Below, piece after piece: positions 1 to 64,000 of a stretch of DNA of 64,000 nt. The DNA is taken from NCBI GenBank assembly GCA_951406725.2, contig OX597814.1:43772001-43836000 (forward strand). The letters run 5' to 3'. How positions within the stretch are numbered: the first letter of the stretch is position 1; each line of letters begins with the position of its first letter. The position numbers and the translations under genes are program-made. Below the pieces are notes generated by a model. The model worked only from the letters and a program-made list of their open reading frames with translations, was not told the DNA's origin and did no database searches. The stretch comes from Octopus vulgaris. Its lineage: Eukaryota.

Positions 1-68
1 CACGTCTATGTGTGTGTGTATTATTATGTTCAGAGAATCACTAATTAAATTATAGATTCTGGCAAACT

Positions 69-564
69 CTAAGCTCCATCGTTGAGGAATACAAATTTGG
101 AAAAGCAAGTGTCTTTACCATGGTTGAAGATTCGAAAGACAAGTTGGTCGGATCGGTCAGGTCCAAGCTGAAGATATACAAGAAATAATAAGGTGATGAG
201 GCGACGTGGACCTGAAAGCAAAGCTTTTCGATCAGAAAGAGATTATATAAGTGATGAACACAAATACATTCTACATGGCAGGGAGCAGCAAAGAATGACC
301 AGGAGCATATATGCCATATGGGGTGCGGGAATGGAGCCTTCTGGATAGTACAGATGATTATGAGGGCTCAGCAGATCTACAAAACAACCAGACATGATCT
401 GCAAGAGTGGCCTGAAGCCAGATATTATATTCCATTCTAGTTCACCAATGGAACTGATTTTGATTGAAATCAACGTGCCGTTCTCAAATATATTAGAAGA
501 AGCACATATGTTCGAAACAGAAAAATACACCAGTTATGAAAACGTAAAATCCAATTTTACCTGA
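69..564 (+). mobile_element. Degenerate RLE-type non-LTR retrotransposon (HERO-like) 3' fragment, internally deleted
   Basis: Manual translation: 69-185 LSSIVEEYKFGKASVFTMVEDSKDKLV; 394-564 MICKSGLKPDIIFHSSSPMELILIEINVPFSNILEEAHMFETEKY. The latter matches the PD-(D/E)xK restriction-like endonuclease motif (RPDI...LIELTVP..E.AH..K..KY). Stops lie between the blocks. Confidence 0.7.
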
Positions 565-710
565 CTGGGTAATAGGTTTGAACTTGTTAACAAGACAACT
601 ATTGATATTGCATAAAGGTATAAAGATTATAAGAATAATAGATTCAAGGGCACATTTATTCATTGTACCAAATTAACAAATTCAATTTCGTTTAGATTAA
701 TTAATCTACA

Positions 711-910
711 TACTCTTTTATACTCTTTTACTTGTTTCAGTCATTTGACAGCGGCCATGCTGGAGCACCGCGTTTAATCGAGCAACTCGATCCCGGGTAT
801 TATTCTTTTGTAAGCCCAGTACTTATTCTATCGGTCTCTTTTGCCGAACCGCTAAGTAACGGGGACATAAACACACCGGCATCGGTTGTCAAGCAATGCT
901 AGGGGGACAA

Positions 911-941
<31 letters not shown>

Positions 942-1110
942 TATATACGACGGGCTTCTTTCAGTTTCCGTCTACCAAATCCACTCACAGGAATTTGGTC
1001 GGCCCGAGGCTATAGTAGAAGACACTTGCCCAAGGTGCCACGCAGTGGGACTGAACCCGGAACCATGTGGTTGGTTAACAAGCTACTTACCACACAGCCA
1101 CTCCTGCGCC
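711..1110 (-). mobile_element. tRNA-derived SINE, family A (CORE-like, internal TA/CA microsatellite), full length
   Basis: Minus strand reads GGCGCAGGAGTGGCTGTGTGG (A box)...GGTTCAGTCCC (B box)...ACCTTGGGCAAGTG (CORE-like), then a microsatellite and an (AAAAGAGTA)-type tail. It is nearly identical to the copy at 25010-25433. Confidence 0.9.
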
Positions 1111-1905
1111 TACAGCATAGAATTTTATTATAAAAGTATTAATATGAAAACCATGTGCACATGGATCGAGTAACAAATAAATGATCGTGTTGACTAAATA
1201 ATTTTGTAATAGTTTTCTATTACATTTAAACATCAGGTATATAATATCATTAATAACATGTGCTTTAATAATACCTGCTACCTCTGAAAGTCGATGGTCT
1301 TTGCATTTTTAAAATGTCTCTTTGAGTCAAATGTTGATGTTTGTTATTCAAATACAAATTCGTTCCTTTAATATATCTTACATCATGACAATCGGTAAAA
1401 CGTAAATGGCAACGTTATAATTATGAAAAATTAAAATAAACTTGGTTTTATTCCAGTATTTCGCTGTATTAAGTAATATTTTCATGAGATTGGTTTAATT
1501 GCCTTGGAAGTGCGTTATGTGTGAGCTTCAGCTTGTGTGTGTTTGTTTGCACTTAAACTATAAACATCAAGCAGCAAGTAAAACATAGATGCTTCCATAA
1601 GTATGTAAACAGTTACGTAATTCTGCTAGACTCCAGTCTCTACCAACTATGCAGTTCTAAATCAATATATTTCAGACTATTATTTATAGATACACTCGCT
1701 TGCAAGCACAATGTTATACGATTTCTACGTGCATAATATATATATATATTTGTGCGCGGGGGCGCGTATGTGTACAGGAGCAATCGTGACTATATGTGAA
1801 CAAGCTTGCTAGGCGCATATTCCCCGTTTAACCCCATTACGTTGCAACTTAGATGAGTGTTTTCTACTCTAGCATCAAGTCGGCCAAAGACGACCTGGTA
1901 GGCAG

Positions 1906-1949
<44 letters not shown>

Positions 1950-2537
1950 TCAAAATGGCTGAAGATTAGCAACACACTTCAAACTAGGATCACCACTGAA
2001 TTTGAATCAATTTGTTTTGTTCTATACATGACATTAAAAGCATATAATAAATGTACAACAAACGGGAAGCAGACACAGAAGGTTAGCAAATCCGCATCAG
2101 TTGTTGGCCTGAGGCTCGAACACAATTTCACTCCTTCATCGATAATATTGACTCAATCTGGTGGTGTTGGAGGCCAGAAGACTCTGGGATATTGGTAGCC
2201 AAACATGGGACCAGCCAAACATGACGGAAAATTAAACCCGTAAGAAATAAACTGCTATGCAATGAAGAAAGTGAACATATATGTATGACATAAGTGTAAT
2301 TCAAGGCAAGACACACTTCGAGGACGTATTAGGGGTAAAAACGAAAACAAAACAATACGAAAAATGTGAACATGCGAATGAATAAAAGGAAATAAACTGA
2401 TACAGCCTTATGGTCAGGCAGGTGACAAAAATATGGTTGGCATTAACCACCGAGGAACTTTAATTTGAAGCAAAACTAGACTATAATATTTACATTATTT
2501 ACATTAGACAGATATTTGTCCTCATCTTGTTTGTTGT

Positions 2538-2570
2538 TTATACAACGCTTCGGTGTCTTCATCAGGTGTC
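2538..2570 (-). ncRNA. Degenerate minimal hammerhead ribozyme motif in a short repeat
   Basis: Minus strand: gacac CTGATGA agacacc GAAG cgtt gtata. The core is present, but stem II is collapsed and GAAA is mutated. Confidence 0.4.
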
Positions 2571-2809
2571 TTGTGGAAATTTCGAACCTGGGTTCTAATA
2601 ATTCTCCCTGTCAGTGTATAAACATGTGCTTCCTGCATCTATAAGGGATTTTAGAGCCCTTATTTCTAGTAATGCAGTCTACGCTGCACCATCAGTCACA
2701 AATAAATGAGAAATGGATTTTTCCTTCTTGGTTTTATATTGCGTATAGCCGACTTCGATATTTTATATTCATGTGTGTGCGTGTTTGTGTAAGTGTGCAT
2801 GCTTGTTTG

Positions 2810-3020
2810 TGAGTGTGTTTGTCTGTCTCTGTTTGTTCCCCATCACGGCTTGACAGCTGACACTGGTGTGATTCAACTCCTGTAACTTAGGTGTTCGGCC
2901 AAAGAGACCGAAAGAATTAGTACAAGGTTGAAATATATAAGTAGTGGATTAGATTCATTCTACCGAAATTATGGAAGGCGGCGCCGCAGAATGACTGTAT
3001 TCTAATGACTGAAACAACGG
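2810..3020 (+). mobile_element. SINE family A, degenerate 3' half
   Basis: gcttgacagctgacactggtgtg...gttcggccaaagagaccga...atgactgaaacaa aligns by eye to the 3' half of 25010-25433. Confidence 0.7.
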
Positions 3021-3114
3021 TAAGTGTAAAAGTTCTATAAAAGTGTGTTTGTGTTAGTGTGTGTGTGTGTGTGTGTGTCTGTGTGCGCGCGTGTGTGCGT
3101 CTGCGCATGTTTGT

Positions 3115-3115
<1 letters not shown>

Positions 3116-3172
<57 letters not shown>
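3116..3172. repeat. (GATA)n microsatellite
   Basis: Direct reading of the sequence. Confidence 0.95.
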
Positions 3173-3173
<1 letters not shown>

Positions 3174-4192
3174 AGAGAGATATTATGTTATGTAAACAAG
3201 AGCATTAATATGTCAAGTCAATCGTACAAAAGCGTTCATTCATATTGAACGGTTGTGTGCGATTCAGTTGACATTCAATTGCATTCATCAATGAGTAAAA
3301 AAACAATGAAAACAAAATTTTTTAGAGCTGTCGGTTGCCTCCGATTGCTTTTGTGTTCAATAACGTCGAGACACTTTCGTCATTTATTATGTGCTGCCTT
3401 CGTTTTGAAGTTAATCAACGTGATTCTACACATAGGATGACATGGTGAGATGAGATGCTATATTTTGTACACGACTGGAGTGAATTGGTAGAGTATGTAG
3501 ATGAATTCTGTGTAGTACAAATATTCAAAAATACTTAATATTATGGATAAACCTCGAGCATTTTTTCTCTAATTGCGCAATCGCAATACTTGTTTTATTT
3601 TATATTTTTCTTTATCCTTCCAATATATTTTGCAGTAATCCTGTTCTATTGATCTCCGCTATTTCAAAAAGTATTTTCAGGAATTTCCATGCATTAGTAA
3701 CATGTGTTATTAGAAGACTAGTTGGCATAACATACCGTGTTCACCCTAGGCATTGTCTTTTCAGGGATAAGAGTCTATAAAATGAAAAATGCATACGTAA
3801 CTTATTATTGTTATGATGAAGGACACAGATTAACTCCAACTTTGCTTCATATGATGCTATACACGCAATTGAAACTACAACAGACAATTCTCCTAAGTAG
3901 TTCATATTAAACAGCAGCTGTAATTGGTAGTCGCTCGTAAATTGCTTGCAAGTACAATGAAATATATTACACTGCTTTACCACGTTGACATTGTATAGCG
4001 GACAGAAAGATGAACGTCGATAGTATAGAATGTTGTTAGACATTAATGGCCGACAATTATAATGAATCTTCAAACATTATTCATATATTTACTGTTCCTA
4101 TTATTTACCATTAGGATTGTCTGGTTATATAGTTAAATAGTTATATACAAAAAGATCGCAGGCATACACACAAAGAAACACACACACACACC

Positions 4193-4231
<39 letters not shown>

Positions 4232-4590
4232 GATGTTGAAAATGCACTGAGAATATTTTTTAAATGTTATCATATTTAAAGATTTAACCGGTTTCACAAT
4301 TTACACTGATTTATAAAATTTGAGATAGAAAGACGAGGATTAGGTCACGACTGTCTTGATTCTGACGAGTGTTTGAAGCTTTTCCTACTTTTATAGGGAG
4401 TACATACCTCAAATTAGTATGATCAGCCCATTGATCTATTTTTTTTTAGGCACTAGTACTACACTGGAGATTTTCTTCATGTCTTCATACAACTTCTCAA
4501 GACCAATATCATTATATTCGAATAAGTGAAAGAGAAGGTGAATTAATGCCCAAAAATGACAGTGATGATAGAAGGGAGAAAAGTTGACTG

Positions 4591-4677
4591 TGGCAGCCAA
4601 AGGGAAGCCTTACAGCAGAAATGGAGTCTCTAATTGTAGCTGCATTAGAACAAAACGTTAGACTAAATTTGATCCAT
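4591..4677 (+). pseudogene. R4/Dong-like LINE ORF fragment (post-RT region)
   Basis: Translates WQPKGSLTAEMESLIVAALEQNVRLNLIH, resembling the W..G.L..E.E..I.AAQ(D/E)Q...TN motif of R4/Dong elements. Confidence 0.6.
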
Positions 4678-4712
4678 GGTTCCATCCATTCATTCAAATA
4701 TACATAGATATA

Positions 4713-5189
4713 TGTGGTTGTGTGGCAAGAGTGGAGGCGCAATAGCCCAGTGGTTAGGACAGCGGACTCGCGGTCGTAGGATCGTGGTTTCGATTCCCAG
4801 ACCGTGCGTTGTGAGTGTTTATTGAGCGAAAACACCTAAAGCTCCACGAGACTCCGACAGGGATGGCTGTGATCCCTGCTGTACTCTCTCACTCTTACTT
4901 TCTGTTTCTGTTGTGCCTGTATTTCAAAGGGCCGGCCTTGTCACTCTCTGTGTCACGCTGAATATTCCCGAGAACTACGTTAAGGGTACACGTTAATTTC
5001 ACGAGCAGGCTGTTCCGTTGATCGGATCAACCGGAACCCTCGTCGTCGTAACCGACGGAGTGCTTCCCATCCCATGTTTGGCAAGAAGCTTGCTTCCCAA
5101 ACGCATGGTTCAGGCTTTGGGAAGGTGGCTTCTACTATAGCCTCGGACCGTCTGGTACATGGAAACTGAAAGAACTCCGTCGTATATAC

Positions 5190-5270
<81 letters not shown>

Positions 5271-5460
5271 TGTGTGTGTGCGTGTCTGTTTGTCCCTCTG
5301 ATGTTGGTGTGTTTACGTCCATGTATCTTAGCGGTGTGACAAAAGAAACGAGAGAATAAGTACTACGTTTACAAAAAATAAGACTTGGGCATGCTATTCG
5401 ACTAAACGTGGCGCTGAAGCATGCTGGCAGTCAAATGACTGTAAAAAGGAAAAATATAAA
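4713..5460 (+). mobile_element. Degenerate SINE family A interrupted in its A box by a family B SINE
   Basis: The head gtggttgtgtggcaaga resumes at 5081 as gcaagaagcttgcttccc...ctactatagcctcgg...ggaaactgaaagaa, followed by a microsatellite and a ...cagtcaaatgactg tail. Confidence 0.8.
4731..5074 (+). mobile_element. tRNA-derived SINE, family B, nested insertion with TSD
   Basis: GTGGAGGCGCAATAGCCCAGTGG (A box)...GGTTTCGATTCCC (B box); homologous to 46968-47355. Flanked by tgtgtggcaaga (4719-4730) and tgtttggcaaga (5075-5086). Confidence 0.9.
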
Positions 5461-5485
5461 GGAATATATACATATACACTCACAG

Positions 5486-5542
<57 letters not shown>

Positions 5543-5619
5543 GTGTTTGTGTGTGTGCATATATATAAATGCACCGGGATTTGTTAACGTTTTTATTTTT
5601 ATATTTTTGAAGACTTCAC

Positions 5620-5745
5620 TAGAGTGGACTGAAGCACCGAGAAATAATGTGTCTTGCTCAAGATCACAAAGTGTTGACAGGAATTGAACTTACGTCCTTG
5701 TGATCGCGAACCAAATACCATAAATACTAATCCGCGCGCCTTCAC
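5620..5745 (-). mobile_element. Degenerate tRNA/CORE SINE head
   Basis: Minus strand: gtgaaggcgcgcgg...agttcaattcc...tcttgagcaagacac, similar to the head of 39065-39385. Confidence 0.6.
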
Positions 5746-5780
5746 GCGCCTTTTTTATAGAGAGAATTTAGATAAATATT

Positions 5781-7090
5781 TACTATTCCTGGACATTCTA
5801 ATCATCAAAACAGACGAAAACATTGTAACAGACATTATATTACCAACCAACACATTCTAAGCAATACCTATTGTCTTCCTCATCTAATCCCAAACACACA
5901 AAAGTAATATTCCTTTTAATCTATCAAGTAGAATCTTCACAACTGTTTCAAAAATAATAAAAGACTACAGGAATTAAAACAAATACTAGTCGAGAGAAAA
6001 TATCCGTCAATATCCATAGTCACCAGAATAGATCGTGTCAAAGCAATAGACATTTCAGAATTGTGTAAAACAAAGAAAAAATAACACTTCAAATAAACCC
6101 CCATACTCTACCCTTTATTACATCACACAACTGAAAAAAATCGCAGACGTTGACATTATCCACCAAATAATTCCACTACTGAGACAAGACCCATGAATGA
6201 AACAATCACTCGAATACACAAAATAATTAAAATCACAAGACACTCAAAATCCTTCAGGAAACTACTGACTAGTGTTAAATTAATCTCCAAAGACTCCACC
6301 TCATAAGTCAAAAAGTGTGGCCACCCAAACTAAGGGATTTGCATCAACCTCATTAAAGATACTCTTTTATTTGTTTCAGTCATTTGACTGCGGCCATGCT
6401 GGAGCACAGCATTTAGTCGACCCCAGGACTTATTCTTTGCAAGCCTAGTACTTATTCTATCGGTCTCTTTTGCCGAACCGCTAATTTACAGGGACGTAAA
6501 CACACCACCATCAGTTGTCAAGCGATGTTGGGGACACAAACATATACACACACATACATATATACGACAGGCTTCTTACAGTTTCCATCTAGCAACGATT
6601 TGGTCGGCCCCCTAGGCTATAGTAGAAGACACTTGCCCAAGGTACCATGCAGTGGGAATGTACCCGGAACCATGTGGTTGGTAAGCAAGCTACTTACCAC
6701 ACAGCCTACTTACACTCTTCACTTACACTCCTGCGCCTATAGATAATAAATATAAATATAAAGATAATGCATATAAATTTAAACCAGGATATATTTTTAC
6801 CATAAGTCATCTTCCTTGTGTGTCAAAAAATTTAATATATGCTATTAAATGTAAAAATTGTAAAGTGGATTACATAGGCCAAGTGATACTCTCGCTTAGA
6901 AACAGACACAAAATACAGGATCCCAGCACTACACATATACCACTACGTAGAAACATCGTCATATGTGCAGAAATAAGACGCCCAAATTCCAAGTTTTCCA
7001 CTTAACTTTTGTTCAGTCAATACCGGAGACCAAGGTCGTATAAACAATGAAAATATATTCATACACAAACGGAAATCAAGACTGAATAAA
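5781..7090 (+). mobile_element. Penelope-like element relic (Neptune-like): RT thumb, Cys-rich linker, GIY-YIG endonuclease
   Basis: Frameshifted blocks: LFLDILIIK..IVTDI, HSKQYLLSSSSNPKHTK, NIPFNLSSRIFTTVS, RLQELKQILVERKYP. Linker KCGHPN*GICINL at ~6312; CVSKNLIYAIKCKNCKVDYIGQ at ~6817; terminal NENIFIHKRKSRLN. Interrupted by a SINE at 6361-6740. Confidence 0.85.
6361..6740 (-). mobile_element. SINE family A inserted into the PLE
   Basis: Homologous over its whole length to 711-1110. Confidence 0.9.
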
Positions 7091-7373
7091 CTTCAACAAT
7101 GTACAGTCATGAACAACTATTCACACACAAACTCACTCTCCTGCTTAACATGTTGAATTTATACAGCTAACAACCTAAATTTGGACACATTCATGACTGC
7201 TAATTGGCAGATTCTACATATACATGCATGTTGACTGGTTACAAAAAACACATTTAATAGCTAAATTTGATACCTGGGTACAAGCACAAACCACAACTAT
7301 TCAAACACTTTTTAAAATTAAACAGTAAAAGAATCTAAATAAATATTCATACTCGTGTGGAACAAAAGAGGCT

Positions 7374-7415
<42 letters not shown>

Positions 7416-7719
7416 TCTGAATACAAAAAATAGTGTAGTGTATATTTAAACACAAGAGAAAAACTACATTTGACAGGTAATATTTACACGCTAGAAGAAG
7501 CAGTAAAAACTACCAAAACCACATTTAAGAGCAATTTCCGAAGGGAATGAAAAATATAAAGTTTTACCTTGTTATTTTTTTACGGTTATACCTTTAGCAA
7601 ATAAAATAATTTGCAATGCGAATCCTCATCAGTAACCGTGCCATAACGGTAACATATAATTTAGAAACAAATAACATATGTCTCATCATTATATGTTATA
7701 TTTTTCCAAAATTCACCGC

Positions 7720-8940
7720 GCAATCACAGTTTCAGGCCTTTTGTATCTACACCATACTTCTTACTATCATTTTCTAATTTCTATTCATTCTTAAGTTGTC
7801 AATTTCTTTTCCTGATAAGTATTGACACTTCACACTTCAAGGCGTATATATCTTTAGAAATTCTCCTTTACCGCCTTGGTTGTTTATTTCCTATTCTATC
7901 CGTCGATGTTCTATTCTCAGTAGTTCTCAATCCCATCCTTACCGCCACAATCCTAATGGCAGTCTAGATAAGATTATTTGTTTGTGTGATGTTCTTTGTT
8001 TCAATGTGTCTCAGTATATTATTGACTTCACTCGTCTCTTGATTTCGTCTCCATTGGTTAGCCTTCTTAAAGTTGCACATCAATTCTATCCCTTCTGTAT
8101 TTAATAGATACAACATTCTGTCTATTATTAATTGGTCTTCTTTGTTTGAGTGGTCACTGATCTCAATTCTTTCACAATTAACGGTATTCTATTGTTGCGA
8201 CAATTGTCCATCTCTTCCACTATTCCAATTCCCTTTCTCGCATGCCCTGCCTCATCCGATATCCTTCTTTTAATAGCTTCTATTTCCAATTCTGTTACCC
8301 ATTCATATTATCATATTGCTCTTGCTTTGTCACATAATCTCTCTTCAGTAATTTTGCCTTCCATTCACTGTGCATTCATTTACTGTACCCTCTGACAGGC
8401 ACATCATTCGCATCCACTGGGGTGATCCTGTAGTAACATTCTATATCCATCATGTTTACTTATTTATTCCACTTATGTCTTGTAGCATGGCTAGTAGGTG
8501 CTGGATTACGACTAGGTCCACCCACCTGCACAGTGGAGCACCTGCTGAGTGCAGCATCTTCCCCATTGGTTCCAGTTCCTTTCACACCGTTATCGTCATC
8601 TATTTTGTTTTGCATTTTCACTCACAAATGAGGTGTGTTTTTAGATTACTACCAACCGGTATTTATATCGAGACCCCATCTCTAATCAATGTAGTCTGCC
8701 AAGGCGGCTAGGGCCTTGCTCCCCTAGATTTGAACTCAAATCTCTCCTTCTCTAAGGCTGCTTGCCATCCAAGGCTAACGAGCACAGCCTACCAGGAACA
8801 CTGGTTATTTGAAGGCACCAGATACTCGCATTTTCCCACCCTTCTACTGTAGGTTTGGCGAAGGAGTTGGGCATGCGCAGGTCACTGGGGTATTTTATAA
8901 GTGAAGGGTGCTCCACTCCCCTCACCACCCTTGACAGAAA
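7720..8940 (-). mobile_element. R4/Dong-like LINE, 5' UTR and N-terminal ORF relic
   Basis: Minus translation: RHKWNK*VNMMDIECYYRITPVDANDVPVRGY, ITEERLCDKARAI, EWVTELEIEAIKRRI, VNNILRHIETKNITQTNNLI, typical of R4/Dong N-termini. The GC-richer upstream segment 8690-8940 has the gctcgttagccttgg..ggcaa..agaagga motif seen in LINE 5' UTRs. Confidence 0.75.
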
Positions 8941-9458
8941 GTAAAAAAAACATATAAAAAGCATAAATTGTAAAAAATAAATAAATATTTTTTTTTGTAT
9001 TTTTAAATTAAATAAATAAAATATTAAAAAATAAAATGAAATAGATAAAATGAAAATAAATTAAAAACAAAGCTAGTGGAAGATAGATATATATATATAG
9101 AGAGAGGAGGGGAGGAGTGAAAAACTAGATAAAAGGAAAAGAAAAGATAAACTAGAAAGGGGAAGAAACTATTTAACACAAGTTCAGTTTAATACTTTCA
9201 TATTGAAAGGGAGAGTAGGAAGACTGCTTAGGAATGGTTGTAAACACGGAAGTGAAGTAGGTAGATATTGAGCATCAGGAAAGATGGAAAGAGTGCATTA
9301 ATGCCCACCTTGAAATTAAATATTTAACCAAAGGAGGAAGAAGAAGCGTCAATCTGAATCTAACGAAAAATTAGCTCACTGTTTGAATTGGTTTGTCAAA
9401 GTGTGATTTCGGCTGAAGAATTTTACGATGTCAATCTTCAAAAGTAATGAAGAAAGTC

Positions 9459-9489
<31 letters not shown>

Positions 9490-11059
9490 GATATAGAAAG
9501 AGTGGTGGTAAAAAGACAGAGGGACAAAGAGAGATCGAGGAGGAGAGAGAAAGAGGGGTTAAGTACATGTGCTTTCAACAATAGGTTCAGCATTGTAGCA
9601 GTCGCGGTTTCAAATAGCTAACTTTCATATGACTATGAATGAATAAAAGTGTAAGTTTTAGGAATTTAAGCTTTAAACAAGGAAGGAGGTGCGTTTTAAG
9701 TTAATCTGAATATAACGAGAAATATTAGCTTACTGTTTGAATTGGTCTGTGAAAGTAAAATGTAATCAATTTTCATTGTTTAATGGGTGCTGATATATTA
9801 CTATAAAACAACTTCTACTTTCATATGATCAAGAATTTTAGAATATAGTATCACTTCAGGCTATAGATGAACAGTGAAATATAGATTTAAGAGAAGTGGT
9901 AACATAGAGATATCTACTGAATAGTTACTTCAGTCGTGTGGCTAAAAATATGATAACTGTATAGTCTGTACCAGAAGGGACATTTGGAGACATTTTTACA
10001 CAAACCTTACTGCAAAGTGTTCCTTTTTATTCAATAAATCATATTATGAGAATCATAACCCACCAAATTAGAATTCAAAAGGTGAAAATAATGCTAATAA
10101 AACATTAAATTTGGAACTGTTTCGCAATTGAGGAAACATCCAGGAATGCTGCAGACCAAGCCATATCAAGTACAATAGGCAACTACCGTTATGTCTAAAC
10201 AGACAATGTTAGTTGCATATTTACCAAGATTTAAACTCGAAATCAAGACACGTGAGTCTTTTAATCATACCATTGGCCGGAAACATATGAAGGGATAATG
10301 CAACGCTATGTGTGGGCTACACGTTTAATTCTTGTTTAATTTTACTACATACTGCAGAAATGTTTATAGGAGTGTTAGAGTCAATCCACAAAGTAATGTG
10401 CTTGTATGTATATTACAAATTCAAACGGGAGAATATTATCTTTCAAAACTAGTAAATGACAAACTCTATACTAAAAAGAAACTACTCTGCCGTTTGCAAC
10501 CTTTTGAAACACACGCAGTTTATGATGGAACTTTTTTTTCTAAACTGGCAAAATCAATATGATATCCCAGCTCTAAGTTACTCATCCTTACCGTATTCCT
10601 CTCCCACTGACTAAACGACTCGACGCTATTGATCAAATAAGCTGTTTGCCAATAAAAAAAATCAGCTTAATCGCTGTCTTCAAGTCGGCATTTACTCTCT
10701 TTAGATATAGAAAACAAATAGGAACCTTTGTTCTATATTGTATGAAGTAGTAGCTTCTCAATGGCTTACAGCCGCGATTAAAATATCAAGTGGAAATATT
10801 AGAAATAGAATTTCACAAGCACTTAGCTTCCTCAGAAGCCAAACGGTTTGACATGATGATTATTCTAATGACTTAAATGCCAACAGTTTATGAGGTTATA
10901 TACATATATATATATGTATATGTATGTATATATATAAACATATATACATATATATATGTGTGTGTACGTGTGTTTGTGTATAAATAGATAGAGAGATATA
11001 TACACACATATCTATCTATATGTCTATAAGTATACACACACACATACATATATACATAC

Positions 11060-11110
<51 letters not shown>

Positions 11111-11284
11111 TATTATTATATATATATATATTTAGAGTGTTTTGGAAATTTCTTGATACAGTTATAATGTTTGGAGAGAAGTCTTTTTTTTTTCTCAAAG
11201 AGTTAAGATTGAGAAAAGAACCTTTTCGGAAAGTCGAATGACACTAACCTTTGGGATGAGATTTCACACAATGTGTGGTGTTTG

Positions 11285-11324
<40 letters not shown>

Positions 11325-11367
11325 TTTTTGTTTTTTTTATTCCTAAAATATTCCTTAATATTTTTCA

Positions 11368-11417
11368 TTGGCTGAAGAATGTTCTATATCTGCTTTTAAT
11401 AGAAACCCAGGTACCAG
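11368..11417 (+). ncRNA. Type I hammerhead ribozyme motif (stem II weak)
   Basis: ttgg CTGAAGA ... GAAA cccagg TA ccag. Stem I is ttgg/ccag, stem III is the near-palindromic ACCCAGGT and the cleavage triplet is GUA. It lies beside a (TA)n tract. Confidence 0.55.
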
Positions 11418-11473
11418 ACCTACTAGAAGTACGTCCGTGTCCCTCGTATACAGTATATAACATATTTGTCATT

Positions 11474-11620
11474 TGTTCAAATTCCGCCGTGGTTGACTTT
11501 GCCTTTCGTTCTATCGGAGTCGATAAATTAAGTACCACTTTCGTACTGGGGTCGATCTAATCGACTGCCCCCCCACCCTCCTCCAACATTTTGTGCCTTG
11601 TGTCTAGAGTAGAAAAGAAT
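11474..11620 (+). mobile_element. SINE family E fragment (other relics ~33990-34140, 46680-46890, 48690-48770)
   Basis: gttcaaattccgcc..gttgactttgcctttc..ggagtcgataaa..agtacca..tggggtcgat..tgtgcctagagtagaaaagaat recurs in the window. Confidence 0.7.
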
Positions 11621-12441
11621 ATATTTATCATTTTTAATGGGCCTATTATGTATTAATATAATAGCTCTAATCTATGCGTTTATTTTTAATGATTATAATG
11701 ATTAATGACATCAATAACAGTCGTAGCGATATAATAATGTTTAGGAAATTTTAACGACGAATTTGCATCTCTGAGCATTAATGCAATTCACTATTATATT
11801 ACACTGATTTCCTTGACTACGTCCAATACTGATTAATAGTTGCTCTTATTTTTATCTATTTTTTTAGTAACTCGTGATATCTTTCACTAAGAAAGTCATA
11901 TTTGTAGTTCGTTCAACGAACGTTTATGACCCACAAATTGAATGATTCTCATATATTATTAATCGGAACTCTTAATGGCAAGATTCAGTTCCAGATGCGT
12001 ATGTTAAGTTATATCTACTCGGGTTTCTATATGTATAGGCATCTTGTGTTTGCTGGTGATGTACACTCATCTACAGTATATGAGAGACTAACATTATTGA
12101 TACTGTTGCAATTCCTCAGCAAATTTTATTCATTCGGAGAAATATTCTGAGACAGTTAATGCCATCTCGACAGTTATTAATAAGTGTAGGATTTTCAAGA
12201 AAACTAAACAAGAGTTTCTGATCGAAGTGGATATATTTTGAGTATGTTACTACAGTCTTAATAGTAATTCCAGTGTAATCCTATTACAGACTTTGATATT
12301 GAAGGAAATGGATTTTATATTTTTGTTATATTTCGGAATGGTCATTTTGCCAGTTTAACCAATAAAAACACACGCACTATATATTTGGTGTTATTTTGCT
12401 TCAGTGATATTTATTTTTTACATTAATCTTAATCTTATTTC

Positions 12442-12485
12442 GGCCAGAGTTCTTTCGTCACACTCCTGTGACTGCATCAGTGGTC
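12442..12485 (-). ncRNA. Minimal type I hammerhead ribozyme motif (one core substitution)
   Basis: Minus strand: gacca CTGATGC a gtcac aggagt gtgac GAAA gaac TC tggcc. Stem II gtcac/gtgac is perfect and stem I is gacca/tggcc. Confidence 0.7.
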
Positions 12486-13404
12486 CTTTGTTTTCTTCTC
12501 TTCTTATTTGTGTCTCTCCTTACTAACCGTCAGCCATTTTGTATTTTTATTGTATCTCTTCATACGCATGATTATATCTCTATGTGCGTCTATGTTTATT
12601 TAGTTTGTGTATGTGGGGGAATGCTGCAATATTTGTATCTTCTGTTTATATACGTTCATATAATGTTTTTGTTGTTGTTGTTTTTGTTTATTCTTATTTT
12701 CTTCATGTGTTTACATCCACTTATTATTATCATTACATATGCTTGTATGTATGTATGTATGTATAACAACAATACTAGTAATAATAATAATAAATAAATA
12801 AACAAATCTTTTAAATTAAACAAAAAAACTTATATAGTTATTTATTTCTATTTGTTTATTTATCTGTGTATTTTATTTATTATGGTTTCGGTTTTGTTTA
12901 TATTGTAACCAGTTTATTATATATATAAACAATTTTATATTTTATCATAATTTTTTGTGGAGGGAATCAACACCAAAGAGAAACGATCCCGTTATTGTGC
13001 TTTCTAATGTAATTTGTTCATATAATATTTTTGCCTATTTCGTAATTTTATATTAGTTATTTTATTTCATTGTTTAAAAGAGATGATAGTATATATTTCA
13101 TGAAGTACATACAGCGAGACATTTTTTCATCACAAAGTATGTAATGTTACAGAAAGTAAGGGTCAATAGTTTGGATGTGTTGCACTTTCAACATTCTCTT
13201 GTTTTGCCGCTGGTGGCTCCTTAACGGAAATATTTATGGTGGAAGTCATTTCAGTTTGACATCACATTTGTGGATATTAAGCTGCTAATTCTTGCGTGTG
13301 AAGCATGCACGTAGATTATTATTGTTTTAGGGGTGAGGTGCATATCTCTTCCTCCATCTCTCTCTCTATCTCTGTATATATATCGATGCAGCATGTCTAA
13401 TTGC

Positions 13405-13555
13405 AAGAGCGACTGTGTGGTAAGTAGATTGCTGACAACCACATGGTTTTGAGGTCAGTCCCACTGTGTGGAACCTTGGGCAAGTGTCTTCTACTATAGC
13501 GTCGGATCGACCAAAGCCTTGTGAGTGGATTTGGTAGACGGAAACTGAAAGAAGT
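13405..13555 (+). mobile_element. SINE family A, 5' half
   Basis: gactgtgtggtaagtag...accttgggcaagtgtcttctactatag...ggaaactgaaagaag, ending in the TA tract. Confidence 0.85.
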
Positions 13556-14276
13556 ATATATATATACAACTAAAAGTATTTAATATATATATATATATAT
13601 ATTCCAAGAAACTTAGAGGTTGTGAATCCAACCAACTAAGGGATAATATCTATTCAATATACTACTGGTAGAATACCCAATTATTAATACATAAGTATTT
13701 TCTATTGCGTGGCAATTATCCTACTGAATGTAATAAATGGGTGAAGGTAAAATTTTGTTTTACCCTTAATTTATACGGCAATAATAAAATGGGGGGTAGC
13801 AAGAGGTGGTCTTCATCGACTTTTAGACATCATGTCTATGTATTTATTTAAAAACACAATTATAACAATAAACATATATATATATATATATATATATATA
13901 GTGTAATAAATAAAATATATGCATACGTACATACATATATGTACGTACCTACATCTACATGTATATATACACGCATATATGAATATATAAATATATATAC
14001 GTGTGTACAGGACATACATATATATATATATATATAAAACATATTATGCTTTACATATATAAAAGTACCATTAATTATTTAATATATATATATATAAATA
14101 TAAATATTCTGCGTTATATATTTTAATAATTAATGGTACCTTTATATATTTAAAGTATAATATGTTATACATGTGTGTACATTGTTATAATTGTCTTTTT
14201 TTAATGAATAAAAAATAAATAAATAATATAATGTGTAAAATTTGATACTCTTGATATTCTCCATTTTCTTATTGTC

Positions 14277-14319
<43 letters not shown>

Positions 14320-14369
14320 TACAGAGAGAGATAGAGGAGGTGTGGTAGCAGTGGTTTTGTCGTTGTGTT

Positions 14370-15500
14370 CCCCATTAAGTATATTTTCTGTTTAGCAATA
14401 ACAACGTCTCACTCAATAGAACAGACATATCGGCCGCAAGGATGAGTGATCCGGGAGTTTAGACAAGATTTCGATACTAATTTAATTCGTCTTGCCACTA
14501 TGTTGATCTTTGGCACGCTGATATATTATCAACATGTGTTTCCTGTGATTATACTCACGCCATGTCTCATTTAGCCTCTAAGCGGAACTCCTGAAAGCCC
14601 CCACCCACCAATATATAAAGTGCTCTTGTTCTTACAATCATCCTCCATGCATTTGATACTGGAAACTTCTCTCTTACTCTTACGGTAAATTTTAGCATTA
14701 AGAATACGTACAATGAAGTTGTAATCAGTACATGCGGTCTTGTCGAAGCGCTGTTTTACATAATTGTGACCCTATGGGCATTACTTGTTTCTCTACGAGT
14801 TTATTGTTCAGTTTAGCATCATTTGGAACCTTACTCGACGTGTGGGCTATCTCCACATATGGAATCACCAATTGAAACTTATACATATTGAACCGTGGAT
14901 TTATTCTATTCGCTTTGTTTATTCTATTTGCTTTTCTGTAGTCTGTTCCAATGTTTACGCGGTGTCTAAAGTGGGTTTCATTGGTGTCCTTGTGATATCA
15001 TATTACTTCTTATCCTTCCTGAACACTCTGATCTTATCTCTCTGATTGTGTCAATACAACTTTATGTGGAGGACTTTATCCTCCACGTTCAGTTCTACTT
15101 GTAGTAATTCCAGTGTAATCTAAAGTTCTGTGCATGTTTTTTTTTTATTTCACAGCGTTTTGCACAAGAGGAATATATTGCTAATTGTCATAACTTATCC
15201 GGATATAATTATATTTTTACTTTACCTGGTGAGCATATTTGAAATTTATGTTTCATATAATAGGAGGCAGAGGCCACAATCAGTATTGTTTTTTTGTTGT
15301 TTTTTTTGACATCTTTAACCAAAGTTCAATATCAACGACAGGGAGTTTATTATTAGGGTGGTTAGTGGAATAGTCTATCGTTAAGTTCATACTCAGGTGG
15401 ATAAAAGTACCTATGATTTAGATGTTCTCCATCGTATACCTCTCAGCAATGATTGGTAGGTTTGCTTTGACAACGTTTAAGATATTCTGTTGACATGGGT
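14370..15500 (-). mobile_element. Highly degenerate Penelope-like element, possibly Naiad-type (RT thumb + GIY-YIG)
   Basis: Minus 15444-15313: ERYTMENI*IIGTFIHLSMNLTIDYSTNHPNNKLPVVDIELWLK. Minus ~14670-14610: VSSIKCMEDDCKNKSTLYIG (GIY-YIG-like). Confidence 0.55.
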
Positions 15501-15554
15501 TGTGTGTCACTATAAATGACATCACTTATTCCTGTTTTCCTCTTCTTTGTACGT

Positions 15555-15733
<179 letters not shown>

Positions 15734-16309
15734 ATAAATATATGTATGTATGTATGCATGTATATATGTATAGATATAGATATAGATATCTGAATGTGGC
15801 GATTCTTTGTTGTCGTGTGAATGACCGAGTGCATATTTATGTGCATTTCTATTAACATATATTCATAAATGTGATTAGCAGTGTATTAAATTTGAGATAT
15901 ATTATTAGAAAACACAATTAATCTAAAATTACTATTTTGAAATTGCCATACGACAAAAGGTATACATTAATTAAGAAGTAATATACTTTATAAAGCAATT
16001 AAAATAAATGAAAACAATCAATTTACTGGATGAATGGTTTTTGATAATAGAATATCATACGTGAATCAAGTTATATTGTTTTATCTTTTAAAAAGAAAAA
16101 AAAAACAGAATCAATGTGAACGACGGAAAATAATCTCAACTGCGGAGATTGAGGTGAGCTTTCGTGTTTGTTTATAAGAACTGAACTGAATATGCATTCT
16201 ATGATACGGCTGCAGTTAATCCTAACTATCTACATTTTATTTGCCCACATCAGACTTATAGCAGTAACCTGATCTGTGAAAATTATATGTACACAGATAT
16301 ACCGATGTA

Positions 16310-16440
16310 TACATATATGTATGTATGTGTGTGTATGTATGTATGTATGTATGTATGTATGTATGTATGTATGTATGTATGTACGTACGTACGTATGTAT
16401 GTATGTATATATGAATTATGTATTTATGTATGTATGTCAT
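16310..16440. repeat. (ATGT)n microsatellite (further tracts at 16546-16640 and 16915-17002)
   Basis: Direct reading. Confidence 0.9.
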
Positions 16441-16679
16441 TATTCAATCTAATTCAAGATTTCTTGCCAATAGAGAAAGTAGCAGTTTCTAACCTAGATC
16501 TAAGGCTTCTTCTTTGAATTTCGACATCAACAACAGGGTATTATTGTATGTATGTATGTATGTATGTATTTATGTATGTATGTATCTATGTATTATGTAT
16601 GTATGTATGCATGTATGTATGTGTGTATGTACGTATGCATGTGCAGATTTGTTTGTTTCATGTATGTACTCTCGTGCAT

Positions 16680-16792
16680 ATAGTTGCATATCTAGACACG
16701 GTCAAATATATTTAAATGAAAAACTTCTGCAAAGTTTTACAGATATTTACATTTCCATTGATAGATTGCATCTTCAGTCTTCGAATTAGCTT
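16680..16792 (-). mobile_element. 3' terminus of an RLE (R4/Dong-like) LINE
   Basis: Minus translation KLIRRLKMQSINGNVNICKTLQKFFI*, followed by a short UTR ending next to the microsatellite. Confidence 0.5.
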
Positions 16793-18170
16793 CCTCCTTA
16801 CTGGTTTTAAGAAGCCTAATTTCTCAAGATTGGTCTTCACTGGTACATTCTACCAGTATTCATTTTTATTATGAGTGGCTGACTTCTACTATACTGTGGG
16901 TTCTTATTTTTTTTGTATGTATATATGCATGTATGTATGTACGTATATATGTATGTATGTATGCATGTATGTATGTATTTATGTATGTATGTATATATGT
17001 ATGGAGTGTCAAAATGTTCGAAGCCTTAAAAAATTCATTTGTCACTGATGGAGAACTGAGAAAGTGCTTCAAGACTGGATTGATGCCATTTAGTCTCCTT
17101 GTATAAATTGGGGCCAAAGGCTCTGTGTGGTAATTTTCGCGGAATTTAGCTTTTGTCTGTAGTTGGAAAGGTACCCGCCCGCATTTTGTTAGTACGTTTA
17201 AATACATTTATAGTTCCAAATATAGTGTCTGAGTCTCAGTGTGGTTTTCGTTCCTCCAGGGGCTTATTGTATCTTTACTGTCAGACAATTACAAGTATAG
17301 TGCATTGAACAGAATCTTGCTCTATAACATTGATTCGTTGATTCGAGCAAAGCATTCGATACTGTTCACTGAAATGTTCTGTGGCTAATTCTAAGGAAAA
17401 TAGGTTGCCCAGAAAAATTTGTAAACATGGTCACTGCTGGTCCACTTGTGTTGGTGTGTTTACGCTCCCGTCACTTAGCGGTTTGGCGAAAAATACCCGT
17501 GGTATAAGTACCGAGTTTAAAACGATAAGTAATGTGGTCGATTCGTTCGACCTTAATCTAGTCACTGTAACAATTAAAAGGAGGTAAAATACTAAGATGA
17601 AAGAAACCAGCAATTCGAACAAACATACACAAAACCCTATTACACGGCTTCCCGTTTATAAGTATAGGCAACAGCCATTTGATATAAAGCATTACAAGGA
17701 GTTCAGAAATAACAGCTGCTTTCAGAAGATTATCCAACTAGTACCAGCTAATAGATACCTAAATATTTCATCACATGTCTAGATTGAGATAAAGAAACCA
17801 ATTCGCACGGAACATTTTCCAAAGTTGAACAATGAACATTTTCAAGAATCCTGTCTATTCCACCGAGAAGAGTGAATTCATCCTTTCTCAAGATGGATTC
17901 TAATGGATTTCATGTTTTCCGTGTCCAAACTCACTAAAATTTGATGCAATGGCACACAGATAAAAAAAAAAATTCATTTCCTATTGTCAGTAATTCTTGT
18001 TTCATTTCAATCACTACAATATGTGCATATCTTGGCACAAGACTTCTAAATTGTTTATAACAAAATATGTTCAGTTAAATGCGTTCGGTTAAGCATTTAA
18101 CTGAACACATATCTATATATTTATCTATCCGTCCATTTGTGTGGATATATATATATATATATATACAAAT

Positions 18171-18235
18171 GGCGGTGCCCCAGCATGGCCACAGCTCGTG
18201 AGCTGAAACTAGATAAAATATAATAGATAAAATAA
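18171..18235 (+). mobile_element. Isolated retroposon 3' tail related to the SINE A tail
   Basis: GGCGGTGCCCCAGCATGGCCA CAGCTC GT GAGCTG AAAC followed by an A-rich repeat; compare GGCGGTGCTCCAGCATGGCCG CAGTC AAAT GACTG AAAC at ~25372-25410. Confidence 0.7.
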
Positions 18236-18283
18236 ATATATATATATGTTAATATTTCGCTTAGGTACTGGTGTTAGAAGTCA

Positions 18284-18329
<46 letters not shown>

Positions 18330-18331
18330 TT

Positions 18332-18723
<392 letters not shown>

Positions 18724-21700
18724 TTCTGTGCGAAGCGTCAGTCGAGTACACTGCGGTAATAGTAAATTGGGATGACAAAGGAATAAGAATTTTTATAAAT
18801 TTCATTACTTTGCATCAGTTTGTCAGTGCTCTTTTTCTCCCCCTCACTCTCTCTCTCCCACCTCTCTCTTTTCTCTCACTCTCTCTTACTCTCTCTAGCT
18901 CGCTTACTTTGCTCTAAAATCGCGCTCCCTTGCTTATATTACTGGCATTTCTCTGCGAGTTCTTACGTATGTAATTCTTCAAATTTCCTTCTCTTTGATG
19001 TTTATTCATATATCTTTCATATGTATCTTTTTCGCATTCCATATTGTGTCATGAAAACAATTCTAACCCCGACAACGCTGAACTATGCTGCGCACAATGC
19101 ATTTTGTGTTATATATGGTCTGCATAATCCAAATATCAAATTCATAAGAAAGGAACAGTTTCTAAAGAAAATAAATGCTAATCTATTCATCTCAAACGGA
19201 CAGTAAATAAGTGAAACTTACTCTGTAACTAGGAGAAGATTATTTTCAAGCAGCAACCATAGAGAGATTGCAATGCCAGTGAAGATGTCTATATTTATGA
19301 ATATAGGCATTTCCAGTGGATACATGAAGAATGAAAGTGAAAGAAAAGGTGAAAAGTGAAAGTGAAAGAAAAAACGGATCTTTGCGAAGAATTTATTAAA
19401 TAATATTACAAACTTATATTAAATTTTTTGCTGAAGGAAACACTTTTATACGAACAGTATTCTTGAACTGTGATGGTAAAATGACAAAGGCCTCACATGC
19501 TCTGAAACATCGGTGTTATTTTATACATCACGAGCAACGAACAAGCAGTTTTTAGCGGAGGCACAAAATTGTTTTGCACATTGAACACTCGCGATACTGA
19601 TTTTTTTCATGACAACAAAATACTCTTTAATAAACATATGTTATTTTCTTTATTGCATTCTTGATTCTTTTCTTTCCCTTTTCATTATATATGAATGCAT
19701 GCACACGATATGCTGTCACAGTCTTATGAATCACTTGCATTGAAAACATGCACATATCATTATACACAATTATGGGTGCCTGTGATAAGCGTTTAATCCA
19801 GATGTAACATTTATATGTCGAGATTCATCCTCATATTTTTCTACGTTTTATTGTAAATTCACCTGCGTTGATTTTTGTCTTGTCTTAAGACATCTCCCGT
19901 TCAGAATATATCAATGACATTCAAACATTGAATTACATTGAATAAAATGTCTTAATTTAATACAATGTATGAAATATTTCTCTTTTCTAATTGCAGTTGA
20001 GCAAATGTCACTTCCGTTGTGATAAATACGCTTTTAAAGGAGGAAGATTAATTCAGAAAGTGTTCTAAAAATGTTGTATACTAATATTATTTAACCAACA
20101 ATTAATAGAGACGGATGCATTATTTACACCAAATGATAATGTTTATCTCCGACTTGACATGGGCGTTGTGTTAACACTGAATACTGTTATTCACTCTGAA
20201 GAAACAGCTCACAGAGACTTGTGATGCTTGAAAGTAATCGTGCTTATATCCCCGGCGGGCGATAATCGTCCTTCACTGACGCCGGAACTTCCAGATCATG
20301 TAATTTCGGCCTTCCTTGGCAAACGTTACACATTTAGGTAATACCTAAATGTAATTGTTATTGCTATTGAAGTTATTTCGCTTCTGCTACTATTTCTATT
20401 GCAAAGGATCAAGTAATTTATAAGTATTCTACATATAGAATGCATTACTAGCCTAGCTAAGACTAACTGATTATAGGCAACCCAAACGGTAGTGTGACAT
20501 TAACTAGTGTCGTGTCCAATGCTATTGATTTAAGTCCACTTAGATCTGTTCTATAGATATGCTCATGTTCCTGATAAATTATGCATGTTTACTCAATCAA
20601 ATGAATAGCTTTTCATCAAAAATCAAACGTGCATCTATATTAAAACGAAATGGTGATGTACCTGAATAGCAAGTACTATCGAACACTTAATTTTACGCTA
20701 ATTCAGTCAGTAGCATATTTCAGATACACAATTGCACTATTTTACGCTCGATACACGTTACTACGTTTGGAAATGATTTAAGGCGGCAAAAGCATAGTTT
20801 CTTGCATCTTAATGTATAATTTGGCTTAAGCAATAGAGAGTGATATTAACAATATATAAAGCAAGTTAATCAACATTTTGTTATCAATCTCATAAATTTC
20901 ATTATTCCTCTAGCGTGAAACAATGCAGTCCTCTGTACATAAAGGATAGAATGGAGCACTTTCCCCGGATATAATTCAATTTCTTCTAGTTTCTGATAAT
21001 TTATTTATTCACCGACGTTTTAACATGTCCCTAAATCCGCATTCTGTATTTACCAATTACTATTTCCAGAATTTCACAAAAGTTGTAACGGAATTAATTC
21101 CTACATTCTAAATACAAACTATACACGCAATTTAGTCATGCAAACGTTCTATATTTTTGGATTTTGTGGAACTTACCATACTATCCTACGAATGTTGAAA
21201 ATGCTAGTGTAAACAGTAACATCTGTAAATGGTATTTCTATTTGCGTTTTCTATAAAGTCTTTCCTCGTAACATTTTAACATTTTTACATCAAAGTTCAT
21301 CTGTTAATTGAGTACATAATGTTTGAATTCACTGCCTCCTTCAATAAATTACTATTGTCAACGTTAAAAGCATTGACTGAGATATTTTATATATCATTAA
21401 TTCTGAGACTGATTTAACATTTAATTGCAATGTCACATTGTTGTATCAAAGAATTCTCTATGGAGTGTGCTGGGATCCAATTCTAAATGCATATCGTTAA
21501 GTATTATGTTGTTAATGACGATAAAAACGTTACGTGCCAATTACATGGATTCTGTAGTGTATATGTGTCTTAAAAGAGGGTTGATATATTATGAGACATC
21601 AAACTTTAAATGATATTGATATGCGAAGGTGTTTCAACATCACGTTATCATATGAGAAGTGGTAGATAAACATCTTAAAATGGAATTCGTACATCTCATT

Positions 21701-23137
21701 TCAACTACGAAACAGCAAAGAAGGTAGTGTTAGATTACTGTGATACTTGTTTGTTTTACAAAGATTTGCTCCGTGCTGTTACTTTGCACTAGTTACACTT
21801 CTTAGGTATGCAGTTATCATTGACTATATTCTAATTGTTCTTCTAACAAAAACACACACAAATTATCTCTATCTCTTTCTCTTTCTCTCTATCTCTCTCT
21901 TTCTCTTTCTCTCTCCTTCTCTTTCCCTCTGTCTCACACACACACACACAAACACACAAAAACCTTAACCGCACAATATAGCCAGAATATTTTTAATGAG
22001 GTTTATATTTTCCTGAGATTTTTTGCTGTTATTTGGGTAAACATGTTCATTTCGTTCAAAGCATAGGTTCATTTTCTTTTTTTCTGTAACAATTTGTCGG
22101 GAAACACAGGGACATGAAACTGACATGCCTTACAATAACATATAGCATTGTTGACAGAGACCAGCCATATTTTATCAGGTAATAGAATTGTAGAATTCGA
22201 CTAAGAGAAAAATTTCAGTCGCCGAGGCTACCTGTGATGTCACACTATGCAATACTGCTAAGAACATATTATACTTTTCTGGAAATGTATAATATGAGTC
22301 GTCGTATAAAGCAAACTTCGAAATCTCTACATTGAAGAAGTAACATAGAATCACCACAATCGACAGCTGTTTACCTTAGAAAACATGCAAAATTCCGCCA
22401 CAAATGATTTGACAGAAAATCGCATTTAGATATCGGAATTCCAAGCACCAATCTCACGGAGTAATTGTTTCTGAAGACAATAGAACTGAGAGTAGAAATT
22501 GCTCTATAATGCACAATATTTCAGGAACAGTGGGTTTCAGGCATCAGCTTGTCTCAATCAATAGATTTTTTTTCTTTTAAAACTTCCCCGTTTGCTAACA
22601 TAATTTACTTTCCCTCCATTCTTTCTACTCAGGCCATCTTTAATGGAAAAAAAAATTCTACATACCTCTAAGCCCATAATGTTCCTCAATTCATACCGTC
22701 TATGATGTTTTACTATATGAAGTTATTCTTATATCTTATCTATTATAACTCTTGATCTACATTGATCAATATACCACATGTAAAGCCTCGTTTAATTGTA
22801 TTTAGATATCTATGTCGTTAAACAAGGTATAACAAGTGTTTACAAGACAAAACATACAAGGGGGATAACATCAGTAATATCAGCTATTTGAGTGTCTTAG
22901 TTGAAAGCAACGACACAGCAATGAGAAACGAATCTTTTCATTTTTATTAATGAAAGCAAGGACAAATTTCGGTCTTGCTCGGTGATGAAAAGAGATATTA
23001 AAGTATTTTCAGCATTTTATATTCAATCTTTAAGCAGTTTCACATACAGAGTAATCTCACATTCTCTCTTTCTTAGTTTAAAAACCATTACTTCTTTACT
23101 ATATGCCTTTTTCTCTATATCTCTCTCACTCATTAAA

Positions 23138-23370
23138 GTAGAAGGACGTGGCTTAATGGTTAGAGGGTTGATTATCAGATTGTGGTTTTGATTACTGGAC
23201 CGGACGACACATTGTTTTCTTGAACAAAACAACACTTCATTTCGCGTTGATCTAATCCAATGAGCTGAGAAAAATGAGCAATGCTGCGCGGACTCGATAT
23301 CCAGTCAACGCAGAGAATTTATACGCCACGGAAGCCAGGAAAGCGGCTCTTACGAGTCGAAATGACACTT
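23138..23370 (+). mobile_element. Old tRNA/CORE SINE
   Basis: gaaggacgtggcttaatggttag (A box)...ttcttgaacaaaacaacacttcatttcgcg (CORE-like). Confidence 0.6.
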
Positions 23371-24329
23371 TAGGTTAAGCTATCTTTTGTACCGATTCGC
23401 AACTTTGTAGCTCGTGCATATATGTCTTCCTAACATCACAAATTATATTCGAAATTATATTACTTTACCAGACAGATTTTAATATTCTATATTATAAAAT
23501 TTGACTGCCATTTATTTATAAATACACACGTAATTGTCTATATGTATGCATATATAATATCATAACCGCCATTCCTCACCAGTTCTATGTAGTATACTTT
23601 TGAAACTGTGTTAAATATGCCGCAGTTGAGTGAGAACATAGAAACACACATACCACTTAACTAAAAACAATATATATGTGTGTGTGTGTGTATGTGCATG
23701 TGTATGCATGTGTGTGTGTATACATATATCTATATTATAATGGAGAAAGCTGTTTTTTAATTATGTATATAACAATTACTAAAAATACTGAAAGAAAGCA
23801 ATATTAAAAGCTTGACCGTCTGGAAATATTTTTATAAATTCATGTACTTAGAGATTGCCTATAATTTCGATTTCTGAAGTTTTTTGAAGTTTTTTTAACT
23901 TCACATTCTCGCAAATTTAAATATTCATTGCATACACTGCGTCCAGTTCTTCATGAATTTAAATATTCATCGCATTCGCTACCGAATAGATTTTAATGCT
24001 TAATAATAAACACTCTTAATCCGTTGCAGGCAACATTTTATGTTTTACTTGCAACAGTTTCTCATTCATTCTCACTCGCCTCTATTTTCATTAATGATAA
24101 TTTAATAATATCTATATAACTTTGATACGAGACATAATTTAAAGAATATTATCAGATTTAGCGGCAAAGGCACGACGGCACAGAGAAAGAAGGGCAACTG
24201 AATCAGATGTAACTGAGGCAAAGCGAGTGAAACTGATGCCTGAATGTACACTGAGACGTAGACATGATTCTGTTTCCGCTACACATGACCAACTAGTTAG
24301 GATATCTCGAGAGGAGAATATTCTACTTC

Positions 24330-25181
24330 AAAATAATGGTGTCAGATCACAAATTGTTGATGCAACACTAAAGACATCATAACTGTGGAAGTAGTGGAGC
24401 TGACAACCAATCTAAGACTTCTTGCAGAAGGGCATACTGATGAAAGAGAGTTTGCTAACTACCTTCTTGATGTAGGAAATGGTAACATTTCTGTTGAACA
24501 AAGCGTCGGTGAATTCAAAATTAAACTACCCAAACATCTTTACCTTGAAAGTGGTACTTATTCAGTTCTATGAGATTTTGTATATAACTTCACAAACCCT
24601 GCGCGGCTTGAAAATAGAACCATTGCTATTCCAAAAAATGAAGCAGCAGAATTTGTGAATGATTTTCTGTTGACCAGAATCCTTGGTGAGCTAAAGATAT
24701 ACAGAACCTCAGATGCAGTTGATAAGGAAACTGTACCTAATCGAGTTCATCCACAAACCTTCACCATCAGAGTTTTCTTCCAGACATTCCCAAATTGAAG
24801 AAATAATGCTGCATAATTCTTGAGAAATTTAGATGCTACTAATGGACATTACAATGGAACGCACTACATCATTGTCAGTTTATAGGATCATGTTACTGAG
24901 GGGGGGTTGCTTCTGGTCCTTAAACAGGTCCAACTCTGCTAATCCCAAGAATACCACATGTACCTCAAGAAAATGAATTTCCATTCACATTTACACGTAA
25001 ACAATTATAGGCGCAGGAGTGGCTGTGTGGTAAGTAGCTTGTTTACCAACCACATGGTTCCGGGTTCAGTCCCACTGCATGGCACCTTGGGCAAGTGTCT
25101 TCTACTATAGTCTCGGGCCGACCAAAGCCTTGTGAGTGGATTTGGTAGACGAAAACTGAAAGAAGCCTGTCGTATATATGC

Positions 25182-25216
<35 letters not shown>

Positions 25217-25630
25217 CGTTTGTGTGTCTGTCTTTGTTCCCCTAGCATTGCTTGACAACCGATGCTGGTGTGTTTATGTCTCCGTCAGCTAGCGGTTCGG
25301 CAAAAAGAGACCGATAGAATAAGCACTGGGCTTACAAAGAATAAGTCCCGGGGTCGAGTTGCTCGATTAAAGGCGGTGCTCCAGCATGGCCGCAGTCAAA
25401 TGACTGAAACAAGTAAAAGAGTAAAAGAGTAAATTGCCTAGACATGCAATAAGGCACAGAGACAGACTTTTGAACAAATTGTAATACAACTTCTGACAAA
25501 ATTCTTCTAACATGGTCAGCTATAAGTTGCATTACCTAGAGTTCGAAAGAAGGCTAATGTAAATATATTGGCTGAGAGAAATGGAAACAATATTATATGA
25601 CAATTGTATCTACAAGGAAATACTCCTTTA
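24330..25630 (+). pseudogene. Helitron RepHel helicase C-terminal relic, split by a SINE
   Basis: VELTTNLRL..REFANYLLDVGNG, IPKNEAAEFVN, LRNLDATNGHYNGT, LLIPRIPHVPQENEFPFTFTRKQ, CNKAQRQT, HGQL*VALPRVR, NCIYKEILL*. These are PIF1/Helitron helicase motifs with stops and frameshifts. Confidence 0.9.
25010..25433 (+). mobile_element. SINE family A, full length, inserted in the Helitron helicase
   Basis: Complete head, CORE-like block, microsatellite and (GTAAAAGA)n tail. Confidence 0.92.
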
Positions 25631-26158
25631 AAACAAAATATGCTTTTTAGCAAGTTTCGGTAAATAGAATTAACACGTAGATTATGTGTAAAGTAGCATA
25701 TATTTGTGTGGAATTAAATTATTTTATTAATAGCATATTTCAACGCATACCGAATGGATGATATCGTTATATTATATCATTTTAAATTTAGGTATATTTG
25801 ATAAATAAGGAAACGTCATTCCCATGTGTTCTCATAACACCAGGGTTGTGTGTCTGTGTGTGTATCGCTATATTGATCCATTTATCTATCTATCTATGCA
25901 CACCTATGTAAGTTCTACCAACTGTTACCTATAAATGTATATAACAGACTGATTCTAAAAAAACCGAGATTATGAGTGTGAGAAAATAATGAAAGCAATA
26001 TTTATTGAGTAGGTGAGCTCTATTATACAAAGAAATAATTAGACGTAAAATATAAAATATATTAGAATTGGGAAATATTATCGAGTGGCTAGAAGAAGAC
26101 CGCCCTGAAGGCGGTTTTTTCTGCTAGCATGTGTGTGAATGTGTGAGAGAGTGTGTGC

Positions 26159-26208
<50 letters not shown>

Positions 26209-26589
26209 GTCACTAAATGAGACTGAGGGTGCCAAGACATCTACATTGCTACAAATAAGTGTGAAAAGAACTTAAGTTCGCAAATGTATATACACATGTT
26301 GACAGACATTGTAACCACCCCATCACCGACGAAAGTATCGCTCAGTCTACACGTTTAGTCTCGCTAATTTCTGTAGTTTTCGCCAATGAGGAGTGCTCGC
26401 TCGTCAGGTGTTGGGCAATCCCGTCTGGCAGGATATATGTACTTATTGTAGAAATCTATGGATGATTTTTCGAATGCCAATACGTATACAAAAATTCAAT
26501 ACAAATTGCTTACTGCAATGTGATATCATGCAGAGCAGTTAAACTATTATTTCTTGCAAAATAGATAACTTTGCACCCTTAGTTATATT

Positions 26590-27110
26590 TAGTGACCTTT
26601 GAACTTTCCCGACCCACACTTTGAATAGTGTTGTCCACTGTGGTCTGCCCACACGAAACAAAGTATCATGAAAGTTGAACTACCTCAAAGGTCAATTACA
26701 AAAGCGATACATGACATTACAGGACGACTATTAGGGGCGACTAGAAAAGCTCAAACTTTATTCTTTTCAACGTCGCCGTGATCGTTACATCATCTGCAGT
26801 ATGTGGAAAATATTCCATCATCATTGCCCAAATGATATTGGTATCACCTTTAAAATACATCCAAGACTTGGGCCCCGTGTTATCCGACCAGGACATATGT
26901 CACATTCGCATTTCTCAAGACAACAATACGGCACAATTATTGCACCTGTATTGGCCCCGCTCTATTTAGCATTGCACCACAGCATATTAAAGCAGAAAGA
27001 GACCCCATGAAGTTCAACATATCTTTGGACAAATTCCTTCATATCCTAGACCAGGATATGTCTCCGTAAACAATAACTCTCTACTCGAGTGGGCCTTGTC
27101 CGATTTCTCA
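26590..27110 (+). mobile_element. CR1-group LINE 3' ORF2 relic
   Basis: RPTLE*CCPLWSAHTKQSIMKVELPQRSITK...RLEKLKLYSFQRRRDRYIICSMWKIF...HPRLG matches the CR1 C-terminal LEY...W.P...I..LE..QR and RL..L.L.SL.RRR motifs. Confidence 0.8.
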
Positions 27111-27374
27111 TTCAAATGACTTCGCCAGCTAGTGCTGAAAAAATTTATTACATTAGCATTGGTTCCCAGTAAAACAAAGCACCATGAGGTTAAATTATAA
27201 ATAACTTTTACACTGTTCTCGGTCCGTTTCAAACGAGTATATACTGGTATTGATGTAACGATATTTGAGATTCTATCGAGGTAAATCTAGCCGATGAGAA
27301 CTAATCAAATTTACGGTAAAGCAACTTAATTTTTAAAGTTCTAAATATATATATATGTATGTATATATATATAA

Positions 27375-27405
<31 letters not shown>

Positions 27406-27539
27406 TATATTATATTGAGGGTACTACTATTCGTAGATACCAACACGCTAAGAGGGACTAATGCGGTCAAAACTACTAAAAATAAACAAAATTTTACCGA
27501 ATGCAAAACTTCAAAACACATCATTTTAAAAAGAATTCA

Positions 27540-27603
27540 GTTACATATCACATGTGATTTCGCATTTAATGCAGAATATGCATTTCATGTTCGTCAGTGC
27601 AAC
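27540..27603 (-). ncRNA. Type I hammerhead ribozyme motif (left arm)
   Basis: Reverse complement of 28148-28211. Confidence 0.75.
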
Positions 27604-28147
27604 AAACTCAAGAAATATAAGAAAAAACATAACATAACAAACTCGATTGCCAACCGTAGAATTCGTCGTAGCTTGTACGAATGTTTATCCTTACATATCT
27701 ATGAAAATGGCGGGCTTTTTCGCAATGCATTTCGGTACAAATTGCCAATTCGGAATAAAAATTCAGTATTGAACTATTCCGGTGAAAAATATAAATTAAC
27801 AATTGAGGATAAAATCTTTAAAAGAAATTATCAGTAGTCAGCGTGAAAAACCTCGTAAGAGAAAAAATCCGTAAATTCTTCCTCTTTGAAAATATTAATT
27901 TATATTTATAGACTACTGATAATTTCTTTTAAAGATTTTATCCTCAATTGTTAATTTATATTTTTCACCGGAATAGTTCAATACTGAATTTTTATTCCGA
28001 CTAGGCAATTTGGTACCGAAATGCATTGCGAAAAAGCCCGCCATTTTCATAGATATGTAAGGATAAACATTCGTACAAGCTACGACGAATTCTACGGTTG
28101 GCTATCGAGTTTGTAATGTTATGTTTTTTCTTATATTTCTTGAGTTT

Positions 28148-28211
28148 GTTGCACTGACGAACATGAAATGCATATTCTGCATTAAATGCGAAATCACATG
28201 TGATATGTAAC
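28148..28211 (+). ncRNA. Type I hammerhead ribozyme motif (right arm)
   Basis: gttgca CTGACGA acatgaaatgcatattctgcattaaatgc GAAA tcacatgtga TA tgtaac. Stem I is gttgca/tgtaac, the core is intact, stem III is the 12-nt palindrome ATCACATGTGAT and the triplet is AUA. Confidence 0.75.
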
Positions 28212-28446
28212 TGAATTCTTTTTAAAATGATGTGTTTTGAAGTTTTGCATTCGGTAAATTTTTGTTTATTTTTAGTAGTTTTGACCGCATTGGTCCCTCT
28301 TAGCGTGTTGGTATCTACGAATAGTAGTACCCTCAATATAATATAAATGAATATTTTCAAAGAGGAAGAATTTACGGATTTTTTCTCTTACGAGGTTTTC
28401 ACGCTGACTACTGATAATTTCTTTTAAAGATTTTATCCTCAATTGT

Positions 28447-28491
<45 letters not shown>

Positions 28492-29392
28492 ATGGGTTGA
28501 TGGATAGACGGATGGATGCTGTATGCATGTATGTATATCAGTATGTATGTATGTATGCATGTATGTAAGTATGTTTGTATGTGTATATATGTATATAAAG
28601 TACATATGAATGCATGCATACATATTTTAGTGCATGAATACATACATATATAGAGAAATGCATAATTTTACAAATGGTCACCGATATTTGCGTCAATCGT
28701 AGAACTTATTTAGTGTGTGTTTATTCTGGTTTACTTATGCTTCATGTATACATATCAATAAATACAACCACACACAAGTTCATAAAAATCGACTTTATTC
28801 ATTTACTGTAACTATGTGTATTCCACTACATTGGTCGTTTTGTGTTGTGTTATGCGTAAACGAATGTATGTTTGTGCTTGTATGTGAGATTTGGTGATGT
28901 GTTTGCCGAGAAATACTCACGGGAAATATATCTTTGTTACAAAGAGATAAATGTGAAATGACATAAAATATTGTGTAGTCATCAGTAAAGAATAAGCTTT
29001 GGCAATTGCTAACGTATGCAACTACTACGGTTAGTAATAAGGAAAAAATAATTACACTTATCAGTAGCGGTATTAGCGTATTAGGAACCATTATTATTAG
29101 TATTATCAGTATTATTATAAGTCTTATTTATAATGAGAAAATATAGAAATAAAAATACATCATGATTATTCTTGTCGATATGTTGAATACAGCAATTCAT
29201 ATTCGAAGCTGTCAAAACATTTTACAATGTATAAATCAAATTAGATGGAATGAGATATTCCCCGTCAAAATGGGCATTGTCAATGACTCTTAACACTCAC
29301 AGAAACTCCCAACGAAGAATCAAACAATCAGCTCATTCATTGAACAATAACCGATTTGAAATATCTGTTGTAACTTAATTTCTGTTATGAGG

Positions 29393-29427
<35 letters not shown>

Positions 29428-29466
29428 TACACAAACACACATGTATACTTATATATATATGTATAT

Positions 29467-29890
29467 AGGCGCAGGTGTGGCTGTGTGGAAAGAAACTTGC
29501 TTCCCGGCCACATGGTTCCAGGTTCAGTCCCACTGCGTGGCATCTTGGGCATGTGTATTCCAATGTAGCCTCAGACCAACCAAAGCATTGTGAATTTGGT
29601 AGACAGAAACTGAAAGAAACCCATCGTATATATATTATATATATGTGTGTGTGTTTGTGTGTGTGTGTGTGTGCGTGTGTGTATGTGTTTGTATGTGTGT
29701 GTGTCTGTGTCTGTTTATATGTCTGTCTGTCTGTGTCTGTGTCTGTGCGTCTATATTTGTCCCCCACCATCGCTTGATAACCGATGTTGATGTGTTTATG
29801 TAACTTGGCGGTTCGACCCAAGACACCGACAGAATAGGTACTACGTTTACAAAGAATAAGTCCTGGGGTCGATTCGTTCGACTAAAGGTG
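29467..29890 (+). mobile_element. SINE family A, 3' end missing
   Basis: aggcgcaggtgtggctgtgtgg...catcttgggcatgtg...microsatellite...gtcctggggtcgattcgttcgactaaagg. Confidence 0.85.
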
Positions 29891-29959
29891 TTAATGCCAA
29901 AGTCAACTGGAATTAATAACATTTTCAGCTGATACAGTCATGGAAATGTTCATATATGC

Positions 29960-30720
29960 TTATAGAAAGAGGAAAATCAGTCCTCAAATCCAAAACCTGT
30001 GCATCAATAATCTCTCTATCTCCCCCATTCCACACCAAGATTGTTACTGGAACCTAAGCATAGACGAAAATGTATCGTATGAAGGCACTGTGAATAAAGA
30101 ATGACCCGAGAATATTTCACCACACGTAGGAAAATAGGGCCGTTGGAACTCCTCGTGGACTAAAACAATATCTCACGATGCATTTTCAGTACAGTGCTGA
30201 TACCAGCATTCGTGATACTTGATTGGTCTACAGAGGAAATCCACTCAATAAATATGAAAAATCCTGACAACTGAGAACTTCCACAAAAACAGTGATGTTG
30301 ACAGGCTTTCACCTAAGAAAAATGAAGGTAGGAGAGGCTTGAGATCAGGGAAGACGGCTTTCGAATGCCGTATGGCATCATTCGGGCAGCACCTGCTAAG
30401 TAACAGCAGCAAAACTAAATATATTTCTGTAGTCCTAAAAAGTGATGTAAGCAACATTGCGCGAGTTGGTAGTGAATTCCTCAAACTATATTGCCCCCAA
30501 ACAGCTTGGCTCTCTTACCCCAGAGAAGAGGTGGATGGAAAGCACTCAGCATGGGTATGTTGCTCGAAAGCTTGAAGAAGACAGTAGAATTGACACGAAG
30601 TGCACCCTCTCTTGGACACAAGACTGCTATATCACATCACACTTTGAAGGCTATCCGTTTGCAATGCAGGAACAAAATATTGCCACAAAGTACCGGGTGA
30701 ACAAGAGAGACAGTGATGTT
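29960..30720 (+). pseudogene. R4/Dong-like LINE RT C-terminal relic
   Basis: FHKNSDVDRL..R..GRGL, FECRMASFGQHLL, WMESTQHGY..SWTQDCYITSHFEGYPFAMQEQNIATKY, with frameshifts. Confidence 0.75.
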
Positions 30721-31108
30721 CTTGTAATCCCAGGTTTCAACCGCATGTGTAGCCCCAGGAGGACACCTCCTCTAGTTGGCTGTTGACACACTTTCTGTGC
30801 CCTATCAGTATTTGCAAAGGGAAGCCATCCTTCCCATCTTCAATCTGACATGATACACACGGAATCGAGTTTCCGGGTATTGACCCGTCATCTGCGTGTG
30901 ACAATCACTGACTGCCAATGAAAAGTGGGTTCGCTTTGCAAATATATATCCTTTTTCCAGTGACGAAATCTCACTGATATCGAAAAAGTATAAACAAGCA
31001 ATAATAAATCTCTGAGCGAGTTATAAACAGTAGCTGCACGATATCGTGAAGTACATTTGCCACTTAAATGTAGCATCCACCCTTAAGGATGGATGTATAT
31101 AACTTACT

Positions 31109-31150
<42 letters not shown>

Positions 31151-31172
<22 letters not shown>

Positions 31173-31292
31173 AGTGAATTGAAGAAATGGAGTTGAACGA
31201 AGATTGAACAGAAATCGTTTTATTGCATTCTACACGTGTTTCGAAAGGCACAATTTACCAAATTGATTAATCTGCAACAAGATTATTCATCT
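31151..31292 (-). mobile_element. 5'-truncated pLTR-like fragment of the 41025-42791 family with partial hammerhead, between two (TA)n tracts
   Basis: Minus strand: aGATGA ataatct...cctttc GAAAC ACGT GT A gaatgc AATAAA...TCGTTCAACTCCATTTCTT, homologous to 42664-42780. Confidence 0.7.
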
Positions 31293-31295
31293 TTC

Positions 31296-31399
<104 letters not shown>

Positions 31400-32409
31400 A
31401 TGTATACATACATGTATTCCAGATTATACCGTTATTTCTGCATTTTCATTCTCGCATGTCAAAATTAGTATCAGATTTCACAGGAAAACAGGTATTTTTC
31501 TGCTTTATGCAGGATTTTACCTTTTCTAGTTCAATTTCGAAAGAAAAATATCCCAAATCATAAGCTGATTCTCACAATTTCAACAATGGAGATCATTTAC
31601 ATAACTGATTCGATTTTCAATGAAATTTCTAATGACATTTATTCATGGTGAGATAGTATTGATACACCGAAATACTTCATCTCAGCTGATTTCAACAAAT
31701 CGTCGATAAATGTCTTCAACGAATTCGAGTATTATGATTACAATTTTTTCATTGTAGTATTGATGCAGTCTCCAAGAGATCTGTAAAATTTAAATGATTG
31801 CAAATTTATACAACTGATTATTTATTAGTAAAATGTTATTGGAAATCATTATTTATGTCTGCTCATTACATATTTTATGGTCATTATAGATCACTTGTAA
31901 ATACATATGTATATTATCATTATTGTTGCCTAATCAATATATGATTAGAATATATCCAGTTTCGCAGATCAATCAGTATGAGCGGTTTCCTTTGGTTATC
32001 GACTGTATTATTTGTGTCAAGTGAAAGTAATACAATAGAAAATCAATACGAATATAGAACACATTTAAAAACTTAAATCGCAAAATTGAATTACCCAAAG
32101 ATGTCATTCGAATGTAAACAATCTCGAATTATCGTTAACAAACTTTAAGCATAGGCAATGAGAAAAATACAACGGTAGCACAATGATAAATATAATTTAA
32201 TAAGTTAGGCTCTTCGCGTTCATTTCACCACATTGGCATCAAAATAGAGAGAAGACAATTTCTGATTTGAGTGTCACTATTTTTGTAGGCATATCATAAG
32301 CAAATGAAAAAATATTTATAAAATACTGAGATTACTTACTCTGTGATTATACTACATAATAGTTAATTCAGTTTTCCATTAGAGTTCCTTCTGAATCATA
32401 GGCTCATAC

Positions 32410-32590
32410 GACCGTTTTCCATCACAGGATTACAAATTTTTACCACCTGGGAAGACTCAAGCTGCGTGAAATGAAACGTTTTAATCATGAACACAACGCA
32501 TCACCTGGTCTTCCAATCGAAACAGCAACCTTACTATCATGGCTGTAATATCCCTAACCAATCCCTAACCATTAAGTCACGTGCCTCTGA
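32410..32590 (-). mobile_element. Old tRNA/CORE SINE
   Basis: Minus strand: agaggcacgtgacttaatggttaggg...gtttcgattgg...gtgttcatgattaaaacgtttcatttcacgc. Confidence 0.55.
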
Positions 32591-35500
32591 AATTTAAGGT
32601 TAACAGATTTAATATATTCATCGTCAAACATCAATATCATTCAGATACTTTTTTTAATATGGTATTATTTGACACCTACTCGAATACAATATGGTATATG
32701 CATCTAGTCATTGTTTCAATGGTAAGATCGATATAGTGTGTGACTCGTTGCCGACGTTGCACAAGTACGACTCATGTCGAGAATCGACAAATCTTTTCGA
32801 AGGCAGGATGTTTTATTATTAATTTAATAAATTCTTTGTTTGTCTAGATTTTGTCAGTATATTTAAGTGGTTTCTATCAAAAATATTAGCTATTAATAAT
32901 TTTGGGTTTATAAAACAACATATGTGAGTATTCTTTGAATAATCCCTCTTCATCTACGTTTACGAATGCCCTTTCTTGTAAATATTCGTTGTTATACACG
33001 CAGTCTCTTTTTGACAGGTATTTGAAGTATTAAAAGATTGGTAGTGTGTTCCGATTTGGTAGTCAGATAATTCGCAAGATATAATATCAAAGAAGCCCGT
33101 GAAAATAATGAAATTAAATAGTGCTACAATATATTTATAAATAAACATTATGTAATGTACTCTGCATAATCTGTATTAAATCTAAATGAACTTTATGCAA
33201 CTGAGGTTACATTTATTTAACGGTATTCTGTTATAATTCGACTATAGTTCGATAGTTTTTTGTCTGTTCAGATTTAAATTATTTATGCAATTAGATAAGT
33301 AGAAAATTGGATTTTGATCAGCGCTAAATTTAACACAGTCTTATCTAATATGCAAAATGCACATTTTAATTACAGCTGATATAATCTTTATAAGTCTCTC
33401 TACGATATTTGTATAATCTTTATAAATCTCTCTCCGATATTTGTACGCAGTATGTAAGACTAGATCTTAAAAAATTACAATTGAAAATAATCCCAGGTTT
33501 ACTGCTGTAATTGTTGCATAACTTCGGATTCCAACCCTTGTATATTATATAAATATATTTAGATCTTCAATTTACCAAATATCTGTTGAATAAGTAAATA
33601 TTCCCATTTTCTCTCTCGTAATTTATACACCATACACACTCTAAAACTTAATATATGCTATCATCCTCAGCAGAACCTCAGTCATCAGACCTATTGGATT
33701 TATATAAGAAATATTTTTTTGTTTGCACGCCAGCTGAAGCATGTCATTAATTAGCAATCCAGAGCATTAATGCAGATTTAACAAATTTGAATATTTCATA
33801 AATTCAAACTTTCAGGCAGTTGTTCCGAAGACAATATTTCGTACATCAATAGTGCATCCACTAGTATTATTTTGAGCTATGCCATTTCATAAAAAGATGA
33901 CGAGAAAAAGTAGGAAAATAAAATGATATGATAATGACGATGACGACGACGACGACGACAACGATGGAGAAGAAGTCGACGACGAAGATGACATTCTGAT
34001 TTGATATCTTGCCGAGGCTAACATTACCTGTCGTCTTTTCGGAGTCGATGAAATATAATACAGTCAAATATTGGGGTCGTTGTCATTGACCTGCTTTCTC
34101 GTCTCAAAATTGCGGCCTTGAGCCAAAATCAGAAAGAATTACTTTCAGGTTAACGTGGGTGCGACAAAGTCTCAAGCACTGAAACAGCCAGTCAGTTTTT
34201 GTATTTTGTTTTCTTTTTGCGGTGGTGGTGGTGGTTTGGGGTTGTCATGAGTGAATGAAACTTTATACATAAAACAAGTTGTTTGCATATCTAATCTCTT
34301 TAAAAGAGTTATATATGAAAGGTGGGCAATAATGTCACTGAATTTTGAACCTGTTTACAAACGCTGTTTATTGGATGCTTTTCGTCAACGAAATTATTTT
34401 TGCTGTATACTACACTGTGAGCAAATTCGTCTGTGACGTAATTTACGTTTAAGTGAGCTGCGAGCGTTAATAGTATGATTGTATATTTAGAGAAGAGTTA
34501 TTTATTCTTGTTGTGATCGCAATTTCTTCAAACGATTCGTATTAGTAAAATGGGTGCTTAAAGCAATGACGCGAACGTCACGTTACCATTTCAGAGAAAT
34601 AAAATTACATCACTATATATCAACTGATTCGTCAGCCAAATGATAAAAGCTTGAAAGTCAACCTTATAAATCAGTTAAACGGTGACTATGTCATAAACGT
34701 GAGACCATCAAAGCTATGTTTGTATTACACAGACGGCTTTTGCAAAATTCCAAATATTTATTGATTCGATTTTATCTTTTCAGAATTATAATTTAATGTA
34801 AACTGCTATTGATCTTTGTTTAAAGTTTGCTTATAGGGAACTCTATACACCTGTTTTTAAATAGGCGTTAGTTTGTTTCGCACTTCAACCAGTTTAGGTT
34901 GATTTTGGTTTCCATCACGTTGTCGATATGAATGTATAACTCTAAAATTAATCCCAATATAATCTACACAACTGCAAATTTTGAAATTTCCCCCAACAAA
35001 AATCAATGAAATTAAAATGGTTAGAAATTCAATATTTTATTTATTTATTTTTATTTTTTATTTTTTTGGTAGTTTGCAGGATATACTGCAACAATGAATA
35101 TTTATCGGCTACAGAATGGGAGTTCGACGTATTTTCAATACAGGCAGTTCTAATTTCTTATAATATATTCATCATTCAAAATTATCAGAGTGATTTAGGA
35201 AAATTCATTAATGTATCATAGTGGCTATATGTATGTAAGTAAATATTATTTTTATATAAAAGCAAATGCAAAATTGACTAAATTCACTTTACGGCTTTTG
35301 ATAATTCCTTTTGCAGACAAGATAATGCACATAGTTCCGCACATTAGATTTCTGTAAATATTAAACATTTATTTAATCTAATGGTATAGATCTAGAGATA
35401 CTTAAGGATCCATATCATTATAAGAGTAAAATCAATAGATTTGTTATGGCCTCTAAAAGGAACAACTACTTGTTAAATTGTATATAGACAGTACAAATAT

Positions 35501-35779
35501 CTGTAATTATACAAATCCTATAAAGACCGCAAAAGTTGCATAATTTCAGTTACTAATGTTGGGATTAAAGATGTAGCAACTGTTACTATGCAATTCAGCC
35601 ATTTGTCCTTCTTACTTCGCGAAGTTCGCTTTTATTTCTATTTTCAACGTCGGTAAGATTTCTATCTGTACACATCAATCAGGTAATGTACTGTGAGATA
35701 TTAACTAATTTCCTTTATTGTCAAACTACATACTAACGTATACGTAGATTTGACTCTCTCCCTCTTTCATTCTTTCTCT

Positions 35780-35816
<37 letters not shown>

Positions 35817-35829
35817 CCTGTATATGTAT

Positions 35830-35878
<49 letters not shown>

Positions 35879-36376
35879 CATGTTCTCTAATCTGCAAGCT
35901 TCGATGCAGATAATTATTTTCTGCAGAATCATTTCCGGCTTCGGCGCGCCAAAACGAATATATCTCCAAATATAATTTAGTTAGTTAGTTAGTTAGTTAA
36001 TGTTTTGGCTCAAAAAGCAAAAAGCAAGGCTATGTAGGGGGACATGGAGTTATGTACAGGGTGGTGTTCATGTAAAGAATTCTGGCCATTTGAGGTCAAG
36101 GGAGACTTTGAACCGAGCGGTCGTCGGCATCTTCACCATCTCGTCTGGCAGCTTATTCCACGGATCCGCAACCCGGACGGAGAAAGCCCCTCTCCTTCGA
36201 TTGAGATGAAATCGTCGCAGATAGAGCTTTTCGGAATGACCCCGCAGCCGACGCTCTGGAGCGGGAGTGAAGAACAGCTCTTTCGAGACGTTACACTTTC
36301 CGCTTATGATGTTGTGAGCAAGAATGAGATCACCACGGCGTCGTCGTTTTTCTAGAGAATAAAGGTCGAACTTTTT

Positions 36377-37336
36377 TCAGCCTTTCTTCATAACTTGAGC
36401 GACCAGTTTGCCATCGTCGGCAAATAGAAGGGTGTGTTGCGTGAGGTCGTCGGGCAAGTCATTTATGAAGACTAAGAAAAATAAGGACCCAAGCACTGAA
36501 CCTTGAGGCACGCCACTGCTCGCACTGGAGACGTCGGACCGCGAATCATTAACTTGGACTTGGAAGGAGCGATCTGAGTGGAAGGCACCAACCCATCGTA
36601 CAACATCCAAATGGAAACTATATGCTTGAAGCTTGACAAGTAATAGGCGGTGGTTTACCGAGTCAAAAGCTTTGGCAAAGTCCAATAAAACAATGTCAAC
36701 AGCATCACTATCATCGAGGATGCGCGTCACCAATTCTTCCATTACCAGTAAGTTGGTCAAGCACGATCTCTTCGGCACGAAGCCGTGTTGGAAATCAGAG
36801 ATAGAGGCTGTGTTTTGGAGGTGGAGCATCATACTTTTCTTAAGGATGGTTTCGAATATCTTGCTGATTATTGATGTAAGGGAAACCGGTCGGTTGTTAA
36901 GCGGATCATCGCGGCTCCCTTTCTTGAAAATTGGGCTGATTATCGCTGTTCTCCAGTCCACAGGTATAACACCTGTCGCCAATGACATATTGAATAGACG
37001 TGTTAAGGACTCGCTGATGACCGGAGCCAACACTTTGATAACCCGTGGGTGTATGCCGTTAGGGCCGTGACCCTTGTTGACATCGAGGCCTTGAATAACG
37101 CGTTCGACTTCGTCCCGCGTGATGACCAATCGAAGCATTGGTGGTACCGATCTATCAAATGGAGGGGGTTCACGACCATCATCTTGTTTGAAAATAGTTG
37201 AAAAAGCAGCCTCGGCAAATAATTGACTCTGTTGATAAGGGTCCTCAATCATTAGTGGGTAGAATATCGCTGGATGGTTTGAGATCAGATTTAACATACA
37301 CAGCAACACCTCCACCTCGCCTTTTTTCTCTGTCAC
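36377..37336 (-). pseudogene. CR1 ORF2 reverse transcriptase (partial, fused to APE by deletion)
   Basis: KGHGPNGIHPRVIK, PIFKKGSR..NNRPVSLTS, QHGFVPKRSCLTNL, LDFAKAFDSVNH, GVPQGSVLG, LFADD. Confidence 0.95.
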
Positions 37337-37500
37337 ATCTGAAGAGAGCGTAGCTCTGTAGGTGGATTTCTGAGTCCTTTACTGCTGGAGTCAGCCAAGT
37401 CTCAGTGATAGCTATCACATCAGGGGAATCACGCATGGCTAGTGTAAATAGTTCGCTGGAAATAAGGAGCACGAGTTGGTATAAACGATGCTGAGCTGTG
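37245..37500 (-). pseudogene. CR1 ORF2 APE endonuclease N-terminal fragment
   Basis: PDVIAITETWL...YALFRCDREKRRGGGVAVYVK. Confidence 0.9.
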
Positions 37501-38440
37501 AAGTTTGAGGGGTGGGAGTTGGGGAACAAGCAGAATAAGGGGTATCAGAGATATCATCGTTAACGGGGGTATCTACTTTACTTCGATTCGCCCTCAATTC
37601 ACTTTCCCTGTCAGCACTACAGCATGCGACCAGAGGTAGGACTTGATTATTTGTCCATCTTGGATGCGTAGACCCTTCTCTCCCATCTGTTTTCTCATCT
37701 TCAGTTTGGATATTAGGTTTCTCCGGCGAATTCTCTCTCTCAGTGAGTATTCCTCGCGAAAACCCATATTGGGGTCCTCCCAGGCATGCATCTGAGCTCT
37801 GTTCAGTAAAGGTTGAAGCCTCCTGATCGGAAGAAAAAATTACTCTTATTGGGCGTGGTCTAGTATCTGAGGTTGAGTTCGCTTGGAATCTTCCTAGCCG
37901 AGCGACCTTATGGATACTGACATTTTCGTTGACAGAGAACAGTTCTCCAACTAAAACGGAAACAAAATTTATGTCTTCTTTTAAGCGGTTTATGCCTGTA
38001 TCACAGGTGGATTCAGCTTTACCATAAATGATTGCTGATCTTGAGTGGGAAAAATGGTCTTTCTTTTCTCTACTATGAGCTGCGGCATTCGATTCTTCGT
38101 TGGATGATTTCGAAAGGGTTGTTTCATAGCCATCAGACTTATGTCGGCCTTTGGGGTCGATCGGAATGGGTTTAGTGGTCATAACTTTCCCACCTGGTTT
38201 GGAACTGCACTGCCTCTTCTTCGGTTTGGGGGAGCACCACTCCCCAGATGAACTCACATCAAGATCGTTCAGAATTGGTTGAGCAATGGCATTAATGGGA
38301 AGGACAATTGAATGAGAATCCAAACAGATTTTAAAGTGAGCAGGTTTCGTAGCTAAATCTGCCCCACTGGAGTTTTGACTACGTTTCTGCTTTTTGGGAG
38401 AACAACGGTCTTCATGTGGGTTTGAGTTTACGCTCCTCAA
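37439..38440 (-). pseudogene. CR1 ORF1 (frameshifted near C-terminus)
   Basis: RSAIIYGKAES...IHKVARLGRF...RPRPIRVIF. It continues in another frame as FREEYSLRERIRRRNLISKLKMRKQMGEKGLRIQDGQII (37594-37791), typical of CR1/Jockey-group ORF1. Confidence 0.8.
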
Positions 38441-38941
38441 ATTAGGTTGGGGAACCTCCAGGACCGAAAAGGCAGATGAGGAAGAATCCGCACAGGAACG
38501 ATCATGTGCAGAACTACATGCATGTTCTCTCTTGGGGGGACGTTTCGTGTATAGTTCTGCAAATTATATTTTCTATGACGGTCATACTGAGGATTTGCAG
38601 ACATTTACGTATGTAACAATAAAATCATGGTATGTGACTAATCATTATATTTTGTATCAATTCACTTGTCTTGCTCGCTTACGTTCTGGCGTTTTACAGA
38701 ATTTTCTTGAGAACAATTATTCTGAGTGGTTAGACTATATGGGGTCTCCATTTAGCATATTAGGAGTCCACATAGTGGTCTTTCCTCTTATATTTATATA
38801 TATGTGTGTGTGTGTGTGTATTTGTATCAGGAATTGAAATTTCACAGCGTATATGCAAGGTTTATTTTACGTTAGAGATAGGCGCGCGCACACACACGCT
38901 CACAGACACACATATATGTATATATATGTGTGTGTGTGTGT

Positions 38942-38996
<55 letters not shown>

Positions 38997-39064
38997 GTAA
39001 TAATAATAATTCGTGGTGTGTGGATGGAATTTATGCGAGCTCAAAAACTTACAGAATATATGCA

Positions 39065-39385
39065 GAGATCTCCTTGGGTCATGACTGACCATGGGATTGC
39101 ACCTAGAAAGTTACCTTCCTAGGCAAAAGTCCCGACTAGTTTGTTTGTGGAAGACCAGCAGTCGCCCATGCATACCGGCCTCTCCCTTCCACGCTATCAC
39201 TGTTATCCAAGGGAAAGGCAAAGCCCGATACAGCTTGGCACCTGTGACGTCGCAACTCATTTCTACAGCTGAGTGAACTGGAGTAACGTGAAATAAAGTG
39301 TTTTGCTCAAGAACAAACCACGCAGCCCTGTCCGGGATTCGATCTCACAACCTCACGATCGTAAACTCAACGCTCTAACTACAGG
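39065..39385 (-). mobile_element. tRNA/CORE SINE, family D
   Basis: Minus strand: gtagttagagcg..gagatcgaatccc (B box)..ttcttgagcaaaacactttatttcacg (CORE-like), then a distinct GC-rich body. Confidence 0.75.
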
Positions 39386-39462
39386 ATATATATATCCTAT
39401 ACACACACACTCACGCACAAACACAAACACACACACACACATACACACACATACACACACAA

Positions 39463-39501
<39 letters not shown>

Positions 39502-39508
<7 letters not shown>

Positions 39509-39792
39509 ATCACGTGACCGACCAGACCATCAGATGTTGTTACACATCGCTGGTCACAATGCGTTCGCATTGTTTTAGCCTTTGAATGACGCCACCCCAC
39601 TGACTAAACGAGCAGGCCAACAGAAGAAAGATTGAAAGAAAGAGTGGTGAAATAGTACAGCAGGGTTCACCACCCCCTGCCGGAGCCTCGTGGAGCTTTT
39701 AAGGTATTTTCGCTCAATAAACACTCACAACGCTCGGTCTGGGAATCGAAACTGCGATCCTACGACCGCCGAGTCCGCTGCCCTAACCACTA
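39502..39792 (-). mobile_element. SINE with family B head and a third, unrelated 3' body
   Basis: The head matches 46968-47355 up to ...tttcaccactct, then continues tctgttggcctgctcg...gaccagcgatgtgtaacaacatctgatggtctggtcggtcacgtgatcacgtgat into (TA)n. Confidence 0.8.
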
Positions 39793-41230
39793 TATTATAT
39801 CAGTTAACAAGGCTACTAATGGTTACATCTAAAAAGAAAGGAATCTGTTAACAGTTAACTAGTTTACCGCGTGGGAACGTCGTTATTGGTTTACATTTTG
39901 AACGGACGCAAACAGACGGAAGAGTTTCATCTGATTGCGTCTATAGTTCAAATTCTCATAAGTATTGAGTTGATGTAATCGACTAGTCCTCTCCTCTGAA
40001 AACCTCTGGCCTTCACGCGCAACTATACTTCTGCCACGCCACCTTAACTATATGCACAGTAAACGTTTTCCATAATTGACATCTGATTCTCGAATTTAAT
40101 TGTTTTACTGTTTATAGGAGATGCACTATTGGATATCTAAAGATCATATTTCTATTGCACCTATTCAAGTGATCGCTATAATTGAACTGAAAGGCCGGCC
40201 TGAATATATTTCTTGAAGAAATGATTTTATTAGATCTGCGATAAGGTTCATTTTATAGAGTTACCACTATCATCCGTTCAATGTTTCGGTTAACGTTAGG
40301 TAAATTAGGAAAGAATTTATGAAACATGTACAGACTATATCACTTCGATATTCACATCTTATAATAATTCTGCTTGTCATTGCGTTAAATAGCCAGTCGG
40401 TAATGCTTTCACGGGACTAGAGAAATAGAGAAAATAAAGAAAACAGAGAGAGAGGAAAACGGGGGGAAAGGAGAGTGTGAGAAGTGTCCATGAGAGAGGG
40501 ACACAGAAAAAAGAGGATGAGGTGAAGAGTGAGATAGAAAAAGGGAAATAGAAACAGAGCGACAGACGTTAGAGAGAGAAAGGAGGGATAGAAAAAGGGG
40601 AAAGAGAAGCGGGTGAGAGACAGGAAGGAGAGAGTGGAGGGAAATAGAGGAGGGAGAGAGAGATGAGCGAGTCAGATGAGGGAAAGGGAATGGGGAAAGA
40701 TAGATGATGATGTTGTTGTTTTTGTTTGTGGAGGTGTTGGCGGTGATTGGACAGTGGAAAGGGTATTTTTGAAAAGTTTTTTTTATATCACCTATCACTT
40801 GACGCATTCGCATAATTGCAAGTCCGTGAAATGTTCACGCTCATTTACGTGGCAGATATATGCCGTTTAACCAAACGTTGTATCATACGTACGGGATATT
40901 CTTTTGTTTTTCTGGAGGAAATAGAAAAATAAGAGTGAATATTTGTTTCATTAGTGCCGTGTATTAAGTCTATAGAATTGTGCTTACGTATATAGAGTAT
41001 ATATATATATATATATATATATATTTGAGTAATTGAATGAATTATCTTATTAAGGATAATTCGAAAGATAACCGATACCTGGGTAGCAAATTCACATCAG
41101 AAAGAACACGGTTGAAGCTACGTCCCTAGGGTATAGACTACGTGTCTTCGTGCGGAAATTTGTATGTTTATTTTAAAATTATAAGTATATGAAAGAATGG
41201 AGTTGAACGACTAGTTAACAAATATCCTTT

Positions 41231-41315
41231 ATTCTCGACATATGTTTCGAAGGCTGCATATTCCTAATTCCGAGGGAATAAAGAGTACATTATGCAGATT
41301 TCTCATCAGGAAAAT
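41231..41315 (-). ncRNA. Type I hammerhead ribozyme motif (left arm)
   Basis: Reverse complement of 42657-42741; core intact. Confidence 0.8.
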
Positions 41316-42656
41316 CAAGGAACTTATGTCGACATCAAAATGCACAAAAACTTTTAGCTGACCGCTCTCAAGGAGCCCATGGCGATAATGAGTGTCTCTT
41401 TATAATGAGTGACGTCAGAGTGGCTGAATGTAGAAGAATCTAGAAGTTTCTACAGGTTTAAGAGTTCAAACGAAGTAGGAGGAGGGAGGCATAAGAATAG
41501 TAAGGTGAGAGAGTGCAGGTCAAAAGAATGGTGGGTTTAAATGATTTCTTCTGTGGATGAGTGCCTGTGTGTGAGACTGTACATAACTGTCTTAATGTGT
41601 GTATGTGTGTGTCTGAATGCGTGATTGTGTTTGTGGATGGGTAGATGTCAGAAAACTGACAGCTGTGAGTTGAAAGCTCTGTATCTGTGTGTTCGATTAT
41701 GTTTACTGTAGGGAAAAGAAAGTAGATAGCGAAAGGGAGAAAGAATCGGGCGAGGTGAGTGGCAACGCAAGAATGGATAGTAGTAATTGGGAATATAAGA
41801 AAATCTTTTTTGACTATTGGGGTGAAATATAGAAAAAAATCTTTTTTTTTTAATTTAAAAAAATTTTTTGGGGAAATCGAGGGGTTATCTATATTAGTCA
41901 CTATTTATATGAATGAAAGGTGTGTCTTTTCCAGTGTAAGCACCTGTAGGATCTTTCGACGATTGTGTTTATTAAATAGCCTTTGGCGAACAAAGGCCTT
42001 TTAATAAACACAATCGTCGAAAGATACTACAGGTGCTTACACTGGAAAACACACACCTTTCATTCATATAAATAGTGACTAATATAGATAACCCCTCGAT
42101 TTCCCCCCCCCAATTTTTTTTTTTTTTAATAATTTTTTCTATATTTCACCCCAATAATCAAAAAAGATTTTCTTATATTCCCAATTACTACTATCCATTC
42201 TTGCGTTGCCTCTCACCCCGCCCGATTCTTTCTCCCTTTCGCTATCTACTTTCCTTTCCCTACAGTAAACATAATCGAACACACAGATACAGAGCTTTCA
42301 ACTCACAGCTGTCAGTTTTCTGACATCTACCCATCCACAAACACAATCACGCATTCAGACACACACATACACACATTAAGACAGTTATATACAGTCTCAC
42401 ACACAGGCACTCATTCACAAAAGAAATCATTTAAACCCACCATTCTTTTGACCTGCACTCTCTCACCTTACTATTCTTATGCCTCCCTCCTCCTACTACG
42501 TTTGAACTCTTGAACCTTTAGAAACTTCTAGATTCTTCTACATTCAGCCACTCTGACGTTACTCATTATAAAGAGACACTCATTATCGCCATGGGCTCCT
42601 TGAGAGCGGTCAGCTAAAAGATTTTTGTGCATTTCGATGTCGACATAAGTTCTTTG

Positions 42657-42741
42657 ATTTTCCTGATGAGAAATCTGCATAATGTACTCCTTATTCCTTC
42701 GGAATTAGGAATATGCAGCCTTCGAAACATATGTCGAGAAT
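42657..42741 (+). ncRNA. Type I hammerhead ribozyme motif (right arm)
   Basis: attttc CTGATGA g aaat ctgcat...attcc ttc ggaat...atgcag cctt c GAAA catatg TC gagaat. Stem I is attttc/gagaat, stem II is extended, stem III is the palindrome ACATATGT, the triplet is GUC, and AATAAA follows immediately. Confidence 0.8.
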
Positions 42742-42786
42742 AAAGGATATTTGTTAACTAGTCGTTCAACTCCATTCTTTCATATA

Positions 42787-42910
<124 letters not shown>

Positions 42911-45283
42911 GCATTAAGTAATCATCGTAATCCAAATTATCTCACTTTTCAATGAATAGTAGATTAGCGACTATCTTTCCATGCCGACAAAACACATGCT
43001 ACGCTTTCAGCATTTTTGGATAAATATTTCAGAAATAACCCAATAGGTTTTCCATTAATTCCGTGAAATATTCACGGGTCACGTTAACATATATTAATCG
43101 ATGTAGTTTATCTATAAACTCATGGGTTGCAGTAAATTGGACAGAAGACGACGTTGATATATACAAAAAACATAGGACTTGCAAGGCTGGAAACGAATAA
43201 ATTAGTCGATGCTCTTTCTGATAGTAGACTTTCTGTTCAACCAATCGATGATGTTCATAAAGTTGTCTGTTTATTAAAGAACACCGATAATTATAACGCA
43301 ACAAATGCCGAATGTCCAAATATTTATATAACAGAGAAATTAAAGAAGTAACGGAAAAGTTATCTCAATAGTGATATCAATATTAGATGTTTAATATTTT
43401 ATCAATTTTCGTTTGCATGACGATTGTAAAGGCTAGTATGAAGCCTCAACAGGAAAACGTTAACAACATCTGAAATAAATATCAATAAATTATGGTTGTA
43501 TGATGTCGAAGTATATTACAGATACTATTGACGATATATTTTGTTTATTATAGAAGTTGACCACCATTAATTTCGCTCTGTTCGCAATCCAAAAATCAAT
43601 AAACAATGTTTTGTTAATATGTACCCTTCGACTACCAAATAGACGTGTAATCATTCAGCAGTAAAACATAAATCATTTAATCGTCGATCAATCGATAGAA
43701 CATATCTACAACTTTAGCAACAGACTCAGCAGATCGATACAATTATAATTGGTTTTCTTCGTTTGAATTTGTTGTCGTTGTTATTACTTGTTTGATACTA
43801 TTTGTTTCGTTTATTATATTTGTAATGTAGGAATAGGAATAATAACCAGTAATAGTGAAACGAGCGATAATGTATATAATCATAAGCATCTTTTGTTAAA
43901 CAAGAGAAGATATGCGAAGATCAATGCTTTGCAATTTGTCGTAACATGATATGTTTGTGTGTGTGCGTGTGTTTGTGTGTATGTATATATGTATATATGT
44001 ATGTATATATATATATATATACACGTACATACCTACAAAACAATAAACAGAACTACTAGCATCTATGTATGAGAATGAGTGTATACATATGTCTCTGTAT
44101 GTGTGTCCTGAACGTATAACAGCGTTTTATTGTGTCCTTGTCTTTTTATTGGAAATATGCATAATCAACTGAATATATTATCAAGGACAAGGAGAAGAAC
44201 ATGTGAACTCGTGTGCTTATCACACACTAGAGCAATGGTTTAATATTATTTAGACATAATATATCGAACAAGTATCAAAGAAATTACTTCAAAGTGTGCA
44301 CAATAACTTGCCAGCGTTAAAAATAAAATCTATTTCGCTAGATTATATGATATGCACTTTACTTTTGTCGGCTGGATAAGTTAAGACCTAACAGAGGAAA
44401 CATCATGGTATCATCAGCAACAATGAATTTATATAAAACCGATGGCAGAATACAAACCACTATTTCCATTGTAAATATATAGCACTACACATGCTGTAGT
44501 AACATATGAGTATGAAGAATGTTTAAATAGTTGTTCTATTCATTAGAATAGTTTACGATGTGTAATTTTTAGCTTCATGATTATGGAAATATTTTTAATG
44601 TCTGATATATTAGCACTTATACGAATATTCCTTCAGTTTTTTTCTAGAAACTACTGGTTAAACTTTGAGAAAAGTTAAGCAATGGAAACAAATTAGCGTA
44701 ATAAAATATAAATCTTATAAAATATTCAGTTTGGAAGGTTGAACTATGTAAAGTAAGGGATGTTAGATTGGATAACGTTGGCACTTTTCACAAAGTACAC
44801 ATGGAAACAGGTGAACCAGTTACTGTTACTCCTCGAAAGAATATTGCGTGCCTAATTCGATATTGAACCAGCTGAAGAGTATTTATGGTTAAATTTATTT
44901 CTTACATATATAATGTAAATGAGAACGAATACTTGATTTATTTGCGAAGGTAAAGAACATGTTTAACCGTCATAAATTTCTCCAGAGTACTTTCTAAAAG
45001 TGATTACTTTATTATATTACGTTCTTTAGATTATTGTACGTGGGTATGAGAAATGTATTACCCCTCATTCAGTTAAATACTGAATTAAAATCAATGTTTA
45101 ATAGTTGAAATCTGTGTAATGTTCCGTAGGTTTGTTATTGGTATGTACATGAATACATAAACAAAGTGTAAATTAAATAACCTACACATATGTACATATA
45201 CACAGAAGAGTATACATACTTACTGAGAGAGATTTTCTGTGCTCGAATATATATTGTATTATATTATATTATACTATATCATA

Positions 45284-45692
45284 CTAGCAGCTAAGCCCGG
45301 TTTCACTCGGTCTGTTTGGATGATGTGGCTGTGATCGTTTTCAGTTAGGCATAGTCTATAACAGCGTTTGTCAACCTTATCATTTTGGGTCCCCTGTTTC
45401 GATTGGAGCCTTCAGCTATATGAAAATTTCCTGACCTCACCCCGTCAGGAAACAGCTTCTAAGCAACTGGTTGTTGTAATGGCAGAAGAAAGAGGGAAAT
45501 TCCATTAGAAAAAAGTTTTAATCGATTTTCTCGCTAAGTATGATGTTAGGAAAAAATAGAAACTGCATTCCAATCTATGCCCCTGTCTCCACATGTGTGC
45601 CATTTTTCACGCGAATCCACCCATCCGTTTGGCTGCGAACCTCAAAACAAGAAAGAATACAACGATCACCCATGTCCAATTTATATTATAGA
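45284..45692 (-). mobile_element. Non-autonomous Helitron (~410 bp)
   Basis: Minus strand begins A|TCTATAATATAAA and ends gaccgagtgaaaccgggc (hairpin) ttagctg CTAG|T, i.e. inserted between A and T without a TSD. Confidence 0.85.
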
Positions 45693-46967
45693 TTATATTA
45701 TACTTTATTATACTTTATTATATCATATACATGTAAGGCAATGACAGTATCGCTTGCGTTATTCATACCGATTCTCAGCTGTGTGAGCTCAAATCACTCC
45801 ATCAGCTTTGATTTTTATTGTTTTATGATCGGTACAAACAGAACCACCTCTTCAAATGCAGGCAACGTTTGAATACAAAAAATTGTATAATTTTGTCCCT
45901 GTTTGTTGCTACTGATATTAGTTTCCCTTTATACTTTTCAAAAAGTGTTTGTAAGATATTTGACAGTGAATTTCATTGTTTTGGAGGTGCTCATGCACTC
46001 ACTTTCGAAGTAACTATGTCATTTTTCTCTCTACTTTTGAAAATTATATTCAAAATGAAGTTATGGCTATTTTCTCCGTTTCTAGTGCCACTAATTCATT
46101 CCTTTTGATTCCAGTTGATTATATTCTAAGTATTTACAATGCAAGCTACAATATTAATATTACATTATTTTAATGTTTGCATTGCACTTAGATCTGTTTT
46201 AAATATTTTTCTAATTATTTAACTTCTGCTCCCTACTGGACATCTGTCCGCACTTCGAGGCTTCCGTACCGTACAGATTTCGCATGGCACAGTTTGACCG
46301 TCTCTAGCCGAAGCATTTTTCTTTACTACTGAAATAGAGGTTGTTAGTAGTCTCTCGTCAACTTATGGCGCAGTGATTTTAACTCATTCACTATTTATTG
46401 ATGCTGGAAGCTTGAAACGCGAAATTGACAACATTCGTATTTGAACGCATTCCGCACGGAAAGTATATTACAAAGCAACCTATCCGATGCGGAAATGATT
46501 CTGTTACTTCGACATTCAAAAATACATCAATAATATATATTACAAACGTTTTATAATTGATTGCGTATTTGGCTTTCTCTTGAGTATTTGCTGCAAAGTA
46601 AATGAACATTTTTGTTCGTTGTATCTATCATCATCTACCTAATATGCAGTTCCTATATTTTCTAGTTAATCTTTCAAAGGAAGGTGGCGAGCAGGTGAAC
46701 CCTATAGCAAGCCGGACAAATTGGTTATCGACATTTTATTCGTCTTTGCTTTCTGGGTTCTGCCGGGGTTAACTTTGTCTTTCATCCATTTGGGGATCGA
46801 TAAAATGAGTACCAGTTGAGCACTGAGATGGATGAAATTCACTACCACTTTCGTACAATTGCTAGCATTATATCAAAATTGAAATCAGTATTTCTGCGAA
46901 GTTTCTTTGCTGCCTATTGTCTGGATTACATTTCGTGTAGACTTCCCTTCTAAATACAGAAGTAAAT

Positions 46968-47355
46968 GATGGAAGCACTCCGTCGGTTACGACGACGAGG
47001 GTTCCGGTTGATCCGAATCAACGGAACAGCCTTCTCGTGAAATTAACGTGTAAGTGGCTGAGCACTCCACAGACACGTGTACCCTTAACGTAGTTCTCGG
47101 GGATATTCAGCGTGACACAGAGAGTGACAAGGCCGGCCCTTTCAAATACAGGTACAACAAAAACAGGAAGTAAGAGTGAGAGAAAGTTGTGGTGAAAGAG
47201 TACAGCAGCGATCACCACCATCCCCTGCCGGAGCCTCGTGGAGCTTTAGGTGTTTTCGCTCAATAAACACTCACAACGCCCGGTCTGGGAATCGAAACCG
47301 CGATCCTATGACCACGAGTCCGCTGCCCTAACCACTGGGCCATTGCGCCTCCACT
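46968..47355 (-). mobile_element. tRNA-derived SINE family B, full length, with 13-bp TSD
   Basis: A and B boxes are present. tacagaagtaaat occurs at both 46955-46967 and 47356-47368. Confidence 0.95.
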
Positions 47356-47479
47356 TACAGAAGTAAATACACATCCCATAAAATCATTATGCTTATTCTA
47401 ACTTGTAAAGGTTTCAATCTTTTTTTATTAATTGACATTTTTATGTTTCAGGTTCTAAATGTGACTGTTTCATCGTGCC

Positions 47480-48512
47480 ATGTACAAATGAAAACTTGTA
47501 ACTGTCTAAATTTCTGAGAGGCCGCATCACAGTCGTTCTGAAGGTGGATATACCGAAAAATCGCAATAAACTTTGGGATTCCTCTTTCTACATTTAATGA
47601 GTGATTGTGCAATTCACCAGAGATGGGAAGGATTTCACATCACCTCGCCCAGATCAGCAAGGCCCTCGACACTTCTCTTAACAAAGAGAAGTGTGGAGGT
47701 TAATCCTCGTTGCAATCCATCTGACATAGCAGAACAAATTAATGTCAGTTTCAGAACAGCTGTCAGGTATCTTCACTAACTTGGTTATTATGGCAGAGCA
47801 GCAAGAGGGAGGCCACTTCTTCGACCAGCCAACATCAAGCAGAGAAAAGATTGGGTCAGTGAAATGGTTGAGAGGCCAGTAGCATTTTGGGACACTGTCT
47901 TATTCTCTGGTGGGTCCAGCTTTGATGATTTCTTGACAGTGATCGAGTGTGGGTCTGGAAAGCGTGATCAAGAATTTGATGTGAAAAGATTGCAGCCAAC
48001 AATGAAACGCGGCAGCTATTCTGTGATGGCATGGGGATCAATTTGGAGTAATGGTTGATCAGAGCTGGTGGAATGTGAGGGAAACATGAACTCATATAAA
48101 TATGTGTTCATATTGCAGAAAGGAGTCCTTCCAATCTTCTCAGGTGGTGAAATGATTAAAGAACACTTTATTTATGGAAGATGAGGTTCCTTGCACACGG
48201 CCTTATTTATGGAAGATGAGGTTCTATGTCATACGGCTAAAATGACCCAAGACTTTTGGGATTGGAATGGCCAAAGTTTCCATGGTCAAGCCAGTCACCA
48301 GATACCAACCCTATTGGGGATCTCTGGGAGATAATGGACATGGCCCTTTATAAAATGAACAAGAAAACATATTCAAAGCCAAATCTTTTGAGATTACTGC
48401 ATGAAATTTGGCAAGAAAATTCCGTAAAAGAATATTCGTCATCTGATCGGTAACATGCCTAATAGGGTCCTTGCATTGAAAAAAAGCAAAGGGTATATCT
48501 ACTAAATATTAG
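47480..48512 (+). pseudogene. Tc1/mariner transposase relic (DD34E-type)
   Basis: GRAARGRPLL, FWDTVLFS, PTMKRGSYSVMAWG, EGNMNSYKY, HTAK, PWSSQSPDTNPIGDLW, MPNRV..TKY*. Many stops and frameshifts, a 35-bp internal duplication at 48168-48238, and no TIRs recognised. Confidence 0.9.
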
Positions 48513-48999
48513 GTATTCATACTATAACAATTAATAAATAATTTGAATGTATAATTTCAGATTTAAATAAATTTATATGATTATAAGTGTGTTTATTTAC
48601 TTCTGTTATGCTTATGTATACGTATGGGGTGCTGCAATATTTCTAACTGCTCGGTATTTCGTCTGTCTGTACGTCTGACTCTGCCTCTCATCTTTTTGGG
48701 TTCGATCTATTCGACTGGCCCCCTCCCAAAAAAGTTTGGGACTTGTGCCTAGAGTAGAAAAGAATATTTGTAACTGCTTCTGCATTTTTCTCACTACATA
48801 TACATATATGCTTATCAAAAAAAAAAAGCCTGAATATTCTCTCATAGAACATTTGACGCCAAGTCTCTACAAGTTTAAGCTTTGAGTTAAATGTATTAAT
48901 GTTAGGGAGATAAATGTATTGAGATAATACGTCTCTTCTAACATGGTCGAAATTCGTCTTCTTATAATTCAGAGTTTTTATGTATCTTTAAAATACTTT

Positions 49000-49900
49000 G
49001 CCATTTATCCACATTTTCTTTGATGTACATGCATACGATTAATCTAAGTAGTCACAGCGAAAGTAACCTAAATGTACGGAGAGTGAAATACTCTCCTTTT
49101 ACTTTCGAGTCGTTGTTTATGGTGTTTTTGAGCAGTAATTGATATTTAGAACAATACAAGATTATGAAGCGTCACATTTCTCTTAAATAGCTGATAGAAT
49201 TTTGAAGTGATTGATTCCCACCCTGTAATATAATTACTTTTAAACCCTTTTTATGCAACAGGCTAGTAGATTACAGGTTTCTTTTCAGTTCAAGTTAAGG
49301 ATTACGATGTTTTACCCAAGGTGTGTTTTTGGGTGTAGTTTCTAACATTTTCGCTCAATATTTGAAATTGTTAAACATTTTTCTCGAATACATGGTATAT
49401 AGAAGATTATCACTTCCTGGAACTTATAATGACAAGAATTCTCTTTTAGTTGCGTCTTCAATTATAATATATTGGTACTGCATCTCAAATATGTTTACCT
49501 TAGGCACCTGTTATTTTGATCGTTGTCATGTATCACGATCGACAGACTCTCAATACTCCACATGAAAACGAAAATGTCTAATTCTTGTACTGTTGGTGGT
49601 TTATATTGATTTACATTCTATTTGTGCTTTTGATCTTGGTAAAATGGTTTGGAGTTGGTATTGATCAGTTTGTGTTATTCAAAGAATCTTTGTCATTTTT
49701 CACAGTGATGAATTCTTTTGCGATTTAGCGATCGGCGCTTGTATTCAGGTGGTCATTGATTTCGGGTTTTTGTTACATCTCATATTTTGTCTCATTGTTG
49801 TCTTCGGCTGAGTCTTTTAGTTCTTGACTCTAATAAATATTTTGAGATCGTTACTATCATATTCCTTTTTTTCTCGGTATGTTGCCTTCAATGTCTTTGC
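49000..49900 (-). mobile_element. Possible very old PLE reverse transcriptase relic
   Basis: Only faint motifs on the minus strand (EFITVKNDKDSLNN, cf. the AFITLKDHKENF.N motif). Confidence 0.3.
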
Positions 49901-50795
49901 AATCCAATAGGTTTCGAAAAATTACCTGTTATGTGGACGATGAAGTAGGCTAGCCCAATACGTAGATATAGTGGGAGAAGCCTAGACATCAGAGTACAGA
50001 CTAGAACACAGTTGAGTAGCGGTCGGAGTAAAGAAGAGTTGAGTAGAAGGCATCCAAACGTGCGACATAACACTTGTATGTTTTAAATTGTAATTATCGT
50101 GGCTCTAGTCAGTTTATATAGATTTTAGTAAAAGGTTCAATTATGTTTCCAGTGATTATGTTTGGGAGTTTTGTTATTATTATGTAATGTTACGATCACA
50201 TTTAGCGTCGGACTTCGATCATTTGTCTGTTTACTCTTTATATTAATTTTTGAATTATTTCCAGGTATTGAATATTTTCACGAATATGCTTTATTGTATT
50301 AAAGTTACTTATAAGATTTTAACTCATTCTCAAACGTAATCCGGGAGACCTAAGACGAAAAGCATGCCAGCTGTGAAAAATCTGTCATTTTTTTTTTTGT
50401 TTTTTCTTTTGCATGAATGTATGAGTTGAATTTGTAAGGGTTTTTCACGGTTTCTGAAAATCTTACTTTCCTAGGCGTTCTGTGTTATAATACACTAGTG
50501 TGAATATTATTCCTTCATTTACTGATTTTGTTATTTTATTCCTGTTAATATCCTACACTGAGTGCGGTTGAGATATGTTTCATGTATTCTGAATACCAAT
50601 ACAGCATATCTACATTCGTTTCTTTGTTATTTCAACTAAAATGCTCGAATTATGGTATCTAATATATGGGGTTTTTTTGGCTGTTGCTTATTCCATTTCA
50701 TTATTTATAGTGTATATATATGGTGGCTTTTTTATTTTCAGTTTATTGTTGTTAATATCGTTGTGATTAGTGACTGAATTACACGTTGAATACGT

Positions 50796-50852
50796 CATAT
50801 CCAGCTATGGCATCTCCAGCTATGGCATCTCCAGCTATGGCATCTCCAGCTA
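50796..50852. repeat. 15-bp tandem repeat (CATCTCCAGCTATGG) x~4
   Basis: Direct reading. Confidence 0.9.
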
Positions 50853-51833
50853 CTGTCACCATGTGACATCTGGGTATTGCAAAGAATTCGGGTGTTTAGT
50901 TGCCGTGTATCACCTAGGTTTGTTCACAGAAGCCATCATTTATTTATATTTTTTTTAGATTCTACTTTATTTTGCTAAAGTGGAAAATCGACATTGTGTA
51001 TGGGAATAATTGTTAAAAGGAAAACCATTTGCGATGGTCAAATTGCATGAAAATGTTAAGATGTGTGATCGCAATAATGACACAATATGTCATCCTTGAT
51101 AAACTCTAGGACAGCATGTATTGTGTTTCTTTGTTTTTATATCGTTACTCAGTGATGATTTGTCATACAACGTTCTTTTGTATTATACTAATCTGATTCA
51201 CTCTGCTCTGCTTTCCGTCATTGTTTGCTGAGATCGCATGTTAGGTTTCTATTTTGAGCATTTTCAAAATAAGGAAACATTCGAATAAATCATTGTCAAA
51301 TGTAATAAGTGTTCAAATAACCTCTTTTTTTAATTATCTACTTGGTTTAGATGACGTTATCACATCCTTTTTCGCTCTTACTACGGAATTCAGTTTCATA
51401 TAACTATTCGTTTTTGTTTGTCTTTTGTTCGAGTATATTCTATACAATGTAGCAGCTTCTATTATCTTATATAATCGCAGTAAATGCGAAAATATTTACA
51501 ATTATTTTGCATGCCCACTGTCTCATTATTTAATACATGCACTATTTGATACACGTTAAAAACACTGAACTGTAGTTGTAAATGTTGATACAGAAATATT
51601 GTCCGATGTCCCGTACAATTTTTATCTCTTTCATATCAAGAGTTACGTAATATCCAAAGATTTGACAATGCAATTTGCTTAAAATTGAAAGACATAAAAT
51701 ATAGCATGACCAAATAATTTATGAACCATCTCTTCTGATGTGTGGTTTCGATATATATTCTCTGGCCCTAAGTATAATGACCGGTCTAATGAAGCACTCT
51801 ACAGTACGGCTTCACGCAGTTTTCTCATTGCAT

Positions 51834-51873
<40 letters not shown>

Positions 51874-52700
51874 TAGGCTTTTCTTTTTATTGTTACGTGC
51901 TATTCGGTGTGTTTGTTAATACCGTTGCGATGAATGACTCAGTTATACGTTTAATACGTCATCTCCAGCTATGTAATCTCCACGTACGAAACACGACACA
52001 GTAGCGCATCATTACACATACATACTCACACACTAGTCCCATTTGTACACACACCAGAACGTACACACACACTCATAGACACAAACACGCACATACCAGA
52101 GATATTCATATCATACATCCACAGGAGATTTAAACATACACTCAGCCACCCATGCAGATATGCACGCAGCACATACCTCCACACGCAAGTATTGAGAATA
52201 TGCGTATTCGCACGTAGCAGACGTATTCATACGTATACACAATCATACATTAACACCACACACTCGCACATACATACACACACACAGCAAATAGTAGCTC
52301 GCACACTCAGCCACATTTGCATAGTACCCAGTCACATGCACCAGATACACACAGGTACACACATCAGCACGCACCCACGAGCTCATGTAATCAAGACACA
52401 CAAACATGCACAAATAAACATGGCAGACACACACGGACAAATACTAGTTGCACACACACACACATTCAGGCAGAAGGGCCGCCTAATCCGACAGTTACAC
52501 AAGCGAATTGGTATCGCTGACAATTCCCATCTCATATTACAGTCAAGGAAATCTGGTCAAACAAACGGTCCTAGATTTACAAATTGTGACAAGTTTATGT
52601 ATGTGTGTGTGTGTATGCACGTATGTGTGAACGTGTGTGTGTGTGTATGTGTTTGTCCGCCACCACTTGACAACCGATCTTGGTGAGTTTACCTATATAT

Positions 52701-52777
<77 letters not shown>

Positions 52778-52796
52778 TCAATAAATGGTGAGGTTG

Positions 52797-52955
52797 TGCC
52801 ACATAGACTCATGCGCGAAAGACTTAAACTCCAAATTCTATATATTCCCCTTCTACCAATGTGAAGACGGCATCACCACACAGGAGAGAATTAACAAGGA
52901 GAATCTCTTTATTGAAAAATTCCAAACACAACTTAACATACAAACTCCTCGTTGA
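52797..52955 (+). pseudogene. PLE GIY-YIG endonuclease C-terminus (5'-truncated Neptune-like copy next to (TA)n)
   Basis: CHIDSCAKDLNSKFYIFPFYQCEDGITTQERINKENLFIEKFQTQLN, with the R..KE..FI......LN motif; related to the end of 5781-7090. Confidence 0.8.
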
Positions 52956-53577
52956 TCAAACTTCCCTTTTCTACCCCATTCTTCATGGATGGACTCACAC
53001 AAATATATATGGATACCATAGATTCATCACTTCAAGCAAAAACTTATACTCTTTAAATATCATTTTTACTATTGTTGTTATTACCATCATCTTTATTATT
53101 TATGATATAATAATCTGAAATGCAATTGTCTATGCAAATTTATATAATTAGAAAATAATATAAATAAAATGTTAAAATCTGAAAGTTAAATTAACAAACA
53201 ATTATATAAAAAAGATAATGCAAATGAAGCTAAAATTACAATTTTATAATTTGGGGTTTATCAGCAGCTTTTATTTAAGAACTCAAAAGAGTTGTCTCCC
53301 CTTATTCACAACACAGGAACTGAAGAACCACAATTACTACTACTTCCTGTTTTGCCAACATCCTAAATTAAACCAAACAACACATGGCCTTAATCCCATT
53401 GGATCTTAATACCTCAAGGTACATTTTTCATGAACAATTATTAAACTCAAGATACACAACAATGTATCGGAGTACTTATTTTTTAATTTTTATACATATT
53501 TACTACTATTATTCTTTTGCAAAAAACAATGAAACTTTTTTCCCCTTTCTCATTTTTAAAAAACCTTTTCACCTAAC

Positions 53578-53619
53578 TATTCTTGATAAGTCAAACTATG
53601 ACGAAAACCGGTTTGAATA
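53578..53619 (+). ncRNA. Degenerate minimal hammerhead motif downstream of PLE fragments
   Basis: tattc TTGATAA gtca aacta tgac GAAA accggt tt gaata. Stems I and II are intact, the core has two substitutions, and ACCGGT is palindromic. Confidence 0.6.
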
Positions 53620-53706
53620 AATATATATTTCTATATTTTTTCATTTTCTCAATTCATTAGAATTTTCTTTCAATCGAGCATTCTGCATTTATACAATTTT
53701 TCATTG

Positions 53707-53774
<68 letters not shown>

Positions 53775-53777
<3 letters not shown>

Positions 53778-53900
53778 TAGGTGAATGAATTATCCTAGTA
53801 TTGATAATTCGATTGACCGATACCAGAGTAGCAAATATGTGTTGAAATTAAAGGAATTTTGTTAAAATTCTCGTTCAACTCCATTCTTTTATTCATTTTA
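53775..53900. mobile_element. Miniature element sharing both termini with 41025-42791, in (TA)n
   Basis: The left part gaatgaattatc..gataattcga..accgatacc.g.gtagcaaat matches ~41036-41091. The right part tcgttcaactccattcttt matches 42762-42780. Confidence 0.75.
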
Positions 53901-54563
53901 AATATATATATATACATATATATATATATACGTTTGGTACTAATTCTCGTGAGTTCTGTATACTGAAAGACATCATCATATATTTGTTAAAAGGTTTCTT
54001 ATACATATATAACCGATATGCTGCGCTCTACTCACAATATGTGCAAGAATTTTTTCTTATGTATCTCTTGCAAATTTCACCATAATTAATTTTGCATTTA
54101 CAATTACAATCGTATATTGTTTCAGCTGAAATATTTCCCAAGAACAAAGTCAATCTTCAATAAACATATATTTTAGAAATAAAATGATCCCCTAATGCAT
54201 TTTTGTTAAAATGTCTCCAGGAAAGATATTAGATGCGAATTTCAATAACTAGATATGATCAGGTTTTGATAGTTTATATGAGATAATAGAGAAAACGGAT
54301 AAATTGATGAAATAATTAATATTCATAAAAGACGTATGTGTGTACGTGCATGTGTGTGTACGTGTGTGCGTGTGCATATTTTACAATTAAAGAGAATATT
54401 ACTTTTGGAATTTACTCATTGAAAAATAATTGCTTTAGATATGTATCGGATTAAATGGATGTTCATTGTGGTGATTATATATACGTGTACATATTTCCTT
54501 CATGACACAGACACACAGAGAAATCCTGAATGACGGAAACATGTATATACATTTGATATCACA

Positions 54564-54643
<80 letters not shown>

Positions 54644-55049
54644 ATGTTTATGTATGTACGTGTATATGTCTGCGTTTGTGCGCACGTACGTGTATGCCTA
54701 TGCCTGTGTTAGTGCATATATATATATATATACATATCAGACACACACACATATATATATATGTATATGTGTGTATATATACATATACATATATAGATGT
54801 GTGTGTGTGTGTGTGTGCGCGCGCACAGATATACCCGGCGTTGCTCGGGATTAAAGTGGTATAGTTTGTGTATAATATATTACGGTTATGTTGAAACTGG
54901 TGATATGGGAAAGTGTAGCATTGACAACTAAACAATTGTGGCGTAAATGATTGGCTAATCTGCCTAAGAAACATGCAATGTGTTCGTTTGGAGTATTTCA
55001 GGTTCTAATCTCTCGTAGATAATCGGGGGGGGGGGTATGTAATTTTTGA

Positions 55050-55836
55050 ACGCACCGAAAATCTGTCAGTTGGTATACTCTTTTTGCAGCATTCGGTGAT
55101 GTCTAACACGACTCATCGGGTTTGTTGTCCTACATCACTCATAAAGTAAATTTGGCGGAACTGTGTTTGTTCATTTGTGGTAACAGGTGATAGACTTGCT
55201 CCTGAACTTTGACGTCGGCGTAAATACATATTAAACTATCTTCTTAGATGCACCAAACGATGTCATTTGAAATGTGGAGTTGCATTGTCTGATATCGTTC
55301 GTAAAATCATTTGACTAGATGGAAGTGCCTTCTAGATAGAAAATCCAAAAGAGTTTGACTAGGAGGTGTTAGTGCTGGCAATTTTACCTGACCGCCTGAG
55401 TAGCACATATTGTTTGTTTCATTTGAAAATTTTAAATCTTAACAGAAACGACAATTTGTGTTTAGCACACCACTCAGGACAGAGCTATTATTTTTATAAG
55501 AATGGGATAGATCATATCTGAAAACAGCTTCAGGATTTGTGAAGAACGAACTTGTAAGTAGTCTGTTTCTGAGAGCTATTCTATAGGACCTCCGGCTAGT
55601 CACTAAGACAGTGATTTAATAATCCAGCATTAAGTGCTGCAGCATGCATTTGCTGATCTTGGGAAACGTTCATCTCACTTCTCACTTGAAACTCCGTCTG
55701 ACGTACTGCAGCATGCCTTTGCTGATCTTGAGAAAATCTCATCTCGCTTCTCTCTTCAGACTCGCCTTCGGTTTTCTACAATCCTCCTTGCTTTATACTT
55801 GTTTCTGGAGAGATTACGTCTTTTCTTTGGTGGCAT
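55050..55836 (-). pseudogene. Helitron RepHel N-terminal relic
   Basis: MPPKKRRNLSRNK start; 69-bp charged repeats (55637/55706); NCRFC..NETNNMCYSGGQVKLP; DIRQCNSTFQMTSFGA; KVQEQVYHL; QIYFM. Confidence 0.85.
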
Positions 55837-56590
55837 ATTTTTTCAATATTTTAAACAACAAATTATGAACATAGAAAGAAATTATACATTAATACTTATT
55901 TTTGTAAGCAGTTGTATGTATGTTATATGTTTTTATTTTTGTATGTAGTATAAATAGAAGCACATATATATATACGTATGCATGTATGTATTAAGCACAT
56001 GCACCTTAATTTAAAGGTAAATATGTAACTGTAAATACTTTGCAGCCTTGCAACTGCTGTGAAAATTATTAACTAGTAATTGAACGGTAAATGTGTATTT
56101 TTATATCGCTTGGACCTGCCACCTCATTGTTTTTTTGTCAAGTGTTTCACCTTCAGCAGTTCGTTATGTCAGTCAAACACATACATTGACACACCATTTT
56201 GCTGTTGTGGCCGTAGAGACGGAAAGTTGCCGATGTGGAATGTTGTTCAGATTAGGATGTAAATTATTCATTTGTTTTAAATATAATAGAAATAAGATGA
56301 TCTTAATGTTATCACATGAGAAGTGAAAGTGAAAGAATGAACGTGGAACGGTATTACAGCCTTATCACATTATAGATGATAAGTAATTTTATTTATTATA
56401 ATACAGATGTGACTAATTCGGTGAAAAATTACTTTCATAATTGAAACATCATCACTCTTGTAATGCAACACTTTGTAATTTTGTTTGAAATTGAAAGTGT
56501 AAAACTATTTTCACTTGCTAATGAAACCTGGTCGTTGTAGAGCAGTATCTTCAAATAACTAAAACTGGTTGTTGGGATAACGTAGAATAT

Positions 56591-58119
56591 ATCATCATCA
56601 TCATCATCGTTTAACGTCCGTTTTCCGCGCTAGCACGGGTTGGACGGTTCGACCGGGGTCTGGGAAGCCAGGGGCTGCACCAGGCTCCAGTCTGATCTGG
56701 CAGTGTTTCTACAGCTGGATGCCCTTCCTAACGCCAACCACTCCGCGAGTGTAGTGGGTGCTTTTTGCGTGCCACCTGCACAGGTGCCAGGGGGTTCTGG
56801 CATCGGCCACGATCGGTTGGTGCTTTTAACGTGTCACCGGCACGGAAGCCAGCCAAGGCGGCGCTGGCATCGGCCACGTTCGGATGGTGCTTTTTATGTG
56901 CCACCGGCACAGAAGCCAGTCGAGGCGGCGCTAGCATCGGCCACGTTCGGATGGTGCTTTTTATGTGCCACCGGCACAGAAGCCAGTCGAGGCGGCGCTG
57001 ACAACGGCCACGTTCGGATGGTGCTTTTTATGTGCCACAGGTATCACAACTACTATTTCCATTGATATTTGTTTCGATGTTCATGTACATGCACTTGACT
57101 CAACAGGTCTCTACAAGCACAGCGAGATGTTCTGGGATCCGAGGTACTTTGAATGGGCAGGGGCTATGCGGAACTGGTGCCGGAAGCATCCCGGGTCTTT
57201 GCAGTCACAGCACATCTCCAGAGATCTCGGTCCTTCGCCATTGCCTCAGTGAGGCCCAACGCTCTGAGGTCATGCTTGACTACCTCATCCCATGTCTTCC
57301 TGGGTCTACCTCTCCCCCTGATTCCTTCAACTGTTTGGGAGCGGCACTTCTTCACACATCTCTCCTCATCCATCCGCAGTACATGACCATACCATCGCAA
57401 GCGTCGCTCTTGCACACCGCATCTGATGCTTCTTATGTCTAGCATTTCTCTCAGGGCGCTTACACTCTGTCGTGCATTCACACTGACATTACACATCCAG
57501 CGGATCATGCTAGCTTCATTTCTTTCAAGTCTACGCATGACCTCTGCAGTCACGGCCCATGTTTCACTACCGTGAAGCATGGCAGTTCGCACACATGCAT
57601 CATACAATCTACCTTTCACTCTGAGTGAGAGACCCTTTGTCGCCTGTAGGGGTAGGAGCTTTCTACACTTTGCCCAGGCTATTCGTATTCTAGTGGTGAC
57701 ACTCTCTGAGCATCCACCTCCACTACTATCTTGGTCACCCAGGTAGCGGAAACTATCAACTACTTCTAGTGTTTTCCCTGGAGTGTGATGGGCTCTGTTT
57801 TCTGAGTATTTGTGGTGTCTACTGTCCCTGTGCATCTGCCGCACATGAAAGCTATCTTATCAGTTAATTTCCCTTTGATGTTGCTGCACCTCTTATGCGT
57901 CCATAGCTTACACTGGGTGCATCTTATGGAGTTTCTACCTACACCTTTCCTACAGATCGAGCAGGGCCACCTGCCCGATGGGGTGTGTGCTGAGTTCGCC
58001 TTTCTGCTTACTATAACTTTGGTCTTCGCTACATTTACTCTAAGGCCCTTTGATTCTAACCCTTGTTTTCTAGTTCCGGTAGTGATTCTGCTGTGAGAGC
58101 CAGGTCATCAGCATAGAGC
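56591..58119 (-). mobile_element. 5'-truncated RTE LINE with (ATG)n tail, inserted in the Helitron
   Basis: It begins at LYADDLAL (58119 side). ORF 57164-57844 has VDSFRYLGD, RIRIAWAK, LHGSETW, RRLRWYGHVLRM, RGRGRPRKTW and DRDLWR. The (CAT)n tract on + is at 56591-56608. Confidence 0.93.
56757..57040. repeat. 67-bp GC-rich minisatellite (~4 copies) in the RTE 3' UTR
   Basis: tggtgctttt recurs at 56818, 56885, 56952 and 57019. Confidence 0.9.
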
Positions 58120-58536
58120 ATATGTAAATGAAAATATAGTTTATTCGGTAGACAAAAAATTACTGAATATTTTGATACCCATACGTCAAAATGGGCAACC
58201 TCATTTTGGAATACATAAGGAACAACGCTCGCGCACACACACACACTCTCACACTTTTAGAACATACATAAGGTATGAAACATCAGCATTTCTCTCTCAC
58301 CCGCTATCCCTGTCCTTTATCTTCTCCTATAGAAACTTGGTTTCTATCTCTGTTTCATTCTCTTGTCTCCGTGTTTTTTTGTTGTTTTTTTTTTTGTTTC
58401 GTCATTCTCCCTCTGATACCGTAAAAGGTTATTTGAAGAAAGCATAAATTGAAAGAAGAGAAAGCGAAAAGAACAGAGAGAAAGAAAATGAAGATCAGAA
58501 AGTGAAAGATGCATGTACGTGTATATGAAAGGGATG

Positions 58537-58582
<46 letters not shown>

Positions 58583-60738
58583 CGCGCGTGCGTGCGTGCG
58601 TGAGCGTGTGTGTGTGTGTTTGTGTGTGCGTGTGTGCGTGCGCGCGTGTGTGAGAGAGAAAGAGAGAAAGGGAGCGAAATAGAGTGAGTGAAGGTGTGTG
58701 TCGTGATGATTGATGTCTTTTAAGGTCCACACGCATGTAGAAAATGTAACGTCATCGTCGCCATCGTATAAAATATTTACGATAGTTGATTTATGGAAAA
58801 GATTATAAATGTTAAATTTTTGAACTACAAATATGTGAATGAGAATTAAGTTTAGTTTGTAGCCAAAATGGTACTGGATCTTTTGATACCCCATATGTCA
58901 ATATCGGAAACTTGGTTTTGGAATGCATAAGGAATATATATGTAGGACAGACTTCTTTCAAACTGAAAATAGTATCTCATTACAATAGAAACGTAATACT
59001 GAAATTATGTTAGAGATTAGAGATTGCTCTGGGCTCGCATTAGGCAAGAAATTGAAGTTTTTAGACCCATGACATTGAATGAACCCTAATTAAGGCATGT
59101 GTAAACTGAACCAGTGTAAAAGATTGCTCGGCGCCCGCGTTAGGCAAGAAGTAAGAAATTATTTTGAAAAAAGTTAAAATGTAAAAATTTAGAGTAGGGA
59201 CAGGGAATTGAAAATGAATGATTTTTTTTTTCTTTGTATAATTGGAATGTCCGTGATCGAAAACAGGAATCCGCTGGAAAAAGAAAGAAAGAAGGAAAAG
59301 AAACAAAGAAACAAAGAAAGAAAAGTGGTGGGGGTTGACGTGCAGATGTACTTGTAAACATTAACCGACCGATTTGGCTGGCATTTCTAGCAATTCCTGC
59401 TACCACTGAACAAGTATTTGCGAATAGCTGTTACGTGGTAGCAGCGCGAGCTAGAAATAGCAGTGAAATCTTTCATTTTTTTTTCTTAGTGAAACGCGAG
59501 CAGTTTCATTTATCGAAGTTGATCCAATTTACAAATGAAAAAGGTTACTACCGAATTCAGCAGAATGAACGAATGGGTTTTACTTGATCAGCATTGCTTT
59601 GATAGAACAATGCTGTGAAAGGCAAGGCGAGAGAAATGGCAAGAGCAAAGGAGAAAGTAGTTATGAATTGAGTTCCAAATGTTGTCGTTTGCCTCAACAT
59701 TAATTTTGGCTGCTGTTTGCTAATGCATGGCTGCTCTGTGGTATTTATAAGAAATCAGACAGGTAGAAGGATGAAGATATCAATGCTACTATAGTTGTGT
59801 AGGGTCATTTGAACTCTCCATACGGTAGCAAGATTGGAGGTGAAATGGATGACAATATATTTCACTTGGCACGGTAGCATCTGGTTAATGTTTCTTACCA
59901 TCTATCTCTGTCCCGTCGTGAGCAGTAAATTTTATTTCCCTGTCGTGGGAAGCAAATGAGAATGAAATGTAAAGGGACAATGTTTTTGAGATTCCAGCTC
60001 GAATCCAAGGAAGGGGTGAAAGGGTTCCCAACAGCTATTAGTAGCAGTGGTAGAGTGTTTATGACGAAATTGTATGCACGCATGTATGTATTTGAGATAA
60101 TACGTTTACTTTAAACTGAATGGGTCTCACATTACAATAAAGAGATGTTATCGTTTCACTTTTGCACGTAATATTAAAATAGTGTAAGAGATAAGAGATT
60201 GCTCTGGACTCGCATTAAGCAAAAAGTTGGGATATTTTGGTTCATGACACTGCATGGATCCTAAGTAAGGCATGTCTAAAATTTCAATGAAATCCGTTAG
60301 GTAGTTCTCGAGTTTTAGGGATTCACACACACAGACGCACACACAAACACACAATCTCATCTGATGTATACACACACACACATACATACATATATATATA
60401 TATACATATATATTGTTTAGGCCTTTTAGAGTATAATTCGCACCATATATACAGTGTTAGATAAACCTACACGATATTTTCAGTAAATGTCAATTTGGTT
60501 AGATCAGGTTGATACATACATTGTGAGCGAAAATGGTTAGAAGGAAATTGTACAGAAGTCGATGAGTGCCACCAATGAAACAAGTTACACAGAGAGTTAA
60601 TGCAATTGATTGTACAAATGAGTACTCATCGTCGAAATTCATGTACATGCATACACACATTTACCTTCACACACATATAATCGTATAGTGTATATATATA
60701 TATATATATGTATATGTATATATATATGTAAATATATC

Positions 60739-60805
<67 letters not shown>

Positions 60806-60985
60806 ATATATATATGTATATGTGTATATATATATATATATATCTAAATGTATATGTAAATGAGAAATTATTTGTATATGTACACATGTACATTATATTA
60901 TACTTTGTACCAATAATTTTTCAAGGATTAGATGTGCAAAGATATTTTACAATTCAAAATAATTTGTCATCCTAGATCTCTAAAA

Positions 60986-60997
60986 ATGATGATTGCT

Positions 60998-61071
<74 letters not shown>

Positions 61072-61091
61072 TATATGCCAGCAATCATCAT
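60986..61091. repeat. Perfect 15-bp inverted repeat enclosing an (AT)n tract
   Basis: atgatgattgctggc (60986-61000)-(AT)n-gccagcaatcatcat (61077-61091). Confidence 0.9.
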
Positions 61092-62479
61092 ATATATATA
61101 TATAAATATATATTACGGTAAGAACTTGGTAACCTGTCAGTTATCAAATCGAATAATCTTCGAAATATTATAAAAGCTTACTGAAATTCTTATTATTCCC
61201 CGAGGTATGTAATGGATATCAATTCAAAATATTATTTTATATGGCAAGGGATTCAGGATTGTATATAAGTTCAGTAAGAAGGTAGATAAATTAATGATTT
61301 TAATTAGTCATTATAGATATTTGTTTTAAGGGTATATTTTTCAACATACTTATTTTAAATATTTTAAATACTAGTTTTAGATTTATATGAGATAAGTTCA
61401 TATTATTTATTCATTGTATTTTTAGATCTCTGTAATATCAAAATTTTATACGTACATACGAACACATAGATTAACACAAAAACATACAACTAATCTGCCA
61501 AAAGAATTGTCATTTTATATATAAAATTCCGACTATGTATCTTGCATCGTACTGTAAATTTGTTTTTCCAAATTGTAATTGTTTATCTTTGCATCAGACA
61601 AGGAAATATGTTCATGGATGTTTTCAGTTGGCGGAAATAAAGCTTTATTGGGAAAGTATAATAATGAGGGGAGAAAAATTTTAAGGAGAGCGAACAAAGA
61701 AATTTGCCACAACAATGGGAACATGGAAGACATAAGAACAAAGTAAAGGAAAAGCATTCTATCTCTAACGCTCATTTGAAATCATCAGAATCCTTAGAGA
61801 CATCCTGGGTCGGATTTCCTTTTGTTTATGCGTTAATTTTTCTTCACTTTGTTTTGTTTTCTTATCTGCAGTGTCTACTTACTTATATACACACAAACAC
61901 ATACACGCATAAGCACAAACATATTTTTTATGATGACGTGGCGCCATGCTCTAGTGGGTTATATGTTCAGTTCATGATCGTAGGTTTTGAGGTTTGTTTC
62001 TCGGTCAAATAAACGCTTTGTGCCATTAAGCTACGAACATCACTTAATTGTGTATTGCATATATCATTTCTTGTGTAAAACCATAACGTGTCTTATTCCT
62101 TTCGATTTTACAAAGAGTGTTGTGGACTGAAATCTTCTGGAGCAATAGCTTATTTATGCTCCATAGTATTTTCATGATATGTATGCTATACACGGCTACA
62201 TACGCTCTCATTTACACAAGAAGCGGTCACTGCTGTTTTAGCGCACATTATAACTACTATAGTTATACGAATATAGTTTGCTATAGTAGTTATATAAATA
62301 CAATAGATATACAAAGTGTGGGGATTAATTCAAAAGTTGCTGACAGGAAACCATCACACCAACGACAAAACAAAACAATACCTAAAATTTAAACCATCCA
62401 GAAAATAATAAACTTTTCGGTATCATCAGTACAATATGCCACGGTTAAATAAGTCAACGTAGGTATAACCACATTGCAG

Positions 62480-62830
62480 GAAAAGGAGCTGGCACATACT
62501 GGCACATGAAAAGTGTATTAACGTTCTTTCTGTTGGCAGAAGTATTATAACGGTCAGCCTTTCCAAAGTATCTCCCTCCACAACAACGTCAACGAAATTT
62601 GCCGTAACACATGGACGATAACTGCATACTCAAAAATGTTCCATGAGGTGAAGCAGCTTTCGAGAAGAGGATCCACTAACCATCTGCGTTTTCCCTAGAA
62701 ATACCACCGTACATGTTACAACAAATCAGTAGCAACATGGAATTCTGAGAGACACTTGCATGTGACCAAGTCAAGTGGAGGAGTGAGTATCTTCAACTGG
62801 AGACCAAAAGAAAAGACGAAAATCTGATCG
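62480..62830 (+). pseudogene. Degenerate RTE LINE C-terminal relic
   Basis: HMDDNCILK.. and TLACDQVKWR resemble the RTE RM...RIPK..LYGE and A.DR..WR motifs. Confidence 0.45.
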
Positions 62831-63689
62831 TAAATACTGCACGAAACCGGACACATTGAGATGAGCAGAGCTGTACCAATGACTATATGTGATAAAATGT
62901 AGGGCATATACATTTGTGTGTGTATACTTATGTATGCGTTCATGAATGCGAATGTATGCATATACTTATGTATATGTAGTTTATTTATATATATACATCA
63001 ATGTCACTGTCTTATCAACATTACAGAATTATATTTCAGAAATCACGAGCTGTGTTAATTTATATCGGTGTCACTGATAAGGAACGCAAGGAGATATTTT
63101 GAGGAGGAACAGAAGATAAGTAAGAAGTAGTAAGCTAGCGGTGTGGAGAAGTGAAGCAGTAGAAAGTGTAACAATAAAAGTACAAGTGTAGCAGATTTTG
63201 TAAGGAGTATCAAAAAGAAGAGACTTTTTGATACGATACATAAAGGGACGTATTTAGATCAATTCAAGGTTGAAGGAGTGGTAAGAAATAATATAATAAA
63301 ATCCGGGAGAGGAAAGGTGGAGAGGAGGGCAAGGAGAGGACCAAATAAGGAAGATGATAAAACAAAAGAATAGGTAAACGTGGGTGGAGTATATAGATCA
63401 ATGTAATTGTTTCATATAAATAAAGGAATGCGTGATCAGTAATAAGAATCATAATAATTTCGGTTGTAGATAGGTTGAAGAGTAGACATTATCCGGAAAG
63501 ATAGAAGACAAAATTTACCTCCGCAATCCCACATTGAACGATTCAGAGGATCCACTGCTCAAGTATTCTAAACTAGGCACACACCTGTAATTTTAGATAA
63601 GAATTTTAGAAGTGAATCAATATATTGGAGTGGAGTGGTATGTGTAAAGTGAGTTGTGTTCTTCTATTGGGTATCTGACCTATACAGTA

Positions 63690-64000
63690 CATGTTGTGGC
63701 GATGATTCATTTTATTTCACATTTGCTATGATTTGATAATTTCTCCACTTCTCTTTCAGCAATATTTTAGTCAATACGGACTACAATGTCTCGCAGTAAA
63801 CAGATGCTTTTTCCTAATTTTTGACTATTAAGTCTGAGTGATTAGCTTTGAATTCTTTGTCAGTTTGAACAGGCATATAACAAGTCATTGTGACATGGTC
63901 ATTGTTATCCACCTTTTCGCACATTTTTATAACATTTCTTGATAGATTTTATGTTGCAGTGTTGGCATATTGTTCAGTGGATATATATAAATTCAGAATT
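63690..64000 (-). pseudogene. R4/Dong-like RLE endonuclease relic running off the window edge
   Basis: YIH*TICQHCNI..EKVDNNDHVTMTCYMPVQTDKEFKANHSDLIVK..CLLRDIVVRID*NIAEREVEKLS, cf. the TDR.I.ANRPDIVV..C.LID...P...N...KE.EK motif. Confidence 0.75.

Follow-up and report, generated by a model that had tools for sequence, protein, structure and literature searches.

Introduction

Metazoan non-LTR retrozymes are described as non-coding tandem units of a few hundred nucleotides, each carrying one type I hammerhead ribozyme, with low GC content and a self-paired predicted circle, in genomes where Penelope-like elements (PLEs) co-exist (Cervera and de la Pena 2020, PMC7229834; Li, Clavereau and Pollet 2026, bioRxiv 10.64898/2026.07.22.740005). 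Unit lengths of 150-450 nt are given in the former and of 51-972 nt in the latter, and the units lie in long arrays. The action of PLE reverse transcriptases on circular RNA has been proposed for the entry of animal retrozymes (PMC7229834), to which the later work adds phylogenetic kinship of retrozymes to pseudo-LTRs; one of nine tested dimers cleaved (bioRxiv 10.64898/2026.07.22.740005).

EN+ PLEs show 5' truncation, partial tandems and head-to-head inversion, with a 'tail' of 30-40 nt on one arm only, (TA)n targets and a hammerhead upstream of two 3' ends (PMC8557442, PMC3846280, PMC11167929). In the literature these two fixed 3' ends are taken to mark where reverse transcription starts on either side of the tail. 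Both strands were cleaved and extended by a PLE protein in vitro, from two internal start sites that bound the tail; the protein is a predicted dimer, and hammerhead cleavage was not needed for insertion (PMC11167929). In Chlamydomonas, non-autonomous Chlamys PLEs such as MRC1 form pseudo-LTRs and multicopy head-to-tail insertions; their 3' sequence is generally also that of an autonomous family, and a canonical hammerhead is missing from most Chlamys (PMC8557442).

Here we analyse a locus at 27403-28449 of a 64,000-nt stretch of the Octopus vulgaris genome (the window; GCA_951406725.2, contig OX597814.1, 43,772,001-43,836,000). Its 495-nt unit (32% GC) shares the retrozyme properties listed above, its length lying above the earlier published range and within the later one. 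The sampled octopus copies, however, are dispersed insertions of 0.1-2.7 units rather than long arrays, and the circle is here a predicted one. The copies also have head-to-head arms and two fixed 3' ends, of which we found no description in the available portions of either retrozyme paper. These are features of EN+ PLEs, from which the unit differs in having no reverse transcriptase (RT)/GIY-YIG ORF, in having no coding relative among the sampled loci, and in a tail of 101 nt. Unlike most Chlamys it has a hammerhead, and no partner sharing its 3' sequence was found in our sample. The family is new and its kind is known, namely a non-LTR retrozyme or non-autonomous PLE, and the layout is published PLE architecture.

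Results

The locus is built from two arms of one unit between (TA)n tracts (Table 1). A sequence-only reading had described the right arm as a 495-bp monomer with a 44-bp terminal redundancy, and the left arm as the same monomer in another permutation on the opposite strand, with TA tracts at both 3' ends and, in each arm, one hammerhead with a 12-nt palindromic stem III. All of these held. The 44-nt direct repeat (27911-27954 = 28406-28449) is 100% identical at a spacing of 495, and the reverse complement of the left arm matches a doubled unit at 500/511 positions with 2 gaps, running from unit position 430 once round to the 3' end. The last few columns of that alignment enter the TA tract, and the exact match stops at 27403, which is unit position 438. 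The two arms are ~98% identical and carry the same haplotype at 14/14 diagnostic sites (locus L001). The segment 27403-28449 is a young, genuine insertion with head-to-head arms of the 495-nt unit.

Table 1 Features of the locus and of the comparison element, in window coordinates
Feature	Position	Strand	Basis
(TA)n target tract, 3' of left arm	27345..27402		sequence
Left arm: one unit + 9 nt (unit positions 430-438 of next unit), 3' end = start site B, 5'-truncated	27403..27906	-	alignment
Type I hammerhead, left arm; palindromic stem III 27547-27558, cleavage predicted after 27546	27540..27603 (motif mirrored at 27603)	-	motif scan, inner positions from sequence
Head-to-head junction TATA, 4 nt, linking 5' ends of both arms	27907..27910		sequence
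Right arm: 495-nt unit + 44 nt, 3' end = start site A, 5'-truncated	27911..28449	+	repeat, alignment
Type I hammerhead, right arm	28148..28211	+	motif scan, copy alignment, folding
Hammerhead parts: stem I; core CUGACGA; GAAA; palindromic stem III	28148-28153/28206-28211; 28154-28160; 28190-28193; 28193-28204	+	
Start site B (…CCTCAATATAATATAAAT)	28335..28348	+	fixed 3' end of 86/189 arms
101-nt 'tail' between sites B and A, with 13-bp hairpin and minor exact 5' end (unit position 483)	28349..28449	+	arm ends, folding
(TA)n target tract, 3' of right arm	28450..28489		sequence
Comparison element, separate family: 5'-truncated head-to-head 3' end of coding Hydra-type PLE	41026..42790		genomic copies

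The surveyed genome comprises 2.8 Gb in 227 contigs. A 30-nt core of the unit has 142 exact matches in it and its reversed control none, so the family is not a chance resemblance; paired core matches are spaced 494-497 nt. A looser hammerhead pattern matches 872 times (control 0), some of these matches belonging to unrelated families. Three subfamilies, at about 98%, 87% and 70-75% (~72%) identity, have the circular order of the unit in common. Arms longer than 555 nt are present at 24/66 hammerhead-anchored loci, the longest spanning 2.45 (L025) and 2.68 units (L282), although arm lengths are biased upward because loci were taken from the best 40 DNA hits, of 2061 first-look candidates in the unit search, and from the pattern matches listed first. 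As in retrozymes, head-to-tail units, at least two of them with hammerheads, occur (L004, L008, L025, L030 and L282), and the sense frames contain many stops. On the antisense side the unit has stop-free frames of 128-166 codons (window 27337-27837 on the plus and 28001-28387 on the minus strand), and some copies of the middle subfamily likewise have a long one; no Pfam match was returned for the frame of 166 codons. Two loci 67 kb apart (L182 and L183) are near-identical in insertion and flanks, representing a segmental duplication or an assembly duplicate.

Mapping the ends of genomic copies on the circular monomer, as the sequence-only reading had proposed, gave fixed 3' ends and scattered 5' ends. 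The survey covered 130 loci, reduced to 118 on dropping 12 duplicates, with arms below 79% identity set aside. Of the resulting 189 arms, 89 have their 3' end at site A (unit position 44), 86 have it at site B (~438) and 14 elsewhere. These are BLAST ends blurred by TA microhomology, so that A appears at 44-51 and B at 436-444. The 5' ends, by contrast, are found all round the unit. Sixty-four loci are inverted with tails outward, and 59 of them combine one A end with one B end, against a single A+A locus and four with one atypical end. The remainder comprises 53 single-arm loci, which use the same two ends, and one arranged otherwise. In the hammerhead-anchored subset (66 loci, one a near-duplicate), 40 of 44 inverted loci are A+B and none has the same end twice; the 3' flank is TA-rich for 93/115 arms. 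Inner junctions are near-symmetric (within 10 nt) at 9/59 two-segment loci, where 2.5 are expected. The family thus displays the PLE insertion signature of 5' truncation, partial tandem, inverted copy, one-arm tail and (TA)n target. Since 3' ends sit at A or B and 5' ends are spread, the two permutations at our locus amount to two fixed ends 101 nt apart plus truncation, and the 44-bp redundancy of the right arm is an incidental product of truncation that is not family-wide. The two permutations had also been taken to imply a tandem or circular template; the template does behave as such, with arms of up to ~2.7 units, seamless junctions and one haplotype per locus, but two arms alone are no proof of a circle.

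Template identity was followed at 14 diagnostic sites, each with a minor allele present at 6 or more of 91 loci (from 100 loci, after removal of 9 duplicates and of arms below 93%). The two arms of a locus mismatch at 7/343 comparisons and tandem units at 8/225, against 26064/100148 (26%) between different loci and a background of 1.0-1.3% at non-diagnostic sites. Therefore, each insertion derives from one haplotype. Arms stop at the predicted hammerhead cleavage site twice (2.6 expected) and pass it 157 times, so a cleaved linear monomer, for which 5' ends should pile up at this site, is not the template. A ligated circle and an uncleaved redundant linear RNA both fit the copies; we put the odds of a template that the hammerhead cleaved and ligated into a covalent circle at about even. 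The 5' ends of six arms from two subfamilies fall precisely on unit position 483 (window 28393, AGGTTTTTCACG), the 3' foot of a 13-bp hairpin; within 3 nt of it there are 7 stops (2.5 expected) and 154 passes. This position may be a transcription start or a site where the reverse transcriptase stalls at the hairpin foot. Four contig sets, from runs guessed to be RNA, cover the unit and its head-to-tail joint, which is also present in genomic copies; such sets are blind to strand, ends and circularity, and no RNA holder of the 495-nt unit is on record.

The right-arm hammerhead has stem I GUUGCA/UGUAAC, an A.C mismatch at the base of stem II and the stem III palindrome ATCACATGTGAT, two strands of which are predicted to pair at -15.8 kcal/mol; cleavage is predicted after A28205. 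Rfam returned no match to it, and scanning the 64-kb window gave one further weak candidate, at 24431. Across 18 chosen copies from young and old subfamilies, pairing is kept in 93.6% of pair cells, compared with 17-44% in slid controls. Three stem II pairs are altered on both sides between subfamilies, and the four pairs of stem III are invariant. Because essentially two lineages are compared, the stem II covariation counts as 3 events and not 20. By this pairing pattern the predicted hammerhead is conserved as a structure across the subfamilies. Core position 7 is C, U, A or G among copies, and the bases facing each other at the foot of stem II differ by subfamily: A.C (young), G-C (middle) and U.U (old); cleavage may be weak given the young and old pairs. 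Folded by itself, the hammerhead scores no better than shuffled sequence (z -0.11), and the whole unit folds at z -4.0 as a linear molecule. Folded as a circle, the units give z of -4.4 (young), -5.0 (middle) and -3.7 (old), and three control stretches -0.07 to -0.70 (25 shuffles each). The 495-nt unit thus has one type I hammerhead and a highly self-paired predicted circle, as retrozymes do.

No ORF with the RT and GIY-YIG domains of an autonomous EN+ PLE is present in the 495-nt element, and no coding PLE lies beside family copies at the loci examined, mostly with 1.5-kb flanks; what stands upstream of the unit at sampled loci is more unit, TA or an inverted arm. A partner profile built from 17 natural copies was applied to Neptune-, Hydra- and Poseidon-type loci, again mostly with 1.5-kb flanks. 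In the PLE protein searches, first-look candidates numbered 9363, 16760 and 13565, and the best 150 of each were scored. Among 137 loci (643 kb) plus 30 more, chosen through PLE proteins or the 41-kb element, there was no coding PLE with the unit in it, and the profile hit only family copies within them (L073/L095, L202/L206, L293, L311). The supplement of PMC8557442 lists (TA)n-targeting Naiads in Octopus species. A pattern designed to reveal other sequence upstream of the unit (81 matches, 30 examined) yielded no shared ORF and mostly 87%-subfamily copies. Divergent hammerheads from the loose pattern (first 100 of 872 matches listed; 30 + 12 loci examined) belong to other families; PLE fragments occur at 2/45 divergent-hammerhead loci, and neither runs upstream into the element.

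Two apparent links to coding PLEs were set aside. At L073, a Neptune GIY-YIG relic is followed on its 3' side by an old copy; as this segment is a member of the old non-coding subfamily and the link is not repeated in 24 relatives (1.5-kb flanks), we read it as a nested insertion. The link to a Hydra relic is confined to one locus, L161, where the truncation point is unremarkable, and is likewise read as nested.

The genome also harbours a young Neptune-like PLE family (L081-L094, e.g. L086:734-4446), with an open RT/GIY-YIG frame of 775-876 codons in most loci, an overlapping ORF1 of 469-480 codons in four, and a 3' UTR made long by microsatellite sequence. The hammerhead of this family combines the variant core UUGACAA (U3-A8 replacing C3-G8) with a palindromic stem III.

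The 41-kb element provides a comparison within the window. As had been claimed, the 495-nt unit has no significant similarity to it by BLAST (the best hit is 23 nt at E 0.033). One arm of the 41-kb element has a long end and the other a short end, and its genomic copies (2092 first-look candidates) continue upstream into a frame that ends in a GIY-YIG domain, with RT further upstream. The protein has a DKT motif, an Asn/Ser-rich insert before the endonuclease, and, at its C terminus, a GIY-YIG domain with CxxC and CxH around conserved E and N; together with a canonical hammerhead and a (TA)n target, these are the features of the Hydra clade. Judged from motifs compared by eye with the clade description in PMC8557442, a coding Hydra-type PLE is what the element represents, by its 3' end. 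In this coding family 8/10 distinct inverted loci combine long and short ends, none has the same end twice, and the tail is about 154 nt. The architecture shared by the two elements had been thought to point to a general mechanism; since the 41-kb element is a Hydra-type PLE 3' end obeying the same two-end rule, it is instead known PLE biology, the published tandem, inverted and tail structure.

Discussion

We consider it very probable that the locus is an insertion of a non-coding 495-nt non-LTR retrozyme, a non-autonomous PLE likely mobilised in trans by a PLE, with both DNA ends primed on one re-read single-unit template. The unit would be transcribed, and a PLE protein would bind the RNA near the tail, its GIY-YIG endonuclease cutting both strands of (TA)n. 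One DNA end would then prime cDNA at site A and the other at site B, 101 nt apart on the RNA. Both cDNAs would run round the unit, re-reading the single-unit template until they stop, and the truncated products would be joined head-to-head via microhomology, symmetrically at some loci; a single arm would arise when only one DNA end is extended. The trans-acting enzyme would be a Penelope-like reverse transcriptase/GIY-YIG endonuclease, and the young Neptune-type PLEs with open 775-876-codon frames make such helpers plausible. The sequence-only reading had already suggested a retrozyme-like RNA copied by a PLE reverse transcriptase: the non-coding unit, the conserved hammerhead and the PLE insertion signature speak for it, while the failure to find a coding PLE sharing the unit at the sampled loci speaks against. 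Also on that side are the tail of 101 nt, which exceeds the published 30-40 nt although the coding Hydra-type family here has one of about 154 nt, the mismatched stem II bases, the unremarkable fold of the isolated hammerhead, and the published findings that insertion did not require cleavage (PMC11167929) and that one dimer in nine cleaved.

Within this mechanism the template could be a covalent circle made by the hammerhead or an uncleaved linear RNA, either terminally redundant or a homogeneous multimer. It is quite possible that it is linear, that is, an uncleaved multimer from a homogeneous locus or a redundant unit re-read by strand transfer, the hammerhead being dispensable for insertion. 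The six arms starting exactly at position 483, a candidate transcription start, fit such a template, as do the young tandem loci with 2-2.5 near-identical units and the in vitro insertion of hammerhead mutants (PMC11167929). The 154 passes through position 483, however, would demand a very efficient jump there, and at the 3' foot of a hairpin the enzyme may simply stall; moreover, the 6 tandem-unit discordances listed (of 8) each fall at a different site, and the hammerhead and whole-unit folding are conserved in three subfamilies. More tentatively, a PLE RT dimer may perform rolling-circle copying of a covalently closed 495-nt hammerhead RNA, with the two ends of a single double-strand cut as primers and a separate fixed site for each subunit, in a lineage that has lost recognisable kinship to the helper PLE. 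If so, retrotransposition templated by a circRNA would have left a direct record in an animal genome, in the form of these hundreds of copies.

Two further readings do without a retrozyme. The copies could be solo and tandem pseudo-LTRs shed by a coding PLE outside the sample, and so not propagate independently. The architecture fits PLE pseudo-LTRs, the genome holds many PLE families of which the best 150 per search were scored, and the old L073 copy does lie 3' of a Neptune relic. We nevertheless think this unlikely: the L073 link is not repeated within the 1.5-kb flanks of 24 relatives, the sampled loci share no upstream ORF even among 30 chosen to expose different upstream sequence, and the ~87% and ~72% subfamilies retain the whole circle. 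A far less probable origin is an assembly artefact, a DNA-level fold-back or a DNA transposon with terminal inverted repeats. The excess of near-symmetric junctions would suit fold-back at some loci, but the arms differ by ~2%, 64 loci share the layout with different inner junctions, 53 single-arm copies have the same two ends, and the outer ends A and B differ in sequence, unlike terminal inverted repeats.

What the family newly provides is an insertion footprint with PLE-type ends and a counted, near-strict rule of one A and one B end, together with evidence for the copying of a single template haplotype past the length of one unit. We found no report of this rule for a retrozyme, or of a cephalopod retrozyme, in a literature search that most subscription papers lay outside. 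The PLE mechanism is also sharpened, in that the two start sites used in vitro (PMC11167929) appear as one per DNA end, in non-coding and coding elements. A 495-nt RNA with mapped start sites offers a small substrate on which to test a circular against a linear template.

Other hammerhead families with similar ribozyme ends, several of them head-to-head or tandem, were encountered at L353-L358 and L365-L409. Among them, the L354 family is distantly related to the 495-nt unit (profile scores up to 49 bits); the sampled loci gave no linked ORF. Elsewhere in the window lie a GIY-YIG relic of a Neptune-type PLE (6685-7005, plus strand) and, from translations read by eye, two putative LINE-type reverse-transcriptase fragments (36068-37378 and 57164-58104, both on the minus strand).
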